Shown: in pieces, positions 1-64,000 of the stretch
Layout of the letters: every line of letters begins with the position of its first letter
How positions within the stretch are numbered: the first letter of the stretch is position 1
Virus record (IMG/VR): IMGVR_UViG_3300037245_001419
Location: 124,001-188,000 of that record
DNA length: 64,000 nucleotides
Direction: 5' to 3' (one strand)
Notes under the pieces: generated by a model
Databases searched by the model: none
The model's input: the letters and a program-made list of their open reading frames with translations, nothing else
Told to the model about the DNA's origin: nothing
Made by a program: the position numbers and the translations under genes

Positions 1-2
1 CA

Positions 3-1997
3 GAGACTTCAGTTTACCCCTTAAGTGCAGACGGTGACAATACAAAAACATATAATAGAATAGTATACCCAACTAAAGATAATATTATAAAAGAGTTATT
101 CCCAGCGACAGTTTTTAATAGTGATCCTTTACACTTACTACGTAAAGGCCCTGGTGCAAATGTGAGAATACTAGAATACTACCCTATTAGCGTTCCATTT
201 AGAGATCAAGTTCTTGCACTAGGAACTTCTGCAGAAAGCTTAACAGACGTTAGAGCAGCAGAATTTTGGAAGTATACAGTTAATACTTTTACTGCAACTA
301 CAATGGATCTAAATATGTTATCATCAGATTTCGATTCATCAACAGCGACATGGAATACTGAAGTTGACAACGTTAGCGCCAATATGTCAGACACTAATTT
401 TACAGGTTTATCAGTCCATGACAATCTTGAATTTGCAAGATGGGAAATAACAGACAAAGACATTATTAAATCATGGATGATTCCAACCACATCAGCAAAT
501 AATAAAGGCGTAGTTACAAAGTATGAAGTTGAATCTTCACCAGTTACAGAAGGCCCATATTTTTCGTCGTTGGAAACAACATTGGGAAATGAAACTAGAC
601 CAGCATTTGTTATTAACACTAATTTTATTCTAGGTGGTGAACAAATTTGGACTGGTGCAATAAATTCTAACTGGTCTAATCCTGGAAACTGGCAAAATAA
701 TGAAATACCAAGCATAGGATCAGTAGCAGCTTTTGATGGTGGTGTGTCAACAGTCCCATGTGTATTAGACTCAAACCAATCAGTATATAACCTAACATCA
801 AATGCAGGTAGTGGAAGTATAAACTTATCGTCATTCGATTTGACAATTGAGGGTAGTATTTGTGACTTTAATGGATTCAGTTCATTGACACAAGAAACAG
901 GAGGCAAATTAATATTAATAAACTCATGCGTATTAAATCTAGGTCAAGAATTTGCTACCGCATCTTTGCAAACATTGGAAATAACAGAAAATGCACATGT
1001 AAATTATTTCGCAGATAAATCTCTGAGATTGACTGAAAACTTTAATGTCAGTGGTACATTTATGATGCATTCTAATCTTACATTAGATGGGGCGCAATCA
1101 TCGTTTGGTGAAAATGCAATTATAGATTCTGAAAGATCTGGTTCTACAGCATTGTACACAATAACATTATTCGGTGGTTCACTTTCAAACACAGGCACTT
1201 TAAATACTAAAGTTCATTATACTTTTTCTGATAATGTAATAACTGGAAGATTTTATGGGGGAAAAGTATCAGTATCTAACGATGGCAGTCCTTTCGCTTC
1301 AACTACAACTATGACATTTGGAGATGGACAACATACATACCTTGATGGCCTCTTTATTAATAGCTCTCAACAAGGTAGCTTATTAGTAATAGATGCCTCA
1401 GCCAACGACCCAGATATATTAATGTTACAGGGATCAGGATTACTTACAATAGCAACAGGTTTTCCACCTGAAGATGAACTTATATTTTTAATGGGATCAA
1501 AAGATTGGATAATATCTACAGACCAACTAGATTTAGCATTTGTAGATAGTTTCGATTTAGGTGGAGGTGGTGGTTTTTACGTAAATGGTGATACTACTAG
1601 TATAATGTCCCCACTAACAGATATCATAATGCCACCATTAACAATAAATTCATCAACTGAAGTAATTGATATTAATAATAACATATACACACAAAACTTT
1701 ACAATGAATATAGGGTCAACAGTTAATTTTAATCACTTTAATATTAGTGCAGTTGATGCAATCAATATATCAGGAAATTCAGACTCAGTAAATCTATTAT
1801 CTGGAACTTCTCTCGCAGCATCTAACATAAATATTGTTGGAGATCCTTTAGATTATATAGACTTATCGACTGAAGAGTTTTGGTATATAAGTGCATCAGA
1901 TACATTAGATGTTGTTCATGTTGATTTAAAATCTTCAGATGCATCTGGTGGTGTAACTGGTATAGCAATAAGATCAAATGATTTGGGAGAACCATAA
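3..1997 (+). CDS. Virion baseplate/tail-associated protein with beta-helix adhesin-like region (5' truncated)
   Basis: Frame is open from base 3 (ETSVYPLSADG...), so the track start at 162 is internal. Contains WTGAINSNWSNPGNW and beta-strand-rich repeats. TAATG overlap with the next baseplate gene. Confidence 0.6.
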   Translation, partial: ETSVYPLSADGDNTKTYNRIVYPTKDNIIKELFPATVFNSDPLHLLRKGPGANVRILEYYPISVPFRDQVLALGTSAESLTDVRAAEFWKYTVNTFTATTMDLNMLSSDFDSSTATWNTEVDNVSANMSDTNFTGLSVHDNLEFARWEITDKDIIKSWMIPTTSANNKGVVTKYEVESSPVTEGPYFSSLETTLGNETRPAFVINTNFILGGEQIWTGAINSNWSNPGNWQNNEIPSIGSVAAFDGGVSTVPCVLDSNQSVYNLTSNAGSGSINLSSFDLTIEGSICDFNGFSSLTQETGGKLILINSCVLNLGQEFATASLQTLEITENAHVNYFADKSLRLTENFNVSGTFMMHSNLTLDGAQSSFGENAIIDSERSGSTALYTITLFGGSLSNTGTLNTKVHYTFSDNVITGRFYGGKVSVSNDGSPFASTTTMTFGDGQHTYLDGLFINSSQQGSLLVIDASANDPDILMLQGSGLLTIATGFPPEDELIFLMGSKDWIISTDQLDLAFVDSFDLGGGGGFYVNGDTTSIMSPLTDIIMPPLTINSSTEVIDINNNIYTQNFTMNIGSTVNFNHFNISAVDAINISGNSDSVNLLSGTSLAASNINIVGDPLDYIDLSTEEFWYISASDTLDVVHVDLKSSDASGGVTGIAIRSNDLGEP

Positions 1998-3196
1998 TGC
2001 CACAAAATATTAATTGGGATTTCCAACAGAATACAGACATATATCCACCAGTAATTACATTTTCTAATTCTCAACCAGAATCTAAAATGATTATAGAGGG
2101 TACAGGATCTGTACATGTTAGAATAAAAGATAGTAACCCTATTGGGACAAGTATTAATATTATCACTTCCGCTGGATTTGTCCTTACATCGGAAAGTTTA
2201 GGTGAAATAGATTACAGCAGTTTTGTTGAAGTTGCTGTAAATGATGTCGAGTTCGATGTCATTAACATTTCAGCAAGTGGTGACGTTATAGTTTCAGCAA
2301 GTGATATCTATGACAACAGCACAACAGCAGCTGACGGTAAATGGTACTTTAGTTGTGTAGACCCTTTAGATGATTCTTTAGATAATAACAGACTTATAAA
2401 CTTAACAAACTTCTTACCTCAACACTTGGTTGAATCTGAAGTGTTTGATTTTATGAAGTTCTTTCAAGACTATGAAAATACAATGTATGAAGTTGGTAAT
2501 GATTGTGAAGGTCATTGTCATATATCTATCCTTAAAAAGATAGAAAGGCTAACCACATTACACGACGCAGATACGATAGATGAAGAATATATCCAATTTC
2601 TAGCCTCTTTTATGGGATATGATGGACTGGACGTAAACAGAACTGACATTGGATCGTTTAGAGTTGGTGATGTCGATGCAGATGATATTGATAACCTTAC
2701 ACCGGATCAAATTTGTACCTTAGAAAAACAAGAGGGAGAATACCTACGATTTGTAGTAAGAAACTTACCAAACTGGTATAGAATAAAAACTACAGATAAT
2801 GCGGTCAAGATAGCATTATTTTCATTTGGTATCATCGGAGAGCTTGAAACACTTTTTACAAATGACTATGATGAAAACTGGCTTGCTGAAGATAAAAAAG
2901 ATGGTGTTGATATATCAACTGAATTTGGCGTAAATCGTCAAGACTATTTTCCATCACCACACTTTGTAATCGTAGTAGATACTAAAATAACCCTCCCAAA
3001 CTGGATCAATAATATTGATCGAGTAAAAGACGCTGTTAATTCAATAAGACCCATAAATACTGTATTTGAAGGTATAAACTCTCGATACGATATGGATCTT
3101 ATAACAGTAGGTCTTAATGGTAATGGTGCCCAAGCTGGCGTAATGATCAAAAACAACATTCAAGTAGCGTGGAACAAACCATCAGCTAATTTATAA
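1997..3196 (+). CDS. Baseplate wedge protein (Tail_P2_I-like)
   Basis: FLPQHL...YIQFLASFMGYD...NLPNWYRIKTTDNAVKIALFSFG...AVNSIRPINT matches the P2 gpI-type baseplate pattern; lies upstream of the tail fibre. Confidence 0.7.
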   Translation: MPQNINWDFQQNTDIYPPVITFSNSQPESKMIIEGTGSVHVRIKDSNPIGTSINIITSAGFVLTSESLGEIDYSSFVEVAVNDVEFDVINISASGDVIVSASDIYDNSTTAADGKWYFSCVDPLDDSLDNNRLINLTNFLPQHLVESEVFDFMKFFQDYENTMYEVGNDCEGHCHISILKKIERLTTLHDADTIDEEYIQFLASFMGYDGLDVNRTDIGSFRVGDVDADDIDNLTPDQICTLEKQEGEYLRFVVRNLPNWYRIKTTDNAVKIALFSFGIIGELETLFTNDYDENWLAEDKKDGVDISTEFGVNRQDYFPSPHFVIVVDTKITLPNWINNIDRVKDAVNSIRPINTVFEGINSRYDMDLITVGLNGNGAQAGVMIKNNIQVAWNKPSANL

Positions 3197-3236
3197 ATAA
3201 TAATAAATACAATAAGATATTGACCAGGAGTTATAC

Positions 3237-6200
3237 ATGGCAGATGTTATAATCACATCAGCAGGATTGGATGCAGTAATTAATCAATCATTACCGAAGT
3301 TTTCCATTAAATATTTTTTGCCTATATATGACCAAAGAATAGATCCTGAAATACATACAGCACTAAGTGCAGGGCTTGCCACAGACGTGATCCCTTTGTT
3401 AAACGCAGCATCTAGTGCAGATACACACGAAACATTAATAGGTGAAAAACTATGGAACTTTGAAAATATAGGTTTCACCTCTGCGTACGATTTGAATGAT
3501 AGCGAATACTTTGTGTATGAAGAATCAGGTACTTCAGTTAACCTTGTAACTGGACTTGTTCAAACAACATCTCAATCAGATACAGCACCTATAAACATTT
3601 TAGTAGATAACGCAGATCCACTTATTATTCACCCACTAAGCAATATGGTGAGTGGAACCAATATACCGGAAGCAAAATATAATAATGTTCCTGGTGATTT
3701 TTTCTACAACTCGCCTGTAGAGATAATCTCATCTGCATCAGAAGTATCACAGATTGCAGATAGAGATCTATTATGGGGTGGGGTAGTATATGCCCCAGCA
3801 AACCCAACACCAGACAATCAGATTGCGACATTTCAAGCAACTGTTGGTATAAAGAACGGTAGCCTTAAATTTAACAAGGGCGCTTTTTATATACAGAAAT
3901 TGCTTAGTGATGGAACAACAGATAACACGTATAATCCAGTGTTATTTGGTGAAGTATTATTCAATAAGACTCAATATGTTAGAACTGATGGTAATGGATC
4001 AGGATCAGTAGATATAACTCTAGCATTAGATTTTATTATAGACCCAGGAAATGAATTATTTATAGCTACAGATGACTGGGTTAAAACACCGCCAGTATCA
4101 GGCGCTCAGAACGGCTTATTTTATCACGGTGATGTAGCTATAGGTACATCAGGATTTAGTGGCTCATGGGAACCTAGAGCTGGTTTAGAGATAACAAAAG
4201 AAAATGAACCACAACTAAAGTTAACCAAAGATTATACTTCTAAATCTGCTACATTTGAAGTATTAGATTCTGGTGCATTGCACATAGAAACATCAGGATC
4301 AGCACCAAATTTATCATTTGGTTTTGGAACCTCTGCGAGTGGCAATGCTTCAATAGCTATGGGTTATGAGACATCAGCAGATGACTTTGCGTCATTTGCA
4401 ACAGGATATAACACTGCAGCACTTAGTGTGCATGATACCGCAATGGGCTATGTTACTCTTGCATACGGATCTAATTCATTTGCAATTTGTGATAGAACCA
4501 TAGCAGAAGGTGGTAATAGTGTTGCAATGGGATCTCTAGCTGTTGCAGCAGGTCTTACTTCTTTTTGTCATGGGAGTAATGTATTTACATCAGCACCTAG
4601 AAGTGCTATTATTGGCGCTTCTTCTAGTATCATATCAGCTACAGGATCTGGTAGTTCTATATTGGGAGGCCAAAACCATAGCATAGATAATAATTTTAGT
4701 GTAATTGCATCTGGTGCACGATGTAATATAATTAGTGGTGGTCAATACGGATCTATATTTGGTAGTTGGAGCAGTTCTATTTCTGCAGAGTCTGAATATT
4801 CTTCTATAATTAGTGGTCAATTAAATACAATTGAAAACAACTCTTTGAGATCTACCATAATAAACGGTCGTAATAATACAATTAATTTTAACTGTACTGA
4901 TGCAACAATCATTGGCGGTCAAGATCATATTATAGATAATGGAGTGGAAGGTTCATCTATTATTGGTGGCTTTAATAATTTAATATCACAAGATGCAGAA
5001 AATTCATCAATTCTAGGTGGTGAAAATAACTTTAACTATGGTTTCAACTCTTCTGTAGTTGGTGGTAAACAAAACCTCATATCAACAGATGCATTATTTA
5101 GCTCAGTAATAGGTGGTCAACATAATGCAATTAAATCTACCAACAATAATTCACAAATTATTGGCGGTCAGTATAATACTATTGAAGATGGAGCCAGTGG
5201 ACAAAATATTATAATATCTGGTAAATTGAACACTATAAAGGATTATCCAACTGGTGGACTTAACAGTAATTATGGATTTATATCTAGCTCTGTTTATGCA
5301 AGCTCTTTTGGTTATAGCAATTCGATGATTAATGCTAGTTATTCTGTAGTATATGGTCACTCTAATAACGTAATAGGGCCTTATAATACTATAGGTACAG
5401 ATGCTGGTGCTGATAGTATATCTCGTTTTAGTAATGTAATTGGAGAGGGTAACTCAGTATCTGCATCTAACAATCTTGCTATCGTTGGGTCGTATACTGA
5501 TTTTAAAGACATAAGTAACTCAACAATAATTGGGGATAATAACTGGGGATGGTGGCAGAAAGATGTTGCTGGTATTCCACCTTCATTTACATATGATAAA
5601 AGTCATATGTTTGGTGATCATAACTCTGTATACGGCAATACCGTAAGCGCACCTGACAACAAATCATATATATTTGGAGAAGATAATTTCCAATACGGGT
5701 CAAATGGAATGCTGTTAGGATTTGGCCTTCACCCTGGAACATTAGGATTTGATGAAGGTTCTGGAAACTGGACTTCTCCTTCGAAATCTCATGCAGCTAG
5801 TCATTATTTTGACGCTATAACAATTGGTTGTGAACAAATAAATGCAACAGTATCACCATCAGTTAATTATCTCAATCTTTATATGCCTCAAGGTTATATT
5901 GATCAGTATGCAGGTAATGACATAACAATACGTGCAGAAAATAATGTGAACATCACTTCAGACTCTGGTGACATTGTTCTAACCCCTAATAACAATGTCA
6001 GTATAGACGGTGATCTTAATGTTACTGGATCAATTACCACTGGTGGCGGCATACAAACTGTTCACCGACAGTTCATAACACAAAATACCGGAACTAGAGA
6101 TCTTAACTTTGCTATAGGCGTACCACTGTGGGACGATATAAATATTATTTCATTCGATTGTATGCTAGGATCTGAAAGTGATGACATATCTGCAGCAGAC

Positions 6201-6389
6201 CTCAGATGGATTCCTGGTGGGTTTACTGGCGGTGGCCCAGCACCACAGGTTGCAGGGTACAAATTTTTTAATTGGACTGCCCATAAAAATGGATCAGGTT
6301 TTCCTGAAATAAAGATTCAAGATAGAGGGCCGGATGTGAACAAAGCCGACACACCGTATTTAATATCTATGACATATGTATTAATATAA
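3237..6389 (+). CDS. Long tail fibre / receptor-binding protein with YadA-like and SIIGG repeats
   Basis: 1050 aa. N-terminal DVIITSAGLDA attachment motif, YadA-head-like repeats (ASIAMGY, DTAMGY, SVAMG), then many S(S/T)IIGGxxN repeats. Late promoter upstream. Confidence 0.75.
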   Translation: MADVIITSAGLDAVINQSLPKFSIKYFLPIYDQRIDPEIHTALSAGLATDVIPLLNAASSADTHETLIGEKLWNFENIGFTSAYDLNDSEYFVYEESGTSVNLVTGLVQTTSQSDTAPINILVDNADPLIIHPLSNMVSGTNIPEAKYNNVPGDFFYNSPVEIISSASEVSQIADRDLLWGGVVYAPANPTPDNQIATFQATVGIKNGSLKFNKGAFYIQKLLSDGTTDNTYNPVLFGEVLFNKTQYVRTDGNGSGSVDITLALDFIIDPGNELFIATDDWVKTPPVSGAQNGLFYHGDVAIGTSGFSGSWEPRAGLEITKENEPQLKLTKDYTSKSATFEVLDSGALHIETSGSAPNLSFGFGTSASGNASIAMGYETSADDFASFATGYNTAALSVHDTAMGYVTLAYGSNSFAICDRTIAEGGNSVAMGSLAVAAGLTSFCHGSNVFTSAPRSAIIGASSSIISATGSGSSILGGQNHSIDNNFSVIASGARCNIISGGQYGSIFGSWSSSISAESEYSSIISGQLNTIENNSLRSTIINGRNNTINFNCTDATIIGGQDHIIDNGVEGSSIIGGFNNLISQDAENSSILGGENNFNYGFNSSVVGGKQNLISTDALFSSVIGGQHNAIKSTNNNSQIIGGQYNTIEDGASGQNIIISGKLNTIKDYPTGGLNSNYGFISSSVYASSFGYSNSMINASYSVVYGHSNNVIGPYNTIGTDAGADSISRFSNVIGEGNSVSASNNLAIVGSYTDFKDISNSTIIGDNNWGWWQKDVAGIPPSFTYDKSHMFGDHNSVYGNTVSAPDNKSYIFGEDNFQYGSNGMLLGFGLHPGTLGFDEGSGNWTSPSKSHAASHYFDAITIGCEQINATVSPSVNYLNLYMPQGYIDQYAGNDITIRAENNVNITSDSGDIVLTPNNNVSIDGDLNVTGSITTGGGIQTVHRQFITQNTGTRDLNFAIGVPLWDDINIISFDCMLGSESDDISAADLRWIPGGFTGGGPAPQVAGYKFFNWTAHKNGSGFPEIKIQDRGPDVNKADTPYLISMTYVLI

Positions 6390-6452
6390 ATAAAAATAAA
6401 AGGTTGCTTGAAATATAGCAACCTTCTTTAAATTGAAAACAAAGGAATTGAA

Positions 6453-6884
6453 ATGATTGAATTAACACACGAAGAGTGGTTTAAAATCTATATGATTTTA
6501 GATAATCTCGAACCATCACAAAAATACCACAAAAACTTTTTATTATTTGTAGAATCATGGAAACAGATACTGCAATACACAATGAAAGTTTATGTATCAG
6601 CATCAGAATCCATCCAATACGATCCAGATTCAGATTTTTACCAGTATAAAGAAGCATTCTTATCACTAGACAATGATGAAGAAGCCATCAGCGAATTAAA
6701 TAAAAGTCACTTAGACCTTATCCAAGAAGTCAACTCATTAAATAACGAGATAACTGCAATAGTTAAATCTGTAGTATCCTTTCAAAACATATTAATACCA
6801 AGACACCTTGTACCAGAATTAGACGAAGAAATAATGCAAGTACTATCAGTATTAATAGAGGGGTACGAAGATGAAAAAAATTAA
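6453..6884 (+). CDS. Hypothetical helical protein (possible fibre assembly factor)
   Basis: ORF directly after the tail fibre under late promoter 6385; function inferred from position only. Confidence 0.5.
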   Translation: MIELTHEEWFKIYMILDNLEPSQKYHKNFLLFVESWKQILQYTMKVYVSASESIQYDPDSDFYQYKEAFLSLDNDEEAISELNKSHLDLIQEVNSLNNEITAIVKSVVSFQNILIPRHLVPELDEEIMQVLSVLIEGYEDEKN

Positions 6885-7350
6885 AATAACCAGAAGAATG
6901 TTTATGAGAATGTATATGTTATTTTTCATGACATCATTTCATAATAAAGATGGAATGTTCCAATACTATTTAACTAAAAATATTACGTTAATGGAAGATG
7001 AACATGAACGACTCGTCAAGCTAAATAACGCAGGTCTAGTATCTCCTAAAATGCAAGAGTATATCGTCAAGAAAGAAGCCATGGTGAAAGAATGGATTGA
7101 CAACGGGAACGTTATAGATGACTTGATTAAGCATAAAGAGTTTAAAGAATTACTTAATACATATAAAGATGAAATCTATAACTATGATGTTAATAATAAT
7201 AAAATAAATTCATTCTTGATTGAGGAAGATGAGTACGAATTAGTACCAATTCCATATCGTTATATCCCATCTGAAGTAGAACGAGAACTATTTGAATTTT
7301 TATATATGATCATTGAAGAAGATATTGGTCATCTTATTGGGAGAGCTTAA
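6871..7350 (+). CDS. Hypothetical protein
   Basis: ORF overlapping the previous one; shares an IP(R/Y)..P.E C-terminal pattern with 6453-6884. Confidence 0.5.
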   Translation: MKKIKITRRMFMRMYMLFFMTSFHNKDGMFQYYLTKNITLMEDEHERLVKLNNAGLVSPKMQEYIVKKEAMVKEWIDNGNVIDDLIKHKEFKELLNTYKDEIYNYDVNNNKINSFLIEEDEYELVPIPYRYIPSEVERELFEFLYMIIEEDIGHLIGRA

Positions 7351-7352
7351 TT

Positions 7353-8156
7353 ATGATTAACTACAATGAACTACTAGAAACTTCAAAACAAAAGTTTCAA
7401 GAGAATAACGGTAATGTATTTACTGAGTATTATAACTTCAATAAAGAAGGATCAAATGCTATCGCAATCAACAATATACATAATTTTGATTCTATCCCAA
7501 TAACAGATCATCAAAAAGAATTATGTAGTAAGATCACATTGGCAACTTCAATAATGAATCGTGAATCCCATTTGATGGAATCACTTAAGACCTGGATTAA
7601 ATTTCCATTTAAGAAGATTGTCATAGTTGATTGGTCTAGCGACAAACCGATAACTGAAAGCATCAAAGAACATTATGGTATTGATTATAAAACTTTAGAT
7701 GAACGAATAGAAATTCATCGTGTGTCAGATCAAAAATATTACGAACATGCTTTAGCTCGTAATGAGAAAATGAAACACACAGAAGGATGGGTACTCAGTA
7801 TCGACTCAGATATATTGCTATCTCCAAGATTCGGAAGATGTATCTGTCTAGGCGATAATAAAAAACTCATTTACAAAAACGATAGAAATAAAAATGACAA
7901 AGCTCTATATGGAACAACATTATTTCATAAAGACGAGTTTGATGCAGTGGGTGGTTGCAATACAAAATTCCATGGTTGGGGGTCAGAAGACACTACTCTA
8001 TTTGCAGATATGATTGACAACGGATGTAAGACTAGACTGTTAGTCGCTCATACAATGTTTCATATCCCTCACAGTGATTATGAGCGAGCAATTAATACCA
8101 AGCATGACGACATTTATGAAAGTTTAGCTAATAATAACGCCAGATTGGTAGAATAA
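7353..8156 (+). CDS. Glycosyltransferase (GT2 / GT7 C-terminal type)
   Basis: IVIVDWSS, SIDSD (DxD) and GGCNTKFHGWGSED (galactosyltransferase C-terminal motif). Confidence 0.85.
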   Translation: MINYNELLETSKQKFQENNGNVFTEYYNFNKEGSNAIAINNIHNFDSIPITDHQKELCSKITLATSIMNRESHLMESLKTWIKFPFKKIVIVDWSSDKPITESIKEHYGIDYKTLDERIEIHRVSDQKYYEHALARNEKMKHTEGWVLSIDSDILLSPRFGRCICLGDNKKLIYKNDRNKNDKALYGTTLFHKDEFDAVGGCNTKFHGWGSEDTTLFADMIDNGCKTRLLVAHTMFHIPHSDYERAINTKHDDIYESLANNNARLVE

Positions 8157-8165
8157 AAGCCCTTT

Positions 8166-8217
8166 TGTACTTTAGTCAATAAAAATTATTGACTAAAGTA
8201 CATTTTGTTTATATACT
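8166..8217 (+). promoter_or_regulatory. 17-bp-arm palindrome overlapping a sigma70 promoter for the glycosylation island
   Basis: TGTACTTTAGTCAATAA-aaa-TTATTGACTAAAGTACA at 8166-8202; TTGACT(8189)-17 nt-TATACT(8212). Confidence 0.7.
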
Positions 8218-8236
8218 GAGTTAATAACTTGAATTA

Positions 8237-8986
8237 ATGTGTCGGAGCATTATGAATATTGAAAAGATACAGGAAGATTCCCTTGAGATAATCATCCCAT
8301 TATACAATTTAGGTCATCACCTAAAGGAATGTCTCACTTCAGTTTACAATAGTGAATCATCCCTACAATTTACAGTGACAATAGTCGATGACTGCAGCAC
8401 TGACGACTCTCTTGCAGTAGCTAGAAAATTAGCAATGGAACTAATTGATCACCCAGGACACAGACTCACTTCAGTTTACTCGAACCCGAAAAACGTACAC
8501 TTGTCAGCCACTAGAAATATTGCTTTAGCTCGTACATCATCTACGCTAATCATATGTCTTGATGCAGACGACATGATTCCACCAAATTACATTGAAGACA
8601 ATTATAAAAACATTTTAGAGCATGATGTAGATATTTCTTACACCAACTCACAATGCTTTGGTACATCATCACAGTTATTAACCTGGCCTGAGTTCAGTAT
8701 AGACCTAATTCGAGAGTCCCCATTCATCAATTGTTCTGCAATGTATAAACGAAACGTATGGGACAAGGCAGGGCCGTATGATGAGACTATGAAGTTAGGT
8801 TGGGAAGACTACGACTTCTGGCTTTCAGCAGCGAAGAGAGGCTTCAAGTTTAGGAAATGCAACACTACTTATTTAGCCTACAGACAATCAGAATCATCCA
8901 TGATCAACACTACAAATGAACAAGCAAATCAATTTAAGATCCGTGAACATTTAAGAGAAAAGCACCCAGCTTTTTATAGAGGTTAA
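8237..8986 (+). CDS. Glycosyltransferase family 2
   Basis: IIIPLYN, IVDDCSTD, SATRNIAL, CLDADD, GWEDYDFWL. Likely start at ATG 8252. Confidence 0.92.
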   Translation: MCRSIMNIEKIQEDSLEIIIPLYNLGHHLKECLTSVYNSESSLQFTVTIVDDCSTDDSLAVARKLAMELIDHPGHRLTSVYSNPKNVHLSATRNIALARTSSTLIICLDADDMIPPNYIEDNYKNILEHDVDISYTNSQCFGTSSQLLTWPEFSIDLIRESPFINCSAMYKRNVWDKAGPYDETMKLGWEDYDFWLSAAKRGFKFRKCNTTYLAYRQSESSMINTTNEQANQFKIREHLREKHPAFYRG

Positions 8987-8987
8987 T

Positions 8988-9188
8988 ATGTCAGAAAATA
9001 TTTATGATATGAAATTGCACGATGAAATAAGCTTAAATAGTTTTGTCACAATTCGTCGAGTACCTGGTGGTTGGCTTTATATAGACTTTAGTTCTTGCTC
9101 ACCAAACTCTTCTGTTACATCTACATTTGTACCATCCAACTCGGAATTTACAGGATATAACCAGGACAAAAATGAAAAACATGAATAA
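8988..9188 (+). CDS. Small hypothetical protein
   Basis: 66 aa ORF (RRVPGGWLY) tightly packed in the operon. Confidence 0.55.
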   Translation: MSENIYDMKLHDEISLNSFVTIRRVPGGWLYIDFSSCSPNSSVTSTFVPSNSEFTGYNQDKNEKHE

Positions 9189-9918
9189 TATTATACAAAG
9201 CCTATGGATAGGCCCAAAACTGTCAGTGATGGAACAACTATGCATCAAATCATTCTTAGCAAACGGACACGAGTTCCACCTTTACTGCTACAATGAAATA
9301 GAGAATGTCCCAGAAGGTACAACTATATGCGACGGTAACGAGATTCTACCAGAATCAGAAGTATTTTCATATCAAGTGGGGCCTGGAAAAGGTTCGTACT
9401 CAGCATTCTCAAACTACTTTAGATATAAAATGCTAGAAATGAAAGGTGGATGGTGGGTGGATACTGACATCATTTGCCTAAAACCATTTGATCACAAAGG
9501 TGAATTCGTATTCAGCTCTGAGATTACACACGAAAACACGCAACACACCACAAGTTCAGTAATCAAAGCCCCAGCAGGAAATGACTTTAGTTACTACTGC
9601 TATAATATCTGTGCAGATCAAGATAAAAAGACTCTTGAATGGGGTACAGTTGGCCCTAAATTAGTCAAAGGAGCAGTAGAGTTCTTCGAAATGGAAGCAT
9701 ATGTTCAAGAACCCCATGTTTTTTGCCCTCTAGGATACCAACACGCCCCTTTAATTGTACAAGAAGGCATTGACATTGACTTCCCAGAAGAGACCTATGC
9801 GGTGCACCTATGGAACGAAATGTGGAGACGGCACGGCATCGACAAAGAAAAGAAATACGATGAGTCAACAATATACGAACAACTAAAGTCACGTTACGGA
9901 GTAACCAATGATAACTGA
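9169..9918 (+). CDS. Glycosyltransferase family 32-like (DxD sugar-binding)
   Basis: IIQSLWIG, AFSNYFRY, GGWWVDTD, WGTVGP, YAVHLWNEMW. Confidence 0.88.
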   Translation, partial: KMKNMNNIIQSLWIGPKLSVMEQLCIKSFLANGHEFHLYCYNEIENVPEGTTICDGNEILPESEVFSYQVGPGKGSYSAFSNYFRYKMLEMKGGWWVDTDIICLKPFDHKGEFVFSSEITHENTQHTTSSVIKAPAGNDFSYYCYNICADQDKKTLEWGTVGPKLVKGAVEFFEMEAYVQEPHVFCPLGYQHAPLIVQEGIDIDFPEETYAVHLWNEMWRRHGIDKEKKYDESTIYEQLKSRYGVTNDN

Positions 9919-10372
9919 AGTAAAAGCCCCCAATAAATATACTCATTCTAACCTGTTTTTGGCTGGATCAATTGAAAATGGTAAAGCCGAAGAATGGCAA
10001 CAAAGATTTCTTACAGACATGCGAAAGAAATTTACAGTCAACCCAGAAACAAATTTTTTAGTACTCAATCCACGTAGAGACAACTGGTCATTTTGTAGCA
10101 CTGAAATGGAGAAACAAGTATCATGGGAGCTTGATGGACTAGCATCTTCAGATTACATCGCCATGTACTTTGATCCTGATACAATTTCTCCAATTAGCCT
10201 CCTTGAATTAGGGCTATTCGCAACGGAAAAGATCTTCATATGTTGCTCACCTAGATACTATAGATATACTAACATAAAAGTATTATGTCAAAAAGCCGGA
10301 CTTCCTTTATTTGCTGAAGAAGAAGAATGGAGAGATGCAATTTTCCAAGCTATGACCGAGGAGTATTCATGA
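9908..10372 (+). CDS. Nucleoside 2-deoxyribosyltransferase-like protein
   Basis: LFLAGSI...WQ...LNPRR...QVSWELDGL...SPISLLELGL. Confidence 0.85.
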   Translation: MITEVKAPNKYTHSNLFLAGSIENGKAEEWQQRFLTDMRKKFTVNPETNFLVLNPRRDNWSFCSTEMEKQVSWELDGLASSDYIAMYFDPDTISPISLLELGLFATEKIFICCSPRYYRYTNIKVLCQKAGLPLFAEEEEWRDAIFQAMTEEYS

Positions 10373-11400
10373 ACATTTTATACCTAGTGGACAAAAAATA
10401 TTACGACACCAAGATGTCAAGAATTCGTTTCCGAACCATGGAAGCAATCGAAGAATTATGTGATGATTCGCCAGATAATAAATTTTACTGGTATGGCCCA
10501 GGTTGGAACGGATGGGACATACTGAAGACAGCATCAGAAAACATTAAAGATGCATTTGATGGTAATTCAAATCACATAAACCTTATAGTAGCATATAAAC
10601 CTTTAGATATCTACAAGGCAGATGAACTCCATAAAGAATATAAATGCTGCTTAAATTATAATGAAATGTATGATGTTGATTGGACTAAAAAAGAGATCAA
10701 ATATTTTGGTGCGACATTAGTTATCTGTCACCACTATAACGACTGGGAAAAATTTAATCATTATCCATCATTAAATGCGATAGAGTTCCATTACATTCCA
10801 CACTCAGCAGATGAGAAAGCATTTAAGCAATGGAGCTTTGACGGTGTACAGCTACCAAAAATATATGATGTCATGTTAGTGGGTGCATATAATGTATCTA
10901 ATAAATTTGGCAACATATACCCCTTACGTGACAGGCTATCAAAGCTACTTCCAAAGATAGCACCCAAATATAGATGGGGTATATTTAACCATCCATCATA
11001 TGAAAGAGAAGACGCTAATTCAAATCAGTACGCAGAGTTTTTCAGTAAAGCTTTAAATTCTACCAGGATTGCCGTATGCGACTCTTCTATATTTAAGTAT
11101 AGATTAGGCAAGTACATTGAAGTTCCTGCAAGCGGAACTGTATTAGCAGCAGATATGCCGATGACACATCCAGTAGACCAAGAAGCCCTTAAAAATGTCA
11201 TAATCGACATAAATATGGATATGTCAGATCAAGAAATTATAGATACTATAGCAGAATACTTAGAAGACGATACTAAGTATAACCTAAAGGTAAAGAATGG
11301 ATTGGAATATGCTAAAGCATTTACATGCGAATCATACGCCACTAAATTCTTAGATATAATTACGGATTTATATGAAGATACAAATACACACCCTCAATAA
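10369..11400 (+). CDS. GT-B glycosyltransferase (CgeB/YkvP-like)
   Basis: YDVMLVG...YPLRDRL...KYIEVPASGTVL. ATG 10369 follows GAGGAG. Confidence 0.75.
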   Translation: MNILYLVDKKYYDTKMSRIRFRTMEAIEELCDDSPDNKFYWYGPGWNGWDILKTASENIKDAFDGNSNHINLIVAYKPLDIYKADELHKEYKCCLNYNEMYDVDWTKKEIKYFGATLVICHHYNDWEKFNHYPSLNAIEFHYIPHSADEKAFKQWSFDGVQLPKIYDVMLVGAYNVSNKFGNIYPLRDRLSKLLPKIAPKYRWGIFNHPSYEREDANSNQYAEFFSKALNSTRIAVCDSSIFKYRLGKYIEVPASGTVLAADMPMTHPVDQEALKNVIIDINMDMSDQEIIDTIAEYLEDDTKYNLKVKNGLEYAKAFTCESYATKFLDIITDLYEDTNTHPQ

Positions 11401-11815
11401 TAATTTAGCTAAACTTAATGAAATATTAATATATGATAGCAAAGCAGATGAGTATCGACACATTAGTCGTAGCATTAAACCAGATGTTGTATGGTGCTTA
11501 TCAATAGAGGACTGGAAGTCTTTAGGTATAGACACGCTGAAGATACATAAGATAGTATTCAGTATGTATATATCAGACAAATACGAATTTAGTAGAAAAG
11601 AGTTTTTATTTAGAGACAACTTTGCAGCAGCATATCATGTTGTAGATGAAGAGACGAAAGAGCTAATTGAAAAATTGTCATTTAAACCTGTATACCTTAT
11701 TCCATATGAAGAAGATAATATAGATACATTTGATAGAACTGTAATTGAAAACTTTAAAACATCCAAAACTTTTCATAAAAAAATAATGGATATATTTAAA
11801 GAACTTAAAGAGTAA
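11372..11815 (+). CDS. Hypothetical protein in the glycosylation operon
   Basis: ORF overlaps its neighbours in the operon. Confidence 0.55.
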   Translation: MKIQIHTLNNNLAKLNEILIYDSKADEYRHISRSIKPDVVWCLSIEDWKSLGIDTLKIHKIVFSMYISDKYEFSRKEFLFRDNFAAAYHVVDEETKELIEKLSFKPVYLIPYEEDNIDTFDRTVIENFKTSKTFHKKIMDIFKELKE

Positions 11816-11816
11816 T

Positions 11817-12686
11817 ATGAGAAGGGTAGTATTTACATCGGAAAGATCTAACATGGCGACTGCAGGTTCTTTTTACCTGCGTGCAGTCCAAGTGTACATG
11901 GCATTGCAGAGACATGGCATAAAAGCTTTTATGGAGTCCCCTGAAAAATTAGCTACACAGTCAGGAAACATTATATTCTTTATAAAACCTATTGAAAATA
12001 GCATGGAAAAGATTGAAACACTATGCGAGAATAACACAGTAATTTTAGATCCTTTAGATTTCATACCAATATTTAAAGACCTACCTCCTGGATTAGTACA
12101 TGGTTGCTTATTCAACAATAATAAAGCTAGAAATAAGTTTATTCATTTGTTTAAAAATAAAGAAATGTGTCCAGTTATCTATCATCACATAGACTTACGA
12201 TTTCGGAGCGCAACGAATCCACCAGACGAACTAAAGTTTTTATACTTAGGCACTAACTCTGAAAGAAAAGTATATGCTTACAATGAGTTCGACGATATTG
12301 ATTACAAATCAATTAATGGCAATCCTTCAGATTTTAACCAGTACACAGATCTTATAGGAAAGTACAACTGTCACTATATTGTTAACGGTTTAAAAGACGC
12401 TAAACGAAGATCATACGAGCCTTTCACAAAGTTAGCAATGGCATCTATTAATCACAGTCCCGTAATAACATATAAGAAAGATCACATTGAAATATTAGGA
12501 GAATACTATCCTTATTATATAACTAGTAAAGATATAGGTTCTGTAAAAAATATGATAAACTACATAAAAAAGACTTATAAAACTAAAGTATGGAATGATG
12601 CAGTCTCTATAATGAAAGATGCTAAAGAGAAGTTTTTACTTGGTAATACAATTCATACATATATAGATATTATAAAAAAACATTAA
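11817..12686 (+). CDS. Putative GT-B glycosyltransferase
   Basis: GSFYLRA...KP...ILDPLD...YHHID...KLAMA pattern; operon context. Confidence 0.5.
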   Translation: MRRVVFTSERSNMATAGSFYLRAVQVYMALQRHGIKAFMESPEKLATQSGNIIFFIKPIENSMEKIETLCENNTVILDPLDFIPIFKDLPPGLVHGCLFNNNKARNKFIHLFKNKEMCPVIYHHIDLRFRSATNPPDELKFLYLGTNSERKVYAYNEFDDIDYKSINGNPSDFNQYTDLIGKYNCHYIVNGLKDAKRRSYEPFTKLAMASINHSPVITYKKDHIEILGEYYPYYITSKDIGSVKNMINYIKKTYKTKVWNDAVSIMKDAKEKFLLGNTIHTYIDIIKKH

Positions 12687-12718
12687 GGATAAATTGAAAT
12701 GAAAGTTTATATAGTGTC

Positions 12719-13631
12719 CGACATTGTTGACGGGCCGATGGGCGGTCGCAATCAACTAGTAAAATTTTTAATACACCTACTCAAACAAAAAAATGTATAC
12801 ACCGATAATGTGAAAGATGCAGACATAATCTTATTTGATTCTTGGCATAGATACAACGATGTCATAGAGCTTAAAAAAATATATGAAGACAAGATATTTG
12901 TGCATCGATTAGATGGCCCTATAAAACTATATAATAATATGGATGATAACAGGGACGATATAATATACGCTATGAATGGAAGAATTGCTTCAGCTACTAT
13001 ATTCCAATCTGAATACTCAAAACATAATAATGAGGAGATGGGACTATTAATAGACAAGCCATTCATAGTCGCCAACAATGTTGCAGACAGTAGATACTTC
13101 TATAGAAATAAAGATATTACAGAAGAAAAAGATTCATCTGGTAGAATAGAAATAATATCTACTTCATTTTCAAGTAACTACAAGAAAGGTTTTGACGTAT
13201 ATGAATACCTCGATAACAACCTGGACTTCGACACCTACAATTATACATTCATTGGAAACAGCCCTGTCAAATTTAAAAATATAATACACAAACCGCCAAT
13301 GAATAGCTTAGATCTGGGCAATGAGCTTCGAAACAGCGACTTATATATTTCGGCATCATTGAACGACCCCTGTTCCAACTCTTTAATAGAAGCTAAAGCA
13401 TGCGGTCTCCCAGTAATTGCACGAAACTCAGGTGGTCATCCTGAGATCGTCGGCAAAGGTAGTTTATTATTTAACGATACTGATAATATACTAGAAATTA
13501 TCAACGAAACATACGATAACTTAGTCACACTAATGTATGAAATAACCTCAAGAACTCCTAAAGATTTCATCGAACAATATATACAGTTTTTCACAGACCT
13601 ATTAAATCAGTCAAGGAACAACAATGATTAA
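12719..13631 (+). CDS. Glycosyltransferase family 4
   Basis: GPMGG, IFQSEY, DLYISASLNDPCSNSLIEAKACGLPVI, SGGHPEIV (EX7E-type motif). Confidence 0.9.
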
Positions 13632-14211
13632 TAAACCACTTATGGCTAACGACGATTTTATTAAAAAAGAAGCTAAGAAACATTCTTCTGAGAAGAAAAG
13701 AATAGTAACAATGTCTAAGAATGTTATTAGAAATGAACATGCAGAAATAATCAAAAAAATTAACGTAAAAAGAATGTTATGTATTGGTTGTAGACATGAT
13801 TCAGAAATAGTTTCATTTAACAAGAATGGATTCAGTGCGTCAGGTATCGACGTTGCAATAGAGACAGACCTTATCAAGCGTATGAACGCTCACGATATAA
13901 AAGAAACTTTTTCTGAAAATGAATTTGATGTTGTGTACTCTTCACATTCATTGGAACATATGTATGATCCTAAATTAGTGTTAGAAGGTATCAAGAAAAT
14001 AAGTAAACATGGCGTGTTTATTGTTCTCCCAATACAAATAAATGGTCAGCCATCTCATTCGCACCCCACAATGTTTGATGTGATGTTAAACCCACCACAA
14101 AGACTAAAAAAAGACAATCCTGTTTTAGACGACTTTAGTTGTCTTGGAGAATTTAAGGTGTCGTATTATAAAAAATCTTATGATGAAATAATTATGTATT
14201 TAACTTGGTAA
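13624..14211 (+). CDS. Class I SAM-dependent methyltransferase
   Basis: MLCIGCR...GID...FDVVYSSHSLEH. Confidence 0.85.
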   Translation: MINKPLMANDDFIKKEAKKHSSEKKRIVTMSKNVIRNEHAEIIKKINVKRMLCIGCRHDSEIVSFNKNGFSASGIDVAIETDLIKRMNAHDIKETFSENEFDVVYSSHSLEHMYDPKLVLEGIKKISKHGVFIVLPIQINGQPSHSHPTMFDVMLNPPQRLKKDNPVLDDFSCLGEFKVSYYKKSYDEIIMYLTW

Positions 14212-14217
14212 TAATTT

Positions 14218-14943
14218 ATGAAAATAGGTTGTATAATCAGATCCGTTGGTGAACGGACAGAAAATTTATGTATAGACTCTGTTGAACAATACATCAGTGA
14301 TGTTAATATAATAAAAAATGTTAGTCCATTTCACAAGGCTGTAGATCAAATGTTTGAGTATGCAGCTAAACAAGATTGGGACTGGTACATTGGTCTCGAT
14401 GCAGACGTAATACTTGCACCAGGTTGGTACGACACTTTAGTTAACTACCTCACTCATTTAGAAGGGAATGTTTTTAGAATAGACTTTCAGATTAAAGATA
14501 AGTTTGTTGACCCATTATTATGGGGGGTGCATGTTTATAATAATACCCACACTTCCTTATTAAGAGATGTATTGAAAAAAACTACACATCTAAATAAACC
14601 TGAGAGTGCCATTGTACACCAATTAAGAACCCACGCAAAGGCAATCAACGCCACTGGGATACTATTAGGATACCATGGATACCACCAATACAAGAAAGAC
14701 ATATTTAATAGATTTGCATTAAGAGCAACCCGTAACCCTGAGTGGTTAGAAAAATATAAATTGTTTAAACACTACGATGAAGATACAGCCATTGGAAAAC
14801 AAGGATGGAAGTATGGTCGAAAAAATATAAAAAAGATTGACTTCATGGACTACAATAATAAGAAAGACTTTGAGAACGAGTATCCACCTCTTAAAATAAC
14901 ACTTGAAGAATTCTATAAAGAAATAAAGGAGAGCAATGTTTAA
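14218..14943 (+). CDS. Putative GT-A glycosyltransferase
   Basis: IIRSVGERTE...WYIGLDADV (DxD). Confidence 0.6.
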   Translation: MKIGCIIRSVGERTENLCIDSVEQYISDVNIIKNVSPFHKAVDQMFEYAAKQDWDWYIGLDADVILAPGWYDTLVNYLTHLEGNVFRIDFQIKDKFVDPLLWGVHVYNNTHTSLLRDVLKKTTHLNKPESAIVHQLRTHAKAINATGILLGYHGYHQYKKDIFNRFALRATRNPEWLEKYKLFKHYDEDTAIGKQGWKYGRKNIKKIDFMDYNNKKDFENEYPPLKITLEEFYKEIKESNV

Positions 14944-15520
14944 GTCTACTCTTGATAAAATAAAACACAAAGATACTTACGGCCCAACAACTTCTCGAAA
15001 ATTTAAAGAAGATATGATAGAAATTCTTATGGATAAACCCTGGAATGGAGACATACTAGAAGTAGGAATATTTACAGGTGAGACCACTCTCATTTTAGCA
15101 AAAATTGCAGAGAAGTTAAATAAAAAAGTATACGCATTTGAACAAAACAGTTCGTACATTAACCAAACACAGAGACTTCTAAAAGCTCATAATATAACTA
15201 ATGTAGAAATACAATTGAAAGATGTATATACGCAAGAATGGACAGTTGAAAATATAGGCTGTACGTTTATTGATTGTGTTCATACGCAAATGCATATTAG
15301 ACAAGACATACATAATACAAAATCAGTCATGTCAGGCAAAGGCTTTGTTTTTGTCCATGATTATGGGTTGATTGATGAACATGGTCAAAGTATAAAGCCA
15401 TATATAGATATATGTGAAATAACAAAGATCGTTAGGTTTATGGGTGAAGAATCCGATTGGGATAAAGTCCCGTATGGTAAAATTGTTGACTGGGAAGCAG
15501 CCCAATTGGAATTTATATAA
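14936..15520 (+). CDS. SAM-dependent methyltransferase (Methyltransf_24-like)
   Basis: ILEVGIFTGET...FIDCVH...VFVHDY. Confidence 0.82.
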   Translation: MFKSTLDKIKHKDTYGPTTSRKFKEDMIEILMDKPWNGDILEVGIFTGETTLILAKIAEKLNKKVYAFEQNSSYINQTQRLLKAHNITNVEIQLKDVYTQEWTVENIGCTFIDCVHTQMHIRQDIHNTKSVMSGKGFVFVHDYGLIDEHGQSIKPYIDICEITKIVRFMGEESDWDKVPYGKIVDWEAAQLEFI

Positions 15521-15532
15521 CAAGGAGTATAT

Positions 15533-16441
15533 ATGAAAATATTAGTAACAGGTGGCTTAGGCTTTATAGGGTCAAACTTAGTAGATAAACTATGTGAAGA
15601 TCTTAACAATGATGTATATGTAATGGATAATTTGTCACGGGGTGACGAGATTAGAGCAAACATCAAAGCAACTACATATTCAGTAGATATTCGGGACGAA
15701 CCAGATGTAAATTTCTTTTTCCCCAATGGTCTAGACGTAATAGTCCATTTAGCAGCCTTAGCACGCATACAGCCGTCTTTCGAAGAACCCGTAGAGACAT
15801 GTTCTGTTAATATAGAAGGCACGCAGAAGGTACTCGAAATGGCCCGTAAACTGAAGTGTAAGGTTGTATACGCAGGTTCTAGTTCTGCACTTGGCGATCC
15901 TCATATTAATCCTTATTCATCATCCAAATATATGGGTGAACAAATGGTTGAAGCATACTATAAATGTTTCGATGTTCCAGGAGTTATAACCCGTTTCTAT
16001 AATGTATACGGAAATCGTAACGTCCAGGATGAAAAAATGGGTAATCTATTAGGAATATTACAAAAACAATACCTAGAAGACAAGCCCCTTACTTTAGTTG
16101 AAGATTGTAAGTCAAAAAAGAGAGATTTTACTTCAGTTAATGATATATGTGCCGGATTGATGCTCGCTGCAAGTCTAGATGGAGAGAAAATGAAAGCTCA
16201 GATATATAATTTGGGTAGAGGGTCGAACTTATCGGTCTATGAGGTTGGTATGTTCTTCAAAAAGTACTCTAAAAAGGATATAGTGATCGAATATTTACCT
16301 AAGAGAAAGGGAGAACAGGCAACGTCTTTAGCTGACCTGAAGAAATCACACTCTGAGTTGGGGTTCTACCCCGAAGAAAATATGGAAGATTATATACAAA
16401 ATTGGATTGAAATGAAGGAGATTGATGATGTCAATTTATAA
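15533..16441 (+). CDS. NAD-dependent NDP-sugar epimerase/dehydratase
   Basis: ILVTGGLGFIGS, HLAA, YSSSK (YxxxK), RFYNVYG, RDFT. Confidence 0.93.
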   Translation: MKILVTGGLGFIGSNLVDKLCEDLNNDVYVMDNLSRGDEIRANIKATTYSVDIRDEPDVNFFFPNGLDVIVHLAALARIQPSFEEPVETCSVNIEGTQKVLEMARKLKCKVVYAGSSSALGDPHINPYSSSKYMGEQMVEAYYKCFDVPGVITRFYNVYGNRNVQDEKMGNLLGILQKQYLEDKPLTLVEDCKSKKRDFTSVNDICAGLMLAASLDGEKMKAQIYNLGRGSNLSVYEVGMFFKKYSKKDIVIEYLPKRKGEQATSLADLKKSHSELGFYPEENMEDYIQNWIEMKEIDDVNL

Positions 16442-17210
16442 AAGATTAGATTTTAGCGGTTTGAATGGTTATGGAATAGCAGGTATGGGTTTTGTAGGCT
16501 CAGCTGTATTCAATACCTTTAATAATAAAGATTTTATTGTAGTATACGACAAATATAAAAAACATTTAGACAATAAACTGCCCATATTGAAAAAATGTAC
16601 ATACATATTTGCATGTCTACCCACCCCTATGGGTAAAAATGGCAAACAAGATTTCTCTGCATATCATACATTCTTTAAAGAGATTGAAGGGTATGAAGGT
16701 ATAGTTATTGTAAAAAGTACAGTATTATACTCAAATATAAAACCATACCTTGATAATTTCAACATAGTTATGAATCCAGAGTTTCTTAATCAGAATTCCG
16801 CATACTCTGACATGGAAAATGAGAAGGTAGTTATACTTGGTGGTGAAATTGACCTGGTAACTAAAGTAAAAAAACTTTATCAGAATAGCATGGGCAAAAA
16901 AGATGTATCATTTGAGATGTGCTCTATTGAAGAATCTATTAATATTAAGTATTTACATAACAACTACCACGCATATAAGGTATTGTTCTGGAATATGGTA
17001 TATGAAGTCACTGGAAATCACCGCAAAATCTTTGATGTGTACTCTAAACTCACTGGTAATACTCATGAGATGGCTAACGTAGCCTCAGATGGTAAGCTAG
17101 GATACGGTGGTGCATGCTTCCCGAAAGACGTAAACGCATTTTTTCATGAACATAACCACGAACTTAGCGAATTCATGAACAAATATAACGACCGTTTAAG
17201 AGGCGAATAA
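16422..17210 (+). CDS. UDP-glucose/GDP-mannose dehydrogenase family, lacking the C-terminal domain
   Basis: GMGFVG, CLPTP, KSTV, NPEFL, GYGGACFPKD (catalytic Cys); ends about 25 aa later. Confidence 0.88.
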   Translation: MMMSIYKRLDFSGLNGYGIAGMGFVGSAVFNTFNNKDFIVVYDKYKKHLDNKLPILKKCTYIFACLPTPMGKNGKQDFSAYHTFFKEIEGYEGIVIVKSTVLYSNIKPYLDNFNIVMNPEFLNQNSAYSDMENEKVVILGGEIDLVTKVKKLYQNSMGKKDVSFEMCSIEESINIKYLHNNYHAYKVLFWNMVYEVTGNHRKIFDVYSKLTGNTHEMANVASDGKLGYGGACFPKDVNAFFHEHNHELSEFMNKYNDRLRGE

Positions 17211-17262
17211 CTAAAGTAAACCCATAATATAAATACTTCAAACCATTTTGGAGTGTTTGTAT

Positions 17263-17787
17263 ATGGGTTTCCCTAACGCTTTTAGTTCCGACAAGTTTCA
17301 ATTAAGATTTAGCAACATACCTACTGTCGGTGACAAGAAGGTAGACACTAGACTATTTGATTTATATGTCAAATCAATCATTGTATCAGATATTAACGAA
17401 GAGTTAGTTAACTCTGACATCTTTAATTTTCAGATAAGACATCCTATATCTAGAGCGAATGAAAATCTCAATCAGCTCATCATAGAATTTGTGTTAGATG
17501 AAGATTTCGAGAACTACTTCACGTTCTTTAATTTCATGCAACAAGAGAGATACCTGTACACTGAGAACACACCATCACAACCAAACGATGTTTTTAGACT
17601 TAATAATATAAAAACAATCGCCCTGGAACTACTGGATAATCAAGGCAGAGTTAAAAAAAGCCTGGACTTTACAGAAGCATATATTACATCCCTTAATTCA
17701 CTCAATTTAATTATGGGACTGTCAGAACAAGTAACATTTAATGCGTCATTTCAATACGAGCAGATATTGTTTAGAGAGAACGATTAA
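17263..17787 (+). CDS. T4 gp3-like tail terminator / tube-fold protein
   Basis: FQLRFSNIP...IEFVLDEDFENYF...LELLDN...FTEAYITSL; late promoter at 17228. Confidence 0.7.
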   Translation: MGFPNAFSSDKFQLRFSNIPTVGDKKVDTRLFDLYVKSIIVSDINEELVNSDIFNFQIRHPISRANENLNQLIIEFVLDEDFENYFTFFNFMQQERYLYTENTPSQPNDVFRLNNIKTIALELLDNQGRVKKSLDFTEAYITSLNSLNLIMGLSEQVTFNASFQYEQILFREND

Positions 17788-17816
17788 AATGTGAAAATTT
17801 TATAAATATTAAAAAA

Positions 17817-18227
17817 TTGATTGAAGAGGACTATATGGAAACTATAGATAATTTGATAGAGTTTGAACCTTTGACTGATCTTAAGATCATCAAAGAAACT
17901 CTAGGCAGAATGGGTATCGCCAACAAGAAAGATAAAATATTATACCCGACAGCGTACATTTATGGAAACTTCGATAAGATGTACCTGGCACATTTCAAAC
18001 AACTGTTCCTTCTATCCCGTAAAGATGCGTATCCAAATGTATCAAGCGAAGACATAGAGAGACTAAACAGTATAGCTTTCTGCTTAGAAAGTTGGGGCCT
18101 TATTAAAATAATAAACGAAAGCATCGAACCCCACAACAAATTTATATTCGTTCTCCCATTTGAAGAAAAAGTAAACTGGGAAATATCACATAAATTCAAC
18201 ATTAAATCACTAAAATTTGCGAGGTAG
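17817..18227 (+). CDS. regA: T4-like translational repressor RegA
   Basis: IKETLGRMGIANKKDKILY...HFKQL...RLNSIAFCLESWGLIKI closely follows T4 RegA. Confidence 0.93.
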   Translation: MIEEDYMETIDNLIEFEPLTDLKIIKETLGRMGIANKKDKILYPTAYIYGNFDKMYLAHFKQLFLLSRKDAYPNVSSEDIERLNSIAFCLESWGLIKIINESIEPHNKFIFVLPFEEKVNWEISHKFNIKSLKFAR

Positions 18228-18228
18228 C

Positions 18229-18372
18229 ATGAAAAGTTATGGCTTATTTGACGACGACGAGAATGGTTTAGAAGACGGTATGGGAATACCAAAATACGAT
18301 AATATATTTGGTGAAGAACCGGAAGAAGAGACAGAAGAATTAGATTTTTCACACGATGATGAGAATTTATAA
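18229..18372 (+). CDS. 47-aa acidic peptide (not in the ORF track)
   Basis: GAGGT SD, then MKSYGLFDDDENGLEDGMGIPKYDNIFGEEPEEETEELDFSHDDENL. Confidence 0.55.
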   Translation: MKSYGLFDDDENGLEDGMGIPKYDNIFGEEPEEETEELDFSHDDENL

Positions 18373-18397
18373 ATAATAGAATAAAGCGGAGGGACGA

Positions 18398-18904
18398 ATG
18401 CCTTATTTTAACGAATACATAAAAACATTACTTGAGAACGATGAAAATTGTGTTTTTATCAATGAAGACGACATTCAGAATTATGATCTGTCACAAATGG
18501 ATGAGAGAATCATTAAACAGAGAGTTGTTAGAGGTGGTAAAAGAAAGTTTAAATTTCAAACGAGTAAGGCTGGATTCAAAGTTTTAGTAAACAAAGAAGG
18601 CGTACCGAAAGAAGTTTTAATTCCACCCAAAGAAAGAAAAGCAAGAGAAATTTCACAGAAACGAGCTGCAAGACTAAGAAAAGTTAAGCAAGATCCGGCA
18701 CAAGAAAAAAGAGCTGCATCAATCAAACGATCTGAGATCATCCATAAGACTTCTTCAGAAAAGAAGCAAGATGAGCTACTTAAGAAGAAAAGAGATAAAG
18801 AAAAAGAAGATAAAGAAAGACAAAAACGCTTAACAGGTGGTGGTGGTACTAAGCCAAGCGACACCAAGAGAGAATCTTTCTCAGGAGTATACTATGGGAT
18901 TTAG
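18398..18904 (+). CDS. Prohead core protein, gp68-like
   Basis: Acidic N-terminus followed by basic RVVRGGK...GFK...ERKAR...KRAAR...KRAASIKRS, resembling T4-like gp68 core proteins. Confidence 0.55.
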   Translation: MPYFNEYIKTLLENDENCVFINEDDIQNYDLSQMDERIIKQRVVRGGKRKFKFQTSKAGFKVLVNKEGVPKEVLIPPKERKAREISQKRAARLRKVKQDPAQEKRAASIKRSEIIHKTSSEKKQDELLKKKRDKEKEDKERQKRLTGGGGTKPSDTKRESFSGVYYGI

Positions 18905-19073
18905 ACAATTTTTTTACGTTGAAACTAAATCACCAAAAACCAGTGGTACACGCTTTGGATTTGCTCACGTCATTAGACACCCTGCCACATCTAGTAAAGA
19001 GAATGGTAACGGCAATGGTGAAGGTGATAGTGGTAGCGATGGTGGTGGTGATGGTGGCGGTGGGGGCGAGTAA
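18894..19073 (+). CDS. Small putative internal head protein
   Basis: AGGAG then ATG 18894: MGFRQFFYVE..., Gly-rich tail. Confidence 0.55.
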   Translation: MGFRQFFYVETKSPKTSGTRFGFAHVIRHPATSSKENGNGNGEGDSGSDGGGDGGGGGE

Positions 19074-19075
19074 CT

Positions 19076-19594
19076 GTGAACTTTAAAGATTTTTATAGCA
19101 TAGACCCAGTAATAGTTAATCTCTCTGAAGCACTTCAGATGGACGAAGAAACTGTTGCAGATCTGCGTTCATCTACAGATTCTGGAAGAAAGAAAAGATC
19201 TGGCCCAGTGGGTTCATTTTTTGAGAATGTATCAGCTAATTGGACGGTTATGTATACCTCTACTGCAGTAACTACACCAGGCGTAAGCCGTTGGACTCAA
19301 TATATTCAACCAGTAAATTTACCTGGACTGCGAGCATCACTAGATGAAGTGAGAGCATCATTTAATGGTGACGTTTTGGCGCATTGTACGTGTCCAGATT
19401 ATCGTTACAGGCTCGAATATTATGCAACACAAGATAGTTGGAATTATGGATCTGGGCAATCGACACCACCAAATGTAACAAATCCACCACCACCTCAGTA
19501 TGGAAAACTATGCAAGCATCTGGTAAATAGCATGGGTGTTATCAAAGGATCAACACCTACGATATTAAGCAATTACAGAAAGAAATTTTTATAG
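19076..19594 (+). CDS. SWIM zinc-finger protein
   Basis: HCTCPDYRYR...GKLCKHL (CxC...CxH). Confidence 0.8.
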   Translation: MNFKDFYSIDPVIVNLSEALQMDEETVADLRSSTDSGRKKRSGPVGSFFENVSANWTVMYTSTAVTTPGVSRWTQYIQPVNLPGLRASLDEVRASFNGDVLAHCTCPDYRYRLEYYATQDSWNYGSGQSTPPNVTNPPPPQYGKLCKHLVNSMGVIKGSTPTILSNYRKKFL

Positions 19595-19603
19595 GAGTAT
19601 TGA

Positions 19604-19858
19604 ATGAGTTTTTTTGAATTTTTAAATGAGAAAAGATTACTAGAAGAATTGGGAAACTTCCCAGACATAGCACTCAAAGCAGGTCGTAAGAAAAAATTCT
19701 TAGTAGTTGAATATAGTGAATGTGATGGTGGAATTAAGTTAAAATCCAACCAAGGCAAAGTTTTAGCTGAACATGACGTAGGGCAATTCCTACATGCAGA
19801 TCTACTTTGTCACTTCCTTGAGGCTCACGACCATCAAGTAAAACTAAAAGAGATATAA
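19604..19858 (+). CDS. Small putative internal head protein
   Basis: MSFFEFLNE N-terminus; AGGAG SD. Confidence 0.5.
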   Translation: MSFFEFLNEKRLLEELGNFPDIALKAGRKKKFLVVEYSECDGGIKLKSNQGKVLAEHDVGQFLHADLLCHFLEAHDHQVKLKEI

Positions 19859-19900
19859 ATAGTAACAGATTGATTGAATAATTCGGGAGGATAATTTAAT

Positions 19901-20221
19901 ATGAGTTTTAGACAATTTTTTTATGAAGGCATGGCCGTTCTTAATGATAGACAAAGCAAACTAGAAGCATCACCATACCCACGAGTGGGGAGAACTTCTT
20001 ATAATGCAGTCGATGAGAATACATGGTCTGGTCACGATGCACACGCACATGGATTTAATCTAGATGAGAACGGTAACGGTAAAACAGATAGCTTCGGTAA
20101 CGTAAGCGGAAAAGATACCCACTACCATGAAGTTAGAGGATGGGCAGTATTGCCAGCCAATAACCACGCTCACGGACTTACAGACAAATCTATCAGCGAT
20201 AAGAACTTCAAGAACAGCTAA
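19901..20221 (+). CDS. His-rich YmaF-like protein, putative internal head protein
   Basis: MSFRQFFYE start; repeated HxH motifs (HAH, HYH, HAH); late promoter at 19854. Confidence 0.55.
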   Translation: MSFRQFFYEGMAVLNDRQSKLEASPYPRVGRTSYNAVDENTWSGHDAHAHGFNLDENGNGKTDSFGNVSGKDTHYHEVRGWAVLPANNHAHGLTDKSISDKNFKNS

Positions 20222-20357
20222 GGATTAAAGTAATCACCTTCAGATGGTATTTCTTTATCCCACGGCCAATAGACATGAAAATTATCTGGTATGTAATGAA
20301 TGCCAGGTATTAAACTTATGGAAATCACTATGTGATTTTCGTTTGTGATTATACACA

Positions 20358-20783
20358 TTATTTTTTATCTCCTGTCCAAGTATCCCATTCTTTCCAACGT
20401 GTAAAATTAATATGTATTTCTTTTTCAGAGAAATACTTTAGTTTTAGTTGGCATATTTCTTCAAGGCCGTCAATACGAGAGTAATTCAACGCACATCCCT
20501 TGCTACTACAAATATCCTTCAGCTTACTCAATTGATTTTGAGGTATACCAAGTGTATAGTAATAGTCTCCACTATAACGCAACGCCCACGCATGCCTATC
20601 ACCATCTTCACCTGATCTAACTAAAGTAATTTTATCAGTCAACCCATACTTATAATTACCAATCAACAAACTAAAGTTCATACTACTATTACTATAACCA
20701 GACGGTTTACCTTCAAAATGAGTGTTAAATATATTTCCGTATAAGTATTTGAGCACTACTTTTCTTTTATCTAACTTTGCCAT
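20358..20783 (-). CDS. Paralogue family X member
   Basis: MAKLDKRKV start; C-terminal ICSSKGCALNYSRIDGLEEICQLKLKYF. Confidence 0.75.
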   Translation of the reverse strand: MAKLDKRKVVLKYLYGNIFNTHFEGKPSGYSNSSMNFSLLIGNYKYGLTDKITLVRSGEDGDRHAWALRYSGDYYYTLGIPQNQLSKLKDICSSKGCALNYSRIDGLEEICQLKLKYFSEKEIHINFTRWKEWDTWTGDKK

Positions 20784-20786
20784 ACA

Positions 20787-21173
20787 TTACCAGGTTTTAA
20801 ATTCTACTTCTTTATCTGCAAAATACTTTAGTTTGATTGCACAAATCGCTTCGAGACCTTCTTCTCTTGATAGCAGCATAGCCTTGTTCCTATCCTTCAA
20901 TATCTCTTCTGCCATTTTAACCTTATCTAAATGTATCTCAAAAGCAAACCAATAAGGCGTACACCCATACGTAGCACGCACAGGATTATATAACAACCCT
21001 TTACTTACTCTAATTCCACTAAGCTTTACCAGCTCATATTTATCAGTTAAAACATAACTATAATTGCCGATACGTAAACTGTAGTATGTCATCCTAGAGT
21101 ATATGTTACCTCTATACGCATACCCATGTAAACGATGTACCCGTACTTTTCTTTTATCAAGCTTTGCCATCAA
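20787..21173 (-). CDS. Paralogue family X member
   Basis: MAKLDKRKV start; AMLLSREEGLEAICAIKLKYF. Confidence 0.75.
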   Translation of the reverse strand: MMAKLDKRKVRVHRLHGYAYRGNIYSRMTYYSLRIGNYSYVLTDKYELVKLSGIRVSKGLLYNPVRATYGCTPYWFAFEIHLDKVKMAEEILKDRNKAMLLSREEGLEAICAIKLKYFADKEVEFKTW

Positions 21174-21507
21174 ATATTATCTCCGTATTGGGAAAACACT
21201 TTAGTTTGCACTCACAGAAATCCACTATCTTATTATCATTATCTCGTGAATGAAGAACAGCATATCGTGAGTGCTCACAAATCTTTTTAACTATATCTAA
21301 CTTAGCCTCTGAGAATGAAAATGTATGAGACCTTCTTACAGACCATTGATTGTCATGAACAGTCATAGATGGACGACGAGTTACATTTCCTTTATGGTAA
21401 TCATATAATACGTTATCTATTAATAATCTGAAGTAGTGATTGTCATGAAATACATTGATGCCGTTATCGTGTAAAAACTTAAGTTTAACTATCTTTTTCT
21501 TTGTCAT
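21157..21507 (-). CDS. Paralogue family X member
   Basis: ICEHSRYAVLHSRDNDNKIVDFCECKLKCF. Confidence 0.75.
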   Translation of the reverse strand: MTKKKIVKLKFLHDNGINVFHDNHYFRLLIDNVLYDYHKGNVTRRPSMTVHDNQWSVRRSHTFSFSEAKLDIVKKICEHSRYAVLHSRDNDNKIVDFCECKLKCFPNTEIIFDGKA

Positions 21508-21784
21508 ACATTTTTATTCGGTGTGGATAAAGCTTTTTCAAATCATCTAACGTTTCATGCATTTGCTGCAAAAGCTCTCGACCTTTGGTAGGCTTAAAAC
21601 AACCCATTTTAGTTTTTTCTTCGTCTGATTTACGAATGCCATTTTCATCCCACCATATCTCTAACATTCTATCATTACCATCTTTACACACTCTATCATA
21701 TACAAGTTTATGATTTACAAATCTGTCATTGCAACATTCATAAGAATCACATTCGTTACAACCACCAGTAATTTCTTCACTCAT
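21485..21784 (-). CDS. Cys-containing hypothetical protein
   Basis: CNECDSYECC motif; overlaps its neighbours. Confidence 0.6.
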   Translation of the reverse strand: MSEEITGGCNECDSYECCNDRFVNHKLVYDRVCKDGNDRMLEIWWDENGIRKSDEEKTKMGCFKPTKGRELLQQMHETLDDLKKLYPHRIKMYDKEKDS

Positions 21785-22476
21785 TTGTTTTTCCTCCGTT
21801 TTTTGCCGCCAGGTAACGTTTTAAAAGAGTAATCATAGAACCCCTTAGAATCTCGTATGACTTCATCAGATCCAACAGGAACTGTCCCTTGTGACTCCAA
21901 CGCCAACTCATTATTAAGATACATATGCAGCTCTTGCATTGCAGTATATGGATCTAGAACTCTAACGAAATCTAAAGGTTTCAACTCAGGATTAACTTCT
22001 AATCCATATTTGGAATCACGCCAATAATGATCATGAATTACCCTAAAGATAGGCACTTTATATTTTAAAAATAATGATTGAAGAAACTTATTATTGCGCA
22101 TCTTCTCATATGCATTTTTATATGAATAATTATCTCTAATATGATGTCGCCTACCCTCCTTTGAGTATTCAGCAAAGAATATATCCATTTCATCAGAATC
22201 AAATATATACCGATCTTTAGTATGATAATTTGAAGACACTACTTTCACATAAGGATATATCACTCCGGCAAAACCGATAGCTTCAATCTCATGAATAGTA
22301 TTGGATTTATTCCAATCATCCCAATATATACAGTGATCATCCCATGTGAATATTTCCAACTTATGTAGAGCATTTTCAATTATTTCAGTTTTACGTTCAT
22401 ACACTGGCACAACCTCGTCTTGAAACATGTTCAAGACGGAGTCGTAGTAATCAGTAAACTTGGAATAGATCCTCAT
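21781..22476 (-). CDS. Conserved phage hypothetical protein
   Basis: MRIYSKFTDYYD...DPYTAMQEL...KGF..YSFK, a pattern familiar from large myophages. Confidence 0.65.
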   Translation of the reverse strand: MRIYSKFTDYYDSVLNMFQDEVVPVYERKTEIIENALHKLEIFTWDDHCIYWDDWNKSNTIHEIEAIGFAGVIYPYVKVVSSNYHTKDRYIFDSDEMDIFFAEYSKEGRRHHIRDNYSYKNAYEKMRNNKFLQSLFLKYKVPIFRVIHDHYWRDSKYGLEVNPELKPLDFVRVLDPYTAMQELHMYLNNELALESQGTVPVGSDEVIRDSKGFYDYSFKTLPGGKKRRKNK

Positions 22477-22958
22477 TACTTTTCATCCATAAACTTTTTA
22501 CGAACATCCATCAGACATATACCCAATAGATTTTTTCCCTTCCAGTTTTTCCGGTCAAATCTTTTCGGGTCATGCTCATCCAAACCGATACCCCAAATCT
22601 TATCAACAGGGGAAGCTTCAACAAGTTCTTTATCACCAGTATCAAACATATACTTTTTTAGTTGCTCGTTCTGACCGAACTTAGCTATGTTCGCATCGAT
22701 AACAATTTTAATGCGGTGCTTATTCCACTCAGCATCATTAAAGCCTTCAACCATACGACCATGCATTTTTTGATCCCATGGATTTTTAGCTTCGAGTATC
22801 ATAGCGAGTCGTTCGTCATCATTAAAGACCCGTGCCTTACCTGCCATCATGTATTGCTCTGCAGTTAAGTATGTAACTCCATCAACGACAAATTCTGATT
22901 TGAACCACTGGCTAAAAGGGCCACCGTAAAAGAAATGAAAATTGTTAGGCTTAGTCAT
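22476..22958 (-). CDS. NADAR (YbiA-like) family protein
   Basis: FSQWF...TAEQYMMAGKA...KFGQN...LVEASPVDKIWGIG...GKNLLG. Confidence 0.93.
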   Translation of the reverse strand: MTKPNNFHFFYGGPFSQWFKSEFVVDGVTYLTAEQYMMAGKARVFNDDERLAMILEAKNPWDQKMHGRMVEGFNDAEWNKHRIKIVIDANIAKFGQNEQLKKYMFDTGDKELVEASPVDKIWGIGLDEHDPKRFDRKNWKGKNLLGICLMDVRKKFMDEK

Positions 22959-23439
22959 TAGTTTTTCCTCCAAGTAATGTTTCTGCTTCAACCAGTGTGG
23001 CATTCTTGTCCCATATGACAACGGTAACATCTTCTCCTCCTAGTTCTTCATTAATAATTAGTTCTATAATTTCCCAGTCACCTCTTGCAAGACCAGCACC
23101 TATTTTAGGCATGCCAATCTTCTTGCCAGAGAACAACTTTTTAATACATCTCATTGCACCACGAACAGCATCGTAGTCAATGTTTATGTTTTGCCTGTTA
23201 CAACCAAACTGTGTGTAAGAGTTTATAACTGTTGGCTTAGTTTTCATAGTGTATGTAATCGTACCCAACTTACTTCTATCACCCTTAATAGTTGCTTTAT
23301 CCTTTTCCCAGGCTTCAGGGAAACTTTCTTTAATCTGTGGCGCAATACCAGACCCCATGTTACAGAAGCAGTTACAGCCATGTGTAATAGCATCAAACTG
23401 AAGTGCATCTTTTACGAGGTCTCCTTTAATATACTTCAT
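22951..23439 (-). CDS. Macrodomain (ADP-ribosylhydrolase) protein
   Basis: KGDL...HGCNCFCNMGSGIAPQIK...INSYTQ...PKIGAGLARGDW. Confidence 0.92.
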   Translation of the reverse strand: MKYIKGDLVKDALQFDAITHGCNCFCNMGSGIAPQIKESFPEAWEKDKATIKGDRSKLGTITYTMKTKPTVINSYTQFGCNRQNINIDYDAVRGAMRCIKKLFSGKKIGMPKIGAGLARGDWEIIELIINEELGGEDVTVVIWDKNATLVEAETLLGGKTND

Positions 23440-23918
23440 TTACCCTTCTTGTAGTTAAAAAATTTGTCAATGTCTTTTTCTTCACCCTGATCTCTGAACA
23501 TGTTAATAGATGATATAAGGTCTTCGTAACTATCAACTAGGTAGTTATGCTTAATTTTAACATCAAATGGTATAACGTGTTTTGGGAAAAACTTTAGTTT
23601 AATCTTCGAGAATAGGTTCACTTCATCAGATTTATGTCTGTGGATAAGAGCCATGTTAGTGGACGTACATATCTCAGAAACCGCAGTTAAGTCATCAGCA
23701 CTAAACATAAATGTATAATGGAAAGAAGACGACGACCCATACCAACGTTGCTTAGACCTATCCTCATAAGTTTTAGCATCGTACCGCACAAGATTGTCAT
23801 TCAACATCATGTATTTGTAGTTGCCAACCAACAAGTTAAAATGAACCCCATCTTTTGAATCACGAGGATGGCTTAGCAGCCATCTTAAATTAATTTTTCT
23901 ATCATCAAGATTAGCCAT
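23436..23918 (-). CDS. Paralogue family X member
   Basis: MANLDDRKI start; ICTSTNMALIHRH...FSKIKLKFF. Confidence 0.7.
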   Translation of the reverse strand: MANLDDRKINLRWLLSHPRDSKDGVHFNLLVGNYKYMMLNDNLVRYDAKTYEDRSKQRWYGSSSSFHYTFMFSADDLTAVSEICTSTNMALIHRHKSDEVNLFSKIKLKFFPKHVIPFDVKIKHNYLVDSYEDLISSINMFRDQGEEKDIDKFFNYKKGK

Positions 23919-24369
23919 TTTCAGCCTCCTTAGATTTTTTAGTTGCTAGATACTCAAGAGAGTATTTAATGTTATCGGTTACTTCAGTTACATTAGAAAA
24001 CAACATGTCTACCTTGTGGTAGTTATTATCATAAATCTTGTATAGCCGAAGACCGTCATCAAATATAATTAATGAATGCTGAGGGTATTGCTTCAATATT
24101 GTTTCAGTGTACTTCAAATCCATTAACGTCTGGTCTAGGTATGCTGCCTCGTGATTCTCCTCAAGTGTGTAATGCATGGGGGAACTATCACGTACTTTTT
24201 CACGCTTAATGTTTTCACATTTATTTTTAGTAATACGTTGTTGTATGCCAAAGCTGTTACCACGCTTATCAATAAGCACAAAGTTCATCTTAACACGAGT
24301 GTGTATTAAGTTATAACACGCTGAAAGCATCTTAGATGATTCGCTTAGTGTAAAATACCGTTCTGTCAT
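23911..24369 (-). CDS. Hypothetical protein
   Basis: ORF in the operon. Confidence 0.6.
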   Translation of the reverse strand: MTERYFTLSESSKMLSACYNLIHTRVKMNFVLIDKRGNSFGIQQRITKNKCENIKREKVRDSSPMHYTLEENHEAAYLDQTLMDLKYTETILKQYPQHSLIIFDDGLRLYKIYDNNYHKVDMLFSNVTEVTDNIKYSLEYLATKKSKEAENG

Positions 24370-24590
24370 GTTTCACCCTCATAAGAGTTTATTATGTTTA
24401 CCGCCTCTTCCATGCTATACGTTGGACTAGACTCACTGTCTCTATTTTTATCCATCCTAGCTACTTTCCAATAGTCCGCAGTTCTAGAATTCTCAATATC
24501 ATCTTCGGTTATTGTGCGTAATGCATCATTTAACCCAATCTGGCCGATCTTATAACACAAGTCATAGTCGGTTAACTTTTTTACATCCAA
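24366..24590 (-). CDS. Hypothetical protein
   Basis: ORF in the operon. Confidence 0.5.
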   Translation of the reverse strand: MDVKKLTDYDLCYKIGQIGLNDALRTITEDDIENSRTADYWKVARMDKNRDSESSPTYSMEEAVNIINSYEGET

Positions 24591-24618
24591 TCCATTGACC
24601 TCTCCAACCCAGTGATTA

Positions 24619-24855
24619 TTATTCTTCCACGCTCTCTTTTACTACTTTAGTTTGATCTTCCTGACTGTCAATATACAGCTGAAGCATACCACCGACAACG
24701 GCATCAAATGATACACTATAACCATCACATACAGTCATGATATGATCTATAGTTTCGTCGCTTATAGTAACATCTATCTCTGATACTTTAGTCATGGATA
24801 GATGTTTTTCATACAATTTAAAGTATGATTTTTCTGGTACTTTTGGTGTATCCAT
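24619..24855 (-). CDS. Hypothetical protein
   Basis: ORF in the operon. Confidence 0.55.
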   Translation of the reverse strand: MDTPKVPEKSYFKLYEKHLSMTKVSEIDVTISDETIDHIMTVCDGYSVSFDAVVGGMLQLYIDSQEDQTKVVKESVEE

Positions 24856-25262
24856 TAATGCTCCTTCTCAGTGACTTCATCAACGAATTCCCATTTTTTG
24901 TCGGATGTATTGAATCTGTATATCATAACATCTTGATACTCAACTGCAATCTCAAGTATACCACTACGTATCATTTTACCGCTAGTGATTGATTCGAAAT
25001 ACGCAAGTATCTCATCAACATCACTATAGTCTCTGAGATCACCATAGAAGATAACCGCACGACATGCAAGAGCGTTCTCAGTACCTGTCTTGATAAGCTT
25101 GTATTCCAGGCTACCTTCACTACCACACGGCAGTATAGTGTCTTCTACATCATTCTCCCATGTAGATATTTCACCTAGTTCTTTTTCTGTTATGATGGGT
25201 ATACCTAGGGCAGGTATTCCGTCATATCTAATTGATGCATTTACATGAGTCCATTGGGACAT
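24855..25262 (-). CDS. Conserved phage hypothetical protein
   Basis: MSQWTHVNASIR...LPCGSEGSL...GDLRDY. Confidence 0.65.
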   Translation of the reverse strand: MSQWTHVNASIRYDGIPALGIPIITEKELGEISTWENDVEDTILPCGSEGSLEYKLIKTGTENALACRAVIFYGDLRDYSDVDEILAYFESITSGKMIRSGILEIAVEYQDVMIYRFNTSDKKWEFVDEVTEKEH

Positions 25263-25263
25263 A

Positions 25264-25545
25264 TTATTCCTCGTCTTTGTTGAATATTTCTATAACCTGT
25301 TTTACCTTGTCGATCATATGAAGATCATCGCAATAAAATACCCCATCACCAACAAACTCACGCTGTTGAGTAAGATAAAAGTCAGGAACTTTATCCACTT
25401 TAGTTACTTCCTTCAAGACATTAGCTAAAGCAATCATTTTATACTTATCATCCATTTTTGTATCTTCACATACATCAGTACAAGAAGTAAAAGCTAAAGC
25501 ACCGATTATTAACTGTGCTTCTTTTTTAGTAATTTCTATTTTCAT
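25264..25545 (-). CDS. Hypothetical protein
   Basis: First gene of the minus-strand block. Confidence 0.55.
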   Translation of the reverse strand: MKIEITKKEAQLIIGALAFTSCTDVCEDTKMDDKYKMIALANVLKEVTKVDKVPDFYLTQQREFVGDGVFYCDDLHMIDKVKQVIEIFNKDEE

Positions 25546-25617
25546 AAGTTATTTCACAAAAGTGGCGTATATGTAATAAAATAACAAAATAAAAGTTATT
25601 GTCAATGTATTTTTTTA

Positions 25618-25646
25618 TTGAAATTAATAATTATATTTACTATACT
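25618..25646 (+). promoter_or_regulatory. sigma70-type promoter for the + strand block
   Basis: TTGAAA-17 nt-TATACT upstream of GGAG and ATG 25682. Confidence 0.6.
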
Positions 25647-25681
25647 TATTATATAATATATGTACTAAGATTGGAGTTAAT

Positions 25682-25882
25682 ATGATTATTTGTGTTGAGT
25701 GTCACACAGAGATGAAAGTTGAGAAAAATGGTGTTGTTGTCCGCTATGGTGGAAACCACTGTTACTCAGGAGACAGTTGGAAATGCCCTACATGCGGTAA
25801 AATGGTAATCAATTGCAATAACAGCCCGTACCCTTCAGATGAACCTTTAGATCCGAAACACGATATCGAAATGAATCAATGA
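25682..25882 (+). CDS. Zinc-ribbon protein
   Basis: CVEC...CPTC. Confidence 0.7.
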   Translation: MIICVECHTEMKVEKNGVVVRYGGNHCYSGDSWKCPTCGKMVINCNNSPYPSDEPLDPKHDIEMNQ

Positions 25883-26901
25883 TAAAAATAGTAGATGACT
25901 TACTGTACATGATTCGCCAGTTGAAAGCAGTTGAATTGTCAATAGACAAGCTAGACATTATAGAGAAATATCCTCAATGTAGAAATTTATTGGAGATAAC
26001 CTATAATCCTTTTAAGCACTTCGCAGTTGGTACAAAACAGATAGATAAAGAGTTAGAATCTACTTTAGTTGATATTCCGAAAATAGATAAGCCGTACATC
26101 ATGATCCATCACTTCTACAATTTTTTAAACGATTCGTTGCTTAACAAAAGATACAGTCGTTCTGTAGGAATCAAAGCGATAAAGAGATGGTGTACAATAT
26201 TTCCCGAATATGAGACCCTTATTATCAACATTTTCAATAAGAACTTGAAGTGTGGAATAGATGCTCAGCTTATCAATTGTATCTATCCGAAACTTATACC
26301 AATGTTTAACCCTACACGACCCAAAATTTGGGATACGATGTGTCCTAAGAGGGTCTTTTCTGAGTACGTTACAATGGAGAAGGTTGAGGGCGAACTGGTC
26401 TACATGAGCATTAGAAACCGAAAGGTGAACATATATAGCAAGCACACCATACCTATTGTCACATTGAATTACCTTAAGGATGAAGTACAGTCATTTATCG
26501 ACATTACTGATATTGATAATATCATGATTGAAGGTCATGTATTCATAGGCAACCAGAGCTTTGATGAGTCTCACCAGAGCATCGTTAGAGGCAGTAAGAA
26601 GTTAACTAATATAATATTTAAAGTGTATGACATACTAACCCTCGATGAGTTCGAGGTGTATTACGACGAGTCAAAAAAATACACAGATCGACATAAGAGA
26701 TTCGCAGAGATGGGTTTCTCTAATTTAAGTATGATACAAGTCGTACCATACCAGCAGTATGATCCAAACGGTGAACACATACTATCACACATGAAAACAA
26801 CAATTTCCGATAACAATTGGAAAGGAGCAATTCTTCGTAAGAACATACCTTACGACATTAAAATTTCGTATAACATAATTAAAGTATACCCCAATTCGTA
26901 A
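25879..26901 (+). CDS. Degenerate ATP-dependent DNA ligase (T4 gp30-like), no OB domain
   Basis: N-terminal DBD-like region (YNP, NLKCGI..LIN.IYP.LIP); motif I EKVEG; IIIa VYDIL; motif IV KGAIL (E to K); stop after motif V. Confidence 0.7.
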   Translation: MIKIVDDLLYMIRQLKAVELSIDKLDIIEKYPQCRNLLEITYNPFKHFAVGTKQIDKELESTLVDIPKIDKPYIMIHHFYNFLNDSLLNKRYSRSVGIKAIKRWCTIFPEYETLIINIFNKNLKCGIDAQLINCIYPKLIPMFNPTRPKIWDTMCPKRVFSEYVTMEKVEGELVYMSIRNRKVNIYSKHTIPIVTLNYLKDEVQSFIDITDIDNIMIEGHVFIGNQSFDESHQSIVRGSKKLTNIIFKVYDILTLDEFEVYYDESKKYTDRHKRFAEMGFSNLSMIQVVPYQQYDPNGEHILSHMKTTISDNNWKGAILRKNIPYDIKISYNIIKVYPNS

Positions 26902-26917
26902 TTTTACGGAGGTAAAT

Positions 26918-27406
26918 ATGAAAACAATAATTAGTACAGGACTTCGAGGCGCAAGCCAAGGAGCTGTAGGAGCAGCATTTATTAATGAGATAGCTGTAGA
27001 TGGATATTGTCCAAAAGGATTTATCTTGCCAACAGGCAAGCAACCAGAACTCGCATCAATGGGACTCAAAGAGCATGAGTCAGACTCGGTTGTAGAGTGT
27101 TTTGAAGATAACATGAACGCATCAGACGGCACAATATTTTTCTTTATGGAGAGCCTGGTAGACCAACTCGATAAAGAGTTAATGGACATCGTTGAAGCGT
27201 CAAACACACCATCACTACTGATAGACCTTGATAGCCCTTTGGACGTAAGAATCGTTGAGAAATTTATCCAGAAAAATGACATAGAGACCTTGCACGTAGA
27301 CGGCTGTCAAGACTCGCCCCACGATAAAACCATATATAAGTTTGTGTGTGGATATGTAACTAAAGTAGTTAAGAACCTAAAACATGAGGCTTTATTCGAG
27401 CACTAG
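26918..27406 (+). CDS. SLOG / molybdenum-carrier-like protein, divergent
   Basis: IIS.G..GA...A...GYCPKG...N...SDGT...LHVDG. Confidence 0.7.
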   Translation: MKTIISTGLRGASQGAVGAAFINEIAVDGYCPKGFILPTGKQPELASMGLKEHESDSVVECFEDNMNASDGTIFFFMESLVDQLDKELMDIVEASNTPSLLIDLDSPLDVRIVEKFIQKNDIETLHVDGCQDSPHDKTIYKFVCGYVTKVVKNLKHEALFEH

Positions 27407-27413
27407 GAGCAAC

Positions 27414-27902
27414 ATGAGCAAACCCTCACTACTAAGAAAAGAGATGGAAGACAGACGTATAGAGATGAAAGGAAAATTAAATGCAGTTGAAGTAGAATTA
27501 GTACAGATACCAAATACCCACTTTAAGTCTGAAGAATGTCAACGTCTAAACTCCACAAAGAGATTATTAATTAAAGAACTAAACAAATTAACTATAGGGA
27601 TTAAGAATATCATGGAACTCGAATCAGACCCTAATGTAGTAAAACAAATGGATGACATCTATAAAAAACTTGAATCTGGCGAGATGTCACCATCTGACTT
27701 GCAGAACATGGTAGTCAAGATGGAGGGCGGTGTTGAAAATGACGATGATACCCCAGACTGGCTAACTGAAGTAGACGATGATGAGAATGAAGATTCAGAC
27801 ACTATTGAACCAAAAAAAGAGGAAGAGGACGAAAAAGGAGTAAATACCGCTTCAGACGATGATATATCTCAATCTGTAGACGATCTACTCGACAATTTAT
27901 AA
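27414..27902 (+). CDS. Coiled-coil protein with acidic tail
   Basis: AGGAG then MSKPS; D/E-rich C-terminus. Confidence 0.6.
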   Translation: MSKPSLLRKEMEDRRIEMKGKLNAVEVELVQIPNTHFKSEECQRLNSTKRLLIKELNKLTIGIKNIMELESDPNVVKQMDDIYKKLESGEMSPSDLQNMVVKMEGGVENDDDTPDWLTEVDDDENEDSDTIEPKKEEEDEKGVNTASDDDISQSVDDLLDNL

Positions 27903-27937
27903 ATAATTTCATAAACACCATATATCTAGGAGACAAG

Positions 27938-28339
27938 ATGAAAATAATCTGGAAAGATATAAAAGGGTTTGAAGGAATTTATAAAATATCAAATACTGGC
28001 AGAGTAGTTCACAGTAAAACTCAAGCAGAACTCACAGGGCCGGACGTTACCTTAACTAAGAACAATACACGTTCAAAAGTTAAGATAACAAATATTATGA
28101 AGACTCACTACCCAGAGTTATTCGTAGTAAAAGAAATAGTTACAGATACTTTAGTTGAGACTTTAGTTGATGTGTTAGTGAAGGACATAACAGGCGAACA
28201 AAAACTTCTTGTCTTGTCCATCGAAGGAATTGAGTACACTTCTTATAGAGAAGCATCCGACAAATTGAACTTGAAAACGTCTACCATAAAGAGACGGGTC
28301 AACTCAAAAAAGTTCGAGGCTTACTTAAGCTTAGAGTAA
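27938..28339 (+). CDS. NUMOD4 DNA-binding protein lacking the HNH nuclease
   Basis: WKDIKGFEGIYKISNTGRV; C-terminal YTSYREASDKLNL HTH-like motif; no HNH motif. Confidence 0.75.
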   Translation: MKIIWKDIKGFEGIYKISNTGRVVHSKTQAELTGPDVTLTKNNTRSKVKITNIMKTHYPELFVVKEIVTDTLVETLVDVLVKDITGEQKLLVLSIEGIEYTSYREASDKLNLKTSTIKRRVNSKKFEAYLSLE

Positions 28340-28356
28340 CAATTTTTTCGGGAGAC

Positions 28357-28653
28357 ATGGTCATGATTATGAAAATTAATCATTATGACTTTCTAACAAC
28401 ATATCAACTAGATGATAGGTCTAGCTGGTATTTGTCTCTAAAACCAGAAAAGATGCAAAGAATAAATACGATTGTATACAGCGTATGTACATCTAATAGT
28501 TTAGCTCTTCTGTATTCGAAGTTCGAATCTAAAGAGTTTAAATATTTGAGTAACGATATAAACGAGTTGTGTAAAATAAAGCTAAAACACAGTGAACCTA
28601 TATTCATTGAAAGGAAATATAATTATGAGCAAAAAAAAAACATTCGGGATTGA
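28357..28653 (+). CDS. Paralogue family X member
   Basis: VCTSNSLALLYSK...INELCKIKLKH. Confidence 0.65.
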   Translation: MVMIMKINHYDFLTTYQLDDRSSWYLSLKPEKMQRINTIVYSVCTSNSLALLYSKFESKEFKYLSNDINELCKIKLKHSEPIFIERKYNYEQKKNIRD

Positions 28654-29122
28654 CGATTACATTAATAAAGACCTGAAGCAGCTAGGTAAAGAAGAGGATA
28701 CAACTTCTAAAAAAGCACCCAAGCTTACTATGTTACGCTATATGGTAACGCCTAGACAATTCAATCAAAACTTTGGTGAAAACAAACCAAATCTAGTTCA
28801 GCCTGTAGAAGAATTCAACATGAATAACGATGTGTACAACATGGTTTATGTTCTATTCAATCATGACAAAGAGATTTGGAGAATGTTTACCACCATGGAA
28901 TCACAAGAGACTGTAGAGCTTATCAGAGATAATAAAGCTGGCCGTGTCGAGTTGATATGCCGTGAGAACTATCACGCTATCGTTAGACTTAAAGATGACA
29001 ACAAAAAAATTCAAGAGCTTGCTGACTTCAAAAGAAAGTATAAGCAAAATATCGATGTGTATCATCTTGAATTAGACTTCGCACAAGGTGTAAAGAAGTT
29101 CGTCGGTCAAGAAATAGCATAA
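28625..29122 (+). CDS. Hypothetical protein
   Basis: ORF MSKKKTF... Confidence 0.6.
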   Translation: MSKKKTFGIDDYINKDLKQLGKEEDTTSKKAPKLTMLRYMVTPRQFNQNFGENKPNLVQPVEEFNMNNDVYNMVYVLFNHDKEIWRMFTTMESQETVELIRDNKAGRVELICRENYHAIVRLKDDNKKIQELADFKRKYKQNIDVYHLELDFAQGVKKFVGQEIA

Positions 29123-29442
29123 TGAAAACGGTCGTAAAATACGGATTCGACGACCATGGGAATAAGATAGAACCAGAAAATGTCGATGGAACCTTAAATG
29201 GTTCCGTTGGTATTTTATACTATGATATTAATGAAGGTCTTGATAGATTCACATTTTACCACCACGATGAAATAGAATTAGCACAAGATATAATGGAATC
29301 TGGCAACTTGATTTCGTCTATATTAAACATCCGCAATAATAATAAATACATTTGTAGGTTGTGTGAATGGAGACTAAAGAATCGTAAGATTAAATTAGTA
29401 TATGGTGATGAGAAATCCTATAACCCAAGTCTGTCTTGTTAA
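29122..29442 (+). CDS. Probable paralogue family X member
   Basis: SSILNIRNNNKYICRLCEWRLKN. Confidence 0.55.
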   Translation: MKTVVKYGFDDHGNKIEPENVDGTLNGSVGILYYDINEGLDRFTFYHHDEIELAQDIMESGNLISSILNIRNNNKYICRLCEWRLKNRKIKLVYGDEKSYNPSLSC

Positions 29443-29782
29443 GATACAAAAAATTTATACTGAAACACGATCAGTAGAGTATTTTCTTAAGGGTAAAATT
29501 ACAGACGTATACAACTCAAAAAATTTCGATAACAGATTAAAAGCCTCATTTATAACTAACGATACTGGTTATAAATGGGGCTTCTTTCGTCACACCTACA
29601 GCGAAGAATTCTTTGAGCTTGTCACAGATATATGCTCCAACAATGCAATCGCAATAATCAACATGCAACATGAAGAAAAGTTTATAAGGAAGCTGGCTTG
29701 GTACAAACTGAAGTACAGGTCGTGTATTCCTATTAAGGAAAAGATAGTATTACAAACTCAAAAAAACAGACTCATGAATTAA
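29402..29782 (+). CDS. Paralogue family X member
   Basis: DICSNNAIAIINMQHEEKFIRKLAWYKLKY. Confidence 0.65.
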   Translation: MVMRNPITQVCLVKIQKIYTETRSVEYFLKGKITDVYNSKNFDNRLKASFITNDTGYKWGFFRHTYSEEFFELVTDICSNNAIAIINMQHEEKFIRKLAWYKLKYRSCIPIKEKIVLQTQKNRLMN

Positions 29783-29784
29783 GA

Positions 29785-30018
29785 ATGTTCGTTACTATTC
29801 TTGTCAATTCAGTTTTGTTTAAACTGGTTAAATACGATGGGGATAAATTTGCAAATAAACTTCAGTTTCAAGTAATCAAATCAGACATACCTAAGATAAT
29901 TTCGATATGTAAAAACAATGCTGCAGCCTTGATACATTCAAGAGATGATAGTGAACAGATAAGAAAATTTTGTGTGATTAAGCTTAAGCATAAAGAGATG
30001 ATTAAGATATTTTATTAA
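29785..30018 (+). CDS. Paralogue family X member (minimal)
   Basis: SICKNNAAALIHSRDDSEQIRKFCVIKLKH. Confidence 0.7.
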   Translation: MFVTILVNSVLFKLVKYDGDKFANKLQFQVIKSDIPKIISICKNNAAALIHSRDDSEQIRKFCVIKLKHKEMIKIFY

Positions 30019-30050
30019 GGGAGAGGATGCGAGTGACACCCTCTCCCTTA
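30016..30050. terminator. GC-rich hairpin between convergent blocks
   Basis: TAAGGGAGAGG...CCTCTCCCTTA. Confidence 0.7.
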
Positions 30051-30070
30051 CACTGACCGAGGGTAAGAGG

Positions 30071-30418
30071 TCAGTGTTGAGGCTCTTCTTTACAATGTTT
30101 AACACGCCCACGCAAGTCTGTCATGACGATAAAATTTTCTCTTCCATAAGACTTGTATAGGTAATAATTAACTTTATTTTTACAAACTATAATGGTATTT
30201 TGTTGTTTCTCAACATGAACATGCATTAACCCATGATGAGTATGTTCACCATTTACATTATCGACTGTCCTATTTTTGACACTTAAAGGAGATTCTACTG
30301 AATATAAAATAAGACCCCACAAAATTAAACCTATAAATGCAAAAATAATAGAATATTTTTTAAGTTTGTCACTCTCTTCTTTATTAACATCAAACATATA
30401 TTTTAAATACCCTATCAT
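30071..30418 (-). CDS. Membrane-anchored hypothetical protein
   Basis: TM segment YSIIFAFIGLILWGLILY. Confidence 0.6.
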   Translation of the reverse strand: MIGYLKYMFDVNKEESDKLKKYSIIFAFIGLILWGLILYSVESPLSVKNRTVDNVNGEHTHHGLMHVHVEKQQNTIIVCKNKVNYYLYKSYGRENFIVMTDLRGRVKHCKEEPQH

Positions 30419-30430
30419 CAGTCACACCAA

Positions 30431-30652
30431 TTACTTGCCACGTCTTTTACGTCTTTCTCTTTTCTCTCGATTCTTTCTTTTGCCAGTAAATATCTTACCT
30501 AGCTCTGATCGGTTGTCATGCTTGCTGACTTGCATTAACTCTTCCTGTTTTGCTGTCATCTGCTCTCTATGCACTCGTTCATAACGCTCAGGGTCTAACC
30601 CTTTCATTTCTTCTTTGCTGAATTGCTCAATCATTCCTGTTCTTGTATCCAT
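30431..30652 (-). CDS. Basic hypothetical protein
   Basis: Arg/Lys-rich C-terminus; AGGAG SD. Confidence 0.6.
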   Translation of the reverse strand: MDTRTGMIEQFSKEEMKGLDPERYERVHREQMTAKQEELMQVSKHDNRSELGKIFTGKRKNREKRERRKRRGK

Positions 30653-30663
30653 ACTTTACTCCT

Positions 30664-31032
30664 TTAACACCAACACGATTCTAAACTTATTTTACTTAAT
30701 GTTTCTTTATCTGTAACTACTTCTACTTCGATATTAAGTAACTTTCGTATATCGAACCCTTCTTTTCTTCTAAATGCCCTTGCCCAATAACCAACTTCGG
30801 AAGCTCGTATGAGAAGCTTGTTGTTATCAGCTATTTCTATTTCATTAACAGAAAAATAATGCACTTCTTTTTCATAGCACATTTTTAATTTGTCATTTTG
30901 CTTTAAAGTATCTTCTGAATGAAATTCTATTACACATCCATCTAAACCAATCATTCGTCCAGACCGTCTGTCACGCTCAGCAACTTTTATAGAAGCATTA
31001 ATTATTTTCATGACTCCTCTTCCCCTATCCAC
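30664..31032 (-). CDS. Hypothetical protein
   Basis: ORF in the operon. Confidence 0.55.
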   Translation of the reverse strand: MDRGRGVMKIINASIKVAERDRRSGRMIGLDGCVIEFHSEDTLKQNDKLKMCYEKEVHYFSVNEIEIADNNKLLIRASEVGYWARAFRRKEGFDIRKLLNIEVEVVTDKETLSKISLESCWC

Positions 31033-31553
31033 TTCCTGTCTTGCAACAATTTAATAATCTCTTCTGCACTAGGTGACTTAGGCATCGGCTTCCACAAAAT
31101 GATCGGGTCGCATCGCTCTATACGATTTTCAGTGAGTTTTCCATCTTTTTCGAAACCATACGCACTAGTCATTTTAAACCCGTCTTTTTTACGAAAAAAC
31201 TCTTGATGTACGCTGGGCCTGTTTAACATAGTACCAGTCCAACAAGGATCATAATCAATAGCCAAAACATATGTACCAAATCTACCTTCTTGAATTTCTG
31301 GTAGTTGATCATCAACGAATATCCACTCGTCTTTTACCTTGTCCGCTATTGCTTCAGCTATGATTTCATCAGACCGTTTCTTTCTAGCTTCCCATGCTGA
31401 ACCACCACAATCCTTACAAACCATTTTGTCGTGAAATTTAATTGGAATTATGAAAGCACTGGAAGAAATACAATGTGGATTGCCGCACTTGTAATAAACT
31501 TCTTCGGCTGCCAGTTCTTCTTTTACGATGGCTAGTATTTCTTCTTTATTCAT
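31008..31553 (-). CDS. Zinc-finger + DUF551-like protein
   Basis: Start MNKEE; CGNPHC...CKDC; WIFVDDQLPE...WKPMPKSP. Confidence 0.65.
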   Translation of the reverse strand: MNKEEILAIVKEELAAEEVYYKCGNPHCISSSAFIIPIKFHDKMVCKDCGGSAWEARKKRSDEIIAEAIADKVKDEWIFVDDQLPEIQEGRFGTYVLAIDYDPCWTGTMLNRPSVHQEFFRKKDGFKMTSAYGFEKDGKLTENRIERCDPIILWKPMPKSPSAEEIIKLLQDRKWIGEEES

Positions 31554-31839
31554 AAGCAATAGGATATTGAGATTTAGGCTTGCACTGTATGATCTTGCTG
31601 TCTGTACCAAACTTTGCAGATAAAGAAAATATGTGGACACCAGCACTATAAACATATGTAACACCGTCTATACAAGCTGTTTTGCTATAGTGCTCTATTT
31701 GATTAATAAGTCTTTCCTCAGCTCTTTCACGTTCTTTTTTTGAATCGAAACCTTCGCACGCAACAGCGCAGAATAATGCAACTATCAATATCACGATTAA
31801 TGATAGTTGCAGATTAGGATGATCATTAATACACATCAA
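31546..31839 (-). CDS. Membrane-anchored hypothetical protein
   Basis: N-terminal TM; C-terminus (CIDGVTYVY...KIIQC) resembles that of 30071-30418. Confidence 0.55.
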   Translation of the reverse strand: MMCINDHPNLQLSLIVILIVALFCAVACEGFDSKKERERAEERLINQIEHYSKTACIDGVTYVYSAGVHIFSLSAKFGTDSKIIQCKPKSQYPIAYE

Positions 31840-32105
31840 TTAAACTCATCAGGAACAGTAACTAACAGAGCATTCCCTATTATACAATCCATGTTAAAAT
31901 ATTTCCTAACATATTCAGTAGCCCTCAGATTGATTTGTTGGTCTTGTTTTAATCTACTCTCTTCATCAACCAGAAGAACTGTGTCTTCGTCAATAGTGAT
32001 CGCTTCCACCATCTCACAACCTATCAAATCGTAGTATGATTTCAGATGATCTTCACCAATTTCAACTGAAGTAACTTCACCATTTGTATTGTACAAAGTC
32101 GCCAT
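31836..32105 (-). CDS. DUF3846-like protein
   Basis: YYDLIGCEMVE...LVDEE...N.RAT...IIGNALLV. Confidence 0.7.
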   Translation of the reverse strand: MATLYNTNGEVTSVEIGEDHLKSYYDLIGCEMVEAITIDEDTVLLVDEESRLKQDQQINLRATEYVRKYFNMDCIIGNALLVTVPDEFN

Positions 32106-32202
32106 GTTATTTCCTTTTTATTTGCGTTCCCACATTAAATATAACTAAAAAATATTAATTGTGTTATACTTTTTTAATAACAGATAAAAACGGAGTAAGA
32201 TT

Positions 32203-32547
32203 TTGATAACTAAAGTACATAAAACCGTATTAAGAGTGGCAGATATAACTGACACGGACGTTGATGAGCGCTTATATAATTATGTCAGATATAAATCTGA
32301 CGATATGGAGTTCACTACACATGCAGTATTTGACGGTATTGTAGAGGAAATATTAACTAACAAGAGCTTTGCAATCTTGTATTCAAGGGATAGAGACAAA
32401 AACATTCGTGACTTGGTGAATTACTCAATGAGAAACAAATGCGAGTTTGAATTGGTAAAGGAAGAAGCCGTGTCTTGCCATGTAGACATGTATGACTGGG
32501 AATCTTTATATGTGTCAACATTTTCAGAGACTGCTTTAGCTGTCTAA
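32203..32547 (+). CDS. Paralogue family X member
   Basis: EEILTNKSFAILYSRDRDKNIRDLVNYSMRN; GGAG SD. Confidence 0.6.
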   Translation: MITKVHKTVLRVADITDTDVDERLYNYVRYKSDDMEFTTHAVFDGIVEEILTNKSFAILYSRDRDKNIRDLVNYSMRNKCEFELVKEEAVSCHVDMYDWESLYVSTFSETALAV

Positions 32548-32619
32548 GATGCTGTGTATTGCTGTTTTAAGGTGTCTCTAAGGCACTTTCTCTCAGCCTT
32601 GGTGTTTAGCTATAGATAC

Positions 32620-32671
32620 AAAAAAACCCCTGCCATTTATCAATAGTTAAGTCAACAGGGCAGGGGTTTTT
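32620..32671. terminator. Bidirectional terminator
   Basis: AAAAAACCCCTGCC...GGCAGGGGTTTTT. Confidence 0.75.
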
Positions 32672-32688
32672 CAATAGGGTTGTTGCTA

Positions 32689-33261
32689 TTAAGCAACAGC
32701 CTTTTGAGCCCGACTTTTCTTTAAAGACCTGTTTTCTTTTTCAAGCTTTGCAATATTAGCCTTCATTGTGTCATGTTCATCAGCACGACTAATATCTTCC
32801 ATAACAGCGACAATGCTACTAGGGGTTTCTTCAATCTCTTTAGCAAGCTTATCAGATTCAATCTTTTTACGCATTACTGAATTAATTAACTCTTTATGCT
32901 CTTTGGTGAAGCTATCAGAACCTTTTGTAAGCTCGTATAACGCCATGAATTTGCTAAGATCGAAACGTCCTTCACCTTTAGGCATGCTGTATACAGGCTT
33001 GCTGTAATCCGAACCTATAGCAAACTGAGCCTTGATCTCTTGTGCGCTATAGCCTTGATCAGCCATGAGAACAACTGCATCTCTTCTCGTTTTAGCTTCT
33101 TCGATTGTTTCCATTGTACCAAAATAATCTTGAGTTTTGCCAACTTTTTTAATTATACGAAACTTACCATTCCAGTCTACAATATATTTCATCGTAGGGT
33201 CTTTTTTTGCTTTTTTTTCTTGGGAGGCGATTGCGTTTTCTGATTTGTTAGATGCGCTCAT
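32689..33261 (-). CDS. AP2-like DNA-binding domain protein with coiled-coil tail
   Basis: KYIVDWNGKFRIIKKVGKTQDYFGTMETIEEAKTRRD. Confidence 0.7.
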   Translation of the reverse strand: MSASNKSENAIASQEKKAKKDPTMKYIVDWNGKFRIIKKVGKTQDYFGTMETIEEAKTRRDAVVLMADQGYSAQEIKAQFAIGSDYSKPVYSMPKGEGRFDLSKFMALYELTKGSDSFTKEHKELINSVMRKKIESDKLAKEIEETPSSIVAVMEDISRADEHDTMKANIAKLEKENRSLKKSRAQKAVA

Positions 33262-33495
33262 GTTTACCTTTCCTTTTGAGTAAATTATCTTTCTTTACTA
33301 AAGATAGAATATAATTACTAAGAAGTCAAATATTATTTACAGAAATAATATTTTTTATGCATTTTTATTATTAAGATGAAATAGTACATATTATTTTTCG
33401 CTGTCTTTCAGCTTTTTAAGCTCTAAATACCAATGTAATACAGTTTCTTTGATTTTCTTTGGAGTTTTTTTAATAGACATATTATACCTTAAACG

Positions 33496-33524
33496 AAAAA
33501 AGGAGTGCCGAAGCACTCCCTTTT
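33496..33524 (-). terminator. Intrinsic terminator
   Basis: AAAAAGGAGTGC-CGAA-GCACTCCCTTTT. Confidence 0.75.
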
Positions 33525-33525
33525 A

Positions 33526-34242
33526 TTACACAGCTAATTTTTTTTCAGCTCGTGTTAGTCGATTTTGAAGTGACTTCTTATCCTTCGCCAGAACCTTTGC
33601 TTCATTCTTATAGAATAGTAGTTCAGCATGAGGTAAATGTTCTTCCAGACGACTGTTAAGACGGTCTATAGTACCATTGATGGTGTCGAGGTCATCAAAG
33701 ATTTCATCAAAACGCTTAGTATCCTGTTCTGACATATCCAGAGACTTAAGGGTCGCATACATGTTTGAGAATTGTTTGAGACTTTCAGCATTGAGACTTG
33801 TAAAAGATACCAGTTGAGTTTCTGTATTTGCAGTAACATCAATATTCTCAGACTCTAACACACCAGAGTCGGCACTGGTAGATTGTGTTTCAGTCGCTAG
33901 GATTTCTTCGGGTGGTATAAAATCTGAATAATCAGAAGTTTCATCTGCAGAGCTTGCAGACCCTTCAGCTTCAGCAACTTTCTCACTTAACGATTCTAAG
34001 AAAAGCTTTGCCACTTTTAACTTAGAGAAGTCCATTGATCTAATCTGTGTTTTGATCACATCAACATCATTCCCTGCATCAAGCATAGCAACAGTAACAT
34101 CACGCATACGTTGAACCTGTTTCAATGCGTTGTCTTTCTTATGATTCACACTTCCGAAGTAAATCTGCTTACCTTCAATAGTCCTTATAATTTGATAGCA
34201 TGTAAGCATCTTTGTAATGTATTTCATATTCTTTTTACTCAT
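33526..34242 (-). CDS. AP2-like DNA-binding domain protein (paralogue of 32689)
   Basis: KYITKMLTCYQIIRTIEGKQIYFGSV...KQVQRMRD; acidic linker; coiled-coil end. Confidence 0.6.
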   Translation of the reverse strand: MSKKNMKYITKMLTCYQIIRTIEGKQIYFGSVNHKKDNALKQVQRMRDVTVAMLDAGNDVDVIKTQIRSMDFSKLKVAKLFLESLSEKVAEAEGSASSADETSDYSDFIPPEEILATETQSTSADSGVLESENIDVTANTETQLVSFTSLNAESLKQFSNMYATLKSLDMSEQDTKRFDEIFDDLDTINGTIDRLNSRLEEHLPHAELLFYKNEAKVLAKDKKSLQNRLTRAEKKLAV

Positions 34243-34261
34243 ATGGCATTCCTTTTATTTG

Positions 34262-34660
34262 TTATTGTGTTTTTGTATTGTAGTTAAGTAATTCTCCGTT
34301 ACCTTCTTGTCTAAACAGAAGGTATTCCGCTTGATCAACAACAGTTTTTCTGTTTTTAGTTGATAGCTGTGCGTATAGATTGTTAATTTTTGATTTCTCT
34401 GAAGTCTTAGTGATGTACCCAATAAGTTCATTCACATCGACATTATAAACATTTGCCAAGTCTACTAAAATCATAATAGAAGGTTTCTGCTTATCGTTCT
34501 CATATGCTGACAATGTTGGAGGTTGGACGTGTATAGCATCAGCAACCTCTTCTTGTGTTAAACCTCGATTGATACGAATCTTTTTAAGGATAGTACCAAA
34601 ATCATATTCAACACCGTACTCAACCTTGTTTCTTTTTATCTTAGTTTTAGCTTTAGCCAT
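34262..34660 (-). CDS. XRE-family HTH transcriptional regulator (cI/SinR-like)
   Basis: FGTILKKIRINRGLTQEEVADAIHVQPPTLSAYENDKQKPS...LANVYNV. Confidence 0.92.
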   Translation of the reverse strand: MAKAKTKIKRNKVEYGVEYDFGTILKKIRINRGLTQEEVADAIHVQPPTLSAYENDKQKPSIMILVDLANVYNVDVNELIGYITKTSEKSKINNLYAQLSTKNRKTVVDQAEYLLFRQEGNGELLNYNTKTQ

Positions 34661-34896
34661 TTTCAAATTCCTTGTTGAATTGTTCTCTCGTATAAATGTG
34701 CTCCAACTCCATCTTATTACATTTAATAATAACTTTCTTACTATCAAATATAACTATAAAACTAATATCTGTCAAGTTATTTTCTAAGTTATATAGTTTC
34801 TTAGCTAATATTTCTGCGCTAATGACCGATCTATATTGCTTTATATACCTCACACCTAACAGGTTAATAACGTGTGTTACCTCCTGTATAGATACT

Positions 34897-35265
34897 TTAG
34901 TTAGCCAAATTAAGAGTGTCTTCCATTTCGTTAATCTTATCATTTGTATAGTCTCCGAGTGCCTTAATAGTTTGGCTGACTACATCCTGTACATCTTTAA
35001 CATCCATAACATTTTCATGGTGAAACTCTATTGCAATCAAAGCATACATAATACTCTGCAATGAGTTATTAGTAGTTTCAATATTGAGATTAATATATTC
35101 TGTATTCCAACCGTCTTTACCAAAGATGCATGATAGTTCAAAGTCATGTTTCTTCGATAGTTCTTCTGCTTTAGCTAAAAGCTTGTGACACTTTTCCAAT
35201 GCAGACTTTTTAGCAAAGCTTTTTTCTGCATTAATTTTCGCATATATCCGTTTACTTTTTCTCAT
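34897..35265 (-). CDS. Hypothetical protein
   Basis: Start MRKSK after a CAGGA SD. Confidence 0.55.
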   Translation of the reverse strand: MRKSKRIYAKINAEKSFAKKSALEKCHKLLAKAEELSKKHDFELSCIFGKDGWNTEYINLNIETTNNSLQSIMYALIAIEFHHENVMDVKDVQDVVSQTIKALGDYTNDKINEMEDTLNLAN

Positions 35266-35388
35266 CGTGTTTTCCTGCTCTAGCCGTTTTGTAACAAATA
35301 GTGGAGCAAGTATCGTGTATAAACGGCTTGCTCCCATACTTGTTAATTGATTCACTTACATTGAAGTCTGCCTTACATACTTTGCAAA

Positions 35389-36246
35389 TCAATCATCATC
35401 CTCTTCATCTTCTTTGTATTTGTACTCACCATCTACCAATTCATAGTAATCTTTATTACTGGGAATAACTTCAAACGCAAGCTCGTAAGCCTCAATAGAA
35501 CAATTTTCTGGAATAACTTCAGTTGATAATTTACCTTCATCATACGTTAAGCGACCACAATTGCAACCAGTGTCCTCATCTGCATATACATATTCAATTA
35601 ATACAGTTGGAAATTTTTCAGCCATTTTACCAATCATGTCTGGCACACTGCTCCATGCAGTTTGAATTTCAAAAATAATTTCGGTTGCAGAATCATGTTT
35701 TTTACATGAGTATGAATTCCACTTAGTACCCCAATTTTTAATAGCCCAATCATACCATGTTGTATGACCATATTTTGCCTTATTGTCAATGTATTGTTGA
35801 CCAACCTTTAAAGCTTTTTGTTGGTCTTCTTCAGACAATCCCGCAAACCGCTTACGCAATTCTTCATCACCTAAAAATGTACTCCCACCAGTACCATTTA
35901 TGATATACTGCCCAAGTTCACCCTGTGATCCAGAAGAGATATTAAGCTCTTCTGGCATAGGAATAATTTTATTGAAATCTGGAAAACGTGTCCATGCTTC
36001 AGTCATAAGAGGCTCATAATCTTCGGGAACACCTATAGCTGTATCACCACCCTTAATTTGAAACTCCTTAGTCTTTTCGTCAAGCCACCCATAACCATGA
36101 TCCGTACCAATCTTTTTGTATATAAGACGTTCGTCATAACCTCTATCGTGTTCAGACTTATAGTGAGTACTGTATTGAGCGACCAGTTTATCAATTTCGA
36201 TCTGTTCACCAGATAGTTTAAGTATGTTTGTTATGTGATTTGGCAT
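35389..36246 (-). CDS. DUF1281/YubB ferredoxin-like domain protein
   Basis: MPNH..N...DFNKIIPMPEEL...WYDWAIKNWGTKWN...TAWS. Confidence 0.85.
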   Translation of the reverse strand: MPNHITNILKLSGEQIEIDKLVAQYSTHYKSEHDRGYDERLIYKKIGTDHGYGWLDEKTKEFQIKGGDTAIGVPEDYEPLMTEAWTRFPDFNKIIPMPEELNISSGSQGELGQYIINGTGGSTFLGDEELRKRFAGLSEEDQQKALKVGQQYIDNKAKYGHTTWYDWAIKNWGTKWNSYSCKKHDSATEIIFEIQTAWSSVPDMIGKMAEKFPTVLIEYVYADEDTGCNCGRLTYDEGKLSTEVIPENCSIEAYELAFEVIPSNKDYYELVDGEYKYKEDEEDDD

Positions 36247-36298
36247 TTTTACTCCTTTAATTATCTATTATTAAAGTTAACTAATTAACTAAAGTATG

Positions 36299-36679
36299 TC
36301 AATAGAATTTACGTATCCCTAAAACTTTTTGTATTTCTTCTAATTTGTCATCACACCCATCAGTATAGGCTTCATTTTTTACGTTGCTCATTATAACTTT
36401 GATGCGAGGTAATAATTTCGATGGAGTTATTTTTCTCAATATAAGACGATCCAACCACTCTTGTATGGCATTAACCTTAACATTCTTATTTAACAGGCCA
36501 GTAAGGTGTTCACCTTCTTTAGTATCCTTATAGATGGTGATACCTAAATCAAGAATACAATCATCGCACCAGTAACTTTGTGAGTTTTGTGAAATAGTTG
36601 TTATCTCATGACTAACACCACCTGCCGAATTCATCTTTCTACCGTTAGGTTCACCAATTATAATATCATCCCATGACAT
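36299..36679 (-). CDS. Hypothetical protein
   Basis: ORF with GGA SD. Confidence 0.6.
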   Translation of the reverse strand: MSWDDIIIGEPNGRKMNSAGGVSHEITTISQNSQSYWCDDCILDLGITIYKDTKEGEHLTGLLNKNVKVNAIQEWLDRLILRKITPSKLLPRIKVIMSNVKNEAYTDGCDDKLEEIQKVLGIRKFY

Positions 36680-36684
36680 AATCC

Positions 36685-37764
36685 CTACTTTACTAAATAT
36701 TGTTTCTGGTTAATCTCTTCTAGCATGCCCTTACCCTTTGTGTATGGCTCGATCCACTTCATACGTCGATCAGTCATTTTAATACCACAAGCTTGACTAC
36801 GCCAATGACCTCTTACAAGCCATTTGGGACACGACACAACGTTCTTTAAGTTTGTCAGGCAACTATACTCATCATCAGTCAAACGTCTGTTAGAACCTAT
36901 TACAATGCGACCTATCTTAGACAAATCTTTGTTCTTTTCAGCTACTTTAGTTGCTTCTTTTAACCGATTAGCTTTAGTCTTTTTCTTCTTAGTAACATAT
37001 CGCTTAGCAGGGGTATGATTAAACGATTCCATTGAGCAGATATATAACAGAGAATTGATAATGAAACTATAATGCCTTCTGTATATTGTTTCGTCATCAT
37101 TAAAGTCAATGTCGGTCATTTTTTTATCTTTAGATGTTTTACGGGCTAATAATACATCGTCAAGACTTAGTTGGATCATATCTTCAACTGAAGTACAGTT
37201 AAGTCTTAATGACATTCCAGACTGTTCCAACATACGTTGATCGCCCTTTCGCCCTTCTCCGAACGATTGGGCAAGGATAGAGTTTTCAGCTTCATTGTAT
37301 GTCAATACAATGTCTTTAAAAACCATAACTAAATCACCACTAGCTTGAACCTCTAGTGAAGGGATAGACAACACCATGTTATCAAAAGGCATTTTAATTA
37401 ATTCTGGATTGATATTTTTTATCTCTGTATTAACAAGCTTAAAGAATAAGTCTTCAGTTATATTAAACACTTTTGCTTTACGCATACCCAGATATATTGA
37501 TGCAAAAGTAGATTCAAACAATGGATTGTTATGAAAAAACATATCCCCATATACTTTGATCATTGCAAAACTACAAAACAGCAAACGACTAATGTCAGTA
37601 GGGTATGATTCATTGACAAATTTGTTGCCAAACGCATCGGCCCTTTCATCTGATATTGCAGGAAGAGCTTCATCCATTTGAGCTATAATATCTATACCTT
37701 TATCCTTAAAGTATTCGCATATCTCTTCAATGTGTAAAGGTTCAAATTTCTTAGCTTCCATCAA
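36685..37764 (-). CDS. Conserved phage protein with C-terminal VRGHWR motif
   Basis: KWLVRGHWRSQACG...KWIEPYTKG. Confidence 0.7.
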   Translation of the reverse strand: MMEAKKFEPLHIEEICEYFKDKGIDIIAQMDEALPAISDERADAFGNKFVNESYPTDISRLLFCSFAMIKVYGDMFFHNNPLFESTFASIYLGMRKAKVFNITEDLFFKLVNTEIKNINPELIKMPFDNMVLSIPSLEVQASGDLVMVFKDIVLTYNEAENSILAQSFGEGRKGDQRMLEQSGMSLRLNCTSVEDMIQLSLDDVLLARKTSKDKKMTDIDFNDDETIYRRHYSFIINSLLYICSMESFNHTPAKRYVTKKKKTKANRLKEATKVAEKNKDLSKIGRIVIGSNRRLTDDEYSCLTNLKNVVSCPKWLVRGHWRSQACGIKMTDRRMKWIEPYTKGKGMLEEINQKQYLVK

Positions 37765-37765
37765 T

Positions 37766-38326
37766 TTATCCTACAATAAACTTTGTTTCGGTTTCAATTT
37801 TGACTTGTGCTTCGATAGCCTTAAGAAGAACTTTTGCATCAAAGTTTTTCTTTGGCTCGATAAATGAAGTACCCTCATTCCACGTCTCAACACAAATCTT
37901 ATTGCTGGTAACAATGATCTTACCAGCGTCGCCAGTTTCTTCACCAGAGTAGAGAATCGTACCATCTAACTGCCTATCTAAAGGCATGAAAACTTTTGTT
38001 ATGAGGTATTCTATCCACTCAGTATAAGCATAGAACTTTTCACTACCACCCCACTCTAAAGTTGTACCATCTTCAGAAATTTCCCACCTTAACCAAAGAC
38101 TAGGTTGTGTTCTAGGGGGTTGATTATAATCAGCTATATTGAGTTCATTGTCTTGACCTGCAAAACCCTTACCAATATAGAACTCGCCCTGTACTCCATA
38201 AATTGATTCGTCAACATTTCTAGCCATTCTACGAGTATCCGCAAGCTTGTTAAGAAACACTACTTGTTGTGGTTCCAGTGCAGGTGTTATAGTCATTTTG
38301 CCTTCAAAATCAGTAGTATATCCCAT
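37766..38326 (-). CDS. Conserved phage hypothetical (MGYTTDF family)
   Basis: MGYTTDFEG...QP...WL.W...W.G.EKFY.Y.EW..YLI. Confidence 0.7.
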   Translation of the reverse strand: MGYTTDFEGKMTITPALEPQQVVFLNKLADTRRMARNVDESIYGVQGEFYIGKGFAGQDNELNIADYNQPPRTQPSLWLRWEISEDGTTLEWGGSEKFYAYTEWIEYLITKVFMPLDRQLDGTILYSGEETGDAGKIIVTSNKICVETWNEGTSFIEPKKNFDAKVLLKAIEAQVKIETETKFIVG

Positions 38327-38415
38327 GCGTTCTCCTTAAGTTTTAATAAAAGATAGTTATTTAGTTAATTTTTGTCTATACTTTAGTTAATATTATTCAT
38401 AAAATATAACTAAAG

Positions 38416-38679
38416 CTACTTGTGTTCAGCTCGTATCTTTTCAGCTAATAAAGACTGTTTTTCGGGAGAAAAGAACACATCATCATGTGGTATCTGTTCA
38501 GCAGCTTGATCTTGAACTTCATCTAAAAAATGAATTATCCCATTAAGAGTATCATCCTCCGCTTTAGTCAAGTCATTAGATCTACTCAACAACTCAAGTA
38601 TAATAAGCTTTTGACCGCTTAGCATCTCCCAGTCCATGTGCTTTAGTTCTACATTTACTACTTTATTAATGTTTGCCAT
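38416..38679 (-). CDS. Hypothetical protein
   Basis: Own promoter; GGAG SD. Confidence 0.6.
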   Translation of the reverse strand: MANINKVVNVELKHMDWEMLSGQKLIILELLSRSNDLTKAEDDTLNGIIHFLDEVQDQAAEQIPHDDVFFSPEKQSLLAEKIRAEHK

Positions 38680-38763
38680 GTTATTCTCCGTTGCTTATCT
38701 ATTATATAAGATAGCTAATTAACTAAGTCTTGTCAACAAAAAAAGATGGAATTAACCACCTTT

Positions 38764-38982
38764 TTAAAAAACCATCTTTGGTTCTGTCATTGGGAACTGT
38801 TTACTAGTTTTTGTAATTTTGTACAGCTCAAAATGAACTATAAACTCTTTATGACAGTCAGGGTTTAAACACGCCACACACCACTCAACGCCACCATGAG
38901 ACATACTGAACATAGGGGCGCTGACCCCTTGAGTACGCTTGTCATTACCACAGTGCGGACACTTGACTACTTTAGTTTTCAT
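38764..38982 (-). CDS. Zinc-ribbon protein
   Basis: CPHC...CLNPDC. Confidence 0.6.
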   Translation of the reverse strand: MKTKVVKCPHCGNDKRTQGVSAPMFSMSHGGVEWCVACLNPDCHKEFIVHFELYKITKTSKQFPMTEPKMVF

Positions 38983-39232
38983 CGTTAACCTTTACCGTAT
39001 GCCTATCTATTGATACACGCTTGATATTGCGGAAACCTAAAGTATATTCTGCTTCAGCTTGAACGTCTATCTCTTCTTCATAGTTACTTTCGAGATAGTG
39101 CTGTTTTTTCACTGTTGCGTACTCGTAAGCAGTTTTAATCGCTTCCGTCACTTCAGCTACTGTTTCAGTACCTTCAGCCATGTAAAGCCCTAAGGCTTCA
39201 CCGTTTGCATTTACTACTTCAATTAAGTGCAT
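38972..39232 (-). CDS. Hypothetical protein
   Basis: ORF in a three-gene unit. Confidence 0.55.
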   Translation of the reverse strand: MHLIEVVNANGEALGLYMAEGTETVAEVTEAIKTAYEYATVKKQHYLESNYEEEIDVQAEAEYTLGFRNIKRVSIDRHTVKVNDEN

Positions 39233-39414
39233 GATTTTACTTCCTTCTCGACAACGCCATAGTCGTTACTCTCTTGCTCATAATCATAAGAGATTGGACA
39301 TTCTTCATCAACACAAGGGTCACATACAAAATATTCACCATCAGAAAATATACATGCATTGTCATAATTGACTACTAATCCACATTGTGCACATTTAACA
39401 GTTTGTATTTTCAT
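39223..39414 (-). CDS. Zinc-finger-like protein
   Basis: CAQC...CDPC. Confidence 0.6.
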   Translation of the reverse strand: MKIQTVKCAQCGLVVNYDNACIFSDGEYFVCDPCVDEECPISYDYEQESNDYGVVEKEVKSCT

Positions 39415-39477
39415 ATGATCTCCTTGTTATCTATTATTAAAGATAGTTAATTAACTAAGCGTTGTCAATGTAAAAGA

Positions 39478-40242
39478 TTAGATTTTCCCAGATTTATCAT
39501 ACTGAAGTTGTTTCATATCAGCAAATGCATCAGCATCTTCTTTATTGAACACAATGCCGACAACTTCATCATTAGTAGTAGTAAATTCACCAGTAAATCT
39601 TATCTCAAAATTTACATCAGTTTCTACAACATAAAAAATTGACAGATACTTTTTTTGCAATTCTTTCATGTCACAAATTTTTGAACCCTTTAGGTAAAGC
39701 CCTTCATCGTCTGGACAAACATCATGTAGTCGCTGTACCAAGCCTTCAATGATAGTTGTTTGAGATAGCTTCTTAAGGTCTGCCTTATCAAATGCAACTT
39801 CAATGTTACAACTATCACATCCGGCATCTTCTTTTCCAGAGTGGCCACCATCGGGACTATTTGGATCGTGAAGATAAATGTCAATATGAATATCTTTAGC
39901 TTTTTTAAGAATGTCTTCATCTGAAGTTCCTGTAACGTCCCATGAATGAGTAACTTGAGCTTCAGTAACTTGATAGTATACTGTTTTTGTAAACTTCCTT
40001 GGCGTAGGGGTATGGGTCTCTTGCTCACCTACCAAGCCCCACTCTTCTGATTCTCTGATAGCAGACCATGTAGAATAGCTGTTCTTAAAGTGGTTCGTGA
40101 TAACAGCATCATCTAAACACTTGTCGCACAGATCAACAGTTTCATTTGTTTCTTGAATTAGAGTGCCGTGTATACTGCCTTCGTGTGATTCTAAATCTAC
40201 ACCAGTGTTTTGTAGGTCGTTTAAGTGTTTACAAATTCTCAT
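39478..40242 (-). CDS. Hypothetical protein
   Basis: Own promoter; GGAG SD. Confidence 0.65.
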   Translation of the reverse strand: MRICKHLNDLQNTGVDLESHEGSIHGTLIQETNETVDLCDKCLDDAVITNHFKNSYSTWSAIRESEEWGLVGEQETHTPTPRKFTKTVYYQVTEAQVTHSWDVTGTSDEDILKKAKDIHIDIYLHDPNSPDGGHSGKEDAGCDSCNIEVAFDKADLKKLSQTTIIEGLVQRLHDVCPDDEGLYLKGSKICDMKELQKKYLSIFYVVETDVNFEIRFTGEFTTTNDEVVGIVFNKEDADAFADMKQLQYDKSGKI

Positions 40243-40307
40243 AATAGTTTCTCCGTTGAGGTCTTTAATAAAGATAGTTAATTAACTAAGAGCTGTCAAG
40301 TTAAATA

Positions 40308-40806
40308 TTACCATTCCCAAAGAATAGCAACATCTTTGTGTTGTTCTTTTACAGAAACGTATGTACGGTTATCATCAGACCTATTCAACATGTCGTCAAC
40401 ATTCGCCCAATTGTTAATAATCAATTTGTCAGAATCATCCACAAATGGAATGTCTTTGTGGTGCTCAAACAATTTTCCTAAAGTAGGAAAAGAAAATTGG
40501 TGTTGTTTCTGAAATTTTTCAAAGTCTGCATCAACTTGTTCTTCAAACTTTGGTATGTGCTTGAAAACATAGTCAGCTAAAAAATGTATCACTGAAATTT
40601 TAACAACAGCACCATGTGTGATAGCAGTAATACTATCAACAGCATTGTATATGTCATCACCAGTTTGATAAGCTTCACCGCTCCAATTCTCGATACTTTT
40701 TATGTCAGCATCAATCGCATCAACTTTACCTTTGAGTATTTCTACAAGGGCTTCAATAGTTGGGTCGTTTGATACTTCTAAAATTTTGTTAAGTACAGTT
40801 ATCATA
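40308..40806 (-). CDS. Hypothetical protein
   Basis: GGAG then MITVLNK. Confidence 0.6.
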
Positions 40807-40819
40807 TTTTCTCCATCGA

Positions 40820-40966
40820 TTAATAACATTGGCATTCAACATCATCATTACAGCAATGATTGAGCCACATTTCACAACATGAACACCAATCCATTAACCC
40901 ACCACAAGCACAGCAATATTCATCGCCTTCTTCATATTCATAGTGTAATTTATAGTCTTCATTCAT
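40820..40966 (-). CDS. 48-aa metallothionein-like Cys-rich peptide (not in the ORF track)
   Basis: MNEDYKLHYEYEEGDEYCCACGGLMDWCSCCEMWLNHCCNDDVECQCY; 10 Cys; ATG lies 7 nt after the -10 box. Confidence 0.6.
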   Translation of the reverse strand: MNEDYKLHYEYEEGDEYCCACGGLMDWCSCCEMWLNHCCNDDVECQCY

Positions 40967-41195
40967 ATTATATAAGATAGTTAATTAGTTAAGTATTGTC
41001 AAGTATTCTTTATACAATTAATACAATATTTTTTTCCTTTAACGACACCACCCAAATGAGATTTCACGGGGTAGTATCGTTTAAACGGAATTTTACTTTG
41101 ACAATTGTAACATGAAAATAACTCTGTAAGTTTTCTAGCCTTTCTAATAACATATCTTATAGGCTCCCTTAGTGCAGAGTTATTAACAGTCATTA

Positions 41196-41714
41196 CTATT
41201 CGTCCATTTCTTCAATTACTTCATCTTGTGGGAACTCAGGTTTTCGAATTTCAATAAACAGTTCATCAATAGACTTCTGAGTTTTTCGAGACTTAAGACA
41301 ATGTAGAACATACAGCTCATACCCTTCTCTAAGCTCACCTCTATCACCATCACTGGTAAAGCTCAGTGCATCACCCAAATGGTGTTTGTACACACACAAT
41401 GAGGCAACAACAATAGCATCGTAATTCTTCCGAGCAGTTTTACAGAACGCAAATTGACCATCCCATTCCTCTTCAAATACCATGCCCTCATGACTTTCAT
41501 CACCAATACCATTGAACGCTACATATTTTTTATCAGCATCAATTACAGGGTTAGTATCTTTTGTACCATGACCATCAGCCAATATATTAGGCATATCTTT
41601 ATTGGCCCATTTCAAAAACGATCTTACAGCTTTAATAGAAGACATTTTCTTTGCATCTGTTAAAGGCTTGCTTCCCTCTTCCCAGTAGTGTGTATAACCC
41701 ATGTTATTCTCCAA
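41196..41714 (-). CDS. Conserved phage hypothetical (MGYTHYW family)
   Basis: MGYTHYW...FNG.G...HE...FCKTARKNYD..V.A.L...SDGD. Confidence 0.7.
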   Translation of the reverse strand: MENNMGYTHYWEEGSKPLTDAKKMSSIKAVRSFLKWANKDMPNILADGHGTKDTNPVIDADKKYVAFNGIGDESHEGMVFEEEWDGQFAFCKTARKNYDAIVVASLCVYKHHLGDALSFTSDGDRGELREGYELYVLHCLKSRKTQKSIDELFIEIRKPEFPQDEVIEEMDE

Positions 41715-41999
41715 TGTTATAGTTAATGTTTCTTATACTTAAGTTAGTTAAATAGCTAACCAATGTCAACAAAAAAACCCATTAAAATTAATTAATGGGT
41801 TTAAATTTACTTTAGTTTACAATCTAAAGACGAATATACTTATCTGAAAACTCTGATTCATATGTAGATTTCCATCCACAACTAGGGCATATAAATTGCC
41901 CAGACTCTTTTTTAGTTCGTGGCATCTTACGACAATTAACACTCCCACAATAAGGACGGTAATTAGGGTCGGCTATAATATTTTCCCGAACTATGCTCA

Positions 42000-42386
42000 C
42001 TATTTAGCCTTCCTTAATTCGTCACACTTTTCCCAACAAACACTTTCAGTCACATCTTTAATAACTTCAAATGCTTCATTCAATTTATCTAATGCGTCAT
42101 AGTATTTTTCATTAAACTTATCCATAGGGGCGTTTACTTTAGTTGATAGAATCGCTTCTGCTCTTCTGTCAGCAGTGGTATCCATTTGATTCCATAATTC
42201 GTCGAAAAAGAATTTAGGATTAACATCAATACCATCAATCTGCATGGTAATATCATATGACTTGTTGGATTTATTTTTGTCTAACCATTCACCGTTAAGT
42301 TCTTTAAGCATACCAACAGCTTGTAAAAAGAAGTGACCCATAAGCTCTTTATTGTTGTGCAATAGTTCTTCTCTATCAAATTTCAT
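42000..42386 (-). CDS. Hypothetical protein
   Basis: TAATG-coupled to the cca gene. Confidence 0.6.
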   Translation of the reverse strand: MKFDREELLHNNKELMGHFFLQAVGMLKELNGEWLDKNKSNKSYDITMQIDGIDVNPKFFFDELWNQMDTTADRRAEAILSTKVNAPMDKFNEKYYDALDKLNEAFEVIKDVTESVCWEKCDELRKAK

Positions 42387-43753
42387 TACGCCTCCAAACT
42401 AAAGTTTTTTATGTAGTCTCTGATTGCATCCATGTTGTCAAGGTCAACCATGTTGTCGTATATCCATTGCTTAGTACCTTTAATGATAACCCCAAGCTCT
42501 TTACAGGGTTTATCAATACCAGTAATTTCCATTACAAGCTTACCAGATACAAGTTTATCAACAGGCATATTGTTACGGTTAACAGGGTCGTTATACTTCT
42601 TAATAACAAAGTTAACATACTCCATCTTATTATCCCATGCCGATTGAGGAGATAGCTGTTCACCCCTGCACATTTCATCACAAAACGCAACCTTTACTAG
42701 TGCATCCCAGTTCACATTGTCAGTGAGAGTAATCAGCTTTGATACTCTCATTCCCTTCAGTCTATGGAATTTCATATGATTAACACAAGGGTAAACTAAA
42801 GTAGCCCTAGTCTTATTATCGATTTTAAGGCGGTCACAGATGGCGTTAACAATAGCCTCCCCTGCACCCTCATGGCAGTGATAAGTGTTCTTACCGTCCT
42901 TTACAACGTGCGTAAGAGCCTTTCCTACATCGTGTAATAGTATAGCCATGTTGATAACAGGATTTTCTTCTTTATTAACAGCTAAAGCACTCATAGTATG
43001 CAACCATGCGTTTGCACCTTCTGGATGTGAACTTAAATCATGGGGAAATTGATCTAATATGTCAACTTCTGGTAAGATATACTTCAGTAGGTTAGAAGTT
43101 TTCAATAACTCTAATGCATATGCAAAGCGTTCGCCAGTCTGTTCAGCCATTTTAAACAGCTCTTTTGCGATACGTTCTTGAGCTACTTTAGTTATGTTGT
43201 GGGCGAGTTCTTGAATGGCTTCCATTGTATCATTTTCGATTACAAAATCCATTCTACTTGCAAATCGAATAGCTCTTAACATTCTTAAATAGTCTTCAGC
43301 AAACCGCTCTTTAGGGTCTCCAACAGTTCTAATAATTTGATTTTTAATATCACATTTACCATTATGATAATCAATTACACCATAGTCTTTTCTTAAACCC
43401 ATAGAATTAATAGTAAAATCTCTTCTTTTAGTATCCTCTTCAAAGGTTACACCCAGTACTACATTGTCCGGTCTTCTACCATCAGAATATTCACCATCAG
43501 TTCTGAATTGAGCAACCTCAAAGTGATCGTCTTTATATTCTACAACAACAATACCAAAGACTTTGTTCTTACCAATATCATGAGTGGGGAATAACGATTC
43601 TATCTTATCCATGGGAACATTGGTTGCAATATCAATATCAGATGCAATTCTATTCATCAATGAATCTCTAACAGCACCACCAACAATATAAGCTTCCCCA
43701 TACTCTGATAGAAGTTTTATTATTTCCATTCCTTTAGATAATGCATTACTCAT
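42386..43753 (-). CDS. cca: CCA tRNA nucleotidyltransferase with HD domain
   Basis: YIVGGAVRD, DIDIAT, EVAQFR.D, EDTKRRDFTINSM, FAEDYLRMLRAIRFA, ERIAKEL, LLHDVGK. Confidence 0.93.
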   Translation of the reverse strand: MSNALSKGMEIIKLLSEYGEAYIVGGAVRDSLMNRIASDIDIATNVPMDKIESLFPTHDIGKNKVFGIVVVEYKDDHFEVAQFRTDGEYSDGRRPDNVVLGVTFEEDTKRRDFTINSMGLRKDYGVIDYHNGKCDIKNQIIRTVGDPKERFAEDYLRMLRAIRFASRMDFVIENDTMEAIQELAHNITKVAQERIAKELFKMAEQTGERFAYALELLKTSNLLKYILPEVDILDQFPHDLSSHPEGANAWLHTMSALAVNKEENPVINMAILLHDVGKALTHVVKDGKNTYHCHEGAGEAIVNAICDRLKIDNKTRATLVYPCVNHMKFHRLKGMRVSKLITLTDNVNWDALVKVAFCDEMCRGEQLSPQSAWDNKMEYVNFVIKKYNDPVNRNNMPVDKLVSGKLVMEITGIDKPCKELGVIIKGTKQWIYDNMVDLDNMDAIRDYIKNFSLEA

Positions 43754-43784
43754 ACTACCTCACAATTAACAGTTAATATCTTCA

Positions 43785-44030
43785 TTAATGCTCTATTCCA
43801 TAACGGAAGGTTTTTCGTTGTATTAAAATATAACCCAAAAACAGATTTTTACATTCATAACCAGCATATCTATAACTTCCACCTTCCCATTTGGATTTAG
43901 CTTCTTTTATACATGATTCGTAAGATAAGGAATTACTTTTTTTTCCTTTATTAACGAAATTAGAATTACTTTTTACGGCACAGCCAACTAAAGTAACCGA
44001 TATGAGTAAACATAATATTATATATTTCAT
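43785..44030 (-). CDS. Small lipoprotein
   Basis: MKY + hydrophobic stretch + lipobox LVGC. Confidence 0.7.
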   Translation of the reverse strand: MKYIILCLLISVTLVGCAVKSNSNFVNKGKKSNSLSYESCIKEAKSKWEGGSYRYAGYECKNLFLGYILIQRKTFRYGIEH

Positions 44031-44117
44031 TTTATTCCTTCTATATGATTACATTATTAAAGTTAGTTAATTAAATAAGTTATGTCAATATAAAACTGAA
44101 GTATTTGGCGAATTGAT

Positions 44118-44753
44118 CTAATAAGATTTTTTTATTTTTTTCAACTTATAGCGTCCTTCGATATTTTTTGGAAAATTTGCGAAGTAATTTAATAAAACTT
44201 TTTGACTGGAATTATTCCATATTTTCTTATCTATGCCTATTTTACCTTCCCAAGCCTTATATGAATTAGAAACTCTATTTACTGGATACATATCTAACCA
44301 AACATGTTTTGTATTGATAATACGTTCGTATGGAACATAAGAAGTTGTTTTTGTAGTTGTCTTATAATTTTTATTTTTATAGATTGATACATCAACTTCA
44401 CCTAATTTTGTCTGGTTGGGAGTATTCAATTTACCCTTAGTTGTACTGTAGTTAGTTACGGGTCTAACTCCTGTTTGTTTTGTAGTTGATTCGCTTGTAC
44501 TAACAAACATAAGATAATCAGCCTTTAAGGTTTTAGTATATACTTGAAACCCTAAACCATTCATTGCTTCGTATACATCATAAACCAAATTTCTGTCTTC
44601 AATACTACTATTATCCAAAGTAACAATTAGGATTTTAGAATCTTGGTTAATAGATATAGATTTGTCCGATCGGCCTAAAAAATATGCAGATTTTGTTTTA
44701 TGGTGAGTACAGTTCATTAATAACAATGTGAGTAGTAATAATAGAATTTTCAT
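44118..44753 (-). CDS. Lipoprotein (DUF4136-like fold possible)
   Basis: MKILLLLLTLLLMNC signal; ADYLMFV...WEGKI. Confidence 0.65.
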   Translation of the reverse strand: MKILLLLLTLLLMNCTHHKTKSAYFLGRSDKSISINQDSKILIVTLDNSSIEDRNLVYDVYEAMNGLGFQVYTKTLKADYLMFVSTSESTTKQTGVRPVTNYSTTKGKLNTPNQTKLGEVDVSIYKNKNYKTTTKTTSYVPYERIINTKHVWLDMYPVNRVSNSYKAWEGKIGIDKKIWNNSSQKVLLNYFANFPKNIEGRYKLKKIKKSY

Positions 44754-44756
44754 AAT

Positions 44757-45542
44757 TTAGTTCTCCTTGTTAAAAGAAATATGTTGGCACGGATATACTT
44801 TAGTTTCATCGGATGAGCTATAGTAGTATAAACTCCCTATGACAACAATGCTATCGAATTGTGATATTGCAGATATACTAGCATACAGATGATGATCACT
44901 AAGGTCGTAAGTACTATAATCTCTTGTTCTATCGAACTCCATTAGTTCACCGTCTAGATAGCGGATATAGTCGTCGTATATTGTTAACGGGTGCTTAAGG
45001 AGTAAATAAGATTCATCACCAATAAAAGCTTCAACTAAAGTATCTGGTAAAAACATCAGTTCCTTATTTTCTAGTTCACCTTTTACAGAGTGAAAATAAT
45101 ATTTCAAAACAGAATCACCAATAAGCATAGCAACATCATATTCTGTTGTAGAATCGTATTCGTCGCTGTACACTGTAAGGCTAAAGAATGTTGTATCACC
45201 AAACGTTGTATCAAATACCATATTCCCTAGACTAAGTGTTGTATCAATAGTGAATCCTTCAGATTTGTGATGTATGCTAGTGTAATTTGCATAGTCTGTT
45301 GAGTCATCTGCATTCCAATATCTAGGGTTATTATCTAGACCAAATTCGACAGGATAAAAGCCGATAGAATCGGATATTACCAGTTCCCAATTATGTTTTA
45401 CTGTACCGTCTACAATTTCTGATTCTGAACAGTAGCCATGTATAATAGGGTCTTGTTTAGGCTTAGATGAATATGTTATTTTGTCGGAGCACCCAACTAA
45501 AGTAATCGACAACACTAGTAGTGTCATAATACATAATTTCAT
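44757..45542 (-). CDS. Lipoprotein
   Basis: MKLCIMTLLVLSITLVGC lipobox. Confidence 0.7.
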   Translation of the reverse strand: MKLCIMTLLVLSITLVGCSDKITYSSKPKQDPIIHGYCSESEIVDGTVKHNWELVISDSIGFYPVEFGLDNNPRYWNADDSTDYANYTSIHHKSEGFTIDTTLSLGNMVFDTTFGDTTFFSLTVYSDEYDSTTEYDVAMLIGDSVLKYYFHSVKGELENKELMFLPDTLVEAFIGDESYLLLKHPLTIYDDYIRYLDGELMEFDRTRDYSTYDLSDHHLYASISAISQFDSIVVIGSLYYYSSSDETKVYPCQHISFNKEN

Positions 45543-45543
45543 A

Positions 45544-45849
45544 TTACCAAGAACTTTTTGCTAATATACGAGAAGAACTTTGATTGACAATTGATACTAC
45601 AATTGAAGAACCTACTCGTTTCACATAAACATCCTTAATCAAATTTGCCATATCTTCAAGTTCTTCTTTAGATGAATCGTATTGAGAACTTGATAGCTGA
45701 ACCCACAGAGAATTATTTCCAGCATAATAACACTCTATAACTGGCGAGTTTGATATTATATAATCTCCAAATTCTTTCTGTGTTGATGAAGGTGTGTATG
45801 CATACGTCATAGAGACTAAACATATGGTAATAAATATTATTTTTAACAT
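45544..45849 (-). CDS. Secreted/periplasmic protein
   Basis: Sec signal MLKIIFITICLVSMTYA. Confidence 0.6.
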   Translation of the reverse strand: MLKIIFITICLVSMTYAYTPSSTQKEFGDYIISNSPVIECYYAGNNSLWVQLSSSQYDSSKEELEDMANLIKDVYVKRVGSSIVVSIVNQSSSRILAKSSW

Positions 45850-45947
45850 GGTATATCCTTTTTGTTACTAAATTTAATTAATTATACATAAATTGTCTAT
45901 AAAAACTGAAGTACCCTCTCAAATACTTCAGTTTTGCTGTCTGCAAT

Positions 45948-46253
45948 TTACTTTTCAACACCAAAAACTAAATCACCACCATCGAATAATCTAGGTAGGT
46001 TGTGGGTTTCATCGATCAGAAAATTTGAATCGTCTCTAATGTCAATAGCATAAACTTCTTGTTTATCCCATCGATCTCTTACAAACACATTAGATACAAT
46101 ATGAAAAGATTCGTCAGATTCAACAGTTATACAAACTGCATTAGAATCTGAAGAACATTGTTCACAACTTTGTTGACTGTGAGGCTTAGCACCTCCACAA
46201 TTTCTAGCTTCACTGCAATTTCTTCTCATAGCACAAATAACTTCATCACTCAT
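45948..46253 (-). CDS. Cys-rich hypothetical protein
   Basis: Six Cys in the N-terminal 41 aa. Confidence 0.6.
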   Translation of the reverse strand: MSDEVICAMRRNCSEARNCGGAKPHSQQSCEQCSSDSNAVCITVESDESFHIVSNVFVRDRWDKQEVYAIDIRDDSNFLIDETHNLPRLFDGGDLVFGVEK

Positions 46254-46340
46254 AGATTCTCCGTTTGATTATATAACTAATATAGCTAAATAGATAAGTT
46301 ACGTCAACAGTTTTTGTGTAAGTTCTGTTATTTGTTACTT

Positions 46341-46370
46341 AAAAAAATACCCCCTCCGTCGAGGGGGATT
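46341..46370 (-). terminator. Intrinsic terminator after the tRNA-like gene
   Basis: Minus strand: ATCCCCCTC-GACG-GAGGGGGTAT-TTTTTTT. Confidence 0.85.
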
Positions 46371-46372
46371 AT

Positions 46373-46494
46373 TCAATTAGATGGGATTCAAACCCATACA
46401 TTCCCACACTATAGACCTTTGCCAAAGATAACCCTTTGTAGTCAATAATGTGTTGGCTCTAAACCAGATACGCTATCAGTTGCGCCACTAATTA
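46373..46494 (-). tRNA. tRNA-like gene (anticodon UAG, Leu) interrupted by a ~49-nt hairpin insert; no encoded CCA
   Basis: Acceptor TAATTAG/CTAATTG + A73; D arm GCGC-AACTGATA-GCGT; anticodon arm TCTGG-TTTAGAG-CCA[insert]GG; T arm ATGGG-TTTGAAT-CCCAT. Confidence 0.7.
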
Positions 46495-47124
46495 AATATC
46501 AAAACCATAATCCCATTTAGCTTTCTGCTCTGCTATCCATTCAGATAAAGAAAAGTCAAGTTCTTTATCCTCATCTTTATTTACTGGTCTCTCAAACGCC
46601 TTCAGCTTTACCATAAGCTTTCTAAGGTCTTCAGATACACCACCAAACCAATCTTTTGCTTGATTTATATCACCATCTTTAAATGACTTCTCAACACCTT
46701 CCATACACTTACGCAAATAAGAAAAAGAATGTATGAACTCTTGCATCACTTCACCCTTATGGGTTTTCGGGTGTGCAGACTCAACCACTTGACCATATTG
46801 TGCACCATAAGTAAGAATGCTACCAACTAAAGTTTCAATAGGCTTTCTACCTTGATCTACATCACTGAAAGCAACGTGATCTTTTTGTAAATTAACAGGT
46901 AGTGGGTAAGAATAAGATAGACCACCGTTGTGACCTTTAAACTCATCCATAAGACCTTTTTCATCAACCTTGTCACATTCAAATTCGTCATGATTTTTAA
47001 CCGCTTCAGCATACCCTTTAGGCTCTACAGAGATATCCCAGTACTTCTTTAGATACTCTAGTATTGCTTCAGCATGGAATTCAAAATTCTTTACTTTAGT
47101 TTCTTTTGATATGTCATAAGCCAT
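46492..47124 (-). CDS. Hypothetical protein
   Basis: 210 aa ORF whose TAA overlaps nt 1-3 of the tRNA-like element. Confidence 0.65.
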   Translation of the reverse strand: MAYDISKETKVKNFEFHAEAILEYLKKYWDISVEPKGYAEAVKNHDEFECDKVDEKGLMDEFKGHNGGLSYSYPLPVNLQKDHVAFSDVDQGRKPIETLVGSILTYGAQYGQVVESAHPKTHKGEVMQEFIHSFSYLRKCMEGVEKSFKDGDINQAKDWFGGVSEDLRKLMVKLKAFERPVNKDEDKELDFSLSEWIAEQKAKWDYGFDI

Positions 47125-47327
47125 TATAAATCCTCATTTAATTCAAGGTACTCAACTTCTCTGTAGTTCCAATACCATGTACGTTCAGCAGATAGTTGTC
47201 TGCTTAACCATAAAGTCAAGTCTCTTTCAGATTCTTCCAATAATTCGGGATCGTCACTCATTCCGGCACGACCTATAGCACTAAGCACGTTAAAGCGTAC
47301 TTTTTTAGTGATACGTCTTTTAGCCAT
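47124..47327 (-). CDS. Hypothetical protein
   Basis: TAATG coupling at both ends. Confidence 0.55.
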   Translation of the reverse strand: MAKRRITKKVRFNVLSAIGRAGMSDDPELLEESERDLTLWLSRQLSAERTWYWNYREVEYLELNEDL

Positions 47328-47632
47328 TAGAAAAAGTCCTTTATGTCACCTTCAGTGAAAATACTATCAATAGGGTAAGGCAAATCGTCTTTACTATTAA
47401 CCCCCCAACTATCACAAAACAACAAACAGTCAGTACCATACTCTTTTTTAATCTGTTCTTTAACTGAAGTAATGTTTTCTTTAGCCCATTTCTTACAGAT
47501 TTCAATATCGGTATCCATAAAAACACTCATTGTACCATACTGTTCACCAGTGTCAACAGCCACTTCAAACCATACACACAAATAACCTTGTTTTTCTATT
47601 TGAGTGTGAATAAAATTGTTTTGAGCTATCAT
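47327..47632 (-). CDS. Hypothetical protein, paralogue of the N-terminal domain of 47698-48375
   Basis: WFEVAV...G.T..F.D.D...CKKWA...LFCD.W is shared. Confidence 0.65.
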   Translation of the reverse strand: MIAQNNFIHTQIEKQGYLCVWFEVAVDTGEQYGTMSVFMDTDIEICKKWAKENITSVKEQIKKEYGTDCLLFCDSWGVNSKDDLPYPIDSIFTEGDIKDFF

Positions 47633-47697
47633 ATTATTCTCCGAGTGCTTATCTATTATTAAAGATAGTTAATTAACTAACCTTTGTCAAGTGTTTT

Positions 47698-48375
47698 TTA
47701 TTTTACAAATATGTTTTCATTGTGGGCTTTATAATAAGCTTTATAATAAGCTTTAATCTTATCCTTATTGGCCTCTCGATAAGCTTTAATCTTATCCTTA
47801 TTGGCCTCTCGATAAGCTTTATTATAAGCTTTAATCTTATCCTTATTGGCCTCTCGATAAGCTTTAATCTTATCCTTATTGTTCTCTCGACAATCTTTAT
47901 GATAAGCTTTAATCTTATCCTTATTGGCCTTTTGATAATCTTTCTGGAAAGCTTTAATCTTATCCTTATTGGCTTCTCGATAATCTTTCTGGGAAGCTTT
48001 AATCTTATCCTTATTGGCTTCTCGATAATCTTTCTGGGAAGCTTTAATCTTATCCTTATTTTTGGCATAATAATCTTTATTATATGCTTTATTATAATCT
48101 TTAATCTTATCTATTAATTTTGGATTGTAATTAAAAATTGCTTCTCCATGCGTCTGTACACTTGACTCTGTCTTCATAGTCCACTCATCACAAAATAAAT
48201 ATCCCTCTTCTTTGTAAGACTCTTTATTGTCATCAGCCCATTTTTTACAAACATCAAGGTCATCGTCACTAAAAATAGTTTCTGTACCACCACCATTTTC
48301 ATCATCATCGTCATACCATGAAATAGCTACTTCATACCATGAATAAGGATATACTACTTTTTCTTCATCTGCCAT
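47698..48375 (-). CDS. Protein with Lys-rich tandem repeats (NKDKIKA...YREA)
   Basis: About 10 imperfect repeats in the C-terminal half. Confidence 0.75.
   Translation of the reverse strand: MADEEKVVYPYSWYEVAISWYDDDDENGGGTETIFSDDDLDVCKKWADDNKESYKEEGYLFCDEWTMKTESSVQTHGEAIFNYNPKLIDKIKDYNKAYNKDYYAKNKDKIKASQKDYREANKDKIKASQKDYREANKDKIKAFQKDYQKANKDKIKAYHKDCRENNKDKIKAYREANKDKIKAYNKAYREANKDKIKAYREANKDKIKAYYKAYYKAHNENIFVK
47720..48110. repeat. Coding tandem repeat (27/39-bp units)
   Basis: AAGCTTTAATCTTATCCTTATT core repeated about 9 times. Confidence 0.9.
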
Positions 48376-48543
48376 TACATTCCATCCGAATCAAAATTAA
48401 TGTCAACCTGTCCATCAATGTCGTCGTCAACCATAGAGAATTCCACACGACCACCTGTAGTTTGATCGTATGCATAGATAGGGACTGTTTTGTCTTCCAC
48501 TTGTTGTAGTTCGTCAATCATATCTTGTACAGTTTTAATCATA
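48376..48543 (-). CDS. Small acidic protein (not in the ORF track)
   Basis: MIKTVQDMIDELQQVEDKTVPIYAYDQTTGGRVEFSMVDDDIDGQVDINFDSDGM; GGAG SD and own promoter. Confidence 0.55.
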
Positions 48544-48786
48544 ATGTTCTCCGTGTTCTTACCTATTATTAAAGATAGTTAATTAACTAAAGTCTGTCTA
48601 TAAAAAAATCATCATTAAGAATAAAATTAAGATAGACACATAATAAACTAGGCTCAATTTAGTATTGTATCGTATTCGCTTATAAGTACCGACTATAACT
48701 ATTATACAACACATTATTTGCAACAGTAAGTCGATACTTTTAATAATTTTTAATACATAATCTAAATATTCCATAAATAATCCTTA

Positions 48787-49026
48787 TTAATATATTTCGA
48801 TTACAGAGCCTAATGTAACACATTCAGCAATTTCTAGTTTGTCTCTAGCCAATAGTTCTTTTGCATTGATTGAACTGCATACTTCTGTTCTTAATCCTTT
48901 AACATTAGCAGTCCAAGAATATGCACCTGATCCAAGCATATGTATTCCTGCATAAGTTCTGCTAAAATTAACAAGCTCCCAACCAGTGTCTTTTTTGATT
49001 TTTTCTGCCAGCTTTTTAAAACTCAT
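48787..49026 (-). CDS. Early hypothetical protein
   Basis: Own dyad promoter and SD. Confidence 0.6.
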   Translation of the reverse strand: MSFKKLAEKIKKDTGWELVNFSRTYAGIHMLGSGAYSWTANVKGLRTEVCSSINAKELLARDKLEIAECVTLGSVIEIY

Positions 49027-49081
49027 ACAGGCTCCTTATCTATTATATAATATAGTTAATTAACTAAACATTGTCAACAAA

Positions 49082-49528
49082 TTATTTATATACATTATGC
49101 CAGTTATCTCTATCACCTCTATTATCATCTAACATCCTGTCTATAATAATTTTGTGACCTATACTAGTAATATTTGCAATGATATATCCCATATTATAAT
49201 CATTAAACATGCCTTCATTAATAAGCAGGTCATAGTTTACACACATCCAATACATACTTTCAACCGTGATTGTGAATGAATCACTATAGTTCTTACAATT
49301 GTGTGTAATATTGACATATTCACGCCAGAAATTTTGGATAAATACGTTATTATCAAGGTACACTATGTTAAATATAGTAATTAAATCATAACCTTCAGCA
49401 GTCCCATTAATTATATCCTTAAAATCAATATAATCAAGTTTTTCACCCCAGTTAAAGGTGTCACAGCTTCTTATATAAGCTATAGTAACAGCTAAACTAC
49501 AGCTTAATTTTTCATCCATAAGGTTCAT
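49082..49528 (-). CDS. Early hypothetical protein
   Basis: Own dyad promoter and SD. Confidence 0.6.
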   Translation of the reverse strand: MNLMDEKLSCSLAVTIAYIRSCDTFNWGEKLDYIDFKDIINGTAEGYDLITIFNIVYLDNNVFIQNFWREYVNITHNCKNYSDSFTITVESMYWMCVNYDLLINEGMFNDYNMGYIIANITSIGHKIIIDRMLDDNRGDRDNWHNVYK

Positions 49529-49654
49529 GGTTAACTCCTTATTGTATCTATTATTAAAGATAGCTTATTAACTAAAGTATGTCAACGAAAAAAACTGAAG
49601 TATAAAAGAAAAATGGGTAAGATTCCTAATATACTTCAGTCTGCATTGGAGTGT

Positions 49655-50098
49655 CTATTTAAACATATCTATGTAATCGACACTAGATATACCTACATAC
49701 CGTGCATAGTTGTAGCCCTCTGTATTGATATACAGAGTCAACTTATCTTTAGATTCAAGCTTAACCACTTCAGCATAACAAAACTTTCTAAACTCATTAG
49801 AAAGTTTTTCATTTGAAAACCAAAATTTACCTTCAGCATCTTGTTTACAAATCTCTTTGTAAATGTCAGGGTCAATGTCAGTACCTTCTACATCTTGCCC
49901 TCCAATATTATCCCATATTGGATTGTCAGATAACAAACTATTTGTAATCAAATTGTAATCAGTGCTGTCAACAGTTAAAGTTTTCATAACTCTAGCTTTG
50001 GCGCTTGAATAACCTTCTTTCAAAGCTTTATTATTATCTCTAAGACTGTCATTCTTATTTAGACTAGGAAATCTTACATTTACAAGTTCAATAGACAT
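49655..50098 (-). CDS. Early hypothetical protein
   Basis: Own promoter; ends TEGYNYARYVG. Confidence 0.65.
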   Translation of the reverse strand: MSIELVNVRFPSLNKNDSLRDNNKALKEGYSSAKARVMKTLTVDSTDYNLITNSLLSDNPIWDNIGGQDVEGTDIDPDIYKEICKQDAEGKFWFSNEKLSNEFRKFCYAEVVKLESKDKLTLYINTEGYNYARYVGISSVDYIDMFK

Positions 50099-50157
50099 TT
50101 TAATTACTCCACTTGTTATCTATTATTAAAGATAGTTAATTAGCTAATCACTGTCAA

Positions 50158-50809
50158 CTAAAAAGATATACATTTTGAAAATTTTGTTTCATCGACAATA
50201 TTCATCACTATGAAAACATTTACATCGTCAAATGAAGGGCTTAAGCGAACACAACCATTGCTAACGTCAAGTGTTCTGTTTTCAAAGTCAATAGATAACA
50301 CTATACAACGTTGTGGGTCGGGCGTTCGGTTTTTAAACTCACATTCGTAAGGTATTTGTAAGTGGCCGTACAGCCTTGTGAGATTGGCCTTGTTTATGTA
50401 TGGTTTATCCATGTTTCCACCATCCGCTATAATCCTGCTCTTCACCATCAACTAAAACTGAAGTATGCAATTCACCTTCAGTATAACCGTGTTGAATCAT
50501 TTGGTTTGCACGTTCAACAGCTTGTGTTCTAAAATGGTCTGCATGTTCTTTTAACACACAACACTCAACATCAAACCAATTATATGAAACCTTACCTTGC
50601 ATTGTACAATTCATGTGTTAATCCTTAATTAGCTTATCTTGCATTTTTCCACAACGTGAACACGTTCTACGTTGTCTTAGTTCTTCACCTTTATAAGTCT
50701 TACCTCTCATTTCTTTTGGGGCTAAAATTCCCCCTATGAATGAATAAGACTCAATGTATTGTTTCCATTTACTCCACTGGTGAAATAATATACACACAAA
50801 ATACTCCAT
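50158..50809 (-). CDS. Three small early ORFs (50158-50410, 50405-50614, 50618-50809)
   Basis: Coupled ORFs under the promoter at 50830; 50618 has a C..FHQW...C.RC zinc-ribbon pattern. Confidence 0.5.
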
Positions 50810-50843
50810 TGCTTAACTATTATTAAAGATAGTTAATTAACTA

Positions 50844-51155
50844 TTAATAGTCAACCTTTATATCACCAATTTCTGCAATATCACCTAATTTATAGAGTAC
50901 TCTATTTTTGTATGCATCATCTAAAGTGATTCCATCAGAGGTTTTAGAAACCTTGTTTAGAGTTATTGAAATACTAGTGATAATATCGCCATTAACAGGA
51001 CTTTTAAAGAATATAACATTCAAACTACACTTAAAACCTTTGTGTGGTGCAACCGCAACATATAGTTGACCACCTAAGATTTCCCTTTTAACGTCCTCTA
51101 AGGTCTTTTGATGAATCTCACACCCTATAGGCTCTTGAATACTAAATACTGCCAT
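50844..51155 (-). CDS. Early hypothetical protein
   Basis: ORF with GAGG SD. Confidence 0.55.
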   Translation of the reverse strand: MAVFSIQEPIGCEIHQKTLEDVKREILGGQLYVAVAPHKGFKCSLNVIFFKSPVNGDIITSISITLNKVSKTSDGITLDDAYKNRVLYKLGDIAEIGDIKVDY

Positions 51156-51322
51156 TATTTACCCTCTTTAATTTCAATATCATTATCACCTGTATCAAGT
51201 GCTCTTCCCAAGTTCTTACAAATGTCAATAGCTGCTTCTTTTTCAGATACACGCTGTATAAATTCGCCATTAATTTTAATTTCCCATTCGTAATTATGAG
51301 TATACTCAATAAAAAAATTCAT

Positions 51323-51985
51323 TTATTCATCATCCTTAGCTTTGATAGCTTCTAAAACATCAGAAGGGGTAGCCTTTTCATCAAAGGTATAGTAATCACA
51401 TAAACTGTTATTACCGCCCCAATCAGCAACATGATCATAGTCTTCTTTTGTATCACACTCATTGTCATAAATGAATTCCAGTATACATGAAATTTGCGTT
51501 TCATCACTCTTTAAATTATCAGCAACTAAAGTCTTATACCAATCTTTAGCTTCATTAGAATACAACGGGCAAAACCCGTCACTAGACGTAAATTTTGCGG
51601 TGAGATAATCTTGAAAGTCTTCATTGTGGTCTTCAATATATTCTACAATCTTTGCATAGTTATTGTTGGTTATAATAATTTCAACATATATTTGGTCTGT
51701 AGAATAATTGTAGTATTTTGGGGATTTAACCTTTTGAAATTTCATTGAGGTTATGAAACCACCATCTACCAATTCAGTTTCAACTTCACCTGCATAGTAT
51801 TTGGCTATTGATTCTTGATATTTCTTTTGGTCAAAATTTAAGTAGTCAAAATTAATGTCAATACCAAAATGTTCACTTTCACTGGTCAAATGACATTCCC
51901 AATCACCACCCCAGGCAGTCTCATAGAATCCTGAAAATGATGGACATACACCATCTACTACTTTAGTTTCTGTTATATAAACCAT
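51323..51985 (-). CDS. Conserved phage early protein (FSGFYET family)
   Basis: FSGFYE..W...SPKYYNYSTD.I...FTSSDGF. Confidence 0.65.
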   Translation of the reverse strand: MVYITETKVVDGVCPSFSGFYETAWGGDWECHLTSESEHFGIDINFDYLNFDQKKYQESIAKYYAGEVETELVDGGFITSMKFQKVKSPKYYNYSTDQIYVEIIITNNNYAKIVEYIEDHNEDFQDYLTAKFTSSDGFCPLYSNEAKDWYKTLVADNLKSDETQISCILEFIYDNECDTKEDYDHVADWGGNNSLCDYYTFDEKATPSDVLEAIKAKDDE

Positions 51986-52038
51986 GTTAATACTCCGTTA
52001 CTTCCTTATTATAAAGATAGTTAATTAACTAAGCCATG

Positions 52039-52239
52039 TCAAGTGTTTTTATGGTAAGGATACAAATTTAATTCTTTTTTTATTTCATCTGTATTTAAAC
52101 CCTGCTCAATAAGAACCTCTACCTTATCTAATACATCGCAAGCCTCTTGTCTGGTATCATACGTACCAAAATATTGCACCGCTTTATCAACAGTTTTTAA
52201 TACTCTAAACTTGTATTCCCATGTTATAATATTTCTCAT
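52039..52239 (-). CDS. Stand-alone AP2-like domain protein
   Basis: KFRVLKTVDKAVQYFGTYDTRQEA; aligns with the N-terminus of 32689. Confidence 0.65.
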   Translation of the reverse strand: MRNIITWEYKFRVLKTVDKAVQYFGTYDTRQEACDVLDKVEVLIEQGLNTDEIKKELNLYPYHKNT

Positions 52240-52280
52240 TCTGGTTGCTCAGTTTATTCGTTATTATATAATATAGTTAA

Positions 52281-53184
52281 TTAACTAAGTCTTGTCAAGG
52301 GTTTTTCTAGCTTAAATGTTTTTGGGTCATAATAAGTATCTAACAACTCAATGCTAAAGCGTTCACTTTCATTGCCATGAGCCTTATCCCAACTATTATT
52401 ACTAACTTGATCGTCTGTTAAAAAAACTCTATAAACTCTACCCTGCAAACTCTTTTCAGATACCCATTTTGAACCGCTATAACCTGTACCATCCCTACCA
52501 TAAGAAAACACACATAGAAAAGCCCTTCCTGTTCTATCATCTAAATTGTCTCTATCAAATTCTGCCTTTAATCTGATAGCTAAATCAATAGACTTTAGTT
52601 TGTCCTTATTCATATCACCCCCAAAAAAATTCAAATCCACACGTCTGGAAAAAGTAAACACCATTACAACTAAAGTATTTTATTTCATCACCAGTCGAAT
52701 CTCTGTACTGCTCCCATGTTTCACCGTCATCTAAAATATCAGCTTTGTACATATCGACGTTCTTTAAAAAATGATCCTCACTGCATGGGCGCTTATGTTT
52801 CATTAAGCGCTTCCACCACCGCTCCCAGTGTGAAGAGTCACGTCTTAATTTGTCGCACTGTCCAAGATACTTTAGTTTGGGTGTTGAAACAATAACATAT
52901 TCAATTGTAACATGTTCGGGTATTGTATATTGCTCGTTTGTATATCCATAATTCCGTGTTGTTTTAAACTCATGGGTAATCGTACGGTCACAATTTTTAT
53001 ACTCAATGATAGGGTACTCTATACCACAAATACAATGTGTTTGGACTTGCTTGTTTATAGTAACTTTACAAGATTTTGGGTCAATATGTATATATTCGTC
53101 ACACTTACACTTAAGTGAGTGATATACTATCAACTGTTTTTTAGCATCATGTGTGACATTTCTATGAATGTAAAATCCTGCCAT
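52281..53184 (-). CDS. Two early hypothetical ORFs (52281-52612, 52615-53184)
   Basis: 52615 carries CxC...CxC and ends YFFQTCGFEFFW. Confidence 0.5.
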
Positions 53185-53185
53185 A

Positions 53186-53446
53186 TTATATTGCCTCCAT
53201 CATATCACACAATCCAGTTACTTCAAAAAATAAAAATTGGCTCACTTTATCAGTAGTCATATTCGTTCGCTCGACAAGGGATTTAAAATCATTTACACCA
53301 TTAATAGTTTCTTTGATTAAAGCAATTTTAACAGGGTGTATTTCATCTTTCAAACGTTTCTTTAACTTTTTTAAGGTTTTACCTATAGCATCGTTCGCTA
53401 TTGGTTCATCCTTTTGATTGATAGACATATTAATAATATATGACAT
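53186..53446 (-). CDS. Early protein, paralogue of 55026-55229
   Basis: TLKKL...V.IALIK..I..V..FK.L..R....DK.S.FL..E.T.LCD..AI/V. Confidence 0.7.
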   Translation of the reverse strand: MSYIINMSINQKDEPIANDAIGKTLKKLKKRLKDEIHPVKIALIKETINGVNDFKSLVERTNMTTDKVSQFLFFEVTGLCDMMEAI

Positions 53447-53671
53447 AAGTTTATTTACTCCTTATCTTACCTATTATTAAAGATAGCTTATTAACTAAAG
53501 TATGTCAACCATTTTTCTTTAAACCAGAATAAAAACTTTCCTATTTGTTTTCCTATTTCCCACCATATAACACAATACACACAAAAAACCACAATACATA
53601 TTATACCAAATGGTATATAGATAACGCACATACCTAAGAATTCTAGTAAACTTAAATCGCTCAACATACAA

Positions 53672-54374
53672 TTACCAAAAGAAAGGTATTACAATAGGTG
53701 CTTTAGCTTGTGACCAATCAATAGTACGTCTATTACCTACAAAGATACCCATTGATATACCCCATATACCCATTACAGGCAAATGAAAATATAAGAAGTT
53801 TTCGTGCAACGGTATACCTGCTTTCCAACAAATAAACATACCTATATGCATGCCAATTACAAAAAACGTTAAACAAATCATTTTTAACATATAACACTTC
53901 CTTTTAATACAATTAAATTTGCACTCAATGTATTTCGCTTCTCTTCAACTTGTTGTCTTGTTAGGTTATTACTATTCAAGTCATTAATTATCCATAGAGT
54001 ATTAAAATACATATCCCATACATCTGGTGATAAATTACAAGCCTTCATATTTCGCACTTCAATAGAATCGTTATAAGCTTTTACATTACTAATAGTTTTG
54101 GTTACACTATTGTACATAAATATCATGAACACCATGAACGCAACTAACAACACACCTACAATATATTCACCCATTAGTTAACCTCTTCATATACTTTAGT
54201 TAAAATCTTATCAACATACCGCTCTATGTTAGTTTCATCAACCCCTATTATGTTTAGTGATTTGACAGTGTTGTATTTGAGTATGTAGTGTCGAGTGTCT
54301 TTTTTACGTATCTTTGCAAATTTTAAATGCTCAATACGTTCTCTTACTACACATAACCCATTATATCCAACCAT
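53672..54374 (-). CDS. Three small ORFs, two of them membrane proteins (53672-53890, 53884-54174, 54174-54374)
   Basis: Hydrophobic segments; coupled under the promoter at 54407. Confidence 0.5.
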
Positions 54375-54417
54375 GTTTAACTCCTTACCTTACCTATTAT
54401 TAAACATAGCTAATTAA

Positions 54418-54615
54418 CTAAGCATTGTCAACAGAAAAAGTGATAGTTTTACAAATAGTACATATTGCTCTACCATTACCGCCCATTTCTTGAGAATGAC
54501 TTTTTGGGCACGTACACATATTAAGTGCATCCTGTTCTAGTTTTCTAGATTTTGCATTAAGCTTGTGAGCTTCATTTATCATTGCAGTAACTTTTTTAAT
54601 ATCTGATTGTCTCAT
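54418..54615 (-). CDS. Zinc-binding protein, paralogue of the C-terminus of 58028-58417
   Basis: A.KL....R..E..A..MCTCP...IC..C. Confidence 0.7.
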   Translation of the reverse strand: MRQSDIKKVTAMINEAHKLNAKSRKLEQDALNMCTCPKSHSQEMGGNGRAICTICKTITFSVDNA

Positions 54616-54625
54616 GTTTTCCTTT

Positions 54626-55045
54626 TTAAGCTAGTACATAGCCCAAGAATAAATTGTTAAGGGAGTGGTTTAATTGAACGTCTTTAGAGACTGTAGGGGA
54701 CATTAGAGGACATTCTTTGTCGTGCTCTATGTCATAGCAAGCGTGTAATAATTCATGGTACACAACATGCTTTAATATTTCTGGTTTGGCTACTGTATTT
54801 TCTGGAATCCATATTATATTGCCATTACGAACACCCATACCCAAACACTCATTAGAAGCATGAGCGATACGTACTTTAACAGTGGGTAGTATGATCTTAT
54901 AGTCTGCTAAAAATGATTTAAGATAGGTTATGTGAACCTTAACGATATTAGCCAGTTTTGTCCGTTCTTTAGATTTAGGCATTAACTTTAATGTTACACC
55001 GTCACAACTTGTTGCACTTGCCATATTAAACAGCGTCCAGTGTAT
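54626..55045 (-). CDS. HExxH zinc metallopeptidase-like protein
   Basis: HVVYHELLHACYDIEH...CPLM. Confidence 0.75.
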   Translation of the reverse strand: MHWTLFNMASATSCDGVTLKLMPKSKERTKLANIVKVHITYLKSFLADYKIILPTVKVRIAHASNECLGMGVRNGNIIWIPENTVAKPEILKHVVYHELLHACYDIEHDKECPLMSPTVSKDVQLNHSLNNLFLGYVLA

Positions 55046-55229
55046 CACATAGTGTTGTTGTTTCATCCATTAAGAATGCACTGATTTTATCTGAAGAAAA
55101 TTTACATCTATCTGATAGCTGTTTAAATTCTTCTACACTTATGATAGCTTTTTTGATTAGAGCAATGCGAACATAGTCGCACTCATAGCTCAATTTTTCT
55201 CTTAATTTCTTTAACGTCCGTTCAATCAT
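55026..55229 (-). CDS. Early protein, paralogue of 53186-53446
   Basis: Same motif pattern as 53186; AGGAGTGCCAA-ATG. Confidence 0.7.
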   Translation of the reverse strand: MIERTLKKLREKLSYECDYVRIALIKKAIISVEEFKQLSDRCKFSSDKISAFLMDETTTLCDTLDAV

Positions 55230-55336
55230 TTGGCACTCCTACCGTTATCTATTAATAAATATAGCTTATTAGCTAATCATTGTCAACAAAAAAGAGGTAC
55301 ACTAATTAATTTTAGTGTACCTCTTTTCGGTCGGAG

Positions 55337-55549
55337 TTAAAAATCCTCTATTTCGCTGTCTGTGCCTTCTAAAGCTTCTTGTATAATATGATATTCGTTT
55401 TCACTCATACCTTTATCGACACCCAAGGTTTTAAACACTTCAGCCATTGATAACATTTCATCAATACAAGAATTGCGTAAAAATTCTTTTGCGTGTCCAC
55501 ACTCTTCCAAAGACTCTTTAACAGATTCTACTAGTTCAGCTCTATTCAT
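55337..55549 (-). CDS. Early hypothetical protein
   Basis: Start MNRAELV, TAATG-coupled. Confidence 0.6.
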   Translation of the reverse strand: MNRAELVESVKESLEECGHAKEFLRNSCIDEMLSMAEVFKTLGVDKGMSENEYHIIQEALEGTDSEIEDF

Positions 55550-55659
55550 TAGTTTTTCCAATTTTTAAAAAGTTTATGTGCAATGAGTTGAATTGCAAAA
55601 CCTGATACAATACCTAGTATAGTAAAGGTTACATCTACATGATACCCAAACAATTCCAT
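55549..55659 (-). CDS. 36-aa single-TM peptide (not in the ORF track)
   Basis: MELFGYHVDVTFTILGIVSGFAIQLIAHKLFKNWKN; TAATG coupling at both ends. Confidence 0.6.
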   Translation of the reverse strand: MELFGYHVDVTFTILGIVSGFAIQLIAHKLFKNWKN

Positions 55660-56835
55660 TATTTTTTAAATTGGTAACAAATATTATTAGCTACTGTTAA
55701 ACCGCCACATTTAATAGGGTCTCTAACAAGTTTACAACAACCTTGATAAATAAGCTTGTCTAGTATCCGTTTGATACTTTTCTTCTTATTCTGTATGAGA
55801 GCACTCTCCATATAAGTAGGGACTTTAGGCTCTTTAAAGATAATACCAAATATTTGGCTGATTGAAAAGATAGTATCATTCGTAAAGATGATAGTTCTTA
55901 CTTTTCCGTACAATTCATCATTTGGTATACGATAACTCAAATTAACTTGACTATCCTTAAAGTATTGATCCTTGACATAATTAGGTTTTGTTTGTTCTTT
56001 ATGCATTGTTACTCCTTACCGTTTCTATTATTAAAGATAGTTAATTAGCTATCCTTTGTCAACAACTAAATGTTAAAATCTTAAAGAGTATTTGAAAATG
56101 TCAGCTATGCTGTTAAGCTTATTTGATTTTTTGGTTAGGTCTTCAATAGTTATCAATTGATTACATAGTTCAGATAAATCGGTTGGTGAAATATCGTCGG
56201 TTTCATATAAAGTAATATTCTCTTTATACAGATCTCTCAGTTTTGCAAATGATAAAAATATTGTGGCATGTTTCGCTGTTATATGCTTTATGATTTGCTT
56301 ATCACCCTGCATAATTTGAAAGAATGGGTATATTAAATCTACACCAAAATGAGACTCTTCTATTAAAACATGGACACCGTCAAAGTATTCTCCAATGATA
56401 GCATATTTGAAAGAAGGTGTTATATCGACTACTTCATTGCAGTAAACTATTGCGTAACACTTCTTAATTTCAAATGTTTTTTTCATAAATTATTCCTACA
56501 GTTTAACTATTATAAAGATAGATAGTTAATTAGTTATGTACTGTCAACAACTAAAGTAATATTTTAACAATGTAAAATACAATTTTACGTTTAAAGTCAA
56601 TTGGGTATAAATGGTTGATTGTAATTAACACCATGCTTTTATAGCTCTCTTTTATGGTAATGGTCGGTGCACAAACATGATGATCTTTTACAATATCGTT
56701 TCTAATGAGTGTTATACCTGCTTGAACGTCCGATAAATAAGAGCCTTCTTTAGTTTGTGCCTTAACCAGTTTAGGTGCTTTACGGTCTCTGTGAGCTGTT
56801 TTAATTGCCTGTATAATGTTCTTAATAATATCCAT
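55659..56835 (-). CDS. Three early hypothetical ORFs (55659-56006, 56073-56486, 56551-56835)
   Basis: Each preceded by its own promoter or hairpin element. Confidence 0.55.
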
Positions 56836-56909
56836 GTTTACCTATAAAGAAACTGAAGTATACTATAAACGGAATAACATATAGTATACTTCAGTCGGTC
56901 GGGTCGGAG

Positions 56910-57548
56910 TTAATATTGTGATTTGCCTGTAACAATGTTTCTTATCGTTTCATTTTGGGTTAGATCAGGTTCTGCTGTATCAATTAAACCCCACCATGAT
57001 CCAAACTTAGTCTCTAAAATTATTTCGTTGTGTTCCTTGAGTGCCTTGAGTATGTGGTCACTAACTAAATACCATCGCTTAACCGTGTAACTTTCTGAAT
57101 CTAGACCCTTTAGAGTGGTTAGTTTGTCTTCTATCGTGGATTCAATATCCTCTTTTTCATCTAAACAAGTTCTTACATTTGAAACGTCTTCAAGTAATTG
57201 TGTTAACTTGTCATCATTGGTCATAGTAGGTTCAATACAGTCCTCAATAGCTTCTAAATCGCTCTTCAGTTGATATACTTCAGTTGATACATTGTCTAAA
57301 TCCTGTACGTACTGTTCAATCAAATCTGTAACGTCATCATTGCTGAGTTGTTCACCTTCCCACATATAATACTCAGTATTGATAGCGTCATTTTCTAAAT
57401 GTGGATTACAATTAATTAAATATTCAACTAAAGTACTTTGATCTTTGTAAACCTCTTCTCTGATAAGTTCATAAATCCTGTAAACAATGTTACTCTCTTT
57501 AAATGATGCTTTAACTACTGCATTGCTTTCGTTTGTATGTGACATAAT
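56910..57548 (-). CDS. Acidic coiled-coil early protein with FGSWWG motif
   Basis: WYLVSD.I...L..H.E.ILE..FGSWWG. Confidence 0.65.
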   Translation of the reverse strand: MMSHTNESNAVVKASFKESNIVYRIYELIREEVYKDQSTLVEYLINCNPHLENDAINTEYYMWEGEQLSNDDVTDLIEQYVQDLDNVSTEVYQLKSDLEAIEDCIEPTMTNDDKLTQLLEDVSNVRTCLDEKEDIESTIEDKLTTLKGLDSESYTVKRWYLVSDHILKALKEHNEIILETKFGSWWGLIDTAEPDLTQNETIRNIVTGKSQY

Positions 57549-57653
57549 TTTCTCCAACTCTTAACCTGTATTAAATATAGCTAATTAGTTAACCCCTGTC
57601 AACAAAAAAAGAGATACACCAAAATTAATTAGTGTACCTCTTTTCGGTCGGAG

Positions 57654-57965
57654 TTATAGTCTTTCGTAATTTTCAATCTCACCATTTGAGACATAAAATT
57701 TAATTCTGTCAATCTCTTTTTTAGTTTCTTCAATACCAATACCCATAACTAAATTATCAGAGTAGTTTTTGAGGATTGCTACAATATACTTTAGTTTTTT
57801 GTTTAGCTTGTCGGTATCTCTTAACAATATTTCATCTTGTTCCAGTACATTAAATTGTTTACCTTCTGAAATAGTTGTATTAATTGTTTCTTGATTTATA
57901 GCTATACTACATTGCAATTCACAAATTAAATCTATTGCTGTTCTATTCGCTTTAATGCTACTCAT
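57654..57965 (-). CDS. Early cassette ORF
   Basis: AGGAGTGCCAAAC-ATG start; TAACTCCGACCG end. Confidence 0.65.
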   Translation of the reverse strand: MSSIKANRTAIDLICELQCSIAINQETINTTISEGKQFNVLEQDEILLRDTDKLNKKLKYIVAILKNYSDNLVMGIGIEETKKEIDRIKFYVSNGEIENYERL

Positions 57966-58027
57966 GTTTGGCACTCCTACCGTTATCTATTATTAAATAT
58001 AGCTTATTAACTAAAGTATGTCAACCC

Positions 58028-59028
58028 TTATTGTGATTTGTGACATACTAAACAAATATTATGACCTTCAATATAGATAAAACGTCTAGGGGGACACGTA
58101 CACATTTTTCTAGCTTCCGCTTCCATCTCTCTAGCTTGTTTAATTAGCTTTTGTGCAGTAACAAACATCCCTTTAATTTTATTAGCTTTATCGTCTGTCA
58201 TTTCACGTTTAAGCCATACTTCAGTTTGATTCTCTATTATGTCAATAACAGATAAACGTATACCCATACTATCATCATCAACCGTTACACTGTCAACATC
58301 TTGTCTATCAACATCTAACTCTAAGTTAAGATCATTATATACTTCTCTTAAGTGCATAGCTAAATCATGTTTGGCTATATCGGGGTAGTTTAACGGTAAT
58401 ACTATAGTTAAATTCATTCGTTGCTCCTACCGTTTAATCTGCAAAATTTGCTGTTATGGTATTACATTCAATATCGATTGTGATTTCAGTAAAGCCTAAA
58501 CCTTTAACATAGCCTTGATAAGTAGGTTTTTCTTTAAACTTTTCTACCGCTTCTTTACAAGTTTTACGTTGTTCAGTTGAGCACAAATATTCACCGTTCT
58601 TAAAGATGTTTATTTTTCTAGCCATTATTTACTCCAATTCTTAACCTGTATTAAAGATAGTTAATTAACTAAGCACTGTCAACAATAAAAGGTTTAAATT
58701 CACAAATATATTCTTTTTTAACCTCTTCAACTAAAGTCAAAAGCTCATTACTAAAGTAAGTACTATCATTTTGAGCCATTGAGTCAAGTGCCTTGACAAA
58801 TGTCAAAATAATTTGATCTTTGGTTGTGATACTTTTTCCAACTTCTAAAATACTTGTCTTAGTAGCAAGCAATAAATCTAAAACAGTGCTCTCCAGATTC
58901 TTACTGATAATATCATTAATATTAATATCGTCATACTTTTCAGAAAATCTTAGTATACAAGATATACCACTAATAGAATTGCTAATATGTGAACCACAAT
59001 TAGAGTCACTGATTGAACCAATATTCAT
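58028..59028 (-). CDS. Three early ORFs (58028-58417, 58434-58625, 58669-59028)
   Basis: Promoter/SD elements; 58028 ends in a MCTCP...CLVC zinc domain. Confidence 0.6.
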
Positions 59029-59132
59029 AATATACTCCCTGTATTAAATATAGTTAATTAACTAAGCAATGTCAACAAAAACTGAAGTATACCAAAAATA
59101 AATTAGTATACTTCAGTTTAGGCGGTTTGGAG

Positions 59133-59840
59133 TTATTCTTCTATTACTAACTGCATCACTTTAGCAAGTTTCAAAGATTGAGATACTGATAGCTTAGTAT
59201 TGTAAACCTCAATCTTGATAGTGTCATCTTTAACGTGAATACATAAAGAATTATTTTCATCTGAGTAATAATAATTTTTGTGTTCAATGTATCTACCATT
59301 GGGAAAAGCTATTGTAAGAGCCTCAACCGTTTCGGTCTTGAAATTTTTGATTTTAAGAGCTTCCTGCTCCTGTTTTTCTTTTACGTCCAGTTCCCATTGA
59401 TTTTCTCTATCTAACCATGTACACAAATCTGTAAGCTTTGTTTTAAGGGTAACAAGATTTTTAAGAAACAAATTGATGGTTTTAGGTCGTTCTTCTATTT
59501 CGTCACTGTATTGTTTTGAGTTGTTATTGAATTTAGCAACCCGATACAATGTAAACCTGGGGAATTGTTGACACGCACAAAAGAACTTATACTTACCATC
59601 TAAGACAAGTTCGTTTGAGTTGTCATTGTATTTTGGATTGTTTAACGTGCTTTCAATGGTAGTGAAAAATTGACTAAAGAATTGTCTGTATACTTCATTT
59701 TGTTCTAGTTCGCATAAATTATCCCAAACTCTCATTGAAGGATTTTTCACTAAATACTCAGCAATATCCGAGCGGTTTGGATATTTTTTAGTCATCATGT
59801 GAATTTTATTGACAGAAAGAATAGTTTCAAAAGATCTCAT
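59133..59840 (-). CDS. Early cassette ORF
   Basis: Conserved RBS unit; TAACTCCAAACCG end. Confidence 0.65.
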   Translation of the reverse strand: MRSFETILSVNKIHMMTKKYPNRSDIAEYLVKNPSMRVWDNLCELEQNEVYRQFFSQFFTTIESTLNNPKYNDNSNELVLDGKYKFFCACQQFPRFTLYRVAKFNNNSKQYSDEIEERPKTINLFLKNLVTLKTKLTDLCTWLDRENQWELDVKEKQEQEALKIKNFKTETVEALTIAFPNGRYIEHKNYYYSDENNSLCIHVKDDTIKIEVYNTKLSVSQSLKLAKVMQLVIEE

Positions 59841-59918
59841 GTTTGGCACTCCTACCGTTTATCTATTAATAAATATAGCTTATTAATTAATACCTGTCAA
59901 CAACTAAATCACTTTAGT

Positions 59919-60125
59919 TTATAATATTTCTTGTCTTATTATTTGATGCAATGTATTGTAGTCTCCTTTTCTATACCTTGCATCCGTATACAAAACCCCT
60001 TTGACTTTTCTTTTTGCCTCATGGTCATTATCAGCCATAAATGGTATTATGGTGTTTTTACTGACATTACCACCCATTACAACATCAAATTCTACAATAT
60101 TGTATGTTAATTCATAGTGATTCAT
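59919..60125 (-). CDS. Early cassette ORF
   Basis: AGGAGCGCCAAAC-ATG. Confidence 0.6.
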   Translation of the reverse strand: MNHYELTYNIVEFDVVMGGNVSKNTIIPFMADNDHEAKRKVKGVLYTDARYRKGDYNTLHQIIRQEIL

Positions 60126-60235
60126 GTTTGGCGCTCCTACCGTTATCTATTATTAAATATAGTTAATTAACTAACCCTTGTCAACAAAAAAAGAGATACA
60201 CCAAAATTAATTAGTGCACCTCTTTTCGGTCGGAG

Positions 60236-60523
60236 TTAAAAGTGTAAAAATAGTTTTGTTGTTTGCTCAAATGTACTAACCAATTGATCATTATAGATAT
60301 TTTCAAATCTATCAACTATCGGAGCGTTTTTGCCATGAATTTTAATGAAGTCGATATCATATAAATCCATGCCATTTAAAGTTATTTTACAGTAGTTTGA
60401 GTGACGACTACCCTTGAATCTAAACATTAGGGAGTTATCATCTTTTAAGAATTGTTTCACCCCCAAGAAGTGACTAATTCTTGATCCACCCAATTGCTCT
60501 AAAATTGTTTCTGCTACTTCCAT
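60236..60523 (-). CDS. Conserved phage early protein (VAETILEQLGG family)
   Basis: VAETILEQLGG...ITLNGMDLYD.DF...IY.DQL...FE..T.L. Confidence 0.7.
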   Translation of the reverse strand: MEVAETILEQLGGSRISHFLGVKQFLKDDNSLMFRFKGSRHSNYCKITLNGMDLYDIDFIKIHGKNAPIVDRFENIYNDQLVSTFEQTTKLFLHF

Positions 60524-60576
60524 TTGGTACTCCTACCGTTAACTTATATTAAATATAGTTAATTAACTAAAGTATG

Positions 60577-61627
60577 TCAAGCGTTTTTTAATGCAAAGTA
60601 AATTAAATCTTCAATAGTTTTGCAGTCCTCTATTAATGAGTAGATAGTGTGATTAATATCACTACTACTTATACCTTGACCACTACCCTCAAAATCGCTT
60701 TCAAGTTGTTTTGATGCAATGTCACGTATTGCTGTTTGTATTATCTTATTTGATGATCTATAGAGCTTAAAAACACGTTTCCAATTTTCGGCGTGTGTTA
60801 ATTCTTTAACAGGTCTTACAATATCACAAGTGATGCATTCACTCATTACTTCTTTAGGAAATGACTCTGTATTAAACATTTGTCCAACAAAATACTTTTT
60901 TATTTCAAAATCTGAACTATCACCATTAACTGAAGTTTTCCAACTGTGACCATTTTCACACGTAAGTGTTGCACTAATAAGATTTGACATATTTGGTACT
61001 CCTACCGTTTATCTATTAATAAATATAGCTTATTAATTAACCGTTGTCAATGGATTATACAAATTAATAATTAATTTTATAACCTTTTCTTAAAATTATA
61101 TCTCTAACCAATTCCCTGTCTATTGTATCACCATCAAAATCTAGGTCGGGTAGTTCTTCAGCTCTAATTTCAATAGCTTCTCTAATATCACTATCTTTTA
61201 AACCGTCAATTGGATAAATCCCCTCTATAGAGTAAAAGCTATTAAAGTATTCTATAAACTTCTTTATACAATGTTCTTTTTTATCAGCCTCTGTCATACC
61301 ATTCAAAATCTCTAAAGTCATAATTGTAACCCGTTAGTTAACTATATAATAAATATAGCTTATTAATTAACCTTTGTCAATAAGTTTCTGTATTTCGTCG
61401 GTAATAATAATATTATTTTGTGACCTGTTTTTTTCCCAATGTGCACTGTCTGGCAATACACTATTTTTACCGTCATTTGTCCATATAGTATATTTTGACT
61501 TAAAAGGTTTTTCCTTTAAAACAATATTACCTTGTAATGGGAATGTAACCTCATTGTTACAACTATTAAATTTATTGTACCCATGGATAATAACTCTTTT
61601 GCCACCAACTGTTTTAGTCTCAATCAT
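60577..61627 (-). CDS. Three early ORFs (60577-60990, 61064-61321, 61367-61627)
   Basis: 60577 has a CENGHSW.T.VNG...C zinc ribbon; promoters at 61026 and 61356. Confidence 0.6.
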
Positions 61628-61700
61628 AATAAGCCTTTAAAAAAACTGAAGTACACTATACCAATGTCAAAAAATATAATGTACTTCAGTCGGGTCGGAG

Positions 61701-61964
61701 TTAAATTACTTTAGTTAGTGTATCGGTAAGGTACTGATTAAAATCCTTTACACTTATATCCATTAATGAGCCGTCAACTTCAACCCCGTCAACATAACAA
61801 CGTTGCACCCAAGTTCTATAACACTTCATAACAACATTTTTACCGTTCAACTCAAATTTTGGATAATACCAACTATCTTTGTCCTGTTTTCTCACGGTGT
61901 TAATGTGCTTTACCGCATCAATTACTGTTTTAATCGGGGTCAATGTAATTGCTTCTTTAATCAT
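61701..61964 (-). CDS. Early cassette ORF
   Basis: Conserved RBS unit; TAACTCCGACC end. Confidence 0.65.
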   Translation of the reverse strand: MIKEAITLTPIKTVIDAVKHINTVRKQDKDSWYYPKFELNGKNVVMKCYRTWVQRCYVDGVEVDGSLMDISVKDFNQYLTDTLTKVI

Positions 61965-62077
61965 GTTTGGCACTCCTACCGTTATCTATTAATAAATATA
62001 GCTAATTAACTAAGTACTGTCAACAAAAAAACTGAAGTATACCAAATAAATTCAATATACTTCAGTTTGGGTCGGAG

Positions 62078-62491
62078 TTAATTTCTAACTTCAAATCCAT
62101 TTGTTGATGGATTATATTCCATACGCTTAATATTTTTATGTTTAAGGTAGTTTAATAGCATTCCAAACTGTGTAGTCGCTTTATATTTAGCAGTGCAAGG
62201 GTGTTGCATTGCTTTGATCTTAAAGATCTCAAACCCTCTTATAAGCTTCTGAAAATCCACTATCTTATCATCACTATAATCAAATAATACTTTAGGGGCG
62301 TAAGGCATAAAATAGTCATCACTTGATTGAAACGTAAATTTGCATATTTCTACTAAACAGTGACGATTTTTATCAAATGATCTAATTAAAATAGAGTGCT
62401 CTCTAATATCCTTAAGAAATCGATTACTATGTGTACTACTTCCATAACTGAAGTAAATTTTCCCTAATTTCAATTGAACATAATCTAACAT
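62078..62491 (-). CDS. Early cassette ORF
   Basis: Conserved RBS unit; TAACTCCGACC end. Confidence 0.65.
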   Translation of the reverse strand: MLDYVQLKLGKIYFSYGSSTHSNRFLKDIREHSILIRSFDKNRHCLVEICKFTFQSSDDYFMPYAPKVLFDYSDDKIVDFQKLIRGFEIFKIKAMQHPCTAKYKATTQFGMLLNYLKHKNIKRMEYNPSTNGFEVRN

Positions 62492-62562
62492 TTTTTGGCA
62501 CTCCTACCGTTTATCTATTAATAAATATAGCTAATTAACTAAAGTATGTCAACCCCTAAACG

Positions 62563-63129
62563 CTAATAACCTTTATTTTTTAACATGGTTGAAATACCAC
62601 CTGTATTAGCTAAACCTTCTTTTTTAATTAGACCGTTAATACTTTTATTTAATCCTGTTATAGCTTGCTTTGCTTGACTTTCTATTATAGCCGTAAATAC
62701 TTCAGTTATAACCGTTTTTTTACGCTTTCCTACTTTGCCATTTCGAGCCATTTCAGCTACTCTATAAGCATAAAAATCATCAAGCTCCTTTATATCACCA
62801 CACTCATTAAGATACTTTGTAGATACCTTATTAGCCTTTAAAACTACTGTTATGTTCTTGAATACTTTAGTTTGTATAGTAACCATAAATAACCCCTAAA
62901 TACAATTAACTAACATTTTCTTAAGCTTCTTTCTTACTTCAGTTTTGCCGAAAAAATCCCCTTTAATGTGACCTTTTGGTGCCAGTGATATACTAAATTG
63001 AATATTATTAGGTATATCATTACATTTAGTATGTTTACGTATGTATTTTACTCTCAATAAATGACCCTGTTTAGTATCAATCATTTTAGTAATAACATGC
63101 TTTGTTTTGGTACGTGTAACAGTTTCCAT
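62563..63129 (-). CDS. Two early hypothetical ORFs (62563-62886, 62896-63129)
   Basis: GGGG-type SDs; compact ORFs. Confidence 0.55.
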
Positions 63130-63141
63130 TTTAAGCCCCTT

Positions 63142-63999
63142 TTAAGCTACTATTTTACATCTGGTTATTTTGGTCTGCTTTTGTTCTTTGTAGGTGCTGT
63201 GCTCTTTTATAGTCCCTGTAATAGTACCTTTTGTGCCATTGTCAAAAAACTTATTTGTAGACCATGAAAAGATATAATTTTCTTTAGATTGAATAGTGTA
63301 AATAAAAGTAGTACCATATTTTGTATCAAAAGAACTTACCCTTATTATTTCACATTCAAAAGATATTTTGTCTTTAACCGCTCCAAAAAATTCATTGACG
63401 GTTACTTTAGTTTCTTTTTTCTTGATTAACTCAGTACCGTTTAATAGGTAATCAAAAACAGAATAAACAACTAAACCCTTTTTAGTACTCATAGTAGTGA
63501 GTGATAAGAATATATTACGGGTAAATTCTGAATTGTCGGTTTTGATTTTATTTGTCCAGTATTCATAAAACGAATCAATATTAAACAGCTTTATAACCGC
63601 TTCAAAATCATCTATCTTTTGAACTACAATAGCGTTTACTATATCTATTGTAGTCATACCGTTATTATCGGGTTTTGCTTTTGAGTAATACCGCTTATCG
63701 TTATAGATGACATAAAAAGCTTTGTTTAAAATTTCATCAATACATTCAACGTGTTTAAAATATTCTACCTCTTCTAAATTCTGAATACTTACAAACAGCT
63801 TTGTATAGTTATCTAACTGCATTGCAATATTAACACCAAAATACTCTTTTGCACAACTACTGGCAATTTGAATAATCTCTTTTGTTTCGGTATCTTGAAA
63901 CAAGTGTACTTTTTTACGGTCTCGAATAGTATTACAGTGATCACAGTAAAATTTAACATCAAAGTAGCTACTCAAATCAAGATCATTGTCACTTCTAAA
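63142..63999 (-). CDS. Conserved large-phage protein with zinc-binding and C-terminal OB-like region (5' truncated)
   Basis: CDHC...R.R...IASSC; FFG.V.DK...TKYGTT...WST...TGTIKEH..Y...KQT..TRCK. Frame is open to the window edge. Confidence 0.65.
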   Translation of the reverse strand, partial: FRSDNDLDLSSYFDVKFYCDHCNTIRDRKKVHLFQDTETKEIIQIASSCAKEYFGVNIAMQLDNYTKLFVSIQNLEEVEYFKHVECIDEILNKAFYVIYNDKRYYSKAKPDNNGMTTIDIVNAIVVQKIDDFEAVIKLFNIDSFYEYWTNKIKTDNSEFTRNIFLSLTTMSTKKGLVVYSVFDYLLNGTELIKKKETKVTVNEFFGAVKDKISFECEIIRVSSFDTKYGTTFIYTIQSKENYIFSWSTNKFFDNGTKGTITGTIKEHSTYKEQKQTKITRCKIVA

Positions 64000-64000
64000 A

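What the first reader, a model, noticed from the sequence alone, without database searches (positions are those of the whole stretch)
55328..62509. Single-gene early cassettes bracketed by an inverted repeat that pairs the Shine-Dalgarno with the post-stop sequence
Seen: in at least five monocistronic units the mRNA starts with CGGUAGGAGU (the SD) and the stop codon runs into ACUCCGACC(G). These pair 8-9/10 bp with one A.G mismatch. Forward-strand arm pairs: 57645-54/57973-82, 60227-36/60529-38, 61692-701/61972-81, 62069-78/62500-09, and 59123-33/59848-57 (one extra A). A three-gene unit has 55328-37/56011-21. A conserved hairpin and the next promoter follow immediately. The enclosed ORFs are unrelated, so the arms are conserved independently of cargo. 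Established: 3'-end/5'-end fold-back that occludes the RBS is how hok (fbi element) and several other type I toxin mRNAs delay translation. Inference: either (a) a fold-back translational timer, so host-takeover proteins are made only from nascent transcripts until the 3' end is transcribed, or (b) DNA-level terminal inverted repeats that define a mobile one-gene cassette. I know of no description of this in a phage early region.
Basis: partly seen in the sequence, partly recalled or inferred. Interest (0 to 1): 0.88.

Follow-up and report, generated by a model that had tools for sequence, protein, structure and literature searches.

The report
Phage early-gene cassettes with anti-SD terminators
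A large uncultured phage packs its early genes as swappable one-gene units, a known arrangement, but here each terminator also carries a short sequence that can pair with the ribosome-binding site, which may make these messages limit their own translation.

Summary
All genes lie on the minus strand. Seven intrinsic terminators between 55.3 and 62.1 kb are each preceded by (U)AACUCC(G/A)ACC. This sequence is complementary to the standard early 5'UTR/SD, CGGUAGGAGU, or to a second SD type, GUUGGAG.

The cassettes are not bounded by terminal inverted repeats. They resemble the PeSL promoter/terminator modules of T4-type phages. A related lineage (B) carries the same modules with different cargo, and the breakpoints fall inside promoters, UTRs and terminators.

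The anti-SD core ACUCC sits just 5' of the terminator hairpin in lineages A, B and C (22 copies, 20 distinct); lineage D has one ACUCC copy and one CUUCC variant. This argues for selection.

The evidence for an obligate 5'-3' fold-back is mixed:
- No compensatory changes are seen in the arms, although the hairpin stems do show them.
- Two of seven lineage-C units have a non-complementary SD.
- Many genes with the same SD have no 3' arm.
- The helix energy is only in the top 0.5-2.4% of sense-strand 19-mers.

The most likely function is a built-in anti-SD that damps translation or mRNA stability of early messages, mainly in cis. This is unproven. I rate it a new variant of known kinds.

The parts
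62524..62552 (-). Early promoter of cassette 1 (TTGACA, 17-nt spacer, TATATT; the spacer holds a near-palindrome)
62500..62509 (-). 5' arm / SD of cassette 1 (CGGUAGGAGU)
62078..62491 (-). Cargo ORF of cassette 1, 137 aa, no family match
62025..62078 (-). 3' arm ACUCCGACCC (62069-78), family-2 terminator hairpin (62032-65) and U-run
61972..62023 (-). Promoter (61995-62023) and 5' arm/SD (61972-81) of cassette 2
61639..61964 (-). Cargo ORF of 87 aa (61701-61964), 3' arm ACUCCGACCC (61692-701) and hairpin (61646-89). The next gene follows with no promoter.
60529..60580 (-). Promoter (60552-80) and 5' arm/SD (60529-38) of cassette 3
60186..60523 (-). Cargo ORF of 95 aa (60236-60523, phrog_9437), 3' arm ACUCCGACCG (60227-36) and family-1 hairpin (60193-222)
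59848..59900 (-). Promoter (59872-900) and 5' arm/SD (59848-57) of cassette 4
59077..59840 (-). Cargo ORF of 235 aa (59133-59840), variant 3' arm ACUCCAAACCG (59123-33) and family-2 hairpin (59082-116)
57973..58024 (-). Promoter (57996-58024) and 5' arm/SD (57973-82) of cassette 5
57604..57965 (-). Cargo ORF of 103 aa (57654-57965), 3' arm ACUCCGACCG (57645-54) and family-1 hairpin (57611-40)
57552..57602 (-). Promoter (57574-602) and second SD type GUUGGAG (57552-58) of cassette 6
56845..57545 (-). Cargo ORF of 211 aa (56910-57545), 3' arm ACUCCGACCCGACCG (56896-910) and family-2 hairpin (56853-94). The next gene follows with no promoter.
56011..56062 (-). Promoter (56034-62) and 5' arm with an extra A, CGGUAAGGAGU (56011-21), of the three-gene unit
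55288..56006 (-). Three ORFs (115, 36 and 70 aa), 3' arm ACUCCGACCG (55328-37) and family-1 hairpin (55294-323)
55235..55244 (-). SD arm copy heading an operon with no anti-SD terminator within the next ~5 kb. Further copies without a 3' arm of their own are at 58423-32, 60133-42 and 60998-61007.
49595..49652 (-). Outlying diverged copy: ACUCCAAUGC (49643-52) and a family-2 hairpin (49595-639). Its unit's SD, UGGAGU, gives only 6 bp.

Best explanation
The region is a hyperplastic early-gene block of a roughly 249-kb uncultured phage. It is built from PeSL-like expression cassettes. Each cassette has three parts:
- a near-consensus sigma-70 promoter with a near-palindrome in its spacer, followed by a standard 5'UTR/SD
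- an unrelated small ORF
- a terminator module made of an anti-SD element (ACUCC plus a short C-rich flank), an A-tract, a hairpin and a U-run.

Shown from sequence comparison: cassettes are gained, lost and replaced by recombination within the shared regulatory repeats.

Inferred: the anti-SD element base-pairs with the SD region of early mRNAs. In a terminated monocistronic transcript the only partner is its own SD, 300-750 nt upstream. The finished message would then close on itself, giving lower ribosome loading and probably faster decay, while the nascent message with a free SD is translated. In read-through transcripts the same element can pair with the next cassette's SD instead. The net effect would be a short, self-limited burst of early proteins.
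For: Cassette and module architecture:
- There are 21 copies of TTGACA-17-TAT(A/C/G)TT on the minus strand at 47.6-62.6 kb.
- Seven terminators at 55.3-62.1 kb all carry the motif. Two unrelated hairpin families share it.
- Hairpin stems show compensatory changes at positions 3, 9 and 11.

Recombination between lineage A (the window) and lineage B (L016/L008/L017, 80-95% nt identity in shared parts):
- Cargo differs while the modules are shared.
- The indel of the 129-aa gene has its breakpoint inside AACGGTAGGAG.
- The 211-aa and 177-aa alleles swap together with their UTR type.
- One promoter 5' half drives different genes in A and B.

Anti-SD pairing:
- Predicted pairing is P = 0.94-1.00 in 7/7 full-length mRNAs.
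- Cis duplexes are -11.8 to -14.4 kcal/mol in 7/8 units of A, 5/5 of B and 5/7 of C. Among all early genes only 27-29% reach that level.
- In lineage C, a second-type SD, GUUGGAGUAA, faces UUACUCCGAC, which I read as 10 contiguous pairs including one G.U (sequence).
- ACUCC is retained next to terminators in lineages A-C (anchor protein 55% identical between A and C), with variable spacing to the stop codon (0-5 nt) and to the stem (7-13 nt).
- 9 of the 20 CUCC on the sense strand of 36-68 kb lie at terminators.

Precedent: the icaR 3'UTR pairs with its own SD (PMC3868564). In B. subtilis an anti-SD 8-mer 467 nt downstream pairs with the SD in vivo and cuts mRNA half-life from 11.2 to 1.7 min (PMC12697547).
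Against: - There are no compensatory substitutions in the arms. The A.G mismatch is never repaired. Lineage C's extra U in the 5' arm is unmatched in at least three of its seven arms. The G-to-AA variant of the 3' arm occurs opposite an unchanged 5' arm.
- Two lineage-C units (genes L138:14465-14980 and L138:15063-15578) have the arm but a non-complementary SD, at -3.6 and -5.8 kcal/mol.
- The same SD/UTR heads at least six lineage-C units that end in a different terminator class with no anti-SD.
- Three family-2 terminators lack the element.
- Global folding is unspecific: with the arm scrambled or removed, the SD is still 'paired' at 0.1-0.9.
- The duplex energy is only in the top 0.5-2.4% of sense-strand 19-mers.
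- The copies are paralogous and probably homogenised by recombination, so the counts overstate independence.
- Transcript ends are predicted, not mapped, and the host is unknown.
Confidence: 0.45

Rival explanations
1. The motif has a function unrelated to the SD, or none beyond extending the homology of the terminator module. Examples would be a protein-binding or termination-assisting element. On this reading the complementarity to the SD is incidental.
For: The arm tracks the terminator hairpin, not the SD type. Beyond the 5-nt core, the flank matches the UTR at only 3 of 4 positions, which I estimate at p of about 0.05. Energies of this size are not rare. No covariation is seen, whereas the hairpin stems do covary. 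Another ubiquitous motif, AACTRAAGTA, also abuts stop codons and terminators, so conserved boundary motifs are common in this phage.
Against: The most invariant part is exactly the complement of the SD core GGAGU. Its spacing to the hairpin varies from 7 to 13 nt, which fits a single-stranded seed better than a composite protein site. CUCC is otherwise rare on the sense strand. Anti-SD 8-mers at long range are active in vivo in B. subtilis (PMC12697547).
Confidence: 0.28
2. Read-through insulation. The arm pairs with the SD of the next cassette, about 95 nt downstream across the terminator and promoter. The downstream gene would then be translated only from its own promoter's transcripts. This resembles T4 early transcripts, in which an upstream sequence sequesters the SD (from memory, not checked here).
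For: The two arms are the outer ends of one ~130-nt intergenic module. The downstream SD is complementary in about 9 of 18 junctions. The strongest pair of all, -19.7 kcal/mol at L138:16063, is with the downstream UTR. Folding of read-through constructs gives P = 0.07-0.96 for this pairing in full-length constructs, and 0.48-0.98 locally.
Against: Only 3 of 7 junctions in the window have a complementary downstream SD, against 6-7 of 7 upstream. Four junctions are followed by weak, non-complementary SDs. It also requires terminator read-through, whose extent is unknown.
Confidence: 0.12
3. Trans-acting anti-SD RNA. Decay of early mRNAs leaves stable 3' fragments (seed ACUCCGACC, hairpin and U-tail), like 3'UTR-derived sRNAs. 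These would titrate the shared SD of all early messages and help shut off early translation.
For: The anatomy is a single-stranded C-rich seed directly 5' of a terminator hairpin. The arm is uncoupled from the cis SD in some units. Many early genes share the target SD without having an arm.
Against: There are no expression data, the host and its RNA chaperones are unknown, and cis pairing is kinetically favoured.
Confidence: 0.1
4. DNA-level terminal inverted repeats of a transposon-like one-gene cassette.
For: A 10-bp imperfect inverted repeat brackets each ORF, and cassette content differs between relatives.
Against: Left breakpoints lie in promoters or UTRs, not at the 5' arm. Promoter and terminator lie outside the inverted repeat yet move with, or serve as, the exchange sites. 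I saw no target-site duplication. None of the ten cassette ORFs tested has a transposase or integrase domain. All cassettes have the same orientation.
Confidence: 0.03

Closest known systems
PeSL (promoter-early stem-loop) cassettes of T4-type phages (Arbiol et al. 2010, PMC2839356; Comeau et al. 2014, PMC4122927)
   Same: Repeated composite modules combine a strong sigma-70-type early promoter, a stem-loop terminator and the SD/ATG. They flank small orphan ORFs in a hyperplastic region. Related phages differ by insertion, deletion or replacement of ORFs, with crossovers inside the modules.
   Different: Here the stem-loops are A-tract/U-run hairpins built partly from a genome-wide 10-mer. The promoter spacer holds a near-palindrome. 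The module carries an anti-SD element abutting the stop codon, which the passages of the PeSL papers I searched do not mention. The phage is not shown to be T4-type. Mini-circles could not be tested.
icaR mRNA 5'UTR-3'UTR pairing in Staphylococcus aureus (PMC3868564)
   Same: A pyrimidine-rich anti-SD motif in the 3' untranslated part of an mRNA is complementary to that mRNA's own SD. Pairing blocks initiation and promotes decay.
   Different: icaR is a single cellular gene with a long 3'UTR and an RNase III substrate. Here the motif is a modular part of many phage terminators, lies 0-5 nt after the stop codon, forms a 9-10-bp interrupted helix, and is untested experimentally.
Long-range anti-SD-like sequences in bacterial mRNAs (Gill et al. 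2025 preprint, PMC12697547)
   Same: Short anti-SD-like sequences hundreds of nt from the RBS pair with the SD, lower translation and shorten half-life.
   Different: In that work such sequences are depleted from genes because they are harmful. Here one is conserved at a fixed place, which suggests it is put to use.
hok/sok fbi (fold-back inhibition) element
   Same: The 3' end pairs with the 5' end, so the full-length mRNA is translationally inert.
   Different: No antisense RNA, no toxin-type ORF and no conserved cargo. In hok, activation needs 3' processing. Nothing here suggests that, and this is not a member of that family.

Membership tests
PeSL cassettes | Repeated near-consensus sigma-70-type early promoter | tested here: met
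   21 copies of TTGACA-17-TAT(A/C/G)TT on the gene strand at 47.6-62.6 kb. This is a sequence match only; promoter activity was not assayed.
PeSL cassettes | Adjacent stem-loop acting as terminator or attenuator | tested here: met
   Hairpins of -13.8 to -19.4 kcal/mol followed by U-runs. Compensatory stem changes across 17 copies. Termination itself was not assayed.
PeSL cassettes | SD and start codon at the 3' end of the module | tested here: met
   The UTR ends in CGGTAGGAGT, 6-9 nt, then ATG.
PeSL cassettes | Association with small orphan ORFs in a variable region | tested here: met
   Ten cassette ORFs: no Pfam match above the curated cutoff, one PHROG of unknown function. No similarity among them.
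PeSL cassettes | Indels or replacements between close relatives with crossovers inside the modules | tested here: met
   Window against L016/L008/L017.
PeSL cassettes | Excised mini-circles | not testable with these tools
   This needs sequencing reads or PCR.
PeSL cassettes | Host phage is T4-type | tested here: inconclusive
   None of the 20 large window ORFs scanned against PHROGs matched a structural or other T4-core family. The neighbouring 368-aa protein has 25-29% identical relatives in T4-like Aeromonas and Vibrio phages.
5'UTR-3'UTR SD sequestration (icaR type) | 3' motif complementary to the SD of the same mRNA | tested here: met
   Met in 17 of 20 units across lineages A, B and C.
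5'UTR-3'UTR SD sequestration (icaR type) | The two regions actually pair | tested here: inconclusive
   Predicted P = 0.94-1.00, but the controls are unspecific and no covariation is seen.
5'UTR-3'UTR SD sequestration (icaR type) | Pairing lowers translation or stability | not testable with these tools
   This needs reporters, toeprinting or structure probing.
hok/sok type I toxin-antitoxin (fbi) | Conserved small toxin ORF with an antisense RNA | tested here: not met
   The cargo ORFs are 70-235 aa, mutually unrelated and have no toxin family match. In my reading of the plus-strand rows of the promoter scan, none was stronger than the shuffle background.
TIR-bounded mobile element | Presence/absence breakpoints at the outer ends of both inverted repeats | tested here: not met
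   The right boundary coincides with the 3' arm, but left boundaries lie in promoter spacers or within the UTR.
TIR-bounded mobile element | Target-site duplication and a transposase or recombinase | tested here: not met
   The arm flanks differ (…ATAA|CGGT and ACCG|AAAA). None of the ten cassette ORFs tested has such a domain.

The most novel reading that the evidence does not exclude
A phage lineage has built an anti-SD 'off' element into the terminator of its exchangeable early-gene cassettes. Any ORF dropped into a cassette would then automatically get a strong but self-extinguishing expression pulse. The accumulated 3' fragments might additionally act in trans as anti-SD RNAs that help shut off all early translation.
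Probability: 0.25. Interest if true: 0.8.

Novelty: new variant of a known kind. Interest (0 to 1): 0.55.

Why it matters
If the anti-SD element works, it would be a modular, cargo-independent way for a phage to time and cap early (host-takeover) protein synthesis after transcription, without a dedicated regulator. It would also be a natural case in which long-range SD sequestration is selected for, rather than selected against as in cellular genes. It would add a translational layer to the PeSL concept of mobile regulatory cassettes. Finally, it would give a compact, portable 'pulse' expression part that can be tested in laboratory strains.

Tried and rejected
Searches that found no useful relatives:
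- Megablast and tblastn against INPHARED phages found no near relative. Only distant protein hits to Gram-negative phages came up.
- IMG/VR pattern scans returned only the source contig (IMGVR_UViG_3300037245_001419) and a near-identical 33-kb contig.
- L015 and L010 were chance matches.
- One gapped pattern was too loose and returned only noise.
- The single metagenome scan found no relative.
- Relatives came only through protein look-ups.

Other tests:
- Rfam found nothing at the modules.
- Thermodynamic folding turned out not to discriminate.
- Cross-lineage duplex energies showed no own-lineage preference.

Readings considered and rejected:
- The 3' arm as a remnant of an inverted UTR copy: similarity stops at the 10 nt.
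- The 3' arm as an SD for a plus-strand gene: there is no start codon at the right spacing.
- An integron attC-like site: there is no integrase and all exchange points are in promoters or terminators.
- The stop-codon overlap as proof of a ribosome-coupled switch: lineage C has 2-5 nt spacers, and another motif also overlaps stop codons.

Full report
**What the window is.** The window belongs to IMG/VR contig IMGVR_UViG_3300037245_001419, which is 211,777 bp long. An identical stretch lies on a 248,963-bp JGI contig (L011). No INPHARED phage is similar at the DNA level, and the 1050-aa ORF has no protein match there. GC content is about 31-35%.

From about 36 to 68 kb all genes are on the minus strand. 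They are preceded by about 35 copies of a strongly conserved promoter: TTGACA, a spacer containing TTAGTTAATTAACTA, then TAT(A/C)TT.

**Checking the observation.** The coordinates are exact. On the mRNA strand, seven intrinsic terminators between 55.3 and 62.1 kb are each preceded by (T)AACTCCGACC(G/C), or once by ACTCCAAACCG. The stop codon overlaps or touches the motif. An A-tract, a hairpin and a U-run follow 1-5 nt later.

Two unrelated hairpin families share the motif: GAGGTACAC… and CTGAAGTA….

The 5' partner, CGGTAGGAGT, is the SD region of a standard 5'UTR. It occurs ten times between 55.2 and 62.5 kb. Both motifs far exceed their shuffle counts.

Of the seven terminated units, five start with the exact 5' arm, one has an extra A, and one uses a second SD type, GUUGGAG. 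That second type pairs with CUCCGAC through a G.U where the first type has the A.G mismatch. The cargo proteins are unrelated to one another.

**Relatives.** Protein look-ups recovered three further lineages.
- Lineage B (L016, L008, L017) is 80-95% identical in shared DNA.
- Lineage C (L138, L141) has an anchor protein 55% identical to the window's.
- Lineage D (L140) has an anchor protein 54% identical.

**B against the window: recombination at the modules.** B carries the same promoter, UTR and terminator modules but different cargo and order.
- B lacks eight of the window's cassette genes, and the window lacks three of B's (112, 125 and 186 aa); B's 177-aa gene is a distant allele of the window's 211-aa gene (next point).
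- The 129-aa gene plus its downstream promoter is absent from B, with the junction inside AACGGTAGGAG.
- The 211-aa gene is replaced by a 26%-identical 177-aa allele that brings a different UTR type. Homology resumes exactly at TAACTCCGACC.
- One promoter 5' half drives different genes in the two lineages.

This is recombination between repeated regulatory modules. It was described for T4-type phages as PeSLs (PMC2839356, PMC4122927). It is not transposition bounded by the inverted repeat. The left breakpoints are not at the SD arm, and I saw no target duplication. None of the ten cassette ORFs tested has a recombinase or transposase domain.

**Is the SD/post-stop complementarity functional? 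Evidence for.**
1. ViennaRNA pairs GGAG with the 3' CUCC at P = 0.94-1.00 in all seven predicted full-length mRNAs. The SD is mostly free in the first 60-120 nt.
2. The core ACUCC is retained immediately 5' of terminator hairpins in lineages A (8 copies), B (5), C (7) and D (1, plus one CUUCC variant). Meanwhile the distance to the stop codon (0-5 nt), the distance to the stem (7-13 nt), the 3' half of the motif and the hairpin loops all vary. Orthologous terminators of A and C keep ACTCCGACC exactly.
3. In lineage C, one unit with the second SD type has GUUGGAGUAA facing UUACUCCGAC, which I read as ten contiguous pairs including one G.U (sequence).
4. Cis duplexes of -11.8 kcal/mol or better occur in 17 of 20 units. 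Only 27-29% of all early genes reach that level.
5. CUCC is rare on the sense strand, and 9 of its 20 copies in 32 kb are at terminators.
6. Long-range anti-SD pairing is experimentally established elsewhere, for icaR (PMC3868564) and in B. subtilis reporters (PMC12697547).

**Evidence against.**
1. With the arm scrambled, mutated or removed, the SD is still predicted to be paired at 0.1-0.9. Global folding therefore has little specificity here.
2. Duplex energies of this size are only in the top 0.5-2.4% of sense-strand 19-mers.
3. The arms show no compensatory change, whereas the hairpin stems do at three positions.
4. Lineage C's UTR has an extra U (CGGUUAGGAGU) that at least three of its seven arms do not match.
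5. Two lineage-C units carry the arm behind genes with a non-complementary SD.
6. At least six lineage-C units with the same SD end in a different terminator class that has no anti-SD.
7. Three CTGAAGTA hairpins lack the element.
8. In the window, 3 of 7 arms are also complementary to the next cassette's SD. Read-through constructs fold that way at P = 0.07-0.96. In one lineage-C junction the downstream pairing is the strongest of all, at -19.7 kcal/mol.
9. The copies are paralogous, so the association statistics are inflated. Against the local baseline within the 55-62.6 kb block (10 of 19 genes complementary), the 7-of-7 result gives p of about 0.01.

**Conclusion.** I have high confidence in the PeSL-like cassette organisation and in recombinational cargo turnover. 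I have moderate confidence that the conserved element is an anti-SD that pairs with early SDs. For terminated monocistronic mRNAs this means a 5'-3' closure that would curb translation and stability once the message is complete. Whether it acts mainly in cis, on read-through RNA or in trans cannot be decided from sequence alone. It works like icaR and like long-range anti-SD sequestration. It is not a hok/fbi family member and it is not a TIR element.

Noticed in passing
whole window, both strands (for example 1655, 12581, 36287, 49570, 61707, 62537): The 10-mer AACT(A/G)AAGTA occurs 68 times against 0.87 expected. It forms the stems of the CTGAAGTA terminators. Its complement lies in many promoter spacers (TACTTTAGTT). 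It often overlaps stop codons and precedes the GC-hairpin terminators. It also forms arrays in long non-coding stretches of the relatives (L138:567-1591 and 2012-2841; L140:580-1084). It is probably a site for a DNA- or RNA-binding factor.
   Followed up: partly
promoter spacers, for example 62528-62542, 60556-60570, 58658-58672, 52018-52032; L140 promoters: The early-promoter spacers hold a near-perfect palindrome, TTAGTTAATTAACTA, with 46 hits at up to 2 mismatches against 0.94 expected. Lineage D has the same promoter layout but a different palindrome, ATAGGAAC-N4-GTTCCTAT. This looks like an operator that co-varies with a lineage-specific repressor of early transcription.
   Followed up: partly
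window 46373-46494 (-): Rfam tRNA model match at 32.3 bits (gathering score 29). The acceptor, D and T arms are intact, but a 53-nt insertion replaces the anticodon region. ARAGORN calls no tRNA. It lies just upstream of a strong GC hairpin at 46350-46367. It could be an interrupted tRNA or a tRNA-like element.
   Followed up: partly
window 61367-61627 (-) and 56551-56835 (-): Two genes sit directly behind anti-SD terminators with no promoter and weak SDs (AAAGGC, UAGGUAAAC). The same arrangement, including the sequence TTTAAAGGCTTATTATG, is conserved in lineage C (L138:16491-16564). These genes appear to depend on terminator read-through.
   Followed up: no
window 66-70 kb extension (L003) and L138:4.3-12 kb: A second terminator class (GC-rich hairpin preceded by AACTAAAGTA) serves early units with the same or other SDs and carries no anti-SD.
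   Followed up: partly
window 42386-43753 (-): A 455-aa protein with a poly(A) polymerase / CCA-adding enzyme head domain and its RNA-binding domain.
   Followed up: no
window 44103-45858: A ~1.75-kb segment is absent from the otherwise 98.6-99.8% identical 33-kb contig IMGVR_UViG_3300043171_000184. This is another indel in the early region.
   Followed up: no
window 47698-48375 (-): The ORF contains internal repeats of roughly 190 nt at about 77% identity (self-hits at 47736-48103).
   Followed up: no
window 63142-64000 (-), continuing to 64248 in L003/L011: The 368-aa ORF next to the cassette block (phrog_2319) is the best anchor for finding relatives. It is 54-55% identical in lineages C and D, and 25-29% identical in T4-like Aeromonas and Vibrio phages.
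   Followed up: yes
L140:19569-20513; L138:10272-10562; L140:1256-1540: Lineage D carries a tyrosine-integrase-domain gene near its early block. Lineages C and D encode SpoVG-domain proteins.
   Followed up: no
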